A stretch of DNA of 63,959 nt, the filler included, from Globobulimina sp. (lineage: Eukaryota): the NCBI GenBank assembly GCA_003354225.1. It is 26 parts of 26 records of this genome, joined end to end, with 100 filler letters (N's around TTAATTAATTAA, not from the genome) between each part and the next. Parts side by side here need not be neighbours in the genome. Positions count along the whole stretch, not along the records: positions 46,825 to 49,187 come from PIVH01007140.1; 25 more parts are not named here. The stretch is one strand, 5' to 3'. The notes under the pieces are model-generated. The model had not been told where the DNA came from. It searched no databases and saw only the letters and a program-made list of their open reading frames with translations. Shown piece by piece: positions 1 to 63,959 of this stretch. How positions within the stretch are numbered: position 1 is the stretch's first letter; every line of letters starts with the position of its first letter. The position numbers and the translations under genes were made by a program.

Positions 1-510
1 ATTAGAATATGAGACCAATTGAAATAACAAATATATGGAATGGAATAAATGCCAATACATAGGTATAATATGTATATGTATTTCTTTTTAAACGCAAATA
101 TTGTGTCACAATATACGACTTGAATGCGTCTCACAAATATTATAAATATTATGGTTCGTGTTAACTGGAATAATGTCAAACTGCTTGTGCCGATTAATTT
201 GCATTGATTTTTATAGAAAGGAACTATGAATCTGAATAACAGGAAAATCATATAAATCAACATTAAAAATATATCAACATAAATCAATATGAGCAAATCA
301 ATGGATGTGTTATCATCTGCTGCTTCACCTGGCTTACGATGAAATTTTAATACTGCTTTTTTTGTGAGATCATAAGTTAAAACAATTACAAAAACAGACA
401 CGATAAAAAATCCAATTAATCCGTAAATAATAACAGGTGATTCAAAATGTTCTAGAATATTCTCTGTCATTGTGGCGCCAAAAACTTGTAAACACAGTCT
501 AGTCTAAAAA

Positions 511-1150
511 ATGGACACCAAATTAGATGATGAGCCAGAGCCAGATATGGAACAACCAGTGGAGAGATATGAGAATAAAGTTGAAGAAATGAATTCCATT
601 GCTTTAATATCAGCATTGGTATTTGGATTTTCTGTGACGGTGTGGGTCGAGTTTAGTCAGGCACTATTTGTAAATATGAGCCCTTTGTTAGCATATTTAT
701 TTGCCATATCTGCATTAACTGCTATTGTATCATCCGCATTATCCGCAGTGACGGCGATATCAATTGCTGTGGCTCTTCGACGTTTAATGTTTAAATATGG
801 AAAGGAAACAAATGCTAAAAGTTTAAGAGTGTTTAAGCGAAACACGCATCGCTTAAGAAATTATGTAAAATATTTTGTTTACGCTTCGTATTTGAGTTTA
901 TTTATTGCTTTGGCTGTTTATTGTATGTTTCTGCGTTTTATATATCATATGTTTTCGCTGCAAATTGTAAATGTACACATATGCCTATTCAGCTCATGTT
1001 AAATGGAAAAGTACTGATATTGGTAATTTTTTATTTATTGTATGTTATATTATTCTCTTTGCTGGATTGGTATTGATGGTGGGACTTCATATGAGAGTAA
1101 AATCTGCATACACCATATCGTTGGAAATGAAGAATAAATCAAGTGTCTGA
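511..1150 (+). CDS. Orai/CRAC-channel-like 4-TM protein (intron 923-992)
   Basis: TM1 SALVFGFSVTVWVE resembles Orai SALLSGFAMVAMVE, with the pore Glu kept. Removing the GT-AG intron 923-992 gives a TM3 end AVYSHVKW (Orai LLCWVKF) and a fourth TM ending in His; stop TGA at 1148-1150. Confidence 0.6.
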
Positions 1151-1240
1151 TTTTTTTGCTGTGGTTTTGTGAACAATTCCTTTATTTTGTTGTGCAAGGA
1201 TAAAAACAAAGTCAGTCGAAAATCCTTTTGATAATCATAT

Positions 1241-2278
1241 ATGGCTTCTACATACAGATCATTTTGCACCAGTGTTGGTGTAAACATTTCCATTACATCT
1301 AACAAAGCGATCACTGGATTTCCTTTGGTCCAATCACTACAAAAATATTTCGGTGGAATGAATGCATGTTTTCCAATCATAAACGACCAAACAATATATA
1401 AAAAATCACATATATCGTCGGTGTTTGTGTTGAGTCCTATAAACACCAACAAATATAAATGGTGTTATAATGTTAAAGGTATGGACGGTGGGCAATATAT
1501 TGCTAATTTTAATCCAATTGATGGGATAATATATGCATTGCATCAAACAATTTGTGATGGAATCTTGATTGGATCAAGAAATCTTGTGATGGCTCCACAC
1601 TTCAATTTTATGCCATATTTCTCGTCAACATTTGATCATATTATCCCATTTGAACCCAATTTATCCGATATCTTAGTCGATGAAAATAAATTACTCAAAG
1701 AAACAGGTTTTGTTGACAGGGATTTCCCGGCAGTTATTATAACGACACAGAGTGGAAAAGAAATAATCAATGATAATGGTAAATTGATGGATATTTTGGA
1801 TTGTAATGTATTTAAACATATTAATCCATTTACCAATAATTACAATGATGTCTATATCATAACAAGTATCAATGGAGCAGAGGAAATAAAAAAGCGATGG
1901 AATAAAAAGCATTTGTTGGATAGGGATAAAAGCATCGATGATATATTGATCATATTGCCAGACAATGACAAACCTGATACAATAAAAACTGCATTAATTG
2001 CAGATACGTTATATGAGCAACCCTATAATTTGAAATATATAACATGCGAAGGTGGTGTATTTTTAATGCAACGGTTGCTGGATTATGGTTTAACGCAACA
2101 GTTAAATTTTAGTTTAATGAGAGAGTGCATTACAAATAGAATAGATACGTCACGGTACAATGAAAATATATTTCAATGTATTGAGATGAAATGGAATCCA
2201 GTCATTAGTTTTAATTATAATGATCATGATTGTAGTTTTGTTGTGTTTGACCCAGACCCAAATTCAATTAAAATTTAA
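1241..2278 (+). CDS. RibD C-terminal/DHFR-fold reductase-like protein
   Basis: Intronless 345-aa ORF with motifs CDGILIGSRNL (RibD DAILVG..T) and ITCEGGVFLMQRLLDYGL (EGG..L...L..GL). No deaminase domain. Confidence 0.55.
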   Translation: MASTYRSFCTSVGVNISITSNKAITGFPLVQSLQKYFGGMNACFPIINDQTIYKKSHISSVFVLSPINTNKYKWCYNVKGMDGGQYIANFNPIDGIIYALHQTICDGILIGSRNLVMAPHFNFMPYFSSTFDHIIPFEPNLSDILVDENKLLKETGFVDRDFPAVIITTQSGKEIINDNGKLMDILDCNVFKHINPFTNNYNDVYIITSINGAEEIKKRWNKKHLLDRDKSIDDILIILPDNDKPDTIKTALIADTLYEQPYNLKYITCEGGVFLMQRLLDYGLTQQLNFSLMRECITNRIDTSRYNENIFQCIEMKWNPVISFNYNDHDCSFVVFDPDPNSIKI

Positions 2279-2365
2279 TACGTTTTTGCTTCATAATCGT
2301 TTCTAAAAATATTTCAAAGCTTATTGTTTTGCTATAAATATAGATTCCTATCACAGTTTAAAAAT

Positions 2366-2465
2366 NNNNNNNNNNNNNNNNNNNNNNNNNNNNNNNNNNN
2401 NNNNNNNNNTTAATTAATTAANNNNNNNNNNNNNNNNNNNNNNNNNNNNNNNNNNNNNNNNNNNN
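2366..2465. other. Artificial contig-joining spacer N44-TTAATTAATTAA-N44 (first of 25 copies)
   Basis: The same 100-nt spacer recurs about every 2.46 kb, has stops in all six frames, and separates contigs whose lengths fall monotonically from 2365 to 2361. Confidence 0.99.
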
Positions 2466-4813
2466 TGCTGCCTTTCTGTTTTATAATTGTGTGCGGTATA
2501 ATATTTCTCTTTGTGTGAATAAATAAGGAGTTACTTTTTTGCGTAGAATTAATCCGATTGTGGCCGGTATCTTGTTCTCCGTAGCTGTTTTTGTTATCTG
2601 CAATTGTGCCGGCTATATCATTGTCATTCGATTTACATATTATACTGCACTCATTCCAGGCAAATGTAGTCCATTTATACGTATATATCTCTGTTGAATA
2701 TAGACACAAATCGTTGACACACTGTGCTGCTGCATCTGATGCAGTTTTATTGCATGGTATGCCCTCCAACGGATTATCAATCGCTTGACATAACGAATTG
2801 TCATCTAAATTATATAGCAATCCAATACAAAATAAACTGTCACTACATTGAGTTTCCGGTACTTGCCAATTTGGTACATATCCACATTCATTATCCACAG
2901 TAGCTCTATGCCCGCGAGACATGCATTGATTGTCAATGGTTTTACATATACCATTATAACAATACCCTTCATACGGCGATACACCGCATACTGTACCTTC
3001 CAATGCAAATGTATCAGGCGGACATTGCGAGGATGCCCCATCACATATTTCCTGTTTTATATCGCATGATAAAGGGTCCTCGTTCAAATCACGACAAATA
3101 ACTCCTTCGTCCACAATCTTGCAATCATTGCAACATTCATCATCATTGCTACACTCTGCAAATGCAAATAAACCACACGTTGAACCATCACAACATTTAT
3201 CACCAGACAGGGTGCAATCTTCTTGTCCACAGTCACAACTTTCACCGTGTTCGACAAAGCCATTGCGACACACTGCAAACGCACTTGGCAATGGTTTATT
3301 ATTCAAGCATGAGAGTGCAGCGGCATTCCACGAAAAGAAGTTCTGACAGTAAGAGATAGAGCAAGTACTAAAGGAATGCGGACGTTTGGCTGAAGAACCT
3401 TTGGCAGCCATTATATACGTGGATGGATCACATGTGTTGCCCGTGGAATCGTGTTGCATTCCAAAGTTGTGTCCCAATTCATGCGCTATTATATTCCCAT
3501 TATATTCATCGTCATAAGTGACTTGATCAATGCCGCCAGAAGTTAATGACGAGCACATTCCAGATATGGACGCGTATCCAATCACAGAATCTAAAAAGTC
3601 AAAGTAACTCAATAAGTGTGCTGCGTCATAGTCAGCAAATGCAATTCTTCGATAACTATGCCATGATTCTAAGTAAGATTCGTAATCAATTTCGCAATAT
3701 GGCCCACTGTGCTCTTTTTGATATAAATTGGGTGAATCACCACCATTTACACAGGATAATGTCGGCAAGCTTAAGCCGCCAAAACTGGTGAATTGATCGA
3801 TGAAGCCAATGTTGCTGAGTACGATTTGAATGGTTCCAACATTTGAGCCCCAATCTGTGGAGAGATAAAATGATTGGACAGTGGCTATGCTTTGAATGGT
3901 TTTATGGGTCAATTCTTCATAATCATTGCCATATTCTTGAATGATACCGGGGTCGTTTACTGCTGCTAATTCTACGTAGCGTATGTTGTTTGTTAAGGTG
4001 TTTGGTATCGATGGTTGCAGTCTACGTTTACTCTGAAAACACATTATAATCGGAAATAAAAACGGATATAAATATATAAATAAGTAAATACAAACTGTAT
4101 TGAGCCTATTGTTGAATATATCGGTGATGTGGTTGTGGTTATGGCTATGACCACAGTCAAATACATAATCGCTTCTATCTAAGTCATTATATTTGTATAC
4201 AATATGTACATCATTTATTTTGTGTTTGTGTTTATATTTCGTATTTGTCAGTAATTGTTTTGGTCGAATTACAATGGTTTCGCCAAACGCATATATCCAT
4301 CCTTGCAGTCCTCGACCTCGACATACAGAGAATCGAGCATCTGTTATGCCTGACTCATCTGATACGATTCTATGTTTTTTGTGTTTTATATATATATATT
4401 TTAAAATATTTAATAATGATATTAATTAACTCGGCGGTGTAATGACATTGCGGCGGTGTATCAAATGATTGTATTTTATTCATAGTACGAGTGATATTGT
4501 TATATTTATGATGTTCAATAACAAAATTATCTGCAAATAGTTGGGTGTTTTTATGTATCAATAACTTATAATAATTCCCAAATGCATGGAATTCTATTTC
4601 CCCATTCATTGGATATATTGCATGTTTTCCATTGTCAATGTGATGAAATTGATTATGTTTAATAGTTATGCTTTCATAATATTTTAATCTATCAAATAAA
4701 TGCGCTGATTCTTTTCTGAAATCATGAGATGACTCATATAAATTAAACCAAGTGCTCAATTGCAAAATAGATTTGATATATAATATTGATAATAGAGTGT
4801 AGACGGATGACAT
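2466..4813 (-). CDS. ADAM-type (M12B reprolysin) zinc metalloprotease with disintegrin and Cys-rich domains, 3' end incomplete
   Basis: Hydrophobic N-terminus, prodomain with DCGH Cys-switch-like motif, KRR cleavage site, HELGHNFGMQHD zinc motif, Met-turn YIMA, disintegrin CRNGFVEHGESCDCG...CD..E.CDG.S..CP. Introns 4370-4430 and 4033-4095 restore the frame. Confidence 0.9.
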
Positions 4814-4970
4814 GCAAACAGTCAATGTCTNNNNNNNNNNNNNNNNNNNNNNNNNNNNNNNNNNNNNNNNNNNNTTAATTAATTAANNNNNNNNNNNNNN
4901 NNNNNNNNNNNNNNNNNNNNNNNNNNNNNNTAAAAAAGCCAAAAACTCGTTGGGTTCGCATTTTCATGCA

Positions 4971-7016
4971 ATGTCCTCGTTTGATGATGAATCAGTAATT
5001 TTTTCTGGTTTCCTGCAAAAGAAATCCAAATATTTGAATAAACAGCGAAAAAGATGGATGGTGCTTACCACGGATTATTTATATTCATATAAAAATAAAA
5101 ATGATTATGACGAACCAACAGAAACGTTTGATTTAATGGTGTATGATAAAATAGATTATGAGCCTAATATTAACAATACAGAATTCAATTTGGTGTCCTC
5201 CAAAACAAAGGACAAACGTCTGTTAATCGCTGAAACACACTCTCGAATGTTACAATGGATCACAAATATTAAAAGACAGTACACGGATTATATCATAGTG
5301 CCCATCACCGAAACCTCTCGCAAATTTAAACCACTTTCCGTGCGGATATTATATTCAAAATCTGTGCCAATAAATGATTTATTGGCCAAAACAATAAAAA
5401 AAATAAATCAAACCTTATATCCCAAAATATATTATATTGAAGAGATTGCAGCAAAATCATTCATCGCAGAAAGCGATTCAATTTATGAATATCAACGCGA
5501 TAAATGGAATGCAATATGTTCCCGATCAGTGACAGAGTTCAAGCAAGACTTCATAAAAGAAGCTGGGTTAACCCTTGGCATTGAAAATAAGTTCACGCAC
5601 AAAACATGTGACAATGATATAACTTGCAAATACATCAAATGGCATACCCACGACACCAAAACCAATGGCGACGATGATGAAGAAAAAAAAATCAGCAAAG
5701 ATGAGTTAACGCCTTCCTATAATCCGTTGAATTGCCCTATTTATGAAGCACTGAAAATTCATATGAAATATACTGAGAAAAACCTGCGGCATATACTCAA
5801 ATTTGAGCATTTCATAGATCAATATAGGGATAAATCGGCTTGTAAGGACTTTGCAGATTGCAAATCATTCATTCAATTCAAAAATGATCCCAGTTTTATT
5901 GACATCGAAGATAAATGTCATATGCAAATATATCGGCATCCAGCACGCAATGATCGACTGATTAAATTGTCGCAAAATATCAGCGAATTGATCGCGAATA
6001 CTTCCATTTGGAATACAAAATATGAACAAAACCATCCATTACTTGAAAAACATAGCGAACAATGGGCCAAAAAAGAGGGCTATTTACAAGAGTTAATCGC
6101 AGAAGTAATAGAAAATGGGTTTCGATATGATTTGTGTTTGAAATGTACCGTAACTGATATCTGTCGCCATTCTGACTATTCAGTATTAAATATTGTTGAT
6201 GCAAAAATCAAAGACATTCGACACAAACAAATGGGTAAACCCTTGAATCGGTCACAAATGTTAGCGTTAGTTTTATACACTCGATGCAGTGATTGTACTT
6301 ATGACTTATGTCAAACGCAAAGAAATGGAGACTATGCTAAATGGAAATGGTTCGATTGTTGTTTGTATTCGGCGATATTCGCACTCAATGCCCACGAGAG
6401 AGGGTCATATAAATTGTATTCCGCATTGAGTTATATCAAATTACAGAAAAAGGAAATATTAAATGCGTATTTGTCAACATATGTTTCGTGTTCGTGGATT
6501 AAGAACGTTGTGTTGGGAGTTTTGAGTGAAGAGGAAGGCAATGGAATGGTTATTGAAATTGATAAGAGAGTTCGAGAAAGGTTTGAATGTTGTGATGTTT
6601 CGTGGATTTCACAGTTTCCAAATGAATGTGAAGTATTACTGTCGCGCTCAATTGAATTTGGAGGAGGTACGTTTGATTCAGCAATATTGGAGGAACAGAA
6701 CGATATACAAACCATATTATTGACATATAATCAATTTAATGTAATGATTGATACCGTTTCAAGCGATGAGGTAGAATATGATAATGAGGATGGCGGAATT
6801 GATTATGATATAAATGAGGATGGAGCACATGAAGTTAGTTTGTGGTTAAAGTCGTTTGATTTTGAAAAATATTTCAATATATTTATTCAAAATGGATTCG
6901 ATTCGATGAAGCTTGTAACAGAAATTAATGACAAAAATGACCTCAATGATATTGGAATCACACTAAAAGCGCATCAGATCACACTCATGAATCGAATCAA
7001 TGAATTAAAAACTTAA
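4971..7016 (+). CDS. PH domain + ADP-ribosyltransferase-like domain + SAM domain protein
   Basis: PH: SGFLQKKSKYL..RKRWMVL...W. ART-like: LYT...LYSAL...TYVSCSW...DVSWISQFPNECEVLL. SAM: EVSLWLKSFDFEKYFNIFIQNGFDS...DLNDIGITLKAHQ. Confidence 0.75.
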   Translation: MSSFDDESVIFSGFLQKKSKYLNKQRKRWMVLTTDYLYSYKNKNDYDEPTETFDLMVYDKIDYEPNINNTEFNLVSSKTKDKRLLIAETHSRMLQWITNIKRQYTDYIIVPITETSRKFKPLSVRILYSKSVPINDLLAKTIKKINQTLYPKIYYIEEIAAKSFIAESDSIYEYQRDKWNAICSRSVTEFKQDFIKEAGLTLGIENKFTHKTCDNDITCKYIKWHTHDTKTNGDDDEEKKISKDELTPSYNPLNCPIYEALKIHMKYTEKNLRHILKFEHFIDQYRDKSACKDFADCKSFIQFKNDPSFIDIEDKCHMQIYRHPARNDRLIKLSQNISELIANTSIWNTKYEQNHPLLEKHSEQWAKKEGYLQELIAEVIENGFRYDLCLKCTVTDICRHSDYSVLNIVDAKIKDIRHKQMGKPLNRSQMLALVLYTRCSDCTYDLCQTQRNGDYAKWKWFDCCLYSAIFALNAHERGSYKLYSALSYIKLQKKEILNAYLSTYVSCSWIKNVVLGVLSEEEGNGMVIEIDKRVRERFECCDVSWISQFPNECEVLLSRSIEFGGGTFDSAILEEQNDIQTILLTYNQFNVMIDTVSSDEVEYDNEDGGIDYDINEDGAHEVSLWLKSFDFEKYFNIFIQNGFDSMKLVTEINDKNDLNDIGITLKAHQITLMNRINELKT

Positions 7017-7395
7017 GCAATGTTTAACTGTGTATATAGTATGAATCCATACAGCTTCCATTATATAGTATCATTCCATGAGATTAAAAAATCTATTTTT
7101 TTTATCAAGTGGATAGAATTCTTAATTCGAAAAATATGTCGTTTCACCCGCGCCATTAAATCATGTTTTACAACTTTCAAAAACTGGTGACTTTTGATAA
7201 TGGCTCCGTAAATAGGTACCAACCGTTGTGTCAAGCAACAGAAATAGAACTAGAAATCAACTGCATATTATCAAAAGAACCAAAACATACTCCAANNNNN
7301 NNNNNNNNNNNNNNNNNNNNNNNNNNNNNNNNNNNNNNNTTAATTAATTAANNNNNNNNNNNNNNNNNNNNNNNNNNNNNNNNNNNNNNNNNNNN

Positions 7396-7871
7396 CCGCC
7401 GGTTCACGCTTTCGTTTACGAGAAGGAAAGATTTTAAAACTTATTCGGAAGTTATTTATATTGGGCTCCATTTCTATCCTTTCAACTTTTATTTTTTATA
7501 CATTTGCTATTCCATTTTACGGCAATTTAACATTTTTGTTGCCTGTCGATTGCTGCATTAATAGTTTGTGTACGGTGTTGTTGCTGAGTTCGAGTGGTGG
7601 AGCATATAATATATTATGTTTTGGATGCGAGCGGTGTTTGTCATTGGCGATGGAACCAAAACAAAACATAGTGATCGTACAAATGATGGTGAAGGAATTG
7701 GTTTGTACGCATAACGACGTACTTTCAAAGAGTGATAATGAAGAAACAATGACTGTGGATGTTGGTGAAAAAAAGGGAAATCAATCAATTGTCTCTGTGG
7801 AGTCCATGTCTGAACCATATGATGTAATGTCTTTGGCTGATTCTAGAAAAACTCGTTCTGCCTTCATTTAA
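7396..7871 (+). CDS. 3' fragment of an orphan 7TM/GPCR-like membrane protein
   Basis: Two hydrophobic helices, a TM7-like PVDCCINSLC, a Cys-containing tail; open to the contig edge. Confidence 0.4.
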
Positions 7872-8062
7872 TGTGCGGATCTGCATATTTCTATTTAGTG
7901 TGTTGCGTGAAAAAAATTATATAATATATAATTTAATATAAAAATTGTTACCTGTTTTTTCCTTTTTTCTGCTGATTCAATACGTTTCTAAAACCAGTAG
8001 CAAATAAATCCGCGCATTCAATTTTTTCTTCAAGAAGTTCAGTCTGGCTAAGCACTCAGAAA

Positions 8063-8108
8063 TATTCAATTATACTTTTTATACAGAAACGGTCTGCTAT
8101 AGCTTTGT
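8063..8108. repeat. Dispersed ~46-bp repeat, copy 1 (reverse complement of 27758-27803)
   Basis: 43 of 46 positions match the reverse complement of 27758-27803 on a different contig (manual alignment). Confidence 0.85.
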
Positions 8109-8262
8109 TAATAAAACCCACCATGTATACCATTATCTCGGTTCACGTTTGTTGGAAACGTAAGAGAAATATTCGGTATACAAGGAGGTATCTATCTGAA
8201 TATATCGGTAAGAAAAATGAAGGGAAAACCAAAGATTTACGGCCTCTTTAAGAAAAGTGATC

Positions 8263-8679
8263 ATGACCGCGTTACTAGTTTTTCTTTTTGGATGTGTAAT
8301 ACTGTCATCAGTTGAAGCCCACATTGAAGCCGAACAACCTGAAATCGAGCAAGGATGGATTTACACGATGATCACAACTGCCTGGATTGGATTTATTCTT
8401 CATTTGTTAATCATTTTTATCTCAATTTGGCAAACAAACGTAAAAAAGATCTCGAAAAAAAAGAAACAACCAAAATTCCAAATGATATTAAACTTTGCCA
8501 TATGGATTTGTAATTTGATTGCTTGTATGCAATGGGCGACATTAAGAACTTCGTTATTTTTTCATCTCTCAATACAAAAATGTACAATCATTTACATGTC
8601 AAATTATTTATTTTATATGGTGGGCAAATTAGCTTTGCATATTTTACTATTATTTCGCTTATATTTTGTAGTTAAGTAA
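8263..8679 (+). CDS. 5' part of a signal-peptide multi-TM (7TM-like) protein, apparently interrupted
   Basis: Signal-like N-terminus and three TM helices ending LLFRLY (TM3-like). Ends at a GTTAAG donor-like site with no recognisable downstream exon. Confidence 0.4.
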   Translation: MTALLVFLFGCVILSSVEAHIEAEQPEIEQGWIYTMITTAWIGFILHLLIIFISIWQTNVKKISKKKKQPKFQMILNFAIWICNLIACMQWATLRTSLFFHLSIQKCTIIYMSNYLFYMVGKLALHILLLFRLYFVVK

Positions 8680-8939
8680 CTTTAATAATTATCCAAAAAG
8701 GGAAAAAACATAACAAATCAAGTCAAATAAGGGGGTGTAAATTGATCAGGTTCTTATGATCAACCTTTTTGATGTTTTTTTTCAAATAAAATGAAAAATA
8801 ACAACCTAATTATTTCAAATATTATCGAAAAAAATGAAAAAAATGAAAAAAAACAACCTAATTTTTCTAAAACTTTTTTGTTTTTTTTTTCGAGGCAAAA
8901 ACATTAAATATATAAACTAAAAACAAATATTGCCAAATA

Positions 8940-9580
8940 TTAAACAAATTGATATTGACCATCGATGAGAATCATATCGATATCGACTGATTCAGATGAA
9001 TCCGTTGAATCAGCATCAGATTGAGAGTCTGAACCAGTGTCAGATTGAGTTGAATCTGAATCAGAGTGTGTTGAATCTGAATCAGAATCCACTTTTCTTT
9101 CATTTTGCGCTCTTATTTGAGCTCTTCTAACTATCTTCTTTTCTTTATCTATTTTTTCTTTATTTAATCGTTTTTGAATCAAAATAATAACTGCTTTAAT
9201 TGTAGCAATGTCCTCTGTGTCTGTTTCATCTGCGATGTCCTCCAAAATACTCCTAAACCGACCTATTTCCAATGAATCCTTAATTTCTTGATTTGTTTTT
9301 GATGTATCAATACTTGTAATTATTTGTGAATGTCTCTGTATCCACAACCAATCCTGTTTTAATTCCTCAATTATTTTATTATCAATTATTTTATGAACTG
9401 CATTTGCAGTTTGTTTTCCTTTTAATTTGCGTATCCAAAATGATTCCAATGATGACAACCGCGCCGGATTGCTTTCATAAAATCTTTGTATGATATCTTT
9501 GGTTTTTGCAGTAAAATTAGGCGATCGCCATTGCAAAATAAGTGTTGGATTTATATGTTGAATGCGGCTTAAATCGTTTC
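8940..9580 (-). CDS. Hypothetical protein fragment, possible GIY-YIG nuclease C-terminal motif, Ser/Asp-rich tail
   Basis: About 200 open codons; RLSSLESFWIRKL......N resembles the E.FWI..L......N end of GIY-YIG domains. The N-terminal GIY/YIG motifs are not present. Confidence 0.3.
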
Positions 9581-9860
9581 TGTATGAAAACGATATATTT
9601 TGTAAGAAAAGAAAGCCAAAGAAAAAAAAAGAAAGTCAAAGGGATTTAGTATCATTTTGGAAGAAAAGAAAGCGACACGAAAATATTGATATTGTTATTG
9701 ATGCCTCACCGCCAAAAAAGAAGAAACGAAAAATGTCTGCTATGACATTAACAGTGAATGNNNNNNNNNNNNNNNNNNNNNNNNNNNNNNNNNNNNNNNN
9801 NNNNTTAATTAATTAANNNNNNNNNNNNNNNNNNNNNNNNNNNNNNNNNNNNNNNNNNNN

Positions 9861-11169
9861 AATAATATTGAACTCGACGATGAATTATTAAAATTATTCT
9901 CAATCGGTAGGATAAATAATATGCCATATTTACTATCAATGATCCATAATATTTATAATCTATCACAAATTCAACATATTTTTATTGATGAAAATTATCT
10001 TTTTACTGAAACAATATGGATTGAAAAACAATCGCCATATTTTAGGAAATATAAACAATGCGAATTGATAAAAAATGCATTAAGAACGTATACAAAAAGA
10101 ATATGTCCAAATTCAATGTGTATCACATATAAAATAAATGATTTCTTAATGGATTATATTAAATATATATTGATTGTAAATAATGTTATTGCAAATATAC
10201 TCACTGCAAATAAGTATATTGTTCCATTACAAATTGATTTGTGTATTTTAGGAAGAAATTATCAAAATACAGAACAAAAAAGTGTGGATAATATGGACAG
10301 TAATTCAGACGATGATATGTTTGCATCACAATTAAGTGCAATGGCATCACAATTATTGAGGTTTGTTTTTGATTGTCAAAATCCGAAATTTTATGAAGAT
10401 AATTACATATTTTTAATATATAAAAGTTTCGGATTTTAACAATGCTGTTCATAGAAACGTTTTTTTGCACTGTTTTATAAGCGACAATGATATAAAATGT
10501 GAAACCGTTGAAATTAATTTAGAAACAATGCAACCGATACATATTAAGCGGAATATACAAAACACATTAATGACAGCATTGGCATCCAAAAGATTTCAAA
10601 GAATTTGTATATTGATTGATAGAACAAATGGTAAACAAACCAATGATTTAAAAACAGAAAAACATACAAGTGACAAATTATATATTTATAAAATACCGAT
10701 TTGGTCTGAAATAAATCATAATTATTGCTTTGAAACTTTGATTTGGAAAACAAAAAAAGCCATATTTCCAACACCAAACGATCTACGAAAGAAATTGCAG
10801 CTGAATAAATACATTGGAACGGACAGCAATTTGTTTGATAGAAAGTTTGTTGTTTCATATCATATAAATTCAGAGGTTGATATACAATGTATACAACATT
10901 TCGGACTGCATTCATTTGTATTGTTACCATTTCATTTAATAACAGTATTACCACATTATTTTAATGCGAATTATAATGAAATTGATAAGAAATATCAAAA
11001 GGTAGCACATGTTTATAACAATTGGGTGTTACCGATACATACAAAGCATCTCATGCAATGGATGTCATTCATTGACCCAAAATTATATCAAACCTTCATG
11101 CAAAAACACCAAAGATATATCCCCCAAAATAATACCTTGCCAAATCATACATCAGTAACATTTGATTAA
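9861..11169 (+). CDS. Hypothetical protein, 5'-partial, with an apparent frameshift near 10415-10440
   Basis: Two long ORFs in different frames overlap at 10417-10439 beside a T/A run. No recognisable domain. Confidence 0.3.
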
Positions 11170-11407
11170 AATTATACTGCTGTCTGTTATTATACAATCA
11201 CAAACATTCGATTATTCAGCAATCACTATGTGTCTCTACTATGGACGGCTTTTGTTTATAATTAATTAGAAAGAGTTTGTAGATATATGTGACATACTTT
11301 GCAAAAAAAACTTCACTCAACCTTTGCTCTCATCGTTACTATTGAGTATTGACATTCGTCCATAACTTAAGCTTTCGATCGCGTGTTAAAAATACAATAA
11401 ATACACA

Positions 11408-12216
11408 ATGGTGTCTTATGAATCCAAAGTAGATCCATTAGCAGACGGATTAGAGATATCAAAAGTAGTGGATTTAGTGCGTATCGCCGAGACAGCGGAG
11501 AGATATGAGGATATGTGCGTGTTTGTTAAAAAATTGGTGAAATTAAAAGCAGATAAAAATGAAGATTTAGACGTCGATGAACGTAATTTATTATCGGTGG
11601 CATATAAGAATGTGGTGGGTCAAGCACGCAGTTCATGGCGTACATTAAACGCTGGCTTTGATGATTGCGATGTGGATTTAATCAATAAATACAAAAACAT
11701 CATTGAGCGCCAATTAGAGACCATTTGTTTAGAGATTATTGAGTTATTAACCAAAAATTTATGTAAAACGGTGGAAAACAATGGTGATGAGACCGAGGTA
11801 TTTTATTTAAAAATGTGTGGTGATTATTATCGATATATGAGCGAATTTAATGATGATGAGAAATACAAAAAAAGTGCCGAAGAGTTCTATAAAAAAGCTA
11901 TGGATGTCGCTGAGGCCAATGTTAAGTCGTTGTTTTTTCCTTTTTTGCCAACCAAATTATGCATTTTGTGCTTTTTTGATAGTTAAATGAGACTCACCCA
12001 ACGCGATTAGGGCTAGCACTTAATTTCAGTGTATGTTATTATGAAATATTAAAAGAGCCAGAAAAAGCATGCGATTTAGCTAAGAAATCATTTGATGCCG
12101 CGATTGAAAAATTAGATACTTTGAATGATGCATCATATAAAGATTCCACTTTAATCATGCAATTATTAAGAGATAATTTAACATTATGGACTTCGGCCGA
12201 GGAGGAGGATGATTGA
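11408..12216 (+). CDS. 14-3-3 protein (intron 11921-11982)
   Basis: [33 protein letters not shown]; after splicing, [13 protein letters not shown] and [21 protein letters not shown]. Confidence 0.97.
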
Positions 12217-12325
12217 TTTTAATTTNNNNNNNNNNNNNNNNNNNNNNNNNNNNNNNNNNNNNNNNNNNNTTAATTAATTAANNNNNNNNNNNNNNNNNNN
12301 NNNNNNNNNNNNNNNNNNNNNNNNN

Positions 12326-14690
12326 TCACAGCCTTCAATCACTAACACAGCGCCGCTGTTCAAATCACTGAAAACAGAATCATTTCCATTCCCGCTCTTC
12401 AATGAAAATGTAGTCCGATGTAAATGTAACAATTCTGAGCAAGTCAACACTTTCATCGGTTTACCGCATTCGTACGCAATGACCTCAGCCAATGTCGATT
12501 TGCCTACACCGCCGTCACCGGTTATTAATATACACTGTCCCTCCGATTCAAAGCCCCATTGACCAGTCAATACCTTTGACGACTTATGTTTATTTATAAT
12601 ACGATGCAATATGTCATTCTCCCTCGCATTCAATACTATATCTTCTAATTTTTTCGTTGGAATTACGCGCCGATTAAAGCCCGTCAATTGTAACTGTCCA
12701 ACAATTTGTTGTCGACAAGCTTTGCGCAAATCTTTTTGTGTTAATACCATATCTTCTTCTTCTGCATTCTCTGCGCTCTTACTATCCGATTCCTTGTTTT
12801 TTTTATTTCGCAATAAACAATTTTTCAACGCACTCATCACTGCATTCCGTATAAAGCCGCCGGTTAACTCATACTCTGTGGACAATAAATATAAGTCGAC
12901 ATCATCAGACAACTGCACCTGTGCTGGAACATGCTGTCTCCATATTTTCTCCCGTAAATGCACAGACGGCGCAGGGAACTCCACCGCTAATTGTATCCGT
13001 CGATACATTGCTTCATCCAAATCAAAAGGCCGATTGGTTGCCAATAATATGATATCATCATATTGCTCAATTGCGTTCAGTACGACACTCACACTTTTAT
13101 TCCCTCTCAAGTCTCGGCTCTCAAACAGTCCTTCGCATTCATCGAAAAATATGACAGCATTTTGGATCTTTGCTTCGCGAAAAGATAATTTTAACAATTC
13201 CTCCGCTTTATCGCCACCGCCGCCGCTGCTCAATTTTGTATAGTTGATTAGTAATATCTTCCTCTGTAAATAATTTGCGATCGCGTTGGCCATCATGGTC
13301 TTGCCCGTACCACTTATGCCATGGAATAGGATCACCACACCATTGCCAATGTAGTTCGCATTGGTGATGTCAGCGGAGCCCTTATTGAACTTTGCCAGTG
13401 TTTTCCTAAATTGTTCCATGCCTTCCAGTGTATCCAAGATTAACTGCTTGGTCTGTTTGGCCAAAACAACTTGATCCAACACCACATTCGGTGTATATAA
13501 GGAGGAGCCTTCCACCAATGCTCCAAACTCAGTGTCCAAAGCCACGCAGTAATCGACCATTCGGCGGTCAATCTCCAAACAGGAATGCATCAAATCTGAG
13601 TTGTGCAGCAAACGACTTTCATGCACTTTGATAATATTTTCTTTTACCAATGTTGCGGTTTTATAAAAATATTTGCGATGTTTTATTTGCTCCCTTAAAT
13701 CCAAACAATTTGCGCCCAACATCTCACCGACAGTCATTGCGTCCCGGTATCTATTCTGCAGTCCGGCTGCTTTTATAATGTCGACACTGATTATGCAGCC
13801 GATCAATGTCAATATGACCCATTTCTCAAACTCTTCCAAATTGCGTTTGATTACCAATCTCTCCAAACGGGGCAACCATTTACGTTCGTGATTACGTGTC
13901 ACCTCAACGCGTGCGCAGCATTTCTTATATGCACTTTTCTCAGAGGACCGTAACTCTCTGCATAAAAGTCAAAAGAAATACATACATTTGATCAACAAAA
14001 AAGAAGCTAGTGTCATGGTTTAAAAATGCAAAGTTTTTTTAGTTGACAATCTCAACATTTTTGCCATGGCACCGGTCGTAACGTACCTTAAAGTGGTCTT
14101 TTGTGATTTTTTGCTGGTAAACTTATACGAATCTTGCTCTTCCAAATTGGATAAAAACGCTTTTATCCTCAACTCAATCACTTTAAAATGATCTTTCAAA
14201 TAATCCAAATCATCCTCATACGGTGATATCTCATTGATCGATGCATCCTTTTCCTCCAATTCTTTGCTCTCATTATCCTCCTCAACATCCTCCTTAACCT
14301 CCTCCTTATTGTCCTGTGCCAATGTCTTTAACAATGCAAACACATCACCACCGCCATCCTCCTCATCCTCATCCTCTGTAAATCTTATTTTTTTTATTTT
14401 GGATGCTTTTGGTGATACAGCGGAGGGTAAATTAGTGGGCGAGACACCTTCCTCAATTAATAATTCCCCCAATGTGGTATTATCGACAGCGAGGAATTGC
14501 TCCGAGGTCAATTTGCATCCCATAATGGCCGATAATGTTTCTTTACTCATTTTGAAAGTGGTACCACTAAATTCAAAGCACAAGGCATCGTCCGATGCTT
14601 CGAACAGTCCATCTTTCATATGTTTCCTGTTTGGAGCTAGCAAGTTTCACACTTCGAGCGATGACATATTGCCAAGGATGGCCATATTAC
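12326..14690 (-). CDS. Tandem AAA+ ATPase, internal fragment (intron 13958-14086)
   Basis: Walker A GISGTGKT, Walker B IFFDE, SRH ATNRPFDLDEAMYRR, lid LTGGFIRNA. The second module has Walker A GDGGVGKS and a degenerate Walker B (LVIEG). Confidence 0.85.
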
Positions 14691-14790
14691 NNNNNNNNNN
14701 NNNNNNNNNNNNNNNNNNNNNNNNNNNNNNNNNNTTAATTAATTAANNNNNNNNNNNNNNNNNNNNNNNNNNNNNNNNNNNNNNNNNNNN

Positions 14791-15639
14791 CAAACTGCAG
14801 AGATAAAAGAAGAGAAAATGAACGAAGATGATAACACGAATAATAGTAAAGAAGAAGCAGAAGAGACTCAATTTAAAGTGTTTTTAGATAAAGCAAGGGA
14901 ATATTTAAATATTCGTCGACCGAAAAGAAGCAAACAAATAGCGACAAATAAAAATAATAATAACAATGTCAGTGGACAAGTAATGGAAATGAGTATGAAT
15001 ATGGATATGGACGGTAATAATACGGAGGATTCAGAGTATGATCCAATGAACGAGTCGGCGAGTAATCGGCGTGTGGCTTCGAGTCAACATCGTGGCCAAT
15101 TTGAGCGTGAGTATAAAACGAGGAATGTGAATCTGCGAAGGGGCAGAAATAGGATAAGATCTTATGAGTTGAAGTATAATCGCGGCTATTATCACGGCAG
15201 TACATTTACGCGGGTCGGCGATGAGAATTTGAATGGATATCAACAGCAAAGTGATACGGAGAATGAATGTGACGATGAATGGTTGTTAGGCTGGGAAAAG
15301 AATCTATTATTTGATTTTGAGGATATTTCATTTGGTGAGAAGTTAATGATGAAGTATTGGAATGAATTTATACGCGAAAAAAATAAAAATAGAATTTATG
15401 CGTCATTTATGGTACCGGTTAAATTGATTGTGTTTGCACAGACGCACAAAGAAATTATTAGTGACAATAATTTGAAGTTACCCTTCCTTTTTCATTGTAT
15501 TACGTTATGGGAATTTGGTTTCATTGAAGCAAAATGTATACAGGAAGCTATGTGTATTATACACCAATATCAGGAAAATAGGAATGCTCAAAATAATGTC
15601 AACAAAAATAATAATAATGTTTCTAATAATTTACCTTAA
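14791..15639 (+). CDS. VEFS-box protein (SUZ12/EMF2-like PRC2 subunit), probably 5'-partial
   Basis: RGYYHGST...SDTENECDDEWL...LFDFEDISFGEKLMMKYWNEFI...FLFHCITLWEFGFI follows the VEFS-box pattern. Confidence 0.75.
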   Translation, partial: QTAEIKEEKMNEDDNTNNSKEEAEETQFKVFLDKAREYLNIRRPKRSKQIATNKNNNNNVSGQVMEMSMNMDMDGNNTEDSEYDPMNESASNRRVASSQHRGQFEREYKTRNVNLRRGRNRIRSYELKYNRGYYHGSTFTRVGDENLNGYQQQSDTENECDDEWLLGWEKNLLFDFEDISFGEKLMMKYWNEFIREKNKNRIYASFMVPVKLIVFAQTHKEIISDNNLKLPFLFHCITLWEFGFIEAKCIQEAMCIIHQYQENRNAQNNVNKNNNNVSNNLP

Positions 15640-15661
15640 AACTTTTTTTTACCGTAAAATA

Positions 15662-17155
15662 ATGTCAACGACGAACATAATATTGTGTTTACCGCTTATA
15701 CCGGTCGTCATATTAATATCAATTGCGATCTATGCCAACGTTAAACTATACAAATGCGCAGATCAAATGTTTCTGAAAAAGCGCTTTGTTCCATTGAGAT
15801 TGAATAGTGCAATAATATTAGGAATGTGTTTTTCTGCCTTTTTTTATTTGTCTGCGATTTTAGACAGTCACACCAGCAAAATAATCGTGGCAGCATTGTT
15901 TGTTGCATCCTGGTTTCTAACATTTTTATTATTAAATGTTAGGAGTTGGTACGTAATATATTATATTATACGGTGGTTCAGCCGTTATTGTCCACATACT
16001 AAATATATCTGACTGTACACTGTTTCTCTGTTTCTTGTGTTATTGTCAGGACTTTATTTTTTCGATACAAATGGACATACTATTCACTTCAATTGGAATG
16101 GCAAGAAATTATAAATCCATCCTTTGTGAAAGAAAAAAAAGAGCATAACTGGTATATACAAAATAATAATAAATATGGAAACATATCATATATCTATCGA
16201 ATGTTTGGAGTTTTTCATTTTGTTGCATTTCTAATGATTTGTACATTTGCTGCATTTGCGAGTACGCAAGTTTTAATTGTAACGATTGTAACGAATGCAA
16301 TTATGTTCATACCACCAATATGTCACATTATTATCACTTATAACACCCCATCGTTTCATGATTATCATTATATCCATCGGGAATCTACAATGCATTCAAA
16401 ATTATCAGTTGTATTAATGTGTAGTTATGCGGCTACGAGCACGTCACAAACATTTACATCTAATAACATTAATGCGCTTATTTGTGTATTAACGATGCCG
16501 TATATATATTTTTTAATGATTTATGTTTCAACCTTTATGATAATGGCCAAAAATAAGAAAAGTGCATTGAATGAACTGAATAAACAGCGCAGTGCTGATC
16601 AATCTTGTTCAAATGTACAGATTTCTTTGGACGATATATTATCAAATAGCAAAACATTGCATTTATTTATGGTTCACCTCTCTAAAGAGTATGTTTTGTA
16701 TAATTTGGTTAATATGTTGTTTTTAGTTAATATGTACACATAATACTCAGATTTAATATGGAGTGTCTTTTGTCATACTTAGAATTTGATCAATTTCAGG
16801 CATTTGTACTCGGCGAAGTGAATAAAGATGATGCTAAACATGGACACGATGTTAGTTTGGAGTGTCAACCAAATATTAAAACGATGAATCAGTTAAAAAT
16901 TGTGCCAACTTCACAAATAGTACATGACACACACTCGTCATTGCAATTTGATTTAAGCAATATGGATAAACAAATATTGGCAGACACTAAAATGAAAGCA
17001 CATGAATTATATAATAAATATATTTATGATGGTTCTGAATTTGAAATTAATATTTCTGCCACAATGCGATCAACATTGGAAGGGGTTTTATCCGACAAAG
17101 ATAACTTAATGAACAAAATAAATGTGAACATCTCAGATCTGATTGTTTTGTTTGA
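15662..17155 (+). CDS. Multi-TM (7TM-type) RGS protein, 3'-partial (introns 15949-16049, 16689-16750)
   Basis: About 7 hydrophobic helices, then RGS box LDDILSN...FMVHLSKEFNMECLLSYLE...AHELYNKYI...SEFEINIS once spliced. Confidence 0.8.
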
Positions 17156-17902
17156 NNNNNNNNNNNNNNNNNNNNNNNNNNNNNNNNNNNNNNNNNNNNT
17201 TAATTAATTAANNNNNNNNNNNNNNNNNNNNNNNNNNNNNNNNNNNNNNNNNNNNGACAATCTGTCATCGGAATATCATCAAAAAGTATTCGTCGTACAC
17301 CCAATCCATTATAATGCGCCTTTTTGAATTCATATCGCATGGAAACTAGTGCAGGATCTACATTTTTAATTGATGTCTTTAAACATTATGAGGTATTCTT
17401 TTTTTTTTTTTTGATCATCTTTTAAACAACGTAGAAGGGCCTTAACCAGCAAAGTATGAAATATAATAAGCAGGACAGGATCATGTGTATTAAATGTGTT
17501 TGCTTTTTAATGCGCCGTATGGCTCCGTTGCGAGAGTGGCGCCATATAAATAACTCAACGCACAGACACCAGTACCTCCTTTGTGCATCATCACAATAAG
17601 GTTGTGTGGAAATCTGGTTATTAATGACGTATTCACAAGAGAGTTACAAAAATATATGAAATATTTAATATTAATTTCAAAAAAAGCAATGGATACATGA
17701 AATATTTCTCAATTTCCGAAACTGTGTGGATATGTATTTTGAACACTAGTCATAATTCATAAATTAATATTTGTTTTGTCTTTTTCAAACATTGAGGATC
17801 AAACATATTCAATGGACACTGGATTACCCTGAGCTTTTTTATGACTAATGCAAGAAATTAAATATTACATGCTACAAAACATAGGTGTTTGTTGATGATT
17901 CT

Positions 17903-18383
17903 TTAGCTGCGTTTGTTATTCTTTTGCTGGTAATGGTAAACTGTTGCATGCATTTTTCTTCGTTTGTTTGACAAATAATAATGTGTAGCACACCCATTGT
18001 TTTGTTGTACCATTGAATATGAGTAATCCCATGACTGCATGTTTGTGTATGATTGATTTAAACTTGAGATGGGCAACGTTTCTGTTTTAATCTCACTGTC
18101 GCATGTTGAAACTATGTATGAAACTATGTATTGTCGCAATGATAAGTAATTACAGGGTGATGAATACCCACATTGTACAGTAAGCTCAGCATTGTTATCA
18201 TATAAAGTAGAACCAGCATAAGTGTAATGATATAATAATTTTCCACTACAATTTGTTGAATTGTAAGCATATTTGATATGATGATGGTGGATCATTATAA
18301 CCAACTTTTTCTTGCATGCATAAACCAGGTACGTAATACACATCCGTTGATTCCTGTACATAATTGCAACCTTTTGCCGCCAT
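17903..18383 (-). CDS. Cys/Tyr-rich hypothetical protein, apparently frameshifted
   Basis: Two overlapping ORFs share a Cys/Tyr/Ser-rich extracellular-like composition (YYVPGLC; YNSTNCSG), with a frame switch near 18275. Confidence 0.25.
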
Positions 18384-18520
18384 TATGTTTTGAGCTGAAT
18401 TCGTCGAAAATACGAAATAATTATTTGCGATGAGGCGAAAAAATATTATTTCAAGTGAAATAGTCAGACACTGAGCATGGCGCTTAGATAGGAACAGAGT
18501 ATACAATATAAATAATAGTA

Positions 18521-19620
18521 ATGTCAGAATCAATATACGAATACAAGTATGATATTGTTACCTTGCAATCCTCGTTTTGTAACATACGATACAAAATAGT
18601 CAGATTGAAGATGATGGAGATGACGGAGATAACGAAGCATATGCAAGTCTGTCAACGTCGCACCGTGTAACTGTCAGTACAACCCATCCAAATGATGTAT
18701 CAAGTCGTCTATCGAGTGTTCAACAACTGCCAGAATCATCTCCTACAGCGCCACAACTCGCTGTGGCTTCTGCAGACAATTCATTATCTGATAATTTATT
18801 AGTGCTTGGTACACCCACTAAGCCCGCATCATATGTACCATGGTCACCACGTGCTGCCTCACTATATTTACAAGACAAATTCCAAGCAGGTTCTATTAAG
18901 GGATCTATATTTACATTAATTATATGCATTGTTGGTGCTGGCGCTTTAGCACTTCCATGGGCATTCCGGTATGTTTACCTATATACATTTACAAAAACAT
19001 TTTTATAATTTATATCCTTGCACACGACAACAGAGTATCTGGCTTATTATTAGGCACATTTTTATTGTTCTTAGCGTCTGGTTTAACTTTTTTGTCGTTA
19101 CATTTCTTAGTCTACGCTGGCTTATACGTCAAAGAGAGGCCATCTTACCGTAATTTAGCAGTAAAAGCTGGTGGAAAATGCAAATGTTTGGCGACGTATA
19201 CCAGCCTCAACTTAATGTGCAACTTGTTTGGCACAACAGTGTCATATATGGTTGCTTGTGGTGGGATTTTAGATTTGGTATATTCGGTTGTAATGGACAC
19301 AGACGAGAGCATATATAGATATTTAGTGTATGGTCTGGCAGCATTTGTGATTTTTCCCATAGGATTGATGCGATCAATGAATGCGTTGCGTTATGGATCA
19401 TTAATTGGTATCACATGTTCTGGATATTTGTGTTTAGTTATTATTATAAATTACTTTCGATTATGTGATGATGACTCAATATTTGAAGACAAGCACATTG
19501 AGCGACATTCTTGTTTTTGGAAAAGTCATTTTAAGCTCACTTCTGATGATTTGTTTAAGGTAATCTGGTATTGACTGGTACTGCAGTAAATGCATTGGAA
19601 CGTTTCTATAATCTGTAATC
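18521..19620 (+). CDS. Amino acid transporter (Aa_trans/SLC38-like), 3'-partial
   Basis: GSIFTL..IVGAGALALPWAFRVSG motif, SY..LA..AG, LMRSMNALRYGS. Introns 18547-18599 and 18969-19033 restore the frame. Confidence 0.85.
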
Positions 19621-19913
19621 NNNNNNNNNNNNNNNNNNNNNNNNNNNNNNNNNNNNNNNNNNNNTTAATTAATTAANNNNNNNNNNNNNNNNNNNNNNNN
19701 NNNNNNNNNNNNNNNNNNNNGGATAAAATATATGTAGTCATATGCATATGATCAAACCACCTTAGGCTAACTCGTATGATTTTTTGTGGTGATGACAGAT
19801 GGCAGATGTATGCTCATATATATAGATATGATTAAAATTTCTATGTACAGATATATGTAGTCATATGATCATATATATATATGATCAAAATTTTTATGTA
19901 CAGATATATGTAG

Positions 19914-20324
19914 TCATATGTGCGGAATATGATCATATATATGTTTGAAAGATGTCACATGCAAAACGCCCGGCGACTCTCCAAATATCCACGGGATCTG
20001 ATGGAAGATGTACATTCCCCATTGGATGGCAAACTCACATAACAGAAAATTCAATGCCAACGCACTGAAACCATATTTCCTGTTTTATTATAATAAGATT
20101 TGTACACAGTATTTGCCGATTAAGAAACCAAAACCGATGAACATCATTGCGTGCACGTCTTGCAACATCGAATAAAAATAAAAGGGCTCAGTTCCAAATT
20201 CTTCCTCGTCCGAGCTGCTCAATTTCACGGTGCCGTCATTGTAATCTGAGGATATCGCGTATAAGATTAGCAAAATCAGTTGGAACAATACTGCCACAAA
20301 TGTAAATTCCCAATCTTTTGACAT
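19914..20324 (-). pseudogene. Rhesus-type ammonium transporter N-terminal fragment, disrupted
   Basis: YSMLQDVHAMMFIGFGFL and RKYGFSALALNFLL...IQW are Rh signatures. They are separated by an insert carrying TAA TAA, and similarity is lost after about 19950. Confidence 0.65.
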
Positions 20325-20501
20325 CGTAGCGACTCTTGTTAGATTTATCAGTGCAAACACGCGAGGATTACGTGGTTAGATTTAACTTTAGTTACTAAAA
20401 ACGTTTTTGTTGTTCCTCTCATTTTTATTGTAGAAATTAAAAATTAATATATCACATTAATAAAGATAATAATAGTTATAATACAATTATTACAAACACG
20501 C

Positions 20502-21518
20502 CTATCTATTATTTATTTTACCAAATTGTCGGATTACTGTGGATTGAAGCATTTGTTTTTCAGGCTGCGTGATTTGAGGATGCCAGATATCTAAAATTAA
20601 GACAATTCTTTCATGTTTGCCATAATATTCAACCCCATGAAGATAAGAATCGTCAAAAATAAACGCTTTTCCTTTTTTCCAATATAATTTCTTATCTGCA
20701 ACATATAAATGATTTTGACAATTTTTTGCATCATTTTCATTGATATCCAAGCAAAGTTGAATACGGAAACGTAAATTCGATGAACCATAATGTGGCGCAA
20801 TCACAGTACCATTTTGTATAAGACTAAAAAATACAAAACCAAATACCGTGTTCAATGGTAATTCGTTTACGATTTTTGTAGTCTGTGGACATAACACAGA
20901 CACTTTTTTATTTAAACCCCTTATCCCATACAAATAGCTCCATTCCCAGGTACCGCCATCATTTACTTCCGTTTTACTGTCCGGATGGCTGACGAGTTTA
21001 TCATGGATCGATGAATAATATTCTTGTGCTATTTGCATATAATTTGCTTCTAATTTTTCGATAATTTGTGAGATATTCTTATCATTACAGTCAATGACCG
21101 GTGACGATGCTAAACATTTGAAATTCCATTTTGTGGGCGAAGCTGTTTTATTTGAGGCGGGATCAAATTGGACTGTTTTTTGGTAAAATTGTACAATTTG
21201 ATGATTTTTTTCTGTACCTTTTCCATGCACTGCAAAGGAAGCGTTTACAAACATATATAATAAACCAATATAACTTGATACAAAATTTAATGATAAATCA
21301 TAATAAAATAAATTTGATTTTAAGCGACGCAATTTATTGTTTTGTAATAATAATCTTAATTTGTACCAATCTTTAATATAAATATCAAAATATTTTAAAC
21401 GACTATGCCAAAAACATAGGACACTGAAAATATGTCCATTGCTGCATTTAAATGCTAATATTATTAGGAATAAAATCGGCAATACGGACCATAACCATGA
21501 CACAGCAAATACAGACAT
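20502..21518 (-). CDS. Aspartyl/asparaginyl beta-hydroxylase family 2OG-Fe(II) oxygenase with N-terminal TM
   Basis: IAPHYGSSNLRFR, WKKGKAFIFDDSYLH, RIVLILDIWHP. Both Fe-binding His are present. Confidence 0.85.
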   Translation of the reverse strand: MSVFAVSWLWSVLPILFLIILAFKCSNGHIFSVLCFWHSRLKYFDIYIKDWYKLRLLLQNNKLRRLKSNLFYYDLSLNFVSSYIGLLYMFVNASFAVHGKGTEKNHQIVQFYQKTVQFDPASNKTASPTKWNFKCLASSPVIDCNDKNISQIIEKLEANYMQIAQEYYSSIHDKLVSHPDSKTEVNDGGTWEWSYLYGIRGLNKKVSVLCPQTTKIVNELPLNTVFGFVFFSLIQNGTVIAPHYGSSNLRFRIQLCLDINENDAKNCQNHLYVADKKLYWKKGKAFIFDDSYLHGVEYYGKHERIVLILDIWHPQITQPEKQMLQSTVIRQFGKINNR

Positions 21519-21745
21519 GTTTAGCTTCTAAATTAAATAGCAGAATTCTATCAGATTGCAGAAAGTATTAGCACATAAAAACTTGATTGAAAAACCGCTC
21601 TTTTTTTTTACTTGTTCACAAACGAAAAGATTGTTAAATGACAATATGTACAAAAAAAAACGAGAGAACTATATATTAATTTGCTACAAAAAATTACAAA
21701 AGCAACAACGTGTTGCTAGACAGACAGAACCATATATGGAATATA

Positions 21746-22084
21746 TTAAAATTTCAATTTTGTGACATTGGTTGAAGATTTGCTTGTTTTCGCATCATCA
21801 ATGGCTTTTAATTTAGCCTTTTCACGACGTAACGTATTAGATTTCTGTAACAAATGCATTGTATTTGCTTTACTCGCAATGTTCAAACCTCCAGACCATC
21901 GCTTTAACTTTTTATCATCGACCGGTTGTTGTATTTTCCCGGTTGTTACTGTGGTAGTGATTGATTTTGCACTTTTTTTATGTTTTGCTGTTTTGTTATT
22001 GTTTGCCAATGGCACTGTAGTTGCGTTTCGCATATGATCTAAATCTGACTGCGAAAATGAACTGATAAAATCATCCGGTCCCAT
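21746..22084 (-). CDS. 3' fragment of a hypothetical protein
   Basis: Open frame from the contig edge, 112 codons, basic low-complexity sequence. Confidence 0.3.
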   Translation of the reverse strand: MGPDDFISSFSQSDLDHMRNATTVPLANNNKTAKHKKSAKSITTTVTTGKIQQPVDDKKLKRWSGGLNIASKANTMHLLQKSNTLRREKAKLKAIDDAKTSKSSTNVTKLKF

Positions 22085-22280
22085 NNNNNNNNNNNNNNNN
22101 NNNNNNNNNNNNNNNNNNNNNNNNNNNNTTAATTAATTAANNNNNNNNNNNNNNNNNNNNNNNNNNNNNNNNNNNNNNNNNNNNTATTAAATAGATGTAA
22201 CGAAAGGAACGAACACAAAACTAACATGAAACTAGAGAGTGTTCCACACACAGCGTATTTTTGGCGCTGGCGCGGTAGAC

Positions 22281-24548
22281 TTATCTTCTTCTTCCTCCTC
22301 GCCCTCTACTACCAAAAAATGCACCTCCTCGACCTCTACCACCAAAACCTCGGCCTCTACTCCCAAAACCTCGACCTCTACCACCATAACCTCCTCTTAC
22401 TATAGTCCCTTGATATTGATATCCTCCGTTGTTATTATTCCGATTCTGATTGGATGATTGCAATGGAATAAATTCCACCAACCGAGTATGGCTGATCTGT
22501 TTATTTGCTTTACACGCTTTGTTCACACATCCTTTTGCTCGCAATGTCTCATATCCACAGATTGGTTTTCCAAATGATAAAAATGGTAAATTATCCATGA
22601 TAAAATTGGTTGATAAACGTTTTCTGATTTGTAGATCTCTAAGTTCTTTGGTTAAATGCTTAAAGCACAAAACCGTCGAAAACATGTTCGAATCCAAATA
22701 AGCTAAAATCGTAGGGACCATATTCTGTCCCACATCGTGATAAAATAAATGCAAAAACTCATCATTAAATGTAATCAAATCCCGCAAGATTTCCATCTGT
22801 GTAGTTTGCCAGTCATCGGGTTTAGTGATACTTAACTCTTTCACTTTGTACATGGCAATTTTATTCAACATCGCCAACACCACAGTCCGCGGTATATTGC
22901 TGTCTGGCATTCCAATGACGATGGCATTCAATGTCTGGCCATCATTGGCCGCGCTCAAAAACAATGTCTTCATTGACATGCGATGCGGGGGCTCACGGAC
23001 CCATTTTTTGATTATTTTCTGCGATACACGGCATTTCTTGCCAGTGTTGCTCTTTTTGTTCAGTTCTTTGTCATCGCGGCGTGCCGCGGCTTTCTGCGTT
23101 CGCACCAATGAGTCGTCACTGTCATGCGCCGCGTTGCTATCATTCTCACTGTCACTGTCACTGTCTGGTTTGCTGTCGTCACTGTCACTATCACTGTCAC
23201 TGTCGCTGTCGCTGTCGCTCTCCGTCTCATCGCCCCCGTCATCGTCGCCGCCTCCTTTGGAGTCGTTTTCGGCCACGGCATGGTCATCCCGTCTCTGTGC
23301 GTTGTTTGTGGTGTCCTTTGCCGCCCGCTTTCTGCGTTTCGTACGTCTCTCATTGGCGTACATCATCGCCTTCATGTTCTATGTAGCCGTAACATAACGG
23401 CTCGGATCACTCCGTGTAGGGGGGAACCGAATATAACGTGTATGACAGGTCAGGAACGCTCGGATATTGTATCAAATGTATGAGCGGTCCGTGTATGTAT
23501 CAGCGGGGCAAAAACAGTGTGGCATTCAATGTACGAATGGTAAAATACAATGGGTTTGGCGTACAAATCGAAGGTTTGCATGCCGTCAGATACTAAGGTT
23601 TGCAGTTTGCAGTTTGCAGTTTGCAGTTTGGTTTGGTATACAAACGAAGAGATGGTTCGCATCGTTTTCATAAAAAGGGGATGGTGCAAGAAGGTAAAGA
23701 TAAGGAACAGCGCGCTGTGCGCAACAAACCGCGTATTTACATACTTTGTCATGCTGCTGGTCAGCCGCAGTGACTTTCGATTTTTTCTTTTTCGCCTTTT
23801 TAGGCTCCGCGAACGACACGGTTTTGGCCGCCTTCTTTCGCTGCTTCTTTGCCGCCGCCTTCTTCTTCTTTGGTACGCGAAGCGGCGATGCCTCATCACC
23901 CGCTCTCTTCCGATATTCTCGCGACTTGCTACGGGATCGATTCTCCCGTCGCGCCTTCAAATCCTTGTCCCGCGCCAATGCTCTCTCCTTTGCGGCGGTC
24001 ACATCACTGAGAAACGACCTCGTTTTCCCAAATAAGCCGCCGGATAACTCTTCAAACTCTGTTTTGTCAAACGCCGTATTATAATAACTGCAGAAGGCGC
24101 TGACTGTCACATCCATTAAACGGCGCAATTTCGTCGCCGATGCCCTCCGTGGCACTTTCTTCAAATACTGCTCGACGGCATAGACCGCCTCGTTATACTC
24201 CCTCATTCGCTCCATGTCACGCTTCGGGATCGCCACCTTCTTGGCATCCTTTGCAAACAACTTATTTAACGCGGAGGCGGCATCGGCGTCAATGATATTG
24301 TTCGTATTCGCCTTGTTGCCGACGGACGCGTCCTCCAAATCGATATCATCGTCGCCTTCGTCCTCGGCGTTATCGCTGACGGTGCCTTCCGCTGTGGTTT
24401 GGATGGTCTGCGGGGTATTGGTTGCTTTGCGGCGGGAACTGTTCCTCAACCGCTGTTTAATAGGGATATCTTGGTCGGGGTCACTGGCATCCCCGCCATC
24501 GCTCTCATCGTCATTGTCATTCGCATTCTCGTCCTCGTCCTCGTCCTC
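22281..24548 (-). CDS. Unknown nucleic-acid-binding-like protein (acidic/basic tracts, SD repeat, CCCH-like finger, RGG tail), 5'-partial (intron 23379-23744)
   Basis: A GTATGT...CATAG phase-0 intron joins the 287-aa and 364-aa ORFs in frame. The C-terminus reads ICGYETLRAKGCVNKACKANKQISH followed by GRGRGFG repeats. Confidence 0.55.
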
Positions 24549-25035
24549 NNNNNNNNNNNNNNNNNNNNNNNNNNNNNNNNNNNNNNNNNNNNTTAATTAA
24601 TTAANNNNNNNNNNNNNNNNNNNNNNNNNNNNNNNNNNNNNNNNNNNNTGTCACCCAGCAATTCATTTCTGTACAGACGCAAAGTTCTAAAATCCTGGAA
24701 TTCCTAAAAAACGACAATGATTATGAAAAGAAACTGAGCGACAATGATTTTGACAATTAGTATAATCGTAAATTATAGTTCCTATATGCCCAAACTGCAG
24801 ATCTGCGCTGTTTAAGCTGTTTATTTAATTATGGCATTCAATAATGTCAAGGTAAACGAGATTAGAAAACTTTGTAACTGTGGCAACAACAACAAACAGT
24901 TTTATTCCAACAACAATATGAGCAACAATTGTCTGTTGCAAGAAGAGAATGAATATATCAAATGTTTAGTGTTTGCAAAAAGATTACAAGAGTTATTTTT
25001 AAGTCATCAAACTGTGAATTGTGAAACACTTTAAT

Positions 25036-26649
25036 TTAATACTCTTTTCTCACTCGAAATCCAAGTAAATACATTACAAAAATCATAGCAATCAATGCTC
25101 GAGCTCCATATCTTTGCAATGCTCTACATGGTGCATTTAATGCATTTGTTACTGTATGCGTACCAAATGTTTTAATCACCCACATTTTAAATGGCGTATA
25201 CGGTGGAAACCTCATTTGTATCAATGGACGGAATAAAACAGATTCATCCAACATGGCAGATTTCTCCAAGACTGCTTTTTTATGCGTAAACACATTAAAT
25301 GAATGTTTGCCATGATAACAACCACAGCCACTACTCCCAACACCGCCAAATGGCAACTCATCATTGGCCAAATGCATCACCACATCGTTGACACACATAG
25401 CACCACTGCTGGTTCTTTGTTTCATTTCATTAATGAATTTAGAATCCCGCGCAAAACAATATAACGCCAACGGTTTCCCTGTTTTCAAGTTCCTCACGAA
25501 TTGTATCACTTGCTCGATATTCTTATAACGGATGGCCGGCAACAAAGGTCCAAAAATCTCATCTTGCATCAAAGCGGTTTCATGAAACCCTTCCAAATCA
25601 TCGCCATAATCAAATATTGTCGGAGCAATATATTTTTCTTTGCAGTCCATATCTCCGCCAAAAATAATATTCTTCTCGCCAGCCACCACTAATTTCGATA
25701 GCCGCTCAAAAGCTTTATCATTAATACAACGACCAAACCATTCCGTTTTCTGTGGATTTGCAGTGTAAAACTCCACTATATATTTCTTCAATAATTGTAA
25801 TAATTCCTGTGCAATGTCTTGATGCATCATCAAAAAATCAGGTCGCACGCAAGTTTGCCCACCATTTAAAAACGCGCCCCATACAATTCTGGCCGCTGCA
25901 TGTTTTAAATTGGCAGATTTGTCCACGATTACTGGCGATTTGCCACCTAATTCTAACACAGTGGGCGTTAAATATTTTGCTGCAGCAGCGGCCACAATTT
26001 TGCCTACAAAACCGCTGCCGGTATAAAAAATCACATCAAATCTATTGGCTAATAAGGCTGCAGTCATAGCGCGATTGCCTTCCACCACCACAATGGCTTC
26101 GCGATCGAGATATCTATGCACTAATTTTGCTAAAACATGCGAGGATTCCACTGAGTAGGAACCGGGTTTTATTATACAACAATTGCCGCCGGCAATGGCG
26201 CCCACCGCTGGGACTAAGCTTAACTGCATTGGATAATTCCAGGCCCCCATCACCAAAGCCACGCCCAATGGGTCCTGTTGCGTGTAACTCCATGCTGGGA
26301 TGTTTAAGGCAGAGTTGTTTGTGTAAGTTGGCTGCATTAATTCGGATAAATGTTGAATAAAATATTCACATTCATTTTTAATCATTGCGAGCTCAGTGGA
26401 ATAGGATTCAAACGCGCTTTTATGTAAATCTTTTTTCATTGCGGCGCAAAATTCATCACAACCTTCGTCAAGCATTTTGATGAAATTTTTTAATTGTTGA
26501 ATTCGCCACGCTTTTTTGCTGGTTTTGTCCGAGGCAAACACGCGACGTAAACTTGCCATTAATTGCGGAATGTCTTCTGGTGATAGGTCTGATACTGCGT
26601 CGCTAAATGTATTGGCACCTTTGCCGTATCTGGAGGTTGTTTCTGCCAT
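25036..26649 (-). CDS. Aldehyde dehydrogenase, family 3 (fatty aldehyde dehydrogenase-like)
   Basis: PLGVALVMGAWNYP, YTGS, LELGGKSP, catalytic GQTCVRPD, EIFGP, LPFGGVG, RFPPY, C-terminal hydrophobic anchor. Confidence 0.95.
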   Translation of the reverse strand: MAETTSRYGKGANTFSDAVSDLSPEDIPQLMASLRRVFASDKTSKKAWRIQQLKNFIKMLDEGCDEFCAAMKKDLHKSAFESYSTELAMIKNECEYFIQHLSELMQPTYTNNSALNIPAWSYTQQDPLGVALVMGAWNYPMQLSLVPAVGAIAGGNCCIIKPGSYSVESSHVLAKLVHRYLDREAIVVVEGNRAMTAALLANRFDVIFYTGSGFVGKIVAAAAAKYLTPTVLELGGKSPVIVDKSANLKHAAARIVWGAFLNGGQTCVRPDFLMMHQDIAQELLQLLKKYIVEFYTANPQKTEWFGRCINDKAFERLSKLVVAGEKNIIFGGDMDCKEKYIAPTIFDYGDDLEGFHETALMQDEIFGPLLPAIRYKNIEQVIQFVRNLKTGKPLALYCFARDSKFINEMKQRTSSGAMCVNDVVMHLANDELPFGGVGSSGCGCYHGKHSFNVFTHKKAVLEKSAMLDESVLFRPLIQMRFPPYTPFKMWVIKTFGTHTVTNALNAPCRALQRYGARALIAMIFVMYLLGFRVRKEY

Positions 26650-27112
26650 TCTCTTTTTTATTCACTTGATTTTTGTCACTGAAGTAAGGTCGCGCTCGAA
26701 TTATTTTAGTTGATACTTAAAATATGAACTTATAGCATTCATTCATGCATTGTAGATGATACAAGTTGCACCAATCTTCCTCCTGAGACTCCAAGCGCAG
26801 CCATGTGAATAGTAAATGCTAATCTATATTCTCCTGGAATTACATCATATGCCTTTCCATAATGTGTGCCATTTATACTATACGATAATTCATTTTTTAA
26901 TTAAATTGTTAATGAAGTATTCAAATTTGTTAATAAAAAGACAAATCGGTCGTAGTCATAAGTTGGGATTTAGATCAATTGTGGTAATGATTAACATATC
27001 GTTGGAAAGCTANNNNNNNNNNNNNNNNNNNNNNNNNNNNNNNNNNNNNNNNNNNNTTAATTAATTAANNNNNNNNNNNNNNNNNNNNNNNNNNNNNNNN
27101 NNNNNNNNNNNN

Positions 27113-27580
27113 AGTGTGGATGTGATTTTTTTAGATCCAGAGTGGAATAACGGCGATGATTATAAGCAGACAAATCGAGGACAGATACATTTATTTGATA
27201 TTGGTGGCTTACATTTATATGAAGTGATTGATAATATTTTAACAAAATGGTATGAAAATGTGAAAATTGTTGCGATTAAAGTTGCTAAGAATTATGATCA
27301 AGAATTTATTCATAGGAAATTACAAAAATGTAAGCTGATCGAGGATAAAATGTATAGAGTTGGTGAGGTGGGGTTTCATAATCAGAAATTGATTGTTATT
27401 GTGAAATCATTTGAGAGTGGAAAGGTTGAAGAGGTTGAAGAGGATGAGGATGATGATGTGGATAAGCAAAAACAATCTGGATTGTCGTTCGAGGAAATAT
27501 TTAAGTGTTTGCCAAAAATGATAAACAAAAACAATTTTGGGAATAATAGAGATGTAATTACTGTTAAAGTATTGTCATGA
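27113..27580 (+). CDS. 3' fragment of a TGS1-like SAM-dependent RNA methyltransferase
   Basis: DVIFLDPEW..GDDYK resembles D.IF.DPPWGG..Y; also IAIKVAKNY (K.P.NY). Confidence 0.45.
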   Translation, partial: SVDVIFLDPEWNNGDDYKQTNRGQIHLFDIGGLHLYEVIDNILTKWYENVKIVAIKVAKNYDQEFIHRKLQKCKLIEDKMYRVGEVGFHNQKLIVIVKSFESGKVEEVEEDEDDDVDKQKQSGLSFEEIFKCLPKMINKNNFGNNRDVITVKVLS

Positions 27581-27757
27581 AATCTGGCTTTATCTGGCGT
27601 ATTGTATATGGAAAATAAATATAAAATATTCTGTTTTGTATTTTATTTAGTTTTTTTTTATCAATGTAAATTGTTTATTTATTCGGACGGTCAGTAATTT
27701 TAACTCTGCTTAATATAGTCGTATACACTTTTTACAGAAGCTATTTGCAAATCCAAC

Positions 27758-27803
27758 ACAAAGCTATAGCAAACAGTTTCTGTATAAAAAGTATAGTTGA
27801 ATA
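27758..27803. repeat. Dispersed ~46-bp repeat, copy 2, overlapping an imperfect hairpin 27722-27795
   Basis: Matches the reverse complement of 8063-8108. Locally, tatacactttttacagaagctatttgc pairs imperfectly with gcaaacagtttctgtataaaaagtata. Confidence 0.8.
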
Positions 27804-28042
27804 AAATGTATACAACTTATCGACCAGGGGGTGGTGGTTAGCTGCCAATGTGCCAATTTATTCAATTGTATCAATGACGATAAACAACTCTCTGCCACAT
27901 CAAGCTATGAATTGCAGCATCATTATGATATAGAATAATTCTAAACTTTGTTCAGCGCATTTGTAATTAATTATTATTATGAATCATCTCATAATTAGAC
28001 ACATGCAATTAATTATGTTATACACCGTCTAAAAGTATTGTG

Positions 28043-29044
28043 ATGAAAACATGCAAAAGTACATATACATTTTCTTTGATACCACCAGAAAACAAAAAGC
28101 AGCATAGAATAAATAATTATGATTCATTACCATCACCATCTCGAGTGATATCTGATGTTTTATATACATATCAACAGTCTAAATCTCCTTCAAAACGTAT
28201 TACATTTCAAATAGATCCAACAAAGTCTCATATACTCCAAAAACGTTCAAAAACAGCTCCAACTCCATCTTATTTGTCATTGGATTTATACGGAGTTAAT
28301 CATTTAAAACCCGAGCAACAAAATTCTGAAACTGTTTGCATAGCAAATCTAATATGGGATGGAGTAGAAATACAAAATACAGATTATGTAACACCAAGAC
28401 ATAGTCGATTAAACACTGCAAATTGTTCCAATGATAAATCATTGAAAAATATGATGAAAGTTACTCATTTGAAAACACTCGAAGATGACAATAATAGCCG
28501 AATGGAAATAAAAAGTGTTTCCAAATCACCATATTATTCATTCACTACATATTTAAAAATGTCAACAATGGAGGATTGCACAACAACACATAGTAAAGAA
28601 TTATGTGACTATGAATTATATAGTTTTAATCCTAAACATAATAAAAATGTGACACAAATATTAAAAAAAAAACTTAGTCCAAAAGCATTGTTTAAAATTT
28701 ATCCTACAAAATTATTCAAATTCGACTCACAAATGGATAATATCACTACTTCAAACAACAAAACACAAGAAACTATTTGTAGTGATAAAAATGGTAACTA
28801 TAATTATCAAAGAATAATGCGTATATATTGTAATTGCAAGGATGGAAATGGAAATGACAGAATTGATATTAATGAGTATGAAGCATTTCAATTAAATCGG
28901 AAACAATATTTATCAATTGCAAAAAATGAAAATATGAACATATCAAATAAGAAATCAACGATTAACACTAATAAAATTCCGTATAAAATGCAAACATTAT
29001 CGATGCGAAATGAATGTCTCAAATTTAGAAAAAAGTGGTCTTGA
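28043..29044 (+). CDS. Hypothetical protein
   Basis: 333-codon open frame in very AT-rich DNA; no recognised motif. Confidence 0.35.
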   Translation: MKTCKSTYTFSLIPPENKKQHRINNYDSLPSPSRVISDVLYTYQQSKSPSKRITFQIDPTKSHILQKRSKTAPTPSYLSLDLYGVNHLKPEQQNSETVCIANLIWDGVEIQNTDYVTPRHSRLNTANCSNDKSLKNMMKVTHLKTLEDDNNSRMEIKSVSKSPYYSFTTYLKMSTMEDCTTTHSKELCDYELYSFNPKHNKNVTQILKKKLSPKALFKIYPTKLFKFDSQMDNITTSNNKTQETICSDKNGNYNYQRIMRIYCNCKDGNGNDRIDINEYEAFQLNRKQYLSIAKNENMNISNKKSTINTNKIPYKMQTLSMRNECLKFRKKWS

Positions 29045-29960
29045 CAGTAAAACGTAATATATATTAAGCTCGAGCTGAGTTGGATTTGGTGGTTATTGAA
29101 CTTTCAATCTAGCAAATTTATAAAGTTCTGTACTGAATAAATACCTTTATATCCAATATATTAATATAGTGGTTCTTTGGTGTTAACTTCTTTTGTTGCT
29201 CATTTGGTTCATCTGTATATTAAGAAAGGTGATTTTGGAAGTATTGTTGGCCAGATTACTGTGATTGGTATGATTTATGGTTTTTTTTTAAGGGTTTAGC
29301 CCCGGTCTTGTTTGTGAAAAACAATATTTATTGTTTACGCTTGCTGCTGGTTTTCAATACATAAATCTTCTTCTATTTTAATCCTAATAATTATATAATG
29401 ATAATAGACCATTAATGCTCCAATAATCTATGTTCCTTTTGTTATTGTGAAAGAGCTCCATGCTCCATGTGAACCTNNNNNNNNNNNNNNNNNNNNNNNN
29501 NNNNNNNNNNNNNNNNNNNNTTAATTAATTAANNNNNNNNNNNNNNNNNNNNNNNNNNNNNNNNNNNNNNNNNNNNACAAAATTCTTCTAAAGGGGTATT
29601 ATTGTTAACTGTACGTACATTTGTATGTGTATATATTTAGAATGTGTACAACAACTGTAATTGTCAAAAAAAAAGACATAATTGAAAGTAATTAGTCAGT
29701 TAAGTAACAGTACCATTGAGAGCCCCAGAATCCTTGAATGAATCGTATTGTGTGCAGGTTTTCAATTGACTTAGTCGGCGCATTTGAATATGTCAATTTC
29801 TTTCTCTCTGATTCATCAAAGCAATAAAACTCATCTCTAGCAAATGACACAGTGCTTGACACAAAAATAAATATTATTGCCGCTTTAAAGTGTGCAGACA
29901 TTATTGCGTTGTTTTCAGCAAACTCTTTTCTTAGTTTTCTACCTTAGCTTGTATATTACA

Positions 29961-31574
29961 ATGCCACCAATGCAAGTGACAACAGACCCCGCCCAAAAAC
30001 ACAACAACAATGACACTGCAACAGCATCTATCATAATAGATGGCAACAAAGTAAGATCCTGGCGTCTATTTTGGAGGATATTTGCAGTGTTTTTAGTGAT
30101 AATATTTATAATAATTATTATTATCATAGTAGAGGCAACAAAAGATAAAGCAAACTCGACCTCAACCAATTCACCAACAACATCACCTCTATCTTTTGAG
30201 ACCCCGGCACCAACGTTGCATTATTTAGATACCATTTCGTTGCCATCCGCTGATTTTAATATTGCATATTACGCATCACCCACAACGTCCATCATTAAGC
30301 AACCCCGTGCTTTACGCACAGCCTATCACAACGGAGCTACTTTGGTTTATGTTGGCAGTAAGCAATTTGCTATGGATGCCGCATATGTTATGGTCGACTA
30401 TGAATCAGATGGTGTAAACGATGCAGAATTCATTATATTTGAATCCAGCTCTGTAAATAGCACATATTCCCCTGCTTCATTAGCCTTATCCTTTGATGGC
30501 AACAATGATTTATATATTTCATTGACTGATATGCTGATCAAATGCGATGGCAATGTTCATGCAAAAGTACTCAACTTGACCACTGCTGATCGGCTAACGG
30601 GTTGTAATAAGATATTAGATATACCATTGACTGCAGAAGACGTGTCCAAGAGTTGGAATGTAAGGCGATATATTGGCATATCAACAGCCAATCAGTTATG
30701 TATGGCCAATGGTGTGACGCATGACAGTGTTTCTGACAGTGTTGACATGTCGTTCCCGCACGGCACTATCACTTGTTTCAACGATTTAAGTTCGGCAGCA
30801 ATGTTGAATACAAATATGAGTGATATGAATGATGCCAATATCATTATAAAAGCAGATGGTATTCGTAATTCAGTTGGATTTGATTGGCATCCAGTTAGCA
30901 ATGCATTGTATTTTACGGATAATGGGCGAGATGATGTACACGAACATTATCCTGATGATGAGTTGAATTTTGTTGGTGGTAAAAACCATTTTGGATTCCC
31001 ACATTGCCATTCCTTAGGTTCAGGTTTGTAACGTTCAATGTGTTGGTATTGATATTGATATTTATGTTTGTGTACAGGAGATGTAGCACAGAGAGATATT
31101 AACTGTGCAGAATGGTATCTGGACCCCAATATATCTGATCCTTCGGGTGTTAACTGTTCGCTTTATGTGAATGCATTTCAGCCGTTAGGAGCTCACGTTG
31201 TGCCGTTAGGAATGAGGTTTTATACTGGAAATATGTTCCCGACGGATTATGTGAATGCAATATTTATTGCTGAAAGAGGGAGTGGAAAGAATGACTCATT
31301 TGGGTATAGAATAGCAGTGGTTAAGTTATCTGGGGATGGGACAGAAGTAGTTAATCATGAGATATTTGCAGATGGATGGTATGATTATGACAATAATGTG
31401 GTGAATGGAAGACTTGTGGAGGTTGCTATATTAAACGACGGTTCTTTGTTAATAGGTAATGATGATGGAGATGGAGCAATTTATCGGGTGACATACACAG
31501 GAGATAAAAGCGACCAATTTTTGAATCCAATTGCATCCAATCCAACTTGTGATTTTTCATATGTAAATTTGTAA
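29961..31574 (+). CDS. Membrane-anchored PQQ-dependent sugar/sorbosone dehydrogenase-like beta-propeller (intron 31024-31077)
   Basis: GIRNSVGFDWHP..LYFTDNGRD, PDDELN, HFGFPHC, LGAHVVPLGMRFYTGNMFP, DGSLLI..D...AIYRVTY; one N-terminal TM followed by a Ser/Thr/Pro stalk. Confidence 0.8.
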
Positions 31575-32040
31575 ATTTTAGTTATTATTAATACTGTATA
31601 TATTAAAAGAGAAGCAGTAATCTTAGGGGTTGCTCACCACAATAAATTAGCCTCAATAGTTGTGACTGCAACGTGTGTCTGCACTCTGCAGTGTAAGAGG
31701 TTGTTCTTATATTGCGCAATATAAATTGAGGATAGGTACCACGATATTGCAATTAAGGCTGTCGCAATTAACTCCAAAAGTTGAAGTCCGATCACCACAA
31801 TGAAAATTAGCTCAATAGTTGTGCCTGCAGTGACTAGCGCGAACTTCAGGTAGTATATTTTCACGAAAACGTTTCAGGTTGACATTAACTTGAAACAGGA
31901 AAATTGCTTGATTTGCTTTATTTCCTGAAACAAGAATACGNNNNNNNNNNNNNNNNNNNNNNNNNNNNNNNNNNNNNNNNNNNNTTAATTAATTAANNNN
32001 NNNNNNNNNNNNNNNNNNNNNNNNNNNNNNNNNNNNNNNN

Positions 32041-34404
32041 CATTGTCATTCCAGCACCAGCCATACCAAACTGTGCCAAAAATATTATATTAGAAACGCC
32101 AGACTTTCCCAACTGTAATAACAGCCATAATATGGATGATTCCAACAGTAAACAGAAACGTATTTGTTTCCAAGGCAATGTGATTGATAATCTGCAGACA
32201 GTCGAATCTCAATCGTATTTGCATAGAATCTACGAAATGAACAAAGATGAACAGAATCCGTATTCAAATCTATTGAGACATTTTCCAAAGCGAATGGTCG
32301 GAAATAATGCCTCGCAATATGCGGTTTGGAACAATATAAATGTACCTTCATTGACTTCTTATTTACACTCAAAACAAGAGGAAAGAACACAGGAAACCGA
32401 CTATAACTTATTAAGAATCAGAATGGGGTCCAAAGGAAATGAGTCTGTATATTCACAAAAACAGCAACAACAGCAAGTAATGCATAATAACAATACTAAT
32501 AATACCAATATGTACGACATAATGAGAGATATAATGAAAGAATCGGATACTTATTATTCACAAATGAATAATATGAATATATTTGGAGAGCATAAGGAAT
32601 TGACACCGGTGCCAATAAAGCCAAGCAAGCAGCAAACCATTATTGAGTTAAAAGATGAAGAGCATGGTCGGACATTGCGATTAGATCAAGACATATTGGC
32701 GATAAACCTCGTCCAGCCATGGGCTTATTGCCTCGTGAACAGATTATGTAAAATATTTTGTTTTAAAACTGAATTCGATTCGGATAAATATCCAAATGGA
32801 TATTGGTATGCGATCCGAGTTCATGCCAATAGCAATGTTACTAAACACGTAACTGAAGATTGTGAGTTACTGTCGAGTGTAATGGACGATGTTCCTGTGA
32901 TACAAGATAGTATTCACACTGCACAGCATGGTATGCTTTGTTTATTTCTTACTTAAACTCAAGAAAACTTTACATTTACCTTACTCAAAACATGTCCAGT
33001 GATTGGGTTTGCGCACGTTTATAAGTCGTCGATATTAGCTGATGATGTTAGTAAAATACATCCTGAATTGGTCGATGTGTACGCCAAATGTCATGGTGGA
33101 TTGACGTATTACAAAAAAAAGAATATAATAAGCTTTACTGAAGCTGCGGCAGAAAGTAAATTGCAAGAAATGAGTGTAGACGTAGATGATACCAATAATA
33201 ATAATATTAACAATGAGAACAATGATAATAAGGCGAATGCTGATGAAGTTGTTGTGGATGACAATAAAGAGAAAGATAAAATAGATGATAATTACGATGG
33301 ATATTGGTATGATATTGAACTCGAAGAGAGTCCATTAACCCGATCGACCACCAATACCCCACAGAAAAGAAAGAGGAGAAACCATATCAGACAAAGACAT
33401 TATTGGTTTGTGGACAAAGTGTTTAAAATCAAACCGTATCAAGTTACTGGAACACTTGGTGGCGTCTCGCGTTTTTATAATGTTTCAAAACGGAATTGTA
33501 AACAATCCCTTTTTTTAGGCAAACTACTCTCAAACTACTTATTCAAACAATTGAATCCGAAAAACAATACCAATCCACACATTGATCGACATATTGACCA
33601 AAACATTGAAGATAACGATGCAAAACTGGAGGAATTGCCAGTGGGTGGCCTACATACTGCAATCTGTGACGATGTTGATGTAAATGAAGAGGAGTCAGCA
33701 GAAGAAGATGGTGATAGTTATGCTGACGGTGTTGATGATGGTGGTGTTATTTACATTGATCGGACATTGGGTAAACATGTTGGAATTAAAAGTAAAAAAA
33801 AGAAGAAACTGCACCAAAATAAAAAAATAAATGGTATGTAAATGTGAAAGTATTTTATGATTTGAGTGGATTTCAAATTTTTTTTCTGTTTTTGAGGATG
33901 GCGGAATGTGTTGAATGATTTTACTGTGATTGAAGTGGAGATATCGAGCGATGAAAGAATTGCGTACTCGCACCCGTGCGATATGGATAATTCTTATAAT
34001 TTTGAAAATAGTTTAAATGGACAGGAGAATGCAGGTAATGATGAACCGGCAGTCAAAGGTTTTGAAATGTTCTCAGCGGTGGGAATGATACAACCAATGG
34101 AGAATACAAATTTATTTCAAACTTCTTCAGATTTGAATCCGACATTTAATCAAATGTACGATGTGCGCGCACCGCATATCGATGATAGCTCAGATTCTGA
34201 TTATTTGGGAGATGAAGAAGACTGTGATTTGGAACAGCAACAAACACAAAAAGCAAAGAAGGAGAGTAATATTACGAATATTAATAATGTATCGAAATCG
34301 GTATCGATTCCAAAAACTGAGCACATAAATGATAATAATGATGATGATGAATGTGATGACGATGACGATGACGATATTGATTTAGCAGATATTGAACAGG
34401 AATT
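32041..34404 (+). CDS. Low-complexity protein with a split ASCH/PUA-like domain, internal fragment (introns 32931-32999, 33834-33896)
   Basis: AINLVQPWAYCLV (ALSI.QPWA.LI), IRVHA, VIGF and YWFVDKV..IKPYQVTGTLG follow ASCH motif order. Confidence 0.5.
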
Positions 34405-34504
34405 NNNNNNNNNNNNNNNNNNNNNNNNNNNNNNNNNNNNNNNNNNNNTTAATTAATTAANNNNNNNNNNNNNNNNNNNNNNNNNNNNNNNNNNNNNNNN
34501 NNNN

Positions 34505-34952
34505 CTTCGCCTAATCCGGTGATGGCAGCATTGGCAGTGCGCACATTGGCTTCCACCGCGATAAGCATGCCGAGATAGCCACAGGTGCCCGATAAGATGG
34601 CTCCAATCAAAAACGATAATAAGGTCTTGAGCACGTCCTCGGGCACGGTCACCACGCCGATTAAGACCAACATGAGACAGACATAGATGCAGATAAACAT
34701 ATACTCGCGATTTAAAAATGCTTTTGCGCCAATCTTGATGCTATCTGCGATTTTCACCATTTCCTCGCTGCCTTTGTCAGCTTTGAGCACCCGGAACCAC
34801 GCGAAGTACGCCGCGCAAAATAAACCCATAAAACCAGTAATTAATGGCACGATGACCATGAATATCACGTCATCGAGTTTGTCCACGTTACCAATGCTCT
34901 GCCCATTGGATGGGTCATAGGGAAGGTGCCCTGGTTCGAGCGTTGTTGTCAT
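34505..34952 (-). CDS. Membrane H+/Na+-translocating pyrophosphatase, N-terminal fragment
   Basis: MVKIADSIKIGAKAFLNREY and SFLIGAILSGTCGYLGMLIAVEANVRTANAA. Confidence 0.9.
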
Positions 34953-35312
34953 TTCGGTGGATTGCTAAAGTTCTGGAAAATATATGGGTAAAAAACCGAG
35001 GTGAGAAATGTTGTATATATATGTTTTTGCATTTTGCAAATCATCAAATGATGGGTATGTGTGTGGTGATGGAGAAAATGTGTGTGGTGAAACACATACA
35101 AATCAAAACTGTGAAATACATTCTCAGCTAATTTAACTGCGACGCATATGTCATCATTTGATGTTGCAAATGGACAGTACTATAACTGTTTGTTCTTTAT
35201 AATTCGAATTCTTTCAGGAGTGGATGGTTGTTAATGTTGAAAGAAAGAAGTGTGCTTGGTTTTTTTTCTGGTGTATTCAAATTAAAATCAGAATCACTTT
35301 TGTGTTAAGACC

Positions 35313-36505
35313 ATGTCTGATTATTTTGCTCCATATTTGGCTGTGTTTGTCAGTATAACTACTTTGGCTGTATCCATTGCCATCTATGGTATTATTTGTA
35401 TGGCAAAAGAAGCCATGGCATACAAAGATTCATCTTTAAAATCCAATTATATGTATTATTATCGTTTATCAATATTAGCATTCATCACACATGCAATATT
35501 CAGCGTTGTTGTGCTTAGCCACGTTATATGGTTATATGTAGCTTATGATGATTATTTCCGTGATCTTCGAGATTATGGCCCTTTCCCATTGCAGTGTCTT
35601 CATATGTTTCTTTGGCATATCAGCAAAATATTCATTTTATGGTTGTGTAATGCTCGTTTATTTTATACATTTAATGGAATGAGTGCAAATATGCAAATAT
35701 CGTTTACTTTTTACATGACAATGAATGTACTATCAGCTGTCTCGATGTTGGTATTGTGTTCAATCAGCGTCTATGGATATGCTGCTACTACATCACCCTA
35801 TTTGCGCCGGGTTGGAATGGATGGATCGAGAGTTGTATTTACAGTGCTTATGATATGTATTCTTGTGTTATTCAACAAAAGATTATATTTGAGAACAAAT
35901 GAACGTAAAACAGTTCGCATGCATCATATCGATATGACCAATTTAGATGCTCCAATATCAATAACTGACGATGATAATGTTTTTGTCCGTAGTGTGACTG
36001 GGAGAGATTCTAATACTTTTAAAATGGACGCCAATATGGATGATATCTACATTTTATTGGATGTTATCACCAGATATAGTATACTTGTCACAGTGTGGTG
36101 CATTACAATGATCACATTAATTATTTTTTGGGATATAGTATTTGCTATGAAAATGAAGGGTATGTGTTGTTATGTTGTTATGTACATAATTCAGTATAAA
36201 TGTATATTATTTTGCAAGCCATGTGTTGGAAATATATACATTTTTTTATTTCTATATACTATTTTGAAAAAGGAGTACATGCCGCACTTTGTTATTGGGC
36301 GTGGACAGCTGTAGTGGATTCATTTTGTGTTTTATGTTTATATGAACCGAATACTGAGCGTATTGATTGTTATAAATTATGGTTCAAATGTAACGATGAT
36401 CCAAAATGTAACGGTTTATCAATTCATTATTTGTTGGATAAAACATGTGTTAATTGTGCAAAGAAATATGGTGTAAAAAAGAAAAATGCAGACCCAACTA
36501 TTTAG
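35313..36505 (+). CDS. Orphan 7TM/GPCR-like protein (intron 36160-36272)
   Basis: Seven hydrophobic segments after splicing, ARLFYTF at the end of TM3, VDSFCVLC in TM7, Cys-rich tail. Confidence 0.55.
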
Positions 36506-36968
36506 GTATTTTTGATGTAGTAGACCCAATAACTTAGGACAGTCTTAGGTCCGCTAATTTTTCTTAATTTAAATTTATTATCTCACCTTTTTATTAGTTT
36601 CTAAGAATAAAAATCCGTTAGAATACATGACATTGTTGCAAGCACAAAAATCAAGTTTTTAGTGCTAATTTTATTTATCAACAATCTCCGCAATATTTAA
36701 TATATATTTCTTACGAAATAATTACAAATTTATAATACAACGTAGTGTTGATAGGTGGTGAAAACACCCATTTGACACGTTTGTGTTACAACCAAATTAG
36801 AAACACGCTGCAGTTATCACGCTGTCGTGACAACGGGTGTTTGTAATCATTTTGTATACACTGCTGCCNNNNNNNNNNNNNNNNNNNNNNNNNNNNNNNN
36901 NNNNNNNNNNNNTTAATTAATTAANNNNNNNNNNNNNNNNNNNNNNNNNNNNNNNNNNNNNNNNNNNN

Positions 36969-39332
36969 GCATATTCGCCGGCACCAGACAAGCTTTGTTG
37001 CAATTACGCTGGGAATTATTTCAGTACGTTAACTTTGTTTATTTTACTTTTTGTTCCACAGCATTACGCCTTATAATAATCACAGGTTAATATTCAAAAA
37101 ATCGCAGCCGTTGGATCAATGTACATACTGTCAATGTGTTCGAATGTTATTCGTTCGTTCCGAGCACTGTCATATTATACAAAAACCCATCGGGCGGCGC
37201 ATCAAAACTTATCAACAAAGTAACGTCAAATTAGTAAATATTAATGATACCACACAGACCATGGACGTGGATAAAGATATTACCATTCCAGTCAGCGACG
37301 TGCAGAAACATTTCAAAGCGTTGTGGCAAATCGAATCATTTATTATGACCCGCTTATTTGCTGTACATCCTTTCCATACTAACAACCATGGCAAGCACGC
37401 ACAATATGACATTTGTACCGATTATCAACAATTTTTTGTCAAAGTTATTGCAGTTCCACCCAACAGATACCGTCCACCCATGTTTGCAGTAAACAGAATG
37501 AACGAATGTGCGCAAAACCGGCAATACAGAAATATTTTAAAAGAAAACATCGCAATGAAGGAAATATTTAAACAGATCACCAAATTAACCACACATCCAT
37601 TGTTGAAGAAATATACCGAGGAAGAGAAGGGGTTTGCGGATAAAGACGAATTAATTGAAGCGGAAGGACTGTTCGCAAAGTACCAGGAAAGCAGGAAACA
37701 ATTTATTCAAAAATGGGAATTGCTACAACAACATTACAACCACTTGACAGACAGCACAAAAAACGGACAGTTGTATCGAAATAGCAGGCCTGGAACGAAT
37801 GTGATAGAGCCAGGTACGACATTTATTTTTAATGTTAAAGTCAAAAACAAAAACTAAAAATGAAACAAAAAAGGTATCCGACAGTTAATAGAGAAAAAAC
37901 AAGGGCTGTTTCGTATGTTTATGATGGGGAAACGCGTGAATTTCGCCGCTCGAAGTGTGGTGAATCCTGAATTATGGATCAAAACCAATGAGATTGGTAT
38001 ACCATTGTACGCAGCCAAAATGTTAACGTATCCGGATCGCGTGCAATCACACAATTACTATGAACTGCGACAGGCCATTCTCAATGGTCCGGATATCCAT
38101 CCTGGGGCAAATTCGGTGACTAACGGGTGTGGCCAGAAAATATCATTAACTTTTATGAATTTGCAGCAGCGGACAGCAATCGCGCGCACTTTGTTGAGTA
38201 ACATGTCAATGAATGGTCGCTCCCACTCGCAGTCGCAGGAGAATCCCGCAGCGAACAGGCCGCAAATTGTCGAGCGACATCTACGGAATAACGACATTGT
38301 GTTAGTTAACAGACAGCCAACGTTGCATAAAGTGGGTATTATGGCGCATAGAGTCAGGGTGCAACACAAAGGTAAAGTGATTCGAATGCATTATGCAAAC
38401 TGCAACAGTTACAACGCGGATTTCGATGGGGATGAAATCAATGTGCATTTCCCGCAGAGTGAGATTGCGCGGAGTGAGGCTTATAACATTGCTGCGACGG
38501 ACAAACAGTATGTTTCTGTGAAAGATGGCAGTCCGTTGAGGGGGTTAATGCAAGACCACGTTGTGTCGAGTGTGTTGTTGACGAAAAAGGACACTTTTCT
38601 GAGCAAGGATGAATACACACAACTGCTGTTTTCGTGTATGCAAACATGGAATCCTGCGATGAAGATACGGATGGAAGCTCCGACAGTGCTGAAACCGAAG
38701 CAGTTATGGACTGGCAAACAAGTTATAAATACGTTACTGAATGCGATCTCTGGTAACTTGGATGGGATTAATATGGAAAAGAAGACGCGGACACCGGCCA
38801 ATGCGTGGAATGGAATTGAATCCTGCTACAAAGAGGAAGGACTATTAATTGTGCGAGATAATTATATCTGCGGTGGCATTTTGGATAAATCGCAGATCTC
38901 TGACGGGCAAAGCTTTGGTTTAATACATGCCATTCATGAGTTGTATGGGCCGCACGCAGCGAGTACGTTTTTGACCAGTTTGGGGCAGTTATTGTCCACT
39001 TATTTGCAATCGCATGGCTTCAGTGCGCGAATGGAAGATTTGATATTGACTGAAAAGACAGAATTGCAGAGACAAAGCATCATAAAAAATTCGTTTAAGA
39101 AATCTGTACTGCGCTGTGCTGAATCGGTTGGGTATAATGTTGATAAAAATAACAAGCAGCGCAGCTATGTGGGGGTCATAAATGCGATGAAAAGGTTTGT
39201 GTTGTCAGACGATAAAAACGAGCATAGATTAGATGGTGAAATGAGGAGCACATTGGCTGAGGTTACCAATGCAGTCATTGACAATTGTTATCCGTTTGGT
39301 TCATTTATCCCATTTCCAATCAACAAATTCCA
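36969..39332 (+). CDS. RPA1: RNA polymerase I largest subunit, internal fragment
   Basis: VPPNRYRP, G(intron)IRQLIEKKQGLFRMFMMGKRVNFAARSV, NRQPTLHK, HYANCNSYNADFDGDE, PLRGLMQDH, WTGKQV. Confidence 0.92.
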
Positions 39333-39432
39333 NNNNNNNNNNNNNNNNNNNNNNNNNNNNNNNNNNNNNNNNNNNNTTAATTAATTAANNNNNNNNNNNN
39401 NNNNNNNNNNNNNNNNNNNNNNNNNNNNNNNN

Positions 39433-40004
39433 AGGCATCGTGTCTCGAAATGTTGATTACATGTATTACATTCGCCGCATTTCCATTTGTCAGAGTTGTG
39501 GCTGTCGCTATCACCGTCGTAGTCCAATGGTAAGGAGGTGGATGGCGGGGTTTGTGGGGTTTGTGTGTTATGTTGGTTATTATTTGAGAGTTTATTATAA
39601 TTATATTTCATTTCTCCGCACGCGTCACACATTAATTTGTAATGTGGATTTAAAAGAGTACAGATGTTACACCGCCATTCATTTGTATTTTGTGTCTGCT
39701 TTTGTATGTGTGATTTGTCAGAATCGTCTTTTGTCTCTTCGATGGGTGCTAAATTTATGCATTTTGGAGCCGCGCAAATATCACAATAGGATTTGTAATA
39801 CGTATTCATGTATGTGCAGGTGTTACATTTCCAATCGACTTTGTCGTCTAATAAACTTTGTTGTTTTGCTGGTTTGTGGTATTTGTTTGTAGATGGAGTG
39901 GGTGTTGGAGCGGTTGGTGTCAATCGTAAGGGATTGTGTGGTGCTGTGCTGAGGGTGCTCATGTCCATGTTTGGTGGGAATTTCGCCTTGTTTTCGGTTG
40001 CCAT
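39433..40004 (-). CDS. RanBP2-type zinc finger repeat protein, 3'-partial
   Basis: WKCNTCTYMN..CDIC, WRCNICTLLN..CDAC, WKCGECNTCN..C. Confidence 0.8.
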
Positions 40005-40076
40005 GATACAATGTTTTTCGGTCAAGTGCAGTCAGTGACTCAAGGAAAATCCCGATCGATAACTTACTTCAAGATA

Positions 40077-41681
40077 ATGGGAGCAGATTTTTCTGAAACA
40101 ATGTGTGTCGGAATCACTAAAGTATGCAACCCATCAACAGCAACAGAGAATGGTGGCACTTCATATAGAGTAGAAGCCAGACGTCATACTATTAAAAAAG
40201 GACAGGAACGTAAACAGGAGACAGAGAATTTGAAAATATTATCAAAGCTGCTGAAAGAATCCAAAGATAAGCAAACATTATATAACCAATGTATAAGTCC
40301 GTCCTCATATCGATTATTATATCGTGGATCCAAAAAGCGATACAAAATATCATCTCTTCATTCCGCCTGCGACAATGTCTCAAATATATTTATTATCATC
40401 GAATCAACAGACAACAATACATTCGGTGCGTATTCATCGAAAGGATTGGATTCAGAGAGACTAAATGCATACATTGAAGATGGCCAAGCATTCATTTTTT
40501 CCATCACAAAAGCTGAAATATTTAATGTAGACTTAGAATATAAAAGATATGCGTTATTTAACTCTGATCATCGTTTGTTACAAATTGGTGGAAGCCCTGG
40601 CTGTGACGCTGACATTTGTATCATTGAAAATTGCCATAAATCAAAAGGTTCGTTTGTTTTAAAAAATATATATTCCCATCCAAACGACGGTTATTTAAAT
40701 GGTGGCAGCAAAGATTTCCAAGTCAGAGAATTATTAATTTATACTGTTTCCAATGATTATGTTCCATTAAAACATGCCGATAATTCGTATGAAACTGCTG
40801 TTGGTGATGAGGAAGATGATAATATAAGGTATGAACAGTAAATAAGTCTCAGTTGTTTGCACATTTTATGACTGATTTATGTGATTAGCTATGCAGAATC
40901 AGCGGATTATGCGGATGAGATTGACGAAGAACATATTACAGACAATCGCAAATTTCATGTTTATGTGTATGATCGGCACAAATTGTCAGAGTTTACAGTG
41001 CCTGAATTGAGTGGTGACATAGATACAAAGTCAGTGAATTACGCAGGATGTGTAATTGGCAATGATTGGGATGAAACATCAAAATCAAATGTTGATAATT
41101 TATCATTGGATATTACCAAAACATTAAAAACATTAAAGATCAACAGAGGCGATTGCAAAGTTATTATCTTTGTTGAAAATGAAGAAAATGGAAATAAATT
41201 ACAACTGATTGATACTGTTAATTATGGAGAGGAAGAAAAGGAAGAAATGGTTGAATATAAACCAATGATACCATCAATTGCAGAGCATGCCGTGTATGCA
41301 GTGGACGATGTTAAAATAGATGAAAAAATTGAGTTAATTAGGAAGAAAAGTGCGGCAAAGATGGATAGGAAGAAACAAATGGCAGCGTTGAGAATGAAAT
41401 ATAGTTCGCGTAGAGTTGTATTGCATGGCAAGAATAGGAAGAAAACACCGCAATGCAGTGAATGTAATACGTATTATCATATACAAAGTGATCCAATCAA
41501 TGCATATGGTGGCATTGGAATAGTTTGTGATATTTGTGAGAAAAATAGAAAGAATAACCCGGAAATGGTATTGGAAGAACATTATTATAAATGCGAAAAT
41601 TGTGAAGCAATTGATATCTGTTCTGATTGTTATAAAAAAGAGAAAAGGAAACTGAATGAAAAACACAAAAATAGGCTGTAA
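40077..41681 (+). CDS. TLDc-domain protein with C-terminal ZZ-like zinc finger (intron 40829-40888)
   Basis: LLYRGS...LHSACDN...IIIESTDNNTFGAY...AFIFS...YLNGG..F.VRELLIY; C-terminal CSEC/CDIC/CENC..DICSDC; MGADFS possible myristoylation start. Confidence 0.8.
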
Positions 41682-41896
41682 TTTGCTGATTATTTATATT
41701 TATTTGGATGTGTCAAAGCTTATACAATTGACTTTTTAGGCTTAAACTTCTAAGCACTTTTTTTGTGATTGGCAAGGTTTTTGGGTTTATAATAGCNNNN
41801 NNNNNNNNNNNNNNNNNNNNNNNNNNNNNNNNNNNNNNNNTTAATTAATTAANNNNNNNNNNNNNNNNNNNNNNNNNNNNNNNNNNNNNNNNNNNN

Positions 41897-42540
41897 ATAA
41901 AACTCTGCGTTGAGCTCTTGCGTCTCATTCACATACTTTGCCACTAATATGGATTGGAAATGTTTGAGACAAAGTAGAAACTGCGAAACCCAGTACCATC
42001 GAACGAAGGATGATGGCGCTGTGCCTATTCCTGATAAACAAATACATTTTCTTTCGATATATAGCAAACAGGTAAACAGTGACCATGATAATAACTGCAC
42101 TGCAAAAGTAAATATAACCCAATTTAATATATCATTGGGGATCGACAGGCATAAAATTAATCCAATAAAAAATGCAAATGTAAATGCTGTACTTACTATA
42201 AAATCAAAATTCTGGATTTGGTAAAAGGATATGTGATCCACGCCATTTATATTTGAGGATTGTATTCTTGATTTTGCTCTGAATAACTTTATGTATTTGA
42301 GATTTGCTTTGTTTCTATAGCATAGTGAGATGAATACGCAAATATACAAATATAAATATAGAAATATATAACAAAATATTTGTCATCAAAAGATGTAACT
42401 GAAATTATGCCGATAATGATAAATATTAAATTAATCGGTAAAAATATCAACCATGTTTGGGCACAGGGTGTTAAATCGTTATTGTCTTCATTTATTGGTC
42501 CCCATCCATCACTGTCATTGCAGAAATCATCCAAAAGCAT
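41897..42540 (-). CDS. ABC transporter TMD0-like N-terminus (ABCC/ABCB6-type), partial
   Basis: FCNDSDGWGP....DLTPCAQ..IFLP is a typical TMD0 start, followed by TM helices and RWYW; one intron near 42320-42380. Confidence 0.55.
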
Positions 42541-42634
42541 GATCTTGATTTCTGACACCTAGTTATCAATTATGCAGGTAACATGATGGAGTAAGTAGTA
42601 GCTAGAAAACTTTATACAACTTGACTGACTTCGA

Positions 42635-43591
42635 ATGTCGCGTTTTTTGATAGCAGATGCATCAAACTTGATATTCCGCGGCGGTGTCTATAGAAGAAAC
42701 GATCAGACTTATCCAACTGGATGGAGTTAGTTAAGTATTTGTTCTGAGAAACATTAATTTCTACACATTTAAACACATTTTAGTTTATTACGCACCGTTT
42801 TCAAACACATTAAACAACACAATCCAACACACGTAGTGATTGCGGGTGATGGCCCTGATTCTTCTGCAACGCGTAGAGACATTCTGCCTGATTACAAACT
42901 AAATCGTCCGGAATGTCCAGATTTCATCAAACAGCAATTACGCGACGTACATCTCATCTGTAACGCTGTCAATATTCCATTCATAACACAAGCACGCTAT
43001 GAAGCAGATGATGTAATAAACACATTGGTCCAACAAGCAATAAAACACCATTTTGATGAGATACATATCATTGCAGACGATAAGGATTTATTTACATTGT
43101 TGGATGATGAAAGGGTCGCAATTCATCGATTAACTCACAAACATAAAACGCTTCAAATAGCAAGAAATGAAATTATTCCTTTATTAAAATTTAATATTAA
43201 ACCGAAACAAATCCCTGATTTTCTGGCTTTGGTTGGTGATCCCGTGGATAATATTGATGGTTGTTGCTGTATCGGAGTTAAACGGGCTCAATGTTTATTA
43301 CATTTGTATGGGAGTATTGATGGCATTTTTAATAATATTGAAAACATACAAAGTAACAATAAATCACTGGCGCGGAGATTGAAATTACATAAAGACATCA
43401 TTCTGAAAGCATTGTCTTTGACGGAATTGTATGATTTGAGTGACAAAATGGAAATAGATTTTGACTCGACACGGTTTGATGTGAATTTAATAGACGAACA
43501 AACCAAACATAACTTGGATGAATTCGGTTTGGGGGAATTGTACAAGTTTATGATTCAAACAAAGATGAAATTTCTTGAAATTATGAAATGA
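42635..43591 (+). CDS. Stand-alone 5'-3' exonuclease/flap endonuclease (DNA Pol I N-terminal type) (intron 42730-42783)
   Basis: LIADASNLIFR, RRDILPDYKLNR, YEADDVI, DDKDL, H3TH region PDFLALVGDPVDNI.G...IG.KRA..LL..YGS. Confidence 0.9.
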
Positions 43592-43840
43592 GAAACGGTC
43601 ATTTTCGGACAGAAAATAACTTGTTTGCAGTTGTTTGCTATGCAAAGAGAAGTGTTCTATTTTTTGCATCCTCACACCAAAGATCTTGAATTTATGTGCG
43701 TATTTTGCTTGCCACATTGCCAATTTTGATTAACAATGCAGTAACGACACAAACACTTCCTAATTACTCTGTATATTTTGTTAATTATTTTTTTGTACTC
43801 AATCCATACTTAATTTTTTCCACATTTCTTAATTCCAAAT

Positions 43841-44260
43841 ATGACTGATCGTTTAATTCCAGCTTCTGCTCGCGATGGATGTCTACAACATGGCGAATGG
43901 GAATGCAATGAATTTAGAATCATCAACACCTATAAATTGTTGCAAAATGATTACAAAGCAAATGTAGATGACAGAAAAGATGAAATAAATGCAGAAACAG
44001 AACCAATTTCATCAGTGGCAATGACAGAGATAAAAATAATGTGCAAGCTGGCTATCCCTGTTTGTTTGACGTCGATGTCGAGCATAATTATGTGGAATAC
44101 AGATCAAGTATTTTTAGGCCACTTAGGCACAAAACAATTGGCCGGAGCAGCACTGGCTGACGTTTGCATGGAAATATTAACTCTCTTTGTTTATTCTCCA
44201 GGATGCTCATTAAATAGCCTTTGCAGTCAAGCACTGGGCTCAGGCAACACAATAATGGCT
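43841..44260 (+). CDS. MATE family efflux transporter, N-terminal fragment
   Basis: EIKIMCKLAIP...FLGHLG..QLAGAALA...LNSLCSQALG. Confidence 0.85.
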
Positions 44261-44550
44261 NNNNNNNNNNNNNNNNNNNNNNNNNNNNNNNNNNNNNNNN
44301 NNNNTTAATTAATTAANNNNNNNNNNNNNNNNNNNNNNNNNNNNNNNNNNNNNNNNNNNNAAGAATCGAGCCAACAAATTTCGCCCGAAACGTCGGAATT
44401 AAATTAAACCCTTTATCGTAAACTCTACTGGTTCGAATTCATTTTTTAAAAATAAGACAGTATGAAGTGGTATAAGCTGTAAAAGATGGCAACTCTGCAT
44501 TTTTATATATATATGTTCAAAATTTTGACATGAAGGAGAAACTTACAAAA

Positions 44551-46139
44551 TCATTTACCAATATATTGATATTGTGATGGACTATGTTTATACGGACACC
44601 TATCTTGCAAATTGTTATCATATCCATTCAATAAAATATCTAATAAATGATAATTTCTGCCTTTGCCCTTGCCCAACATTGTCAAATAAGCTTCTGTCGG
44701 TCTCTCATTTAGCACCAAAGGAACTGTACTTTCATCTAAACCGCCATGCGATAATCTCCATTCATACTGGCCGAGATCACTCAAATTATTATCACAAAAT
44801 ATCGCATCCACATCAGCCAACAACAATACATTACCGATTCTGTCCTCTGGTAATTCCAAACTTGAGCACGATTCTTGATGCCCAATCGAACAATATATTC
44901 CCTTCAGATTTCTCATATAACCCAATGTGTAGAAAATTAATTTATTTTTCAATTCTATATCCACATTTTCATTCGCATGCTTTTGCACAATATGAATGTG
45001 ACCAAATCCATACAGTATATCTTTTGACTTACTTTGTAAAATTATTTCGTATTCAAACAATGAAAATATATCCATATTCCACTCATTTCCATATATTTGC
45101 CAACATTCATTCAGTTTTTGTTCAATATTAACGATGAACAAATCTCCTTTGGCTCCGAGTTTATAATTTATGCCATGCGATGATGTCATACCATATCTGC
45201 AGCCCCGTTCATCAAACACATTCAAATACGCATCAATCTGCGACATCCATTGCATCATTGTTGGCGATCGATGGTCATAATAATATTGAATGGTCGCTGG
45301 TGATATAGCTATATAACTTAACTGTGGTGTTTCAATATTCTCGTTTTCCAACACTTTTTTCATAATTTCTAATAAAAACAATCCACATTCTCCGTTAAAA
45401 TCCGATATGACACCGTTTTTATGCTCAAAATATACGGATAACTGCTTCAATCGATTGAATATTTCATTATCTTTTAAAATACAGTGAATCAATGCATTAT
45501 CAGTATCCATGATATCGCTTTGTGTGTTATTCACACATTTATGCAATAATTCCAATGATAAACTGCTTGAATTCGGATGCAAATCATAAGTTAATTGTTC
45601 TCTATACTCTTCATTCAACGCCATAAATAACACAGTGGTACCATGGTGAGATAATTCAGAGCAAATTGAGTCTGCAAATAAACTGTCACTGTCTGTAATA
45701 TCGCCACCAATACAATAATCGCCAACAATTCCGTGATTATCCGGTGTTGAAGCAGTCATAATGCTGACTTGATTGACACGTGAACACGTCGGGAACACTG
45801 TGCTTATTGCACATTGGTAGCCTTTCGATAATTTATTGTGTGATATTGGCGTTGTGATATCACGGACATGCGGCATATGATTAGTTAATGCTTGATCCAA
45901 ATGCTAATATTAAAAAATACAGTATTAACATATCAAATAGCTAGTAATTAATCCACACACTTAACTTTTACATCACATCCATCAATGGTTATGGCAATGA
46001 CAGGCTTGGAAGGATCTGGCTGAGCGTACAGACTTTCATTGATTGTAACCTGTGATATGCTGGATTGCGATGCAAACCTGTTCGCTAAAGCAAAAGTGTA
46101 CTTAGACAAATTGCCATTTAATCTTTGCAAAGGTGACAT
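44551..46139 (-). CDS. Phosphonoacetate hydrolase (PhnA)-like alkaline phosphatase superfamily protein, degenerate active site (intron 45904-45965)
   Basis: INESLY..P...VIAITIDGCD..LDQA..MP, N.VSIMT...P..HGIVG.Y, LELPEDRIG, SHGGLDE..VPL..N and RNY..LD..LN are collinear with PhnA. Confidence 0.8.
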
Positions 46140-46223
46140 GTCAAAAAAAAGAAGTTTTTCAAAACTATTTAATTATTAAAACGAGGAAGCAGTAATCATT
46201 CCAGGCAGTTTTAATTAATAAGT

Positions 46224-46724
46224 ATGCAAAATATTAAATGTGTGGTGGTAGGCGACGGTGCTGTCGGTAAAACGTGCTTATTAATTTCGTATACAACCAA
46301 CGCGTTTCCTGGTGAGTACATACCGACTGTCTTCGATAATTACTCTGCGAATGTGATGGTTGATGGGAAACCAATTCAATTGGGACTGTGGGATACCGCC
46401 GGACAGGAAGATTATGACCGCTTAAGACCGTTATCATACCCACAAACGGATGTGTTTTTGGTTTGTTTTTCCATCATTTCAAAATCGTCATTTGAGAATG
46501 TAAAACAAAAATGGATTCCGGAGTATGTCTCTATTATTTTTTATCAATTTGCATGCGTATTATTAGCTATTAATTACTGTCATATCAGAATCAAGCATCA
46601 TGTGCCGGATGCGCCTTTTTTATTAGTTGGCACAAAGTCAGATTTAAGAGATGATCAAGAAGTTACAAAGAAATTTGGTGCGTGCATCACTTTGGAATCG
46701 GGAATAGGTTTGCATTGTATTTTA
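46224..46724 (+). CDS. RAC: Rac-family Rho GTPase, 3'-partial (intron 46523-46588)
   Basis: [40 protein letters not shown]...[24 protein letters not shown]. Confidence 0.97.
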
Positions 46725-46824
46725 NNNNNNNNNNNNNNNNNNNNNNNNNNNNNNNNNNNNNNNNNNNNTTAATTAATTAANNNNNNNNNNNNNNNNNNNN
46801 NNNNNNNNNNNNNNNNNNNNNNNN

Positions 46825-48821
46825 CACCAAATAGATCACCAAATAAACCACCAAATAAACCACCAAATAAATCACCCAATAAATCCCCAAAAGTAACCGC
46901 TAAGAAACCAAAAGCAAATAAGCCATCAAAACCAATTGCTAACAAAACATCAAAAGTTGCAGTTATAGCTAACAAACCAAATAAATCACAGAAAAAATCA
47001 CCAAATATTTCATCAAAACCACCAACAACCAAAACACAAACAAAAACTGCCTCAACTAAGCCAGTCCCAAAGCGCCCAAAATCGATAAAGCCCCAAAATG
47101 TGCAACCGCCCAAACAGCAAACGGACGTAAAAAAAGTAAAAATAGCTCACAATCCACATACATCCCAGTCACAGAATGCAACGGATGATCAAAAAACTGT
47201 ATCCATAGAAGCAGCGGCCCCAATCTCTATAATTTCAGATTCAGTGACTGAATGTGAGAAATTTTTAGAATCTGAACGCGTTTATGTTAAAAATGGATTA
47301 CGTATCGGCTACGAAGTGTTTTTCCATCGCTTAGAGATCCACAACAAACTCAACGATGCCATCTTATCCGACGACGAAATCCAAGCTCTCTTTGGAAACT
47401 ACGCCATGCTCTACAATGTGAACCGAAAATTACTCGAAGATTTGCTACACATTCGACTCAACCAAGGCTCAGATGCATTGCGCGATAATTTGGGCGAGAT
47501 TATGGTGAAATTCATACCTTATTTTCGAATGTATTCCGATTACATTGTAAAAAAAAGGACTGCCATCACCAAGTTAGACGGCTTAAAAAAAAGCAATAAC
47601 AAATTCGCGCAGTTCGTCAAAATCAACGAAATGTGCGTCAAACGCAAATTAAAATCCTTTTTAGAAGAGCCGGCGGTGCGAATCATGCAATATTTACAAT
47701 ATTTGGGCAATATTTACGCCGGTCACAAGACTGACATTATGCTGCAAAGTATCATGGATATTAAAAAAGTGACGGATGAGATTGCGATTAAATGCAGAGA
47801 CAATAAGTCGCGGCAGTTAGTGGGCCAGATTCAAAGTGATTTGTTCGGGAATAAAATCCAATTATTAGCTGCGCACAGACTGTGCATCGCGTATTGTACT
47901 ATGAATTTATTATTGAATCAAGAGAAGAAGATAAAAACGTGTCCGTTTATATTATGCAACGATATTTTTTTGATTGGCAGCGCTGTGACAAAATTCAAAT
48001 CTGGGAACTTAATTTCTGTGCATCCCTTGATTGGACTGAGAGTGGTGAATATTGATTGGGTGGAATACAAATTTAGTTTGTTGCCGGCGAATATTGTGGC
48101 GTTTGCAGAGAGTACCGAGAAAATGGAGAAATGGATCAAAATGATCCAGGAAGCGGTGGATGAACAGGAACATAGTTTGAAGCAATGCAATGTGGTGGAT
48201 TTGGAGAAGCGATTACGAAAACAAAAAACGTCGAAGGAGGGACAGTCCGATACTATAAATATTACCAATCCCGCACGGATTCGGCAGATTGAAATATGGA
48301 GGAATAAAAAATTTAAAGTGGCTGGGTCTGGTAACTCTGGCTCTGGTTCGAAGTCTGTGGCACAGTCAAAAGTAAAAGTTACTGTAAAACCGAGGGTTGA
48401 GGCCAGCAAAAACAAAACGAAACCGGTAGTGGAGAAGAAAGAAAATGTGAATTCTGTGAGTGTGGCAAAGAGAAAAGTGGAGAAAGTGGAGGAAGAGAAA
48501 GAAGAGGAATATGTAGAGAGTGATGGTGATGATGATGGGGTTGGTGGTGAGGTGGTGGAGGAAAATAATAAAGAGATAAATAGGCGTAATGATGGAGGTG
48601 GACACAGTAAAGCAATGTCATCGAGAATGAGTTTAATGTCTGGGATAACAGGGTTTAATAATAAGTCTTTGAAACGCGTGGATAGCGAGACTTTGCGGTT
48701 AGGAAAAAGTGAGCCGGAGGCAGTGGATAATTTATTACAATCGACATTAAAGAATTATAGGAAATTTGTAATGGATGATGATGACGATGAGAGCGATAGT
48801 GATAATGAATGGAGTGACTAA
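46825..48821 (+). CDS. DH-PH RhoGEF with C-terminal WH2-central-acidic (WCA/VCA) module, 5'-partial
   Basis: DH: FLESERVYV..L, IQALFGN, PYFRMYSDY, LKSFLEEPAVRIMQY. PH: FILCNDIFL...EKMEKWIKMI. Tail: RMSLMSGITGFNNKSLKRV / NLLQSTLKNYRKFV / DDDDDESDSDNEWSD*. N-terminal PNK(S/P) repeats. Confidence 0.85.
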
Positions 48822-49287
48822 TCATACAATGTATAAAAAATAGTATAACTGTTTTTAGAGTGAAGTAAGTTTAGAATGTTAGCTTTATTTTTATCTGTCA
48901 TGTTAACAAACTGATACCAAGAATCAATGACAGATACGAGGATTTATCCATTGTCGAAACCATTTCACAGCTTTTGTTTGTGTTACAATTGAATTGCCAG
49001 ATGGTGTACTCGTAAAATTCATAATTATATGGTCAGAGTATTAAGAACTTGTTAGGCAATGTTAGCTCATATGATGTTGTAATCTTGCAATCTTTTAGTA
49101 AGTAACTAAGTAACCTAAACGATATATTCCAAAAGATACACCCCCTGGTCGATAAGTACTTATTGGTCAGATTAATTTAACATCATANNNNNNNNNNNNN
49201 NNNNNNNNNNNNNNNNNNNNNNNNNNNNNNNTTAATTAATTAANNNNNNNNNNNNNNNNNNNNNNNNNNNNNNNNNNNNNNNNNNNN

Positions 49288-50899
49288 TTTTTATTTCAAT
49301 ATCAAGCGACTCGATGTAGAGAAATATATTTGCATACAAACCCCTTTAGAGATCATATACACTCTACCATAGGTTTCAAGCACTCGAACTCAAGGCGAAT
49401 TCGACCGGATAAATTCCAAAGGTCTAATTTGTTTGATAAATTGTGCATTTCCGATGAGATAAATATATCAAAACATTGTGCTTCTAATTTTTCAATTTCT
49501 AATCTTAATTTGTTATCATTTCCAGGTTCATTTATGTTATTTAAAAACCATGAAAATATGCATCTGGTTTTACTCATAAATTTTTTTAATGTTTTTTCCA
49601 TTAAAACGCTTTCGATCGCAAAATTATTGGGACTGTTTAAACGTAGTTCCGATATCGATTCAATTTGCAACGAATTTCCTCTTTTTTCAACCTGTTTGTT
49701 GTAAATCATTTCCATTTTATTTGATATGAATTCAGAAAACGGTTTCAATAAAATTTTAATAATATCGTTATTGTAGCTAATATTCTCATTATTGAAAAAC
49801 AAATGTTTCTCAATTATTTTCATAAAAATATTCTGATGATTCTTCAACGAATCCATTAAAACATCAATCAAATCCATTGCAGTGCCAATACCTTTTATTT
49901 CTTTCATTCTATCACAAAATGGATCAAACGCATTGTGAATGATTATGGGAATATCTTCATTTAAATCTGCAAAAACCAATGCTATCTTTGATTCACTTTC
50001 ATTTTGTTGTGAAATTATTTGAATTTTATCTGTGCATAACATTTTAATTTGATGTATATAAAAACTTTAAATTGTAAAAAATAAAGTACTTAACATTTGA
50101 TGTAAGATACAGACTGCAGTGCATTTAGTAACAATGGTAACGTTTTATCCATAAATATTGATGAAAACTTTAAGTATTTTGAAGTGAGTGCAATGCACCA
50201 ATCTTTTATGTCATTTGTTAAATTATTAATTGTATAAATTTCGGATATTGACAAATTATCATTGAGTTTAATCCATAATCCGTTTAAATATCTGTTCAAT
50301 TTAATTAATATCATCGAATCAAAGGCTTTATCAACTTCTTTTGAGTGTGAATCCTTTGGAATTGCTGGGATTAACTTATAATAAACGTTTTCAACAATTT
50401 CGGGTAAATTATCAGTTATTTTTGAATTTATTGTTCGCGTTAATTCCTCAAATTGATTGGTCCACTTTGTGCCATCTGTAATATCTTTATTGTTTTTGTT
50501 TTTTTCTCTTAAATTTACAATAATTTGGATGATCATTATGCTACATCCAATTATTTCATATCCATTGTTATCATTTTCATAGCTTATCACAACTTTGCTA
50601 TTATTGTCACTTAATGTTATTTTCAACATTTTGCGTAAATCAATGACGTGTTCATCACATTGTAATTGTCGTTCATTCTGTTTCTGTTCATTATCTTCTT
50701 GCTTCTCCGTATAATACCTATTACATTTTAGTAGTATTGTGTCATTATCATTTATTTTGCACGATACCACCTCAATGGTTCTGTTCATTAAATTATGAAT
50801 TATAAAATCAACGCATGTATTTAAATTAGAATGTCTTAACTGAAGATGATATTTGTTATCGCTCTGCAAATTACGTACTAATGCAACACATTTATCCAT
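49288..50899 (-). CDS. Hypothetical helical protein, multi-exon, 3'-partial
   Basis: Two consecutive long ORFs (269 and 229 aa) separated by an intron-sized AT-rich gap with a GTAAG donor. No motif recognised. Confidence 0.4.
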
Positions 50900-50993
50900 T
50901 GTGAATAAACAAGGAGGTTTCGATCAGGTTTCAACAAAAGCAAAGTAAAGTTTTTGAGTACGCTAAAAATGCGGAATGCAGCTGCTAATTAAT

Positions 50994-51650
50994 CTAAATC
51001 TTCCGCTCTCCAAATTCAAGATCAGAAAAATCAACATTATCCACAATATCCCTGCACCCAAATGCATGCCTTGCATCTGACATTATGTACAATGATCCAC
51101 AAACAATCAATATTTGTTCCTTATTTGCTTTGTTCTCATTATTCACAACGCATTCATTCAAAGCATATTTAATAATTCCGTTACAATTTCCATCCGGTAC
51201 ATTCTCCACTATTTTGTTTTTATGTCCATTTATTTGGTGTATATTCTCCAAATAACATTGTTCCAAATCATGTACAGTCAGTGATCTTTTATTTACATTT
51301 GACTTCGATACAAAATGTATATATTTCGCATATTTATCAACGACCTCTAGACATTGACTAACATTCTTTCCTTTGGACATTCCAATAACAACCCGATAAT
51401 CATACATTGTTCGATTATATTCTGATTGCAACAAATCGAACAATCTCTCCATTGCACACAAATTATGCGCACAATCCATAATACAATGCACCGATTCACA
51501 GCCAATTAGTTCAAATCTACAGTCTGGTTTCGCAGACAATGCACGGTCAATATCTATATTACACAACGAGTCCTTTAATAATGCATCCTTTTCAGCTAAA
51601 AGATCAACACATTTCCTAGCAATTATTATATTTTCTTCATCAAAGCTGAT
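50994..51650 (-). CDS. Folylpolyglutamate/dihydrofolate synthase (FolC) C-terminal domain, 5'-partial
   Basis: CRFE...IMDCAHN and ILIVCGSLYIMSDAR. Confidence 0.8.
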   Translation of the reverse strand: MSFDEENIIIARKCVDLLAEKDALLKDSLCNIDIDRALSAKPDCRFELIGCESVHCIMDCAHNLCAMERLFDLLQSEYNRTMYDYRVVIGMSKGKNVSQCLEVVDKYAKYIHFVSKSNVNKRSLTVHDLEQCYLENIHQINGHKNKIVENVPDGNCNGIIKYALNECVVNNENKANKEQILIVCGSLYIMSDARHAFGCRDIVDNVDFSDLEFGERKI

Positions 51651-51801
51651 NNNNNNNNNNNNNNNNNNNNNNNNNNNNNNNNNNNNNNNNNNNNTTAATT
51701 AATTAANNNNNNNNNNNNNNNNNNNNNNNNNNNNNNNNNNNNNNNNNNNNATAAAAAGTATTTTCATCAATAATTATTTTGTTTATATGCTATGTATGAA
51801 A

Positions 51802-54112
51802 GGAGCCGACTTCTGGAATGGATCCGGAAAATCGACGCAAAGTATGGGATATTATTGAGCAAGAAAAGAAAAACAGACTCATCATCTTAACGACCCACTA
51901 CATGTATTACCAATATCTGCTCTTTTGTTTACATTCTATACATACATAAACACCAAAGGGACGAAGCTGATACGTTAGGCGATAGAATTGCGATTATGTC
52001 GAGCGGGCAAATTAAATGTTGCGGCTCTGCCTTATATCTCAAGCGATTGTATGGTGTGGGATATTCCTTTACTGTCTCATTGAAATCTGGCACCAATTTG
52101 GAAGAAGAAAAGGATGCATCATTGAAAGGCGAAATTGATGACATATTATCTGACATCAATGGAATGGAAACTGTCTCAGTCGCTGCCTCTGAAATATTAT
52201 ACAAATTGCCGTTTGAAGGCAGTGGCGAATTTGCCAATGTGTTCCAGAAACTGGATCAGAACAAACAGAACTTGAAAATAGAAACCTTTGGCGTCTCAGT
52301 GACTACCTTGGAAGAGGTCTTTCTAAAAATTGGCAATCATGACACAAAAACGAACGACATGAACGACAAGATTGCGAGTTCCGACCAAGAGGCAGAACAA
52401 GAAGAGAAATACGCATATGATACAGTGGGAGATTTGAAATTTGAACAAGCCGAGTTTCAGTTGGAAAACAGCAATGCTTTATGGATATTGATGATCCATA
52501 TTTATGCCATATTATATAAACGGTTTTGGTGGTCCATCCGCGACATCAAAGGCATAATTTGCCAGATTGTTTTACCGGTGGTTCTGATCGGATTATTATT
52601 TGGTTTGACCGAAGAAATCCAAATCTCGCAACAAGAGCTACATTTAGCACCCTCGCAGTTTGTGGATGAATATACGGATTCGGTCATTGTTCCCATTGGG
52701 AAATTAGCTGAAGATTATACTATCAATGTCAGCAATTTGTATTACACGGATCCAGATTATAATTGGCCTCGTTTTTACCACGAGAATATGCAATCGACCT
52801 TTGGCCATAACCAGACATTTTCGATCGGTACAAATGCCAGTACGGACATTTCCTGTTTAGGTTATAATGCGAATTCTGTTCAATTTTATAGCGATTCGCC
52901 ACCAAATTGCACCGCTAGTTTGCAAGAAGAAATATATCACCATTCGTCACGTCGCAGTACGCCATATTTTGGGTTTTACTTTTCACCGCATATAAATACG
53001 CATGAATGGGAGAGTAACAATGAAGTGTTGTTTGGAGTGAATGCCTCCGCCTATCATTCATTGCCAATATCCGCCAATGTGTGGAGTAATTGGGTACTGC
53101 GCAATGTCTATGACTCCGAGCATGCGGCACAAATTAATGTGTATTCCTATCCATTTCCAAAGACCAAACAAGAAGAACAGGTCCAAACTGCACAGAGCGG
53201 TATGCAGACCGCCATTAATTTATTAATTGCATTCACATTAATCCCCGCGTCGAGCATTTATTTCGTAGTCAACGAGAAGATAATCGGCACAAAACATCAA
53301 CAATTTGTGTCTGGCATTTCCATCCCGTCATATTGGATTGGCACATATGTCTCTGACATATTATTGGGAGTCCCTGCATCCACATTGGTGGTGGTCTTGG
53401 TATACATATTCGATGTGGACGAGTTCAAAAATGCGGCCGCTATGCCACTCTTTCTATCACTTTTATTATTTGTGTCGTCATCCATTGCGGCTGGATATTT
53501 GTTACATTTTTGGTTCAAATCGCCGGGCAAAGCACAGTTTATCACCATTTTATTTAACATCTTATTAGGTGTAATATTCACGATCGTCACCTCAGTCTTA
53601 GACAGCATCGGCGATGAATCCACAGACCAGACCTCGGAGGATATAAAAACTGTGGTGCGCATATTGCCGATTTTTCTCTTATCTGAAAATATATTGCGAA
53701 TAATCAGCAAACCGTTTGAGAATCCAACCAAATCCTATTGGCATTACAAGGTAACGCAGAGAAATATTAATTATATGATTTTAGAATCAGTTGGGTATTT
53801 TTTGCTGGTTATACTCATCGAATACGCCCGCTCCTTTCCGTCATTATTGGCAAAGTTAGGCTTCGTAGTGGACCAACCTCGAAAATATATACGCTTAGAC
53901 GAGGACGTGTTGGCTGAACAAGAACGCATCAAACAAGCAGTGGACCCCGTGACTGGCAACTTTATCTCCGGGATCTTGGACGACACGGTGGTTTTGTGTG
54001 GATTACGCAAAGTGTATGGAACAGTTTAATAATACCTGGCCAATATCTAGCCATTTTATGTAAAATATATACTTACATTTTGTCGGACAAGGAAAAACTG
54101 TACATTAAGTTC
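51802..54112 (+). CDS. ABCA subfamily transporter, internal fragment
   Basis: [20 protein letters not shown](intron)[39 protein letters not shown]...YW, DEDV..E..R, LRKVY. Confidence 0.95.
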
Positions 54113-54461
54113 NNNNNNNNNNNNNNNNNNNNNNNNNNNNNNNNNNNNNNNNNNNNTTAATTAATTAANNNNNNNNNNNNNNNNNNNNNNNNNNNNNNNN
54201 NNNNNNNNNNNNACAATAATAATAATAACAACAACAACAACAACAATAATAACTGTCAACCATATTCAAACTATAATCATTACATTCAATAACTAACTAA
54301 CTAACTAACTAACTTGCAATCCAATCTTGAGTCACCTTCAGCCACCTTCAGCCACAGTAGTAAGGGCTTGTTTTTATACTAATGTACCAAGACAGTTAAC
54401 TTTTTTGGCTTAGTTGCGTTTCGTTTCATTTCAACGATATATTATTTGATTAAGTGAAAGA

Positions 54462-54664
54462 AATGCATTAAAGTCAGAGGTTTGAGAGGTTGAGAGGTTC
54501 GGAGGTTTATGCGTTGAGAAGTTGAGATGTTCAGAAGTTGAATTATTAATGAAACAAGAATCCAATTCTACGATACTTTTATCCACCAACTTCTCAACAT
54601 CCCAACCTCTCAACGCATAAACTTCTAAACCTCTCAACTTCTCAACCTCTGACTTAAATGCATT
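54462..54664. repeat. Imperfect inverted repeat (arms 54462-54540 / 54587-54664) built from GTTGAGA(G/A) subrepeats
   Basis: aatgcattaaagtcagagg...tttatgcgttgaga...agaagttg pairs with caacttct...tctcaacgcataaa...cctctgacttaaatgcatt. Confidence 0.9.
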
Positions 54665-54723
54665 CCTTCCATTGATATCCAAATTATCAGAGTTTTCAAA
54701 TGTTGGTTTATCATGATAAAGAA

Positions 54724-55671
54724 TAGGTATGAGCACACTAACTCTTTCGTCATTTGGCTTGCTTTTTTGATTGGTGTATTGTGTGTGTATTGTATCACTC
54801 AGACAGGTTCTAAAAGGAAAGACTTCAATTCCTCGATTTGACAAAGTTAGATTTATGGTTTGAAAAATAATGTGATAAATAAAGGAGAAAATGTCATAGG
54901 ATTTTTATGGAATATCATTGGATTTTTATGGAATATTAATTGATTATTGAATTATAGAATGTATTTGTTGTTGTTTTAGGTGGTATTAATTGATGGATAT
55001 TTGGTTGATTATTGCATTAATGACATTTGCGCATTTTCGCATAACAAATTTGCGTTTCTATTTGGAAAGAATAAAAGTTGGGTTGGTTGGCCACAAAGGG
55101 ATATATTGTTTGGAACAAGGTAGAAAGGAAAAGGTAGAAAATATCAATCATATATTGGTGAATATGATATGGTATATTTTGTGTGATAACTTATTTTGCA
55201 AGGAGCTTTATTTAACATTTTATAAAATGATATCATTTGCGCATAAATGCTGCATTTTTTTAAACCTTGTTCCAAACAATATATCCCTTAATTCCCTTTG
55301 TGTCCAACCAAACCCCAACTTTTATTCTTAAATAGAAACGCAAATTTGCTATGCGAAAATGCGCAAATGTCCTTAATGCAATAATCAACCAAATATCCAT
55401 CAATACCACCTAAAACAACAACCAATACATTCTATAATTCAAAAATCAATTAATATTCCATAAAAATCCAATGATATTCCATAAAAATCCTATGACATTT
55501 TCTCCTTTATTTATCACATGATTTTTCAAACCATAAATCTAACTTTGTCAAATCGAGGAATTGAAGTCTTTCCTTTTAGAATCTGTCTGATTGATACAAT
55601 ACACACACACACACAATACACAAATCAAAAAAGCAAGCCAAATGACGAAAGAGTTAGTGTGCTCATACCTA
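54724..55671. repeat. Long imperfect inverted repeat (~400-bp arms, ~140-bp spacer); foldback/MITE-like
   Basis: Arm 54724-55121 is the reverse complement of 55264-55671, with scattered substitutions and small indels. Confidence 0.95.
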
Positions 55672-57247
55672 AAACCTAGTTGTGTTTGACAATAATAATT
55701 GTAAGGAGAGTAAAGGAAACGAGAAACAGGCGTCGCCCTCATTAGATGATCTAGATTTGCAAGAAATAGACACTATAAGAAGTAATTGGCATCCATGATG
55801 TCGTCAGACAGTCAGACAGCCAGACAGCCAGACACTTATTTGCCAATAAATGAGTCAATGCAACATCGATCCTCTCTGAAATCAACCTGATATAAATTCA
55901 ATGTATAATTATGGAGCAGGATGCTCTGCTGATTAATCCACCAAAAATATTCTCTTTTCAATATGTCCAAATAATGGACATTTTGTGTGTATAATAAATT
56001 AAATTCATCATAAAGGTTAAATGCATTATTAAAGTTTGACACAGTTATTTTTGCAGAGATTATCCAAAATGTATCTCAATAACAAATCTCTCGAAATCTG
56101 CCACCGGCAACAATCATTTGTGGGTTTGCCAATGGTAATATTTATATATTGTAATTTAAACTGATTCTTTGTTAGTTGTTAAATAATATTTGATTCCGTT
56201 CCATATTCATTGGCATTAAAAAAATTAAATTCTTGAATTGTTCTAATAAATATCGTGTTCTTCGGGTTCCCGTTCTTCATTGTTGAATAAAAATAACGTT
56301 TTGGTGTAGGAGATTCTTGTGGTTCCACCAAAAAATATCAGCTTGCTCGATTTGCATGAATTCTTTTTTGCGGATTGCTGCTACAGCTGACATTCATTAT
56401 TTTTGTTTTTGTTTTTGCAAAGCTAAAACTATTTACACACTTCCAAATCCCTACAATAAAACAAGCACTAGCCACGTACAACAAACATGAATAGCATTTT
56501 AAGCACAATATTATTATTAAAAGCAATGCGTATGTCTGGAGCTGGAGCATATCAAGTTTCCCATTATGAATATGNNNNNNNNNNNNNNNNNNNNNNNNNN
56601 NNNNNNNNNNNNNNNNNNTTAATTAATTAANNNNNNNNNNNNNNNNNNNNNNNNNNNNNNNNNNNNNNNNNNNNGGATTGTTGTGCTGGGATAATGGGAA
56701 GGTATTTCCTGCCGTCTATGATACGAATCGAAAAGAGTTTACCATACCGACAGATTTTCACCCATCACAATTGCGGGGAATATTAAATGAGACGAATATT
56801 AATTGGATTCCAAAAGAGTCGGACATTAAAACAGAGGTAAAAACTGACACTGACACTGACAGTGACATTAAATTGTGATCAAATATTTGTTTGTGTTCTG
56901 CGATGATTTTGAAAAAAAAAACAAATTCCCACAGGAAACAGAGTGTTGTATTACTTGTATACTGCATCAAAACTCTGTTTTTCATCTGATTTGTTAATGA
57001 GAGGAGGTGTAAATGAGAGGAGTGTAAATGAGAGGAGTGTAAATATCTGCAAAGCAAAAAACAGAGAAATTGAAAAAAAAAGAAAAAAATTTAAACTTAA
57101 CAAACCAATCAAGTATATAACATAAAGGTATTTAAACTATATTAATATATCATGTTTTTTGTAGGATACAATATATAAATATATAAATAAAACTAAAAAC
57201 AAAAACAATCAAACTAAATAAATAAACAAACAGAAATCAATTAATTT

Positions 57248-58565
57248 TCAAAATACAACATTTTTAGGATAGATCTTATTGCCACTAATCCAAATATATT
57301 TTAATTTGACAAATGATCGAATTAAATGTGTGAGACTCGTTGCTTTATTACGACGACTACTTTTATGCACCGCAAATTTATATGCCGACTCCCGTTTTAA
57401 TTGAACATGCTTTATCGTTGCTGTTTTACCATCGACTGTAATAATTGTTGCATTTACATAGCTAATAATAATTGTACTGCTTAATGTTGCTGATATTCGC
57501 AACGCAAAAGTTCCCGGAAAACATTTATTTAACACTTCTTCTGTATACGTTCTGTCCCAAAATAGATTCAATCGGAATGAGTCCCATAAATGTTTCATTT
57601 CATTTATTACACCACAACAACTCTTAAACCATTTGCAAAATTTAATAAATGCCTTTTGTTATATTATGCAAATATTATCAACTGTCTCACCACCAAAACG
57701 CAGAAAGATTGGCTTTATTTCAGCCTCACTTGGTAACCGCTTACATTTTGTTTGCTGTCGCCATACTTTTAGTAATCGAGGGAATAAAGTGTCAAAACAA
57801 CATATCGAGTTATCATAAAACTCGCAACATAATAACCATAAATTATGTGATGTCGTATCATCAATAATAATAAGTGATGTTTGCGTTGTTTGCATTGTTT
57901 CTGGATTTGGCGTTGCTGTGATATCCGAGAAATGTCCGCCATACACTAGTGCTACCGCAGTATTTCCAAATTCCACCGCAGGATTAGATTTTGATTTACT
58001 TATTTCTAAAACAGATGGTATACACAAATTTTCTTTATTTTCTATATTTATCACATTTTCGGATTTGTCATTTATATTTCAAGACATTCTTGAACGAGCC
58101 GTAATTGGTAATTTATTATTATTCCATTGTACCATATTCAATGAAACATATTGTCCATCATCGACAGCATATTGTGATCTTGGAGTTGGACGATTTGATA
58201 TTAGATCCTGTATATATGCCAATTGTCAACACGTACATAAATGTATATTTTCATTTTAAGTCACATACACAGGGACTTTCTGCGCTGCTTGATGTGGATG
58301 GTTGAAATTCTAAATGTAATTTTGAATCGTATATTTTATATGCATCGTACGCAACATTTTCAAATTCATTCATGGATGATGATGCATTTTGTAATAGTAA
58401 ACATTTTGGAGCACTGTCAAATTGTTCTGCATCAGGTGGATTTGATGAAAGTGATGAAAGTGATGAAAGTGGTGAAAGTGGTGAAAGTGATGAAAGTGAT
58501 GATAACGACATATGGTCCATATTAAACATGGGGTTGTCATTAGTATCAGTTTTAAATTGTGTCAT
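57248..58565 (-). pseudogene. STAT-like linker + SH2 domain gene with two in-frame stops (intron 58208-58268)
   Basis: AFIKFCKWF...KHLWD...FWDR..TEEVL...PGTFALRIS..IIISYV..IKH. One continuous frame after splicing, except TGA at 58079-58081 and TAA at 57659-57661. Confidence 0.65.
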
Positions 58566-58626
58566 TCTGTGCCTGTTGCTTGACTAATACGACAAAAAAC
58601 TTTTTGCTAGAAAATATATCATCTAA

Positions 58627-59036
58627 ATGTTGTCGCAGACGTTTCAAGATGCACAGGCGAAATGGATGGAACAAATGTTATCAAACAAAAATAATTTATG
58701 CGACACGATATTTATTGTTGGTCCAGAAAAGGAGAAAATGTATGGTTTACGAGCCTTGCTAGCAAACATATCACCAGTATTTAAAGCGCAATTATATGGT
58801 TCATTTAAAGAATCATCATTGGATGAAGTGATTGAATATCCCACAATCTCCGCAGTTGTATTTAAATGTATATTGCGTGTCTCATTTGGTTTAAATCCGC
58901 TAATCACCGAACATACCGCCGTGCCATTAATTGAGGCATCACATATGCTGCAAATACAGCCATTGCAACGAGAATGCCAATATTATTTACAACATTGCAT
59001 CAATGAAGAAAATGTTTTATTTTTATTAAACAGTGC
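58627..59036 (+). CDS. BTB/POZ domain protein, 3'-partial
   Basis: CDTIFIVG......RALLANISPVFKAQLYGSFKES...I...VF..IL...LIEASHMLQI..L..EC. Confidence 0.85.
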
Positions 59037-59136
59037 NNNNNNNNNNNNNNNNNNNNNNNNNNNNNNNNNNNNNNNNNNNNTTAATTAATTAANNNNNNNN
59101 NNNNNNNNNNNNNNNNNNNNNNNNNNNNNNNNNNNN

Positions 59137-59220
59137 TGGAGGTGGCTGTGGAGGAGGTGGCTGTGGAGGACGTGGCTGTGGAGGACGTGGCTGTGGATGA
59201 CGTGGCTGTGGAGGAGGTGG
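59137..59220. repeat. 15-bp tandem repeat (GTGGCTGTGGA[G/T]GA[C/G]), about 5.5 copies
   Basis: Directly visible at the contig start. Confidence 0.9.
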
Positions 59221-59839
59221 TGGGGTTCGTGTTCGTATCATATGCGAGCGAACCGCGCCATTTATTAGATAGCAAATTGTAATTTTTATTTTTGTGTTTT
59301 GTGTTTTGTGTTTTTATTCCATTTTACTGCATGTACAAATTCTTAAACGTTTCTATTTTACTGTCCCTAGGCCACGTAAACAGCTCCTTTTTTGAGACGT
59401 AAAGTTTTTTTACTGGCGTTTTTTTTGGGTAAAAACACTAATGAGTCTATCATAGATGTTATCAGAAACATTTATAAGATAAATTAATAGCAACTGAAAC
59501 AATTTATGATTAAAAAAACAATAATTATACAATGTAAATTCGATTCGTTTGTTTACCACATTCATTTTTCCACAATCCATCCCCCAAAACATTATTGACA
59601 AACAATGATCAAAGGACATGGTAAATGAAAATCAAAAACAAAACGTCGATATAAAGAGATAAGAGATAAAACACAAAACACAAAACACAAACATAAGCAA
59701 ACAAAAACAATAAAATAAAATACAATACAATTTACAAAATAAAAATACAAACTAAAAAATCAGTTATAAAATGTTTGAGATGAAAAACAAATTAAACAAT
59801 GAAAACACAAGCAATCCGATCAGATATTGATTAAATTCA

Positions 59840-61099
59840 CTAGTGCTGTGTTTGTGTTTGTGTTGTAAGATAATCCATATCCAGCACCTCATCGATAGTT
59901 GGTCTTTCATACGAATTATATCGCAATAATTGTGTTAAAAACACATACAAACTCCATCCAATTATACTGTTTTGTTGCAATTTCAACAAATGTTTCTGTA
60001 GCATTCCATGCCCGGTTGTTGTAGCAAACACTTTCAACATTTCAATTTCAGACATTTTGCAATGTCCAAATATTCGTTCATAATGATGGCCGCCTAAAAC
60101 CACATTTAATATCACCAATCCATATGAATAAATATCGCATTTCTTTGATAATATACTGTAATGAATACCGGTACTTTCACATAACTTAATCTCTGGCGCG
60201 GTCCATGACTTACTGCCAACAAAGCCTTTCTGTTTAACATAGCCTTTCTTCGGATCAATATATCGCGCTAAGCCATAATCGATAATGGTCCATTTCATAT
60301 CCCTCGCATTCCACATTACATTCTCTTTCTTTATGTCTAAATGAGCATATTGTAAATCATGGATTCCCTTAATATTATTTGCTAAATCTTTTGCAATTTG
60401 CTGCACGAAGGCATTGTCATAACCATTATGGTCACGTTTACTGCTCAAGCTATGGGACAGCTTCTTCATTATAATAATGGCTTTGGTGTAATTGCGTTTA
60501 TCATAATATAAATCTGTATAATGCAATAATTTGCCTTGTTTTACCAATTTGAATTCAGTCATTACGGCGTAGACAGCCTCTTGTCGGTCTTGAAAGGATT
60601 CATAAATATCTTCGTTCATAAAATACATAACTTTGGCAACATATTGAATGGCAATGGAGTTGCAATGGGAACCGATGCGAGTTACTTCAAAAACAGATCC
60701 CTGACCACCCCATCCGATCTGTTTTCCTTTGTTCCATTCTTTTTTAAATTCATTGATATGTTTAACTGCATTTATTATTTGTGTTGTTTTGGGCTGGATG
60801 TTATAAATGGCATTCTTTACAAATGCTGCATCCGTGGATGCTCCTGCTCCGCCGCAAAGAAATGTATTTGATTGTTGAATCATCAAAGGTGCGGGATGAG
60901 GATTGTTTTCTTTTTGGCCTTCGTTTGTTTGTGGTGTCGATGAATATCTGTGTCGAAGAAACAATTTAGTTTTGTCGTAGAGTTTCTGAGATGCCAGCAT
61001 GTCTCCCAAAATTTGGAAGATGAACTGAAGAACGGCAACTGTGAATAAAATTAATATAAATGGCACACTGACTTTTAACGTGATGACTGGAGATGTCAA
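59840..61099 (-). CDS. Ser/Thr protein kinase with an upstream hydrophobic segment (true start uncertain)
   Basis: IGWGGQGSV, VAK, HLDIKKEN, DYG, APE, DIYSYG, ERPT; non-RD catalytic loop. Confidence 0.88.
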   Translation of the reverse strand: MTSPVITLKVSVPFILILFTVAVLQFIFQILGDMLASQKLYDKTKLFLRHRYSSTPQTNEGQKENNPHPAPLMIQQSNTFLCGGAGASTDAAFVKNAIYNIQPKTTQIINAVKHINEFKKEWNKGKQIGWGGQGSVFEVTRIGSHCNSIAIQYVAKVMYFMNEDIYESFQDRQEAVYAVMTEFKLVKQGKLLHYTDLYYDKRNYTKAIIIMKKLSHSLSSKRDHNGYDNAFVQQIAKDLANNIKGIHDLQYAHLDIKKENVMWNARDMKWTIIDYGLARYIDPKKGYVKQKGFVGSKSWTAPEIKLCESTGIHYSILSKKCDIYSYGLVILNVVLGGHHYERIFGHCKMSEIEMLKVFATTTGHGMLQKHLLKLQQNSIIGWSLYVFLTQLLRYNSYERPTIDEVLDMDYLTTQTQTQH

Positions 61100-61598
61100 A
61101 CTTATTTGTAACTCATAATAAGTCTCTTGTGACTATGAAAGTCCAAGTACGGGGTGGGTGGTGGTTATCTATCTGAATATAGTTCAAATATTTGCAGAAT
61201 ACTTTCTACCTTAACTCCAAATCATGTCACTTTTTTCTAGAATTTTCCAGCGTGCTGTGCGATTATCTGTACCATCGTCATTTGTAATGTACAGTGCGTT
61301 TGCAGTAAATACATCCGAAAGCAGTATGTTAAATGTTTTGACATCTAAGAGAATATTTGTTATTCGCACTGTTTAATGATGATAAGAAAGAACAAGAAGA
61401 TGAGGAGGAATGTGAGACGCCAATTTGTCATGATGCAGACGAAGCAATTAAGGAATATTCTCAATTTATGAATAAAAATAAAAATAGAAACAGAAATTNN
61501 NNNNNNNNNNNNNNNNNNNNNNNNNNNNNNNNNNNNNNNNNNTTAATTAATTAANNNNNNNNNNNNNNNNNNNNNNNNNNNNNNNNNNNNNNNNNNNN

Positions 61599-63959
61599 AT
61601 GTCTGGAGGGAGACGGATGTTATATGGATAGAGTAGGTTCTCTATACTTATCCAGTTATTGTGTTTGAATCCATTCCATGATTTACATAGCGATTCAATC
61701 ATCCTCTTCCTTTGCCGCGTATAGGCAGTACATTTGAGAATAAAATGGTTTATTGATTCAATTTTGTTACATTGGCACTGGTCACAGTATGGTGATTCTA
61801 CGATATTTCTGTCTGTGTCTTTGAAATTGTGTTTATTTAAAAAATGATTTAGCTCAATATGGCCGGATATGAGGCGAGTAATTATTGGCGCTTCATTTCT
61901 GTTGATTTGTTTTATTTTTTTTTACATTTTATTATGTAATAATGGGTTATTTATGTACATTTGGTAGCTGTCTTGGTGTTTTTGTGTATTCCTTTGTCGC
62001 CAGGATTGGCTCCATCGATGATTTATTTGTTTATGTAGCTGCGTGACTGTAGTATTGTAAGTAATTTCGTTGAAGAGAATTGGATTATATTTTGCATGTT
62101 TAGCTGCAAAATTAGCTAATTCATCGACTTTATCATTAAATATATTGTTATTATGCGATTTAATTTTTATGAAAGTTACATGTGTATTTGGTTTAATTTG
62201 GTGTATTTGTTGGAGTTTGATGAAGATATTTTCAATTAATAGTTTGGTGTCATTGTATTTTGGGAAGTTGGCGCCTTCAATGAATTGTAATAACGGTAGG
62301 TTATCTACGTATATTTTATAAGTAATTTGTACATTTATTTGGTTATTTATTATGTAGTTTAGCAACATATGTACGGCTTCTGTCTCCGCCGTCGTTATCG
62401 TTACCGGTATCTTGAAGTAATACACTTCTTTGTGGCAATTTGGGTGGGCCGGTTGTTCTGGAATGAATATTGCTGCTCCGCCCCTTCCAGGGTTTGGGTC
62501 GCATGAACCGTCTGTGAATGCAATTATTATTTTATCATTTTGAGGATTTGATGGGTTTTCTGTTTGTGTGGATACATTAAAATTAGTTGGGATGGTGGCG
62601 AGGTTGTACGTTGGCGATGCTGTTATCTGTGATTTCCTCATTCGGTCGAAATTCGTTGATAGGGCTTTAATGGAATGGTCATTTTGGCAGAAGTTGGTTG
62701 CTATTATCAATGGGTTTTTCTGTAAGTTAATGAATTTATTATTATTATTTTTCCTGTTATTTCTGCGGTATTTATGGGTTTGGATTATGTTTATATACTT
62801 CGTTAATGATTGGTATGTTCTATTTAGTGGATGGTACGAGTCATTGTAGTATGTTCTGGCTAATTGGCGTAGTGTTAGGTAGTGGGCTCTTTCATGGATT
62901 GGTTCTATTTTTAGGAGGAAGCGGCTAATATCCATTGGTGAATCTAGGCGGCACGGTATGGCTAATCGGAGGAATTTGTTTTGTAGTTTGTTCAATTCAT
63001 TCTTTGTATCGTATGGGTAATAGTTTGTTAATCCGTATTCCATTCTAGATCTCGCGAGGGATTTATATAACATTGATATGGATAATGGCGTTAATTTTAG
63101 TCCAGCTTTCATTGCAAAGTAGATTCTCCAATAACAGCGGATCGTTTTTGTACGGACTTTTTCTAGATGCGTATTGAAGTTTAGTTTTTCGTCGAACCAT
63201 AGGCCCAGATAACGCACAGATTTTTCATATTTAATTGGGATTGAATGGATTTTATATTTGCTTATTGTTTCCATTTTATTTGATTTCGGATTTATTATAT
63301 TGGACGATTTAGGATGGAATTTTAGGGGGTTGCTATGGGAGAAGTTTATGGATGAACATTTGGATGGATTTATCATTAGTTGCCATCTGTCACACCAATT
63401 ACTAAAATTACTTAATTCATTTTGTAGGAATTTGTATCGGAGGGGATCTTTGGATCCGGGGCTGGTCCAAAATGCTGTATCGTCTGCGAAGCAGGCAAAG
63501 TGGACAAATTTTGGATTTTGTAGGTTATAGTCATTGGTAAACAGTATATAGAGGATGGGGGACAGTGCCGATCCCTGAGGTACGCCAATCGGTTGTGCCA
63601 CCCAATTTGACTCTACTTTCTTAGTTATAACTTTTGTGTATCTTGTTTGGATAAATGAGGCAAGAACGTTTAGTATATTGCCTGTAATATTATTTTGTAT
63701 TAATTTATATAGAAGTCCATTATGCCAGACACTGTCATATGCTTTGGAGAAGTCCGTGAAGACAACATCCGTATCCCTGACCATATCAAACGAAGTTTGT
63801 ATGTCGGCAATAAATGTTGTCAGGACATCGTCACAGCATCTATTTATCTGAAAGCCGCACTGGTAATTATTAAATATTCTATTTGAGACACAAAAATGTT
63901 GAAGTCTGTTTGCTAAGACTTTCTCAAAAACCCTTCCAAGGCACGACGAGATGGCAATG
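61599..63959 (-). mobile_element. Non-LTR retrotransposon (LINE) ORF2 fragment: RT + RNase H + CCHC finger, one premature stop
   Basis: QCGF, DFSKAYDSV, GVPQGSALSP, FADD, YLG. RNase H: FTDGS, AETEA, YVDN, KSH, NDKVDELA. After the in-frame TAA at 61922-61924: TRLISGH and CDQC....ESINHFILKC. Confidence 0.93.

What the first reader, a model, noticed from the sequence alone, without database searches (positions are those of the whole stretch)
46825..48821. RhoGEF (DH-PH) fused to a complete WCA Arp2/3-activating tail: candidate self-contained actin nucleation-promoting factor
Seen: the last ~65 aa read RMSLMSGITGFNNKSLKRV (WH2: amphipathic helix + LKxV), NLLQSTLKNYRKFV (central helix) and DDDDDESDSDNEWSD* (acidic, Trp three residues from the end), in canonical W-C-A order, downstream of a DH-PH tandem. 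Established: WCA defines class I NPFs (WASP, SCAR/WAVE, WASH, WHAMM, JMY); WASP and WAVE act as effectors downstream of Rho GTPases rather than as their activators. Inference: one chain could both load Rac/Rho and nucleate branched actin, giving a feed-forward module. I do not recall this as a described NPF family, but I cannot search to confirm novelty.
Basis: partly seen in the sequence, partly recalled or inferred. Interest (0 to 1): 0.85.

Follow-up and report, generated by a model that had tools for sequence, protein, structure and literature searches.

The report
RhoGEF fused to actin-nucleation tail
A foraminiferal gene joins a Rho-GTPase exchange-factor module (DH-PH) to a WH2-central-acidic tail of the kind that switches on the Arp2/3 actin nucleator; the fusion is conserved across Rhizaria and I found no description of it in print.

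Summary
Window 46827-48821 (+) is one uninterrupted 664-codon reading frame. It contains a Dbl-type DH domain, a PH domain, a charged linker and, at the very end, a WH2-like motif, an amphipathic helix and an acidic stretch with Trp third from the end.

The window is a chain of 26 unordered ~2.36 kb contigs joined by artificial linkers. The gene is therefore cut at its 5' end, and the Rac gene just upstream is not a real neighbour.

The architecture is conserved. A profile of the C-terminal part finds 46 proteins among 1.84 billion. The named ones come from Foraminifera (Reticulomyxa, Nonionella) and Cercozoa (Mataza, a Cercozoa MAG). In four relatives the WH2 passes Pfam's own cut-off beside RhoGEF/PH. 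The only invariant residues outside DH-PH lie in the C helix (Y644, R645, V648). The Trp is present in 42 of 44 tails that reach that far, and the other two sequences are cut short.

The same tail also sits behind Kelch and SH3 domains. A complex prediction with controls (0.77 against 0.18) places the C helix on the DH surface, which suggests autoinhibition.

Best reading: a new, Rhizaria-specific WCA nucleation-promoting factor whose regulatory module is a RhoGEF. No biochemistry has been done.

The parts
46825..49187 (.). One assembly contig (2363 bp), flanked on both sides by artificial N45-TTAATTAATTAA-N45 linkers. Neighbouring sequence in the window is not linked to it.
46827..48821 (+). 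Partial CDS: 664 codons plus TAA stop. The 5' end is cut by the contig end, and no intron was seen.
   Evidence: no joints; one 1728-nt contig of run X7 covers 47076-48821; a 2046-nt contig of run X6 runs 669 nt further upstream than 46862.
46827..47216 (+). Basic low-complexity N-terminal region (aa 1-130: 28 K, 22 P, net charge +26; PNK-type repeats). Probably part of a longer basic extension like that of relatives P0009 and P0006.
   Evidence: pLDDT under 50
47241..47846 (+). DH (Dbl-homology, RhoGEF) domain, aa 139-340. The CR1 Glu150 is kept. CR3 is EEPAVRIMQYLQYL (aa 280-293). The alpha6 position where NET1 has Asn is Ala320.
   Evidence: Pfam PF00621 E 7.1e-21; PDB alignments; AlphaFold helices 139-340 with pLDDT 85-96; Foldseek
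47883..48170 (+). PH domain, aa 353-448 (seven strands plus C-terminal helix).
   Evidence: Pfam PH in 6 of 8 family members, but not in this protein itself.
48171..48320 (+). Conserved post-PH block, aa 449-498 (…CNVVDLEKRLRKQKTSKEG…IEIW). It is folded (pLDDT 70-95) and belongs to no known family.
   Evidence: no Pfam hit; no Atlas hit
48321..48617 (+). Disordered charged linker, aa 499-597 (V/K/E-rich). Most relatives have a proline-rich linker here instead.
   Evidence: the in-frame 24-nt and 6-nt length variants in runs X6/X7 lie in or at the edge of it
48624..48680 (+). WH2-like motif, aa 600-618 (helix-forming MSLMSGITGF, then LKRV).
   Evidence: Family profile hits Cordon-bleu WH2, E 1.3e-5. 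The aligned motif passes Pfam WH2 in P0028, P0033, P0037 and P0039. I607, L615 and K616 are at least 90% conserved.
48714..48773 (+). Central (C) amphipathic helix, aa 630-649. Y644, R645 and V648 are invariant in 21 sequences. It is predicted to dock on the DH domain.
   Evidence: helix 630-649, pLDDT 76-81
48774..48818 (+). Acidic (A) region, aa 650-664, with Trp662 (48810-48812) third from the end.
   Evidence: Trp in 42 of the 44 tails that reach the C helix
48819..48950 (+). Stop codon and short 3' flank. Cover by runs X5, X6 and X7 ends between about 48880 and 48960, while X1 continues.
   Evidence: a weak hint only; the RNA nature of X6/X7 is a guess

Best explanation
This is the 3' 664 codons of a foraminiferal gene for a member of a Rhizaria-specific protein family. 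In this family a Dbl-type DH-PH tandem is followed by a disordered linker (proline-rich in most members) and a C-terminal WH2-central-acidic (WCA) module.

Most likely mechanism, marked shown or inferred step by step:
- Membrane targeting by the polybasic N-terminus and the PH domain is inferred.
- The DH-PH engages a Rac/Rho-type GTPase. The fold and the CR1 Glu are shown; exchange activity is inferred and uncertain because the alpha6 Asn position is Ala.
- The WH2 brings in an actin monomer, and the C helix plus the acidic Trp bind and activate the Arp2/3 complex, as in class I nucleation-promoting factors. The sequence features are shown; the activity is inferred.
- At rest the C helix lies on the CR3/alpha6 face of the DH domain (predicted with controls, not shown). 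GTPase binding and WCA exposure would then gate each other, much as the GBD gates the C helix in WASP.

The protein would thus couple Rho-GTPase signalling and branched-actin nucleation in a single chain.
For: - One uninterrupted ORF. No joints, and a single 1728-nt contig across DH, PH and tail in another run.
- DH: Pfam E 7.1e-21.
- DH-PH fold: AlphaFold pLDDT 85-96 over aa 141-490 (10-residue block means). The top Foldseek hits are all DH-PH tandems, for example LARG 1x86_E, TM 0.74, rmsd 3.4.
- Family size: 46 proteins at E<=1e-3 among 1.84 billion representatives.
- Of 10 longer members scanned, 7 have RhoGEF, and 4 have WH2 above Pfam's cut-off of 23.1 bits: 33.2, 36.7, 36.8 and 46.7 bits.
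- Named members: R. filosa; Nonionella stella, Mataza sp. D1 and Cercozoa sp. M6MM.
- The tail profile hits the actin-bound Cordon-bleu WH2 (4jhd_C, E 1.3e-5) and the gelsolin-Cobl-thymosin chimera (E 0.0015).
- In 21 aligned members the only invariant residues outside DH-PH are Y644, R645 and V648 in the C helix. I607, L615, K616, L641 and W662 are at least 90% conserved.
- Trp lies within the last 6 residues in 42 of the 44 stored sequences that reach the C helix. The other two sequences stop inside the acidic run.
- These features match published descriptions: the C region is a four-turn amphipathic helix whose hydrophobic side binds the Arps, and the conserved Trp of the A region sits in basic pockets of ArpC1 and Arp3 (Zimmet 2020, PMC7274804, passages).
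- Foraminifera have all seven Arp2/3 subunits (Krabberod 2016 preprint, passages).
- Docking: ipSAE 0.77 (three runs: 0.77, 0.78, 0.77) against a best control of 0.18; partner pLDDT 58; contacts agree in at least 67%. The mark was reached by 51 of 78 solved complexes and 2 of 108 mismatched pairs. The interface is DH residues 224-244 and 283-327 with tail residues 617-650, centred on Y644.
- In a separate AlphaFold run the C helix reaches pLDDT 76-81 inside an otherwise disordered tail.
- A Rac1-like GTPase is encoded in the same assembly.
Against: - No biochemical data of any kind.
- Pfam does not call WH2 in this protein itself, and only weakly in 3 of the 8 closest relatives (best E 0.023). 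The foraminiferal WH2 has a longer spacer before LKxV than the usual motif.
- No WASP- or WAVE-family chain appeared in the PDB profile searches. Only the W part is statistically linked to a known family; C and A rest on motif logic.
- Ala320 replaces the Asn that NET1 has at this alpha6 position, and all relatives have A, S or T there. That this Asn is important for catalysis is recalled, not tested here.
- This protein lacks the proline-rich stretch of its relatives.
- The complex model used single sequences. It is untested for peptides and disordered chains, and it may echo solved autoinhibited DH structures.
- AlphaFold output gives no contacts, so docking is not independently confirmed.
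- The presence of Arp2/3 and actin genes in this particular assembly could not be checked (no genome held).
Confidence: 0.6

Rival explanations
1. GTPase-sensing NPF with a pseudo-GEF. The DH-PH has lost exchange activity and serves only as a Rho-GTPase-binding, autoinhibitory module (the role of the GBD in WASP). It releases the WCA when a GTPase binds. The protein is then an effector, not an activator, of Rho signalling.
For: The alpha6 position aligned to the Asn of NET1 is Ala320 here and A/S/T in all 14 aligned relatives that cover it. The Pfam RhoGEF match in this protein stops at profile position 152 of 180, before alpha6. The C helix is predicted to occupy CR3/alpha6.
Against: The CR1 Glu150 is kept in every member. 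The CR3 Gln is not universal in the aligned solved DH domains either: NET1 and ARHGEF3 show Ser there in the same alignments (that these two are active GEFs is recalled). Cercozoan and some foraminiferal members match the whole RhoGEF profile to position 179 of 180. The importance of the Asn is recalled, not tested.
Confidence: 0.15
2. A RhoGEF with a regulatory and targeting tail, not an NPF. The C helix is mainly a Vav/Tim-style autoinhibitory helix for the DH domain. The WH2 and the acidic Trp merely tether the GEF to actin monomers or to the Arp2/3 complex (as acidic-Trp motifs in cortactin or myosin I do; recalled) without activating nucleation.
For: Predicted docking of the C helix, centred on the invariant Tyr644, on the DH surface. 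Intramolecular inhibition of DH domains is well documented: the Asef SH3, the Vav acidic-region tyrosines and the Tim N-terminal helical motif (PMC6767298, passage).
Against: The same W-C-A tail, including the YRxFV core and the terminal Trp, occurs behind Kelch repeats (P0032, P0052). A more diverged W-C-A tail (VRANV instead of YRxFV, with the terminal Trp) occurs behind an SH3 domain (P0068). Neither protein has a DH domain to inhibit. The complete W, C, A order at the extreme C-terminus, preceded by poly-Pro in relatives, is the signature of activating NPFs.
Confidence: 0.2
3. Chance resemblance or assembly/gene-model artefact. The tail is a low-complexity acidic end with a fortuitous Trp, or DH-PH and the tail belong to different genes.
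For: The contig is short and its gene truncated. The window is an artificial concatenation. Acidic low-complexity ends are common.
Against: A single ORF lies within one contig. Independent runs cover it contiguously. The architecture recurs in transcriptome-derived proteins of several genera. Conservation is strongest in the tail. None of the other 1011 ORFs in the window hits the tail HMM.
Confidence: 0.02

Closest known systems
WASP / N-WASP (class I NPF)
   Same: C-terminal order (poly-Pro in relatives)-WH2-C-A. Amphipathic C helix with a conserved Arg. Acidic end with a penultimate-region Trp. Predicted masking of the C helix by the protein's own GTPase-binding module.
   Different: No WH1, basic-CRIB or GBD. 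The regulatory module is a DH-PH, an activator of Rho GTPases, rather than an effector domain. No significant sequence match to WASP-family chains in the PDB searches.
SCAR/WAVE
   Same: A single WH2, about 16 residues between LKxV and the C helix, and an R..V-acidic junction. A functional link between Rac-type signalling and Arp2/3.
   Different: No SCAR homology domain. Nothing indicates a five-subunit regulatory complex. SCAR was 'n.f.' in the one rhizarian (B. natans) tabulated by Fritz-Laylin 2017 (PMC5461030, table passage).
Intersectin-1L with N-WASP (non-covalent GEF-NPF pair)
   Same: A DH-PH exchange factor physically and functionally coupled to a WCA-bearing NPF. Intersectin-1L is autoinhibited and regulated by N-WASP (PMC2892021, abstract in the listing).
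   Different: There, two proteins are joined through SH3 and poly-Pro contacts. Here both activities sit in one polypeptide.
Autoinhibited Dbl GEFs (Vav1, Tim, Asef)
   Same: A short intramolecular element, with a key Tyr in Vav and Tim, covers the DH catalytic surface (PMC6767298, passage). Autoinhibited Vav1 (3ky9) and Asef (2pz1) are among the Foldseek hits.
   Different: The inhibitory element here would be the C region of a WCA at the far C-terminus, so relieving it would also expose an Arp2/3-activating module.
WHAMM / JMY / WASH (NPFs recognised by their WCA)
   Same: Families defined by a conserved WCA joined to a lineage-specific N-terminal module. A WHAMM-tail cluster is one of the two nearest Atlas clusters to this tail (score 0.88, a lead only).
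   Different: Unrelated N-terminal parts. None contains a RhoGEF.
Rhizarian Kelch-WCA (P0032/P0052) and SH3-WCA (P0068) proteins found here
   Same: Kelch-WCA proteins carry the same tail type (WH2 … LxxxLxxYRxFV-acidic-W-end). The SH3 protein carries a more diverged version.
   Different: Different N-terminal modules. They show that the tail is a mobile module in Rhizaria and is not tied to the DH domain.

Membership tests
Dbl-family RhoGEF (DH-PH) | DH domain recognisable by sequence | tested here: met
   Pfam PF00621 E 7.1e-21, 75.6 bits against a cut-off of 27.6, aa 146-297. PDB hits to the DH domains of FGD6, ECT2L, ARHGEF3, NET1 and intersectin.
Dbl-family RhoGEF (DH-PH) | PH domain directly C-terminal to the DH domain, giving the DH-PH tandem fold | tested here: met
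   AlphaFold strands 353-426 plus helix 430-448, pLDDT about 90. At least 152 Foldseek hits at E<=0.001, and the top ones are all DH-PH tandems. Pfam PH in 6 of 8 relatives, but not in this protein itself.
Dbl-family RhoGEF (DH-PH) | Conserved CR1 glutamate | tested here: met
   Glu150 aligns with the Glu of FGD6 (SEK), ECT2L (SER) and the Entamoeba GEF (TEK). It is kept in all 14 aligned family members that cover it.
Dbl-family RhoGEF (DH-PH) | Conserved asparagine in the long C-terminal DH helix (importance recalled) | tested here: not met
   Ala320 aligns with the Asn of NET1 'DIN'. Relatives have A, S or T. Only one reference alignment covered this helix.
Dbl-family RhoGEF (DH-PH) | Nucleotide-exchange activity on a Rho-family GTPase | not testable with these tools
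   Needs a mant-GDP assay. A Rac1-like gene exists in the same assembly.
Class I nucleation-promoting factor (WCA-bearing) | WH2 motif (amphipathic helix plus LKKV-type motif) | tested here: met
   Met at family level. The tail profile hits Cordon-bleu WH2, E 1.3e-5. The aligned motif passes Pfam WH2 in P0028, P0033, P0037 and P0039. In this protein alone Pfam gives no hit at E<=10.
Class I nucleation-promoting factor (WCA-bearing) | Central amphipathic helix with a conserved Arg, downstream of the WH2 | tested here: met
   Helix 630-649. R645 is invariant in 18 tails and in 21 family members. The comparison with the WASP C helix rests on the description in PMC7274804 and on recall, not on an alignment.
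Class I nucleation-promoting factor (WCA-bearing) | Acidic C-terminus with a conserved Trp | tested here: met
   10 D/E in the last 22 residues, and W662 third from the end. Trp lies within the last 6 residues in 42 of 44 tails; the 2 others are truncated sequences.
Class I nucleation-promoting factor (WCA-bearing) | Binds G-actin and activates the Arp2/3 complex | not testable with these tools
   No actin or Arp2/3 sequence of this organism was available. Needs a pyrene-actin assay.
WASP, SCAR/WAVE, WASH, WHAMM/JMY (the named NPF families) | Family-specific N-terminal domain (WH1 plus GBD; SCAR homology domain; WAHD1; and so on) | tested here: not met
   No such Pfam hit in this protein or in 8 + 10 + 10 relatives scanned. 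Relatives with a complete N-terminus begin about 20 residues before the DH domain. P0068, an SH3 protein and not a DH-PH protein, has a CCDC53-like hit.

The most novel reading that the evidence does not exclude
Rhizaria have evolved a further class of Arp2/3 activator in which the regulatory module is itself a RhoGEF. The C helix of the WCA and the Rho GTPase compete for the same DH surface. One polypeptide thereby forms a self-contained, switch-like positive-feedback unit: GTPase engagement exposes the WCA, and local branched actin and membrane recruitment sustain GEF action. In a lineage where SCAR/WAVE was not found in the one species tabulated, this family would be the main link between Rac-type signalling and branched actin in reticulopodia and filopodia.
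Probability: 0.3. Interest if true: 0.85.

Novelty: new variant of a known kind. Interest (0 to 1): 0.72.

Why it matters
In all well-studied systems, Rho GTPases and Arp2/3 activators are connected through separate proteins: GEF, then GTPase, then WASP or the WAVE complex. A natural covalent fusion of a DH-PH module with a WCA tail, conserved from Foraminifera to Cercozoa, would show a different wiring of the same parts. It would add a family to the short list of class I NPFs. It would also give a compact, directly testable model for how GTPase engagement and nucleation can gate one another. Finally, it offers an entry point into actin control in reticulopodia of Rhizaria, a major eukaryotic group whose cytoskeletal regulators are little explored. 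The Kelch-WCA and SH3-WCA relatives suggest a wider, undescribed radiation of WCA proteins in this group.

Tried and rejected
- No whole genome is held for the window. Arp2/3, actin, WASP and SCAR genes of this organism could therefore not be sought.
- No actin motif was found in the six frames of the window, so a WH2-actin complex could not be folded with the organism's own actin.
- A word-indexed search with the tail alone found only P0005. The same tool with the whole-family profile added only P0024 and P0069.
- The 7-sequence tail profile against PDB was not significant (best hit Cordon-bleu, E 0.13). Only the 18-sequence profile was.
- The first AlphaFold run with 8 sequences was too poor to use (mean pLDDT 45).
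- The Atlas search on the tail gave scores of 0.88 or less, which are leads only. On the post-PH block it gave no usable hit.
- Sequencing runs: no RNA holder is listed. X6 and X7 are only guessed to be RNA, so expression is not shown.
- Earlier-findings look-ups gave nothing relevant.
- A literature search for a citable statement on the DH Asn/Glu (Dbs N810/E639) found nothing, so that point stays recalled.
- PMC2837644 mentions RhoGEF and WH2 only in a list of domains seen with FYVE/PX.
- A first batch of other ORFs for Pfam failed on a frame error and was dropped.
- Names for 10 further hits: none carried an informative name.
Full report
**What the window is.** The 63,959-base window is not a contiguous locus. 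The string TTAATTAATTAA, flanked by runs of N, occurs 25 times at a spacing of 2465 to 2462 bases, against 0.09 expected by chance. This divides the window into 26 blocks of about 2363 bases sorted by size. These are unordered assembly contigs joined by artificial six-frame-stop linkers. The finding lies on the block 46825-49187. Two consequences follow. The Rac-like gene that ends at 46726 is on another contig, so its adjacency means nothing. And the reading frame of the finding is cut by the contig's 5' end.

**The observation.** Frame 46827-48821 (+) is open for 664 codons and ends in TAA.
- aa 600-618, RMSLMSGITGFNNKSLKRV
- aa 635-648, NLLQSTLKNYRKFV
- aa 650-664, DDDDDESDSDNEWSD, with Trp662 third from the end

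There is no Met upstream of the DH domain. The first 130 residues are a basic K/P/N-rich low-complexity stretch with net charge +26.

**Cover by other sequencing runs.** Contigs of other public runs cover the frame without any joint. One 1728-nt contig of run X7, about 95% alike, spans 47076-48821, that is DH, PH and tail in one piece. A 2046-nt contig of run X6 reaches 669 nt further upstream than position 46862. The two length differences seen against the window are 24 and 6 bases, both multiples of three; the 6-base one lies in the linker and the 24-base one starts at its N-terminal edge. One search lists 40 of 104 differences. I tabulated 32 of those 40. Among them, 14 fall at aa 139 or later, and 11 of the 14 are synonymous when taken singly. 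Whether X6 and X7 are RNA is only a guess, so this shows contiguity, not expression.

**The N-terminal two-thirds is a DH-PH tandem.**
- Pfam RhoGEF matches aa 146-297 (E 7.1e-21, 75.6 bits, cut-off 27.6).
- PDB sequence searches hit the DH domains of FGD6, ECT2L, ARHGEF3, an Entamoeba Rho/Rac GEF, NET1 and intersectin. The DH-PH of FARP1 aligns over aa 187-450.
- With a 21-sequence family alignment, AlphaFold2 gives pLDDT 85-96 over aa 141-490 (10-residue block means). The model has an all-helical domain at 139-340, seven strands plus a helix at 353-448, and a further folded block to 498.
- Foldseek returns at least 152 PDB matches at E<=0.001. The top ones are all DH-PH tandems: collybistin, p115-RhoGEF, Asef, P-Rex1, and LARG with TM 0.74 and rmsd 3.4.
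- The CR1 glutamate (Glu150) is kept.
- The position aligned with the Asn of NET1 in the last long DH helix is Ala320, and it is A, S or T in all relatives. That this Asn matters for catalysis is my recollection, and a search for a citable statement failed. Exchange activity is therefore plausible but not assured.

**The tail is conserved, and it is the best-conserved part.**
- The first homology search found only seven relatives, one of them Reticulomyxa filosa RFI_18153. In their alignment the linkers are unalignable, but the tail reads SRxxMLAGIxGFxKxKxLKxV … NVxNLLQSTLKNYRQFVMDDDDSDDSDxDWDD.
- A profile of the C-terminal part (post-PH block, linker and tail) was scored against 1.84 billion representative proteins. 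It found 46 proteins at E<=1e-3, 29 at E<=1e-10 and 9 at E<=1e-30.
- I scanned ten of the longer ones with Pfam. Seven have RhoGEF (P0009, P0017, P0020, P0033, P0037, P0039, P0048). Seven list WH2 at E<=0.05. Four of these are above Pfam's gathering score of 23.1 bits: P0028 33.2, P0033 36.7, P0037 36.8 and P0039 46.7.
- Several members have two WH2 copies of fully canonical form (LLxxIxxGxxLKKV), followed by LxxxLxxYRxFV, an acidic run and a terminal Trp.
- Names are available for few. Those named are Nonionella stella (P0009, P0033), Mataza sp. D1 (P0039) and the MAG Cercozoa sp. M6MM (P0028). The family therefore spans Foraminifera and Cercozoa. One caveat is that foraminiferal transcriptomes can contain other eukaryotes.
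- In an alignment of 21 members, the only invariant residues outside the DH-PH core are Y644, R645 and V648. I607, L615, K616, L641 and W662 are at least 90% conserved.
The two exceptions, P0002 and P0026, stop inside the acidic run.
- As a negative control, a tail HMM hits none of the other 1011 ORFs of the window at E<=10.

**Is the tail a WCA?**
- W: an 18-sequence tail profile hits the actin-bound WH2 repeats of Cordon-bleu (4jhd_C, E 1.3e-5), the gelsolin-Cobl-thymosin chimera (E 0.0015) and, weakly, leiomodin-2 (E 1.9), out of 177,635 PDB sequences. In this protein alone Pfam sees no WH2. The foraminiferal version has two to three extra residues between the helix and LKxV. From recall, this resembles the beta-thymosin spacing.
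- C: AlphaFold predicts a helix at 630-649 with a hydrophobic stripe and the invariant Arg. This matches the published description of the C region as a four-turn amphipathic helix whose hydrophobic face binds Arp2 and Arp3 (PMC7274804, passages).
- A: an acidic run with a Trp two residues before the end. This matches the EWE-type motif that sits in basic pockets of ArpC1 and Arp3 (same paper).
- The order, the position at the extreme C-terminus and the poly-proline linker of most relatives are those of class I NPFs.
- No WASP- or WAVE-family chain was retrieved by sequence. Homology is therefore demonstrated only for W; C and A are assigned by their defining features.
- The Atlas look-alikes of the tail are a WH2-bearing cluster and a WHAMM-tail cluster at score 0.88. 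These are leads only.
- Foraminifera possess all seven Arp2/3 subunits according to Krabberod et al. (preprint 10.1101/064030, passages).

**The tail is a mobile module.** P0032 and P0052 (Bolivina argentea, Nonionella stella) carry the same tail behind Kelch repeats. P0068 carries a more diverged W-C-A tail (VRANV in place of YRxFV) behind an SH3 domain and a CCDC53-like stretch. This argues that the tail has a function of its own, not one tied to the DH domain.

**A possible regulatory mechanism.** I asked whether the tail (aa 590-664) binds the DH-PH part (aa 130-500).
- The model supports binding but does not show it. The score was 0.77 (three runs: 0.77, 0.78, 0.77) against a best control of 0.18.
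- The partner pLDDT was 58, and the runs agreed in at least 67% of contacts.
- The mark was reached by 51 of 78 solved complexes and by 2 of 108 mismatched pairs.
- The alignment was not used. Peptides and disordered chains are untested for this method, and solved autoinhibited DH structures could be remembered by the model.
- The interface comprises DH residues 224, 227, 240, 243-244 and 283-327 (CR3 and the following long helix), together with tail residues 617-626 and 633-650.
- Tyr644 sits against residues 316-320, exactly around Ala320.
- In the independent AlphaFold run the C helix reaches pLDDT 76-81 while the linker and the acidic end stay below 50. That is compatible with docking, but no contacts are returned.
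- From general knowledge of DH-GTPase complexes, CR3 and this helix form much of the GTPase-binding surface. A docked C helix would therefore block GTPase binding, and the DH would hide the Arp2/3-binding face of the helix.
- Precedents exist on both sides. The WASP C helix is masked by the GBD (PMC7274804). DH domains are masked by intramolecular elements in Asef, Vav and Tim (PMC6767298, passage).

**Comparison with what is known and novelty.**
- The protein works like a class I NPF and like a Dbl GEF. It meets the sequence-level features of both, except the DH Asn.
- It is not a member of WASP, SCAR/WAVE, WASH or WHAMM/JMY, because it lacks their N-terminal domains.
- The nearest functional analogue is the non-covalent pairing of intersectin-1L with N-WASP (PMC2892021, abstract in the listing).
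- I found no description of a DH-PH-WCA protein:
  - 0 papers hold RhoGEF, WCA, Arp2 3 and WH2 together.
  - None of the 20 listed papers, out of 167, that combine rhizarian terms holds RhoGEF or WH2.
  - 11 papers hold RhoGEF, WH2 and 'domain architecture', and none of the 9 listed concerns this architecture by title or abstract. The one I opened does not either.
  - The NPF survey of Kollmar 2012 has no 'RhoGEF' or 'GEF' in its main text.
  - The Dbl survey of Fort and Blangy 2017, which included R. filosa, has no 'WH2' or 'WASP' in its main text.
- Supplements were closed, and domain-architecture databases could not be queried, so an uncommented listing may exist.
- The R. filosa member is named only 'hypothetical protein / PH domain-containing protein'.
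- I rate it a new variant of a known kind: a new NPF family, or equally a new Dbl subfamily.

**Verdict.** The architecture is real, conserved and under selection, most strongly in the tail. Function as a Rho-coupled Arp2/3 activator is the best-supported reading (about 0.6). The autoinhibition step is a prediction that passed its controls. Exchange activity is the least certain part.

Noticed in passing
whole window; linkers at 2410, 4875 … 61543: The window is a chain of 26 unordered contigs of about 2363 bp, sorted by size and joined by N45-TTAATTAATTAA-N45. Gene neighbourhood across linkers is meaningless, and genes at block ends are truncated.
   Followed up: yes
window 46224-46726 (+), the preceding contig: A Rac1-like GTPase gene: Pfam Ras E 2.5e-36, human Rac1 E 4.7e-61 over the first 100 residues. 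It has a short GT…AG intron after about 46523 and is cut by the contig end. It is a candidate substrate or partner from the same assembly, but it is not a true neighbour.
   Followed up: partly
window 48171-48320 (aa 449-498): A block directly after the PH domain (…EHxLKxCNxVDLEKRLRKQKTSKEGxxETIxITxPxxIxxIExW) is the most conserved stretch among the foraminiferal members and is recognisable in Cercozoa. It is confidently folded (pLDDT 70-95) but matches no Pfam family and no Atlas cluster. Its role is unknown.
   Followed up: partly
proteins P0032/P0052 (Bolivina argentea, Nonionella stella) and P0068: A W-C-A tail of this type occurs behind Kelch repeats, and a more diverged one behind an SH3 plus CCDC53-like region. 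This suggests an undescribed radiation of WCA-bearing proteins in Rhizaria.
   Followed up: partly
window 47784-47786 (Ala320): The DH position aligned with the Asn of NET1 in the last long helix is Ala here and A/S/T throughout the family. The predicted contact of Tyr644 lies exactly there.
   Followed up: partly
window 49118-49157: A 40-base stretch at the 3' end of the contig has very high summed depth in all four runs laid (552 in X1). Many short contigs end or diverge there, so it is probably a dispersed repeat that broke the assembly.
   Followed up: no
relatives P0006 and P0009, upstream of the DH domain: The two long-form foraminiferal relatives share a conserved block (…DLWxDY…F…LTYKxAxxIFDxF…YIxRDIxxAKxRLS…) inside their long basic N-terminal extension. 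The window's protein is of this long basic type, but its contig starts downstream of where the block would lie.
   Followed up: no
window 37864-39320, 51891-54026, 59843-61132, 39930-40838, 29889-31028, 44554-45903: Other contigs carry fragments of RNA polymerase Rpb1 (domains 2-3), an ABC-2/ABCA-type transporter, a protein kinase, a TLDc protein, a glucose/sorbosone dehydrogenase-like protein and a type I phosphodiesterase-like protein. This is ordinary eukaryotic content.
   Followed up: partly
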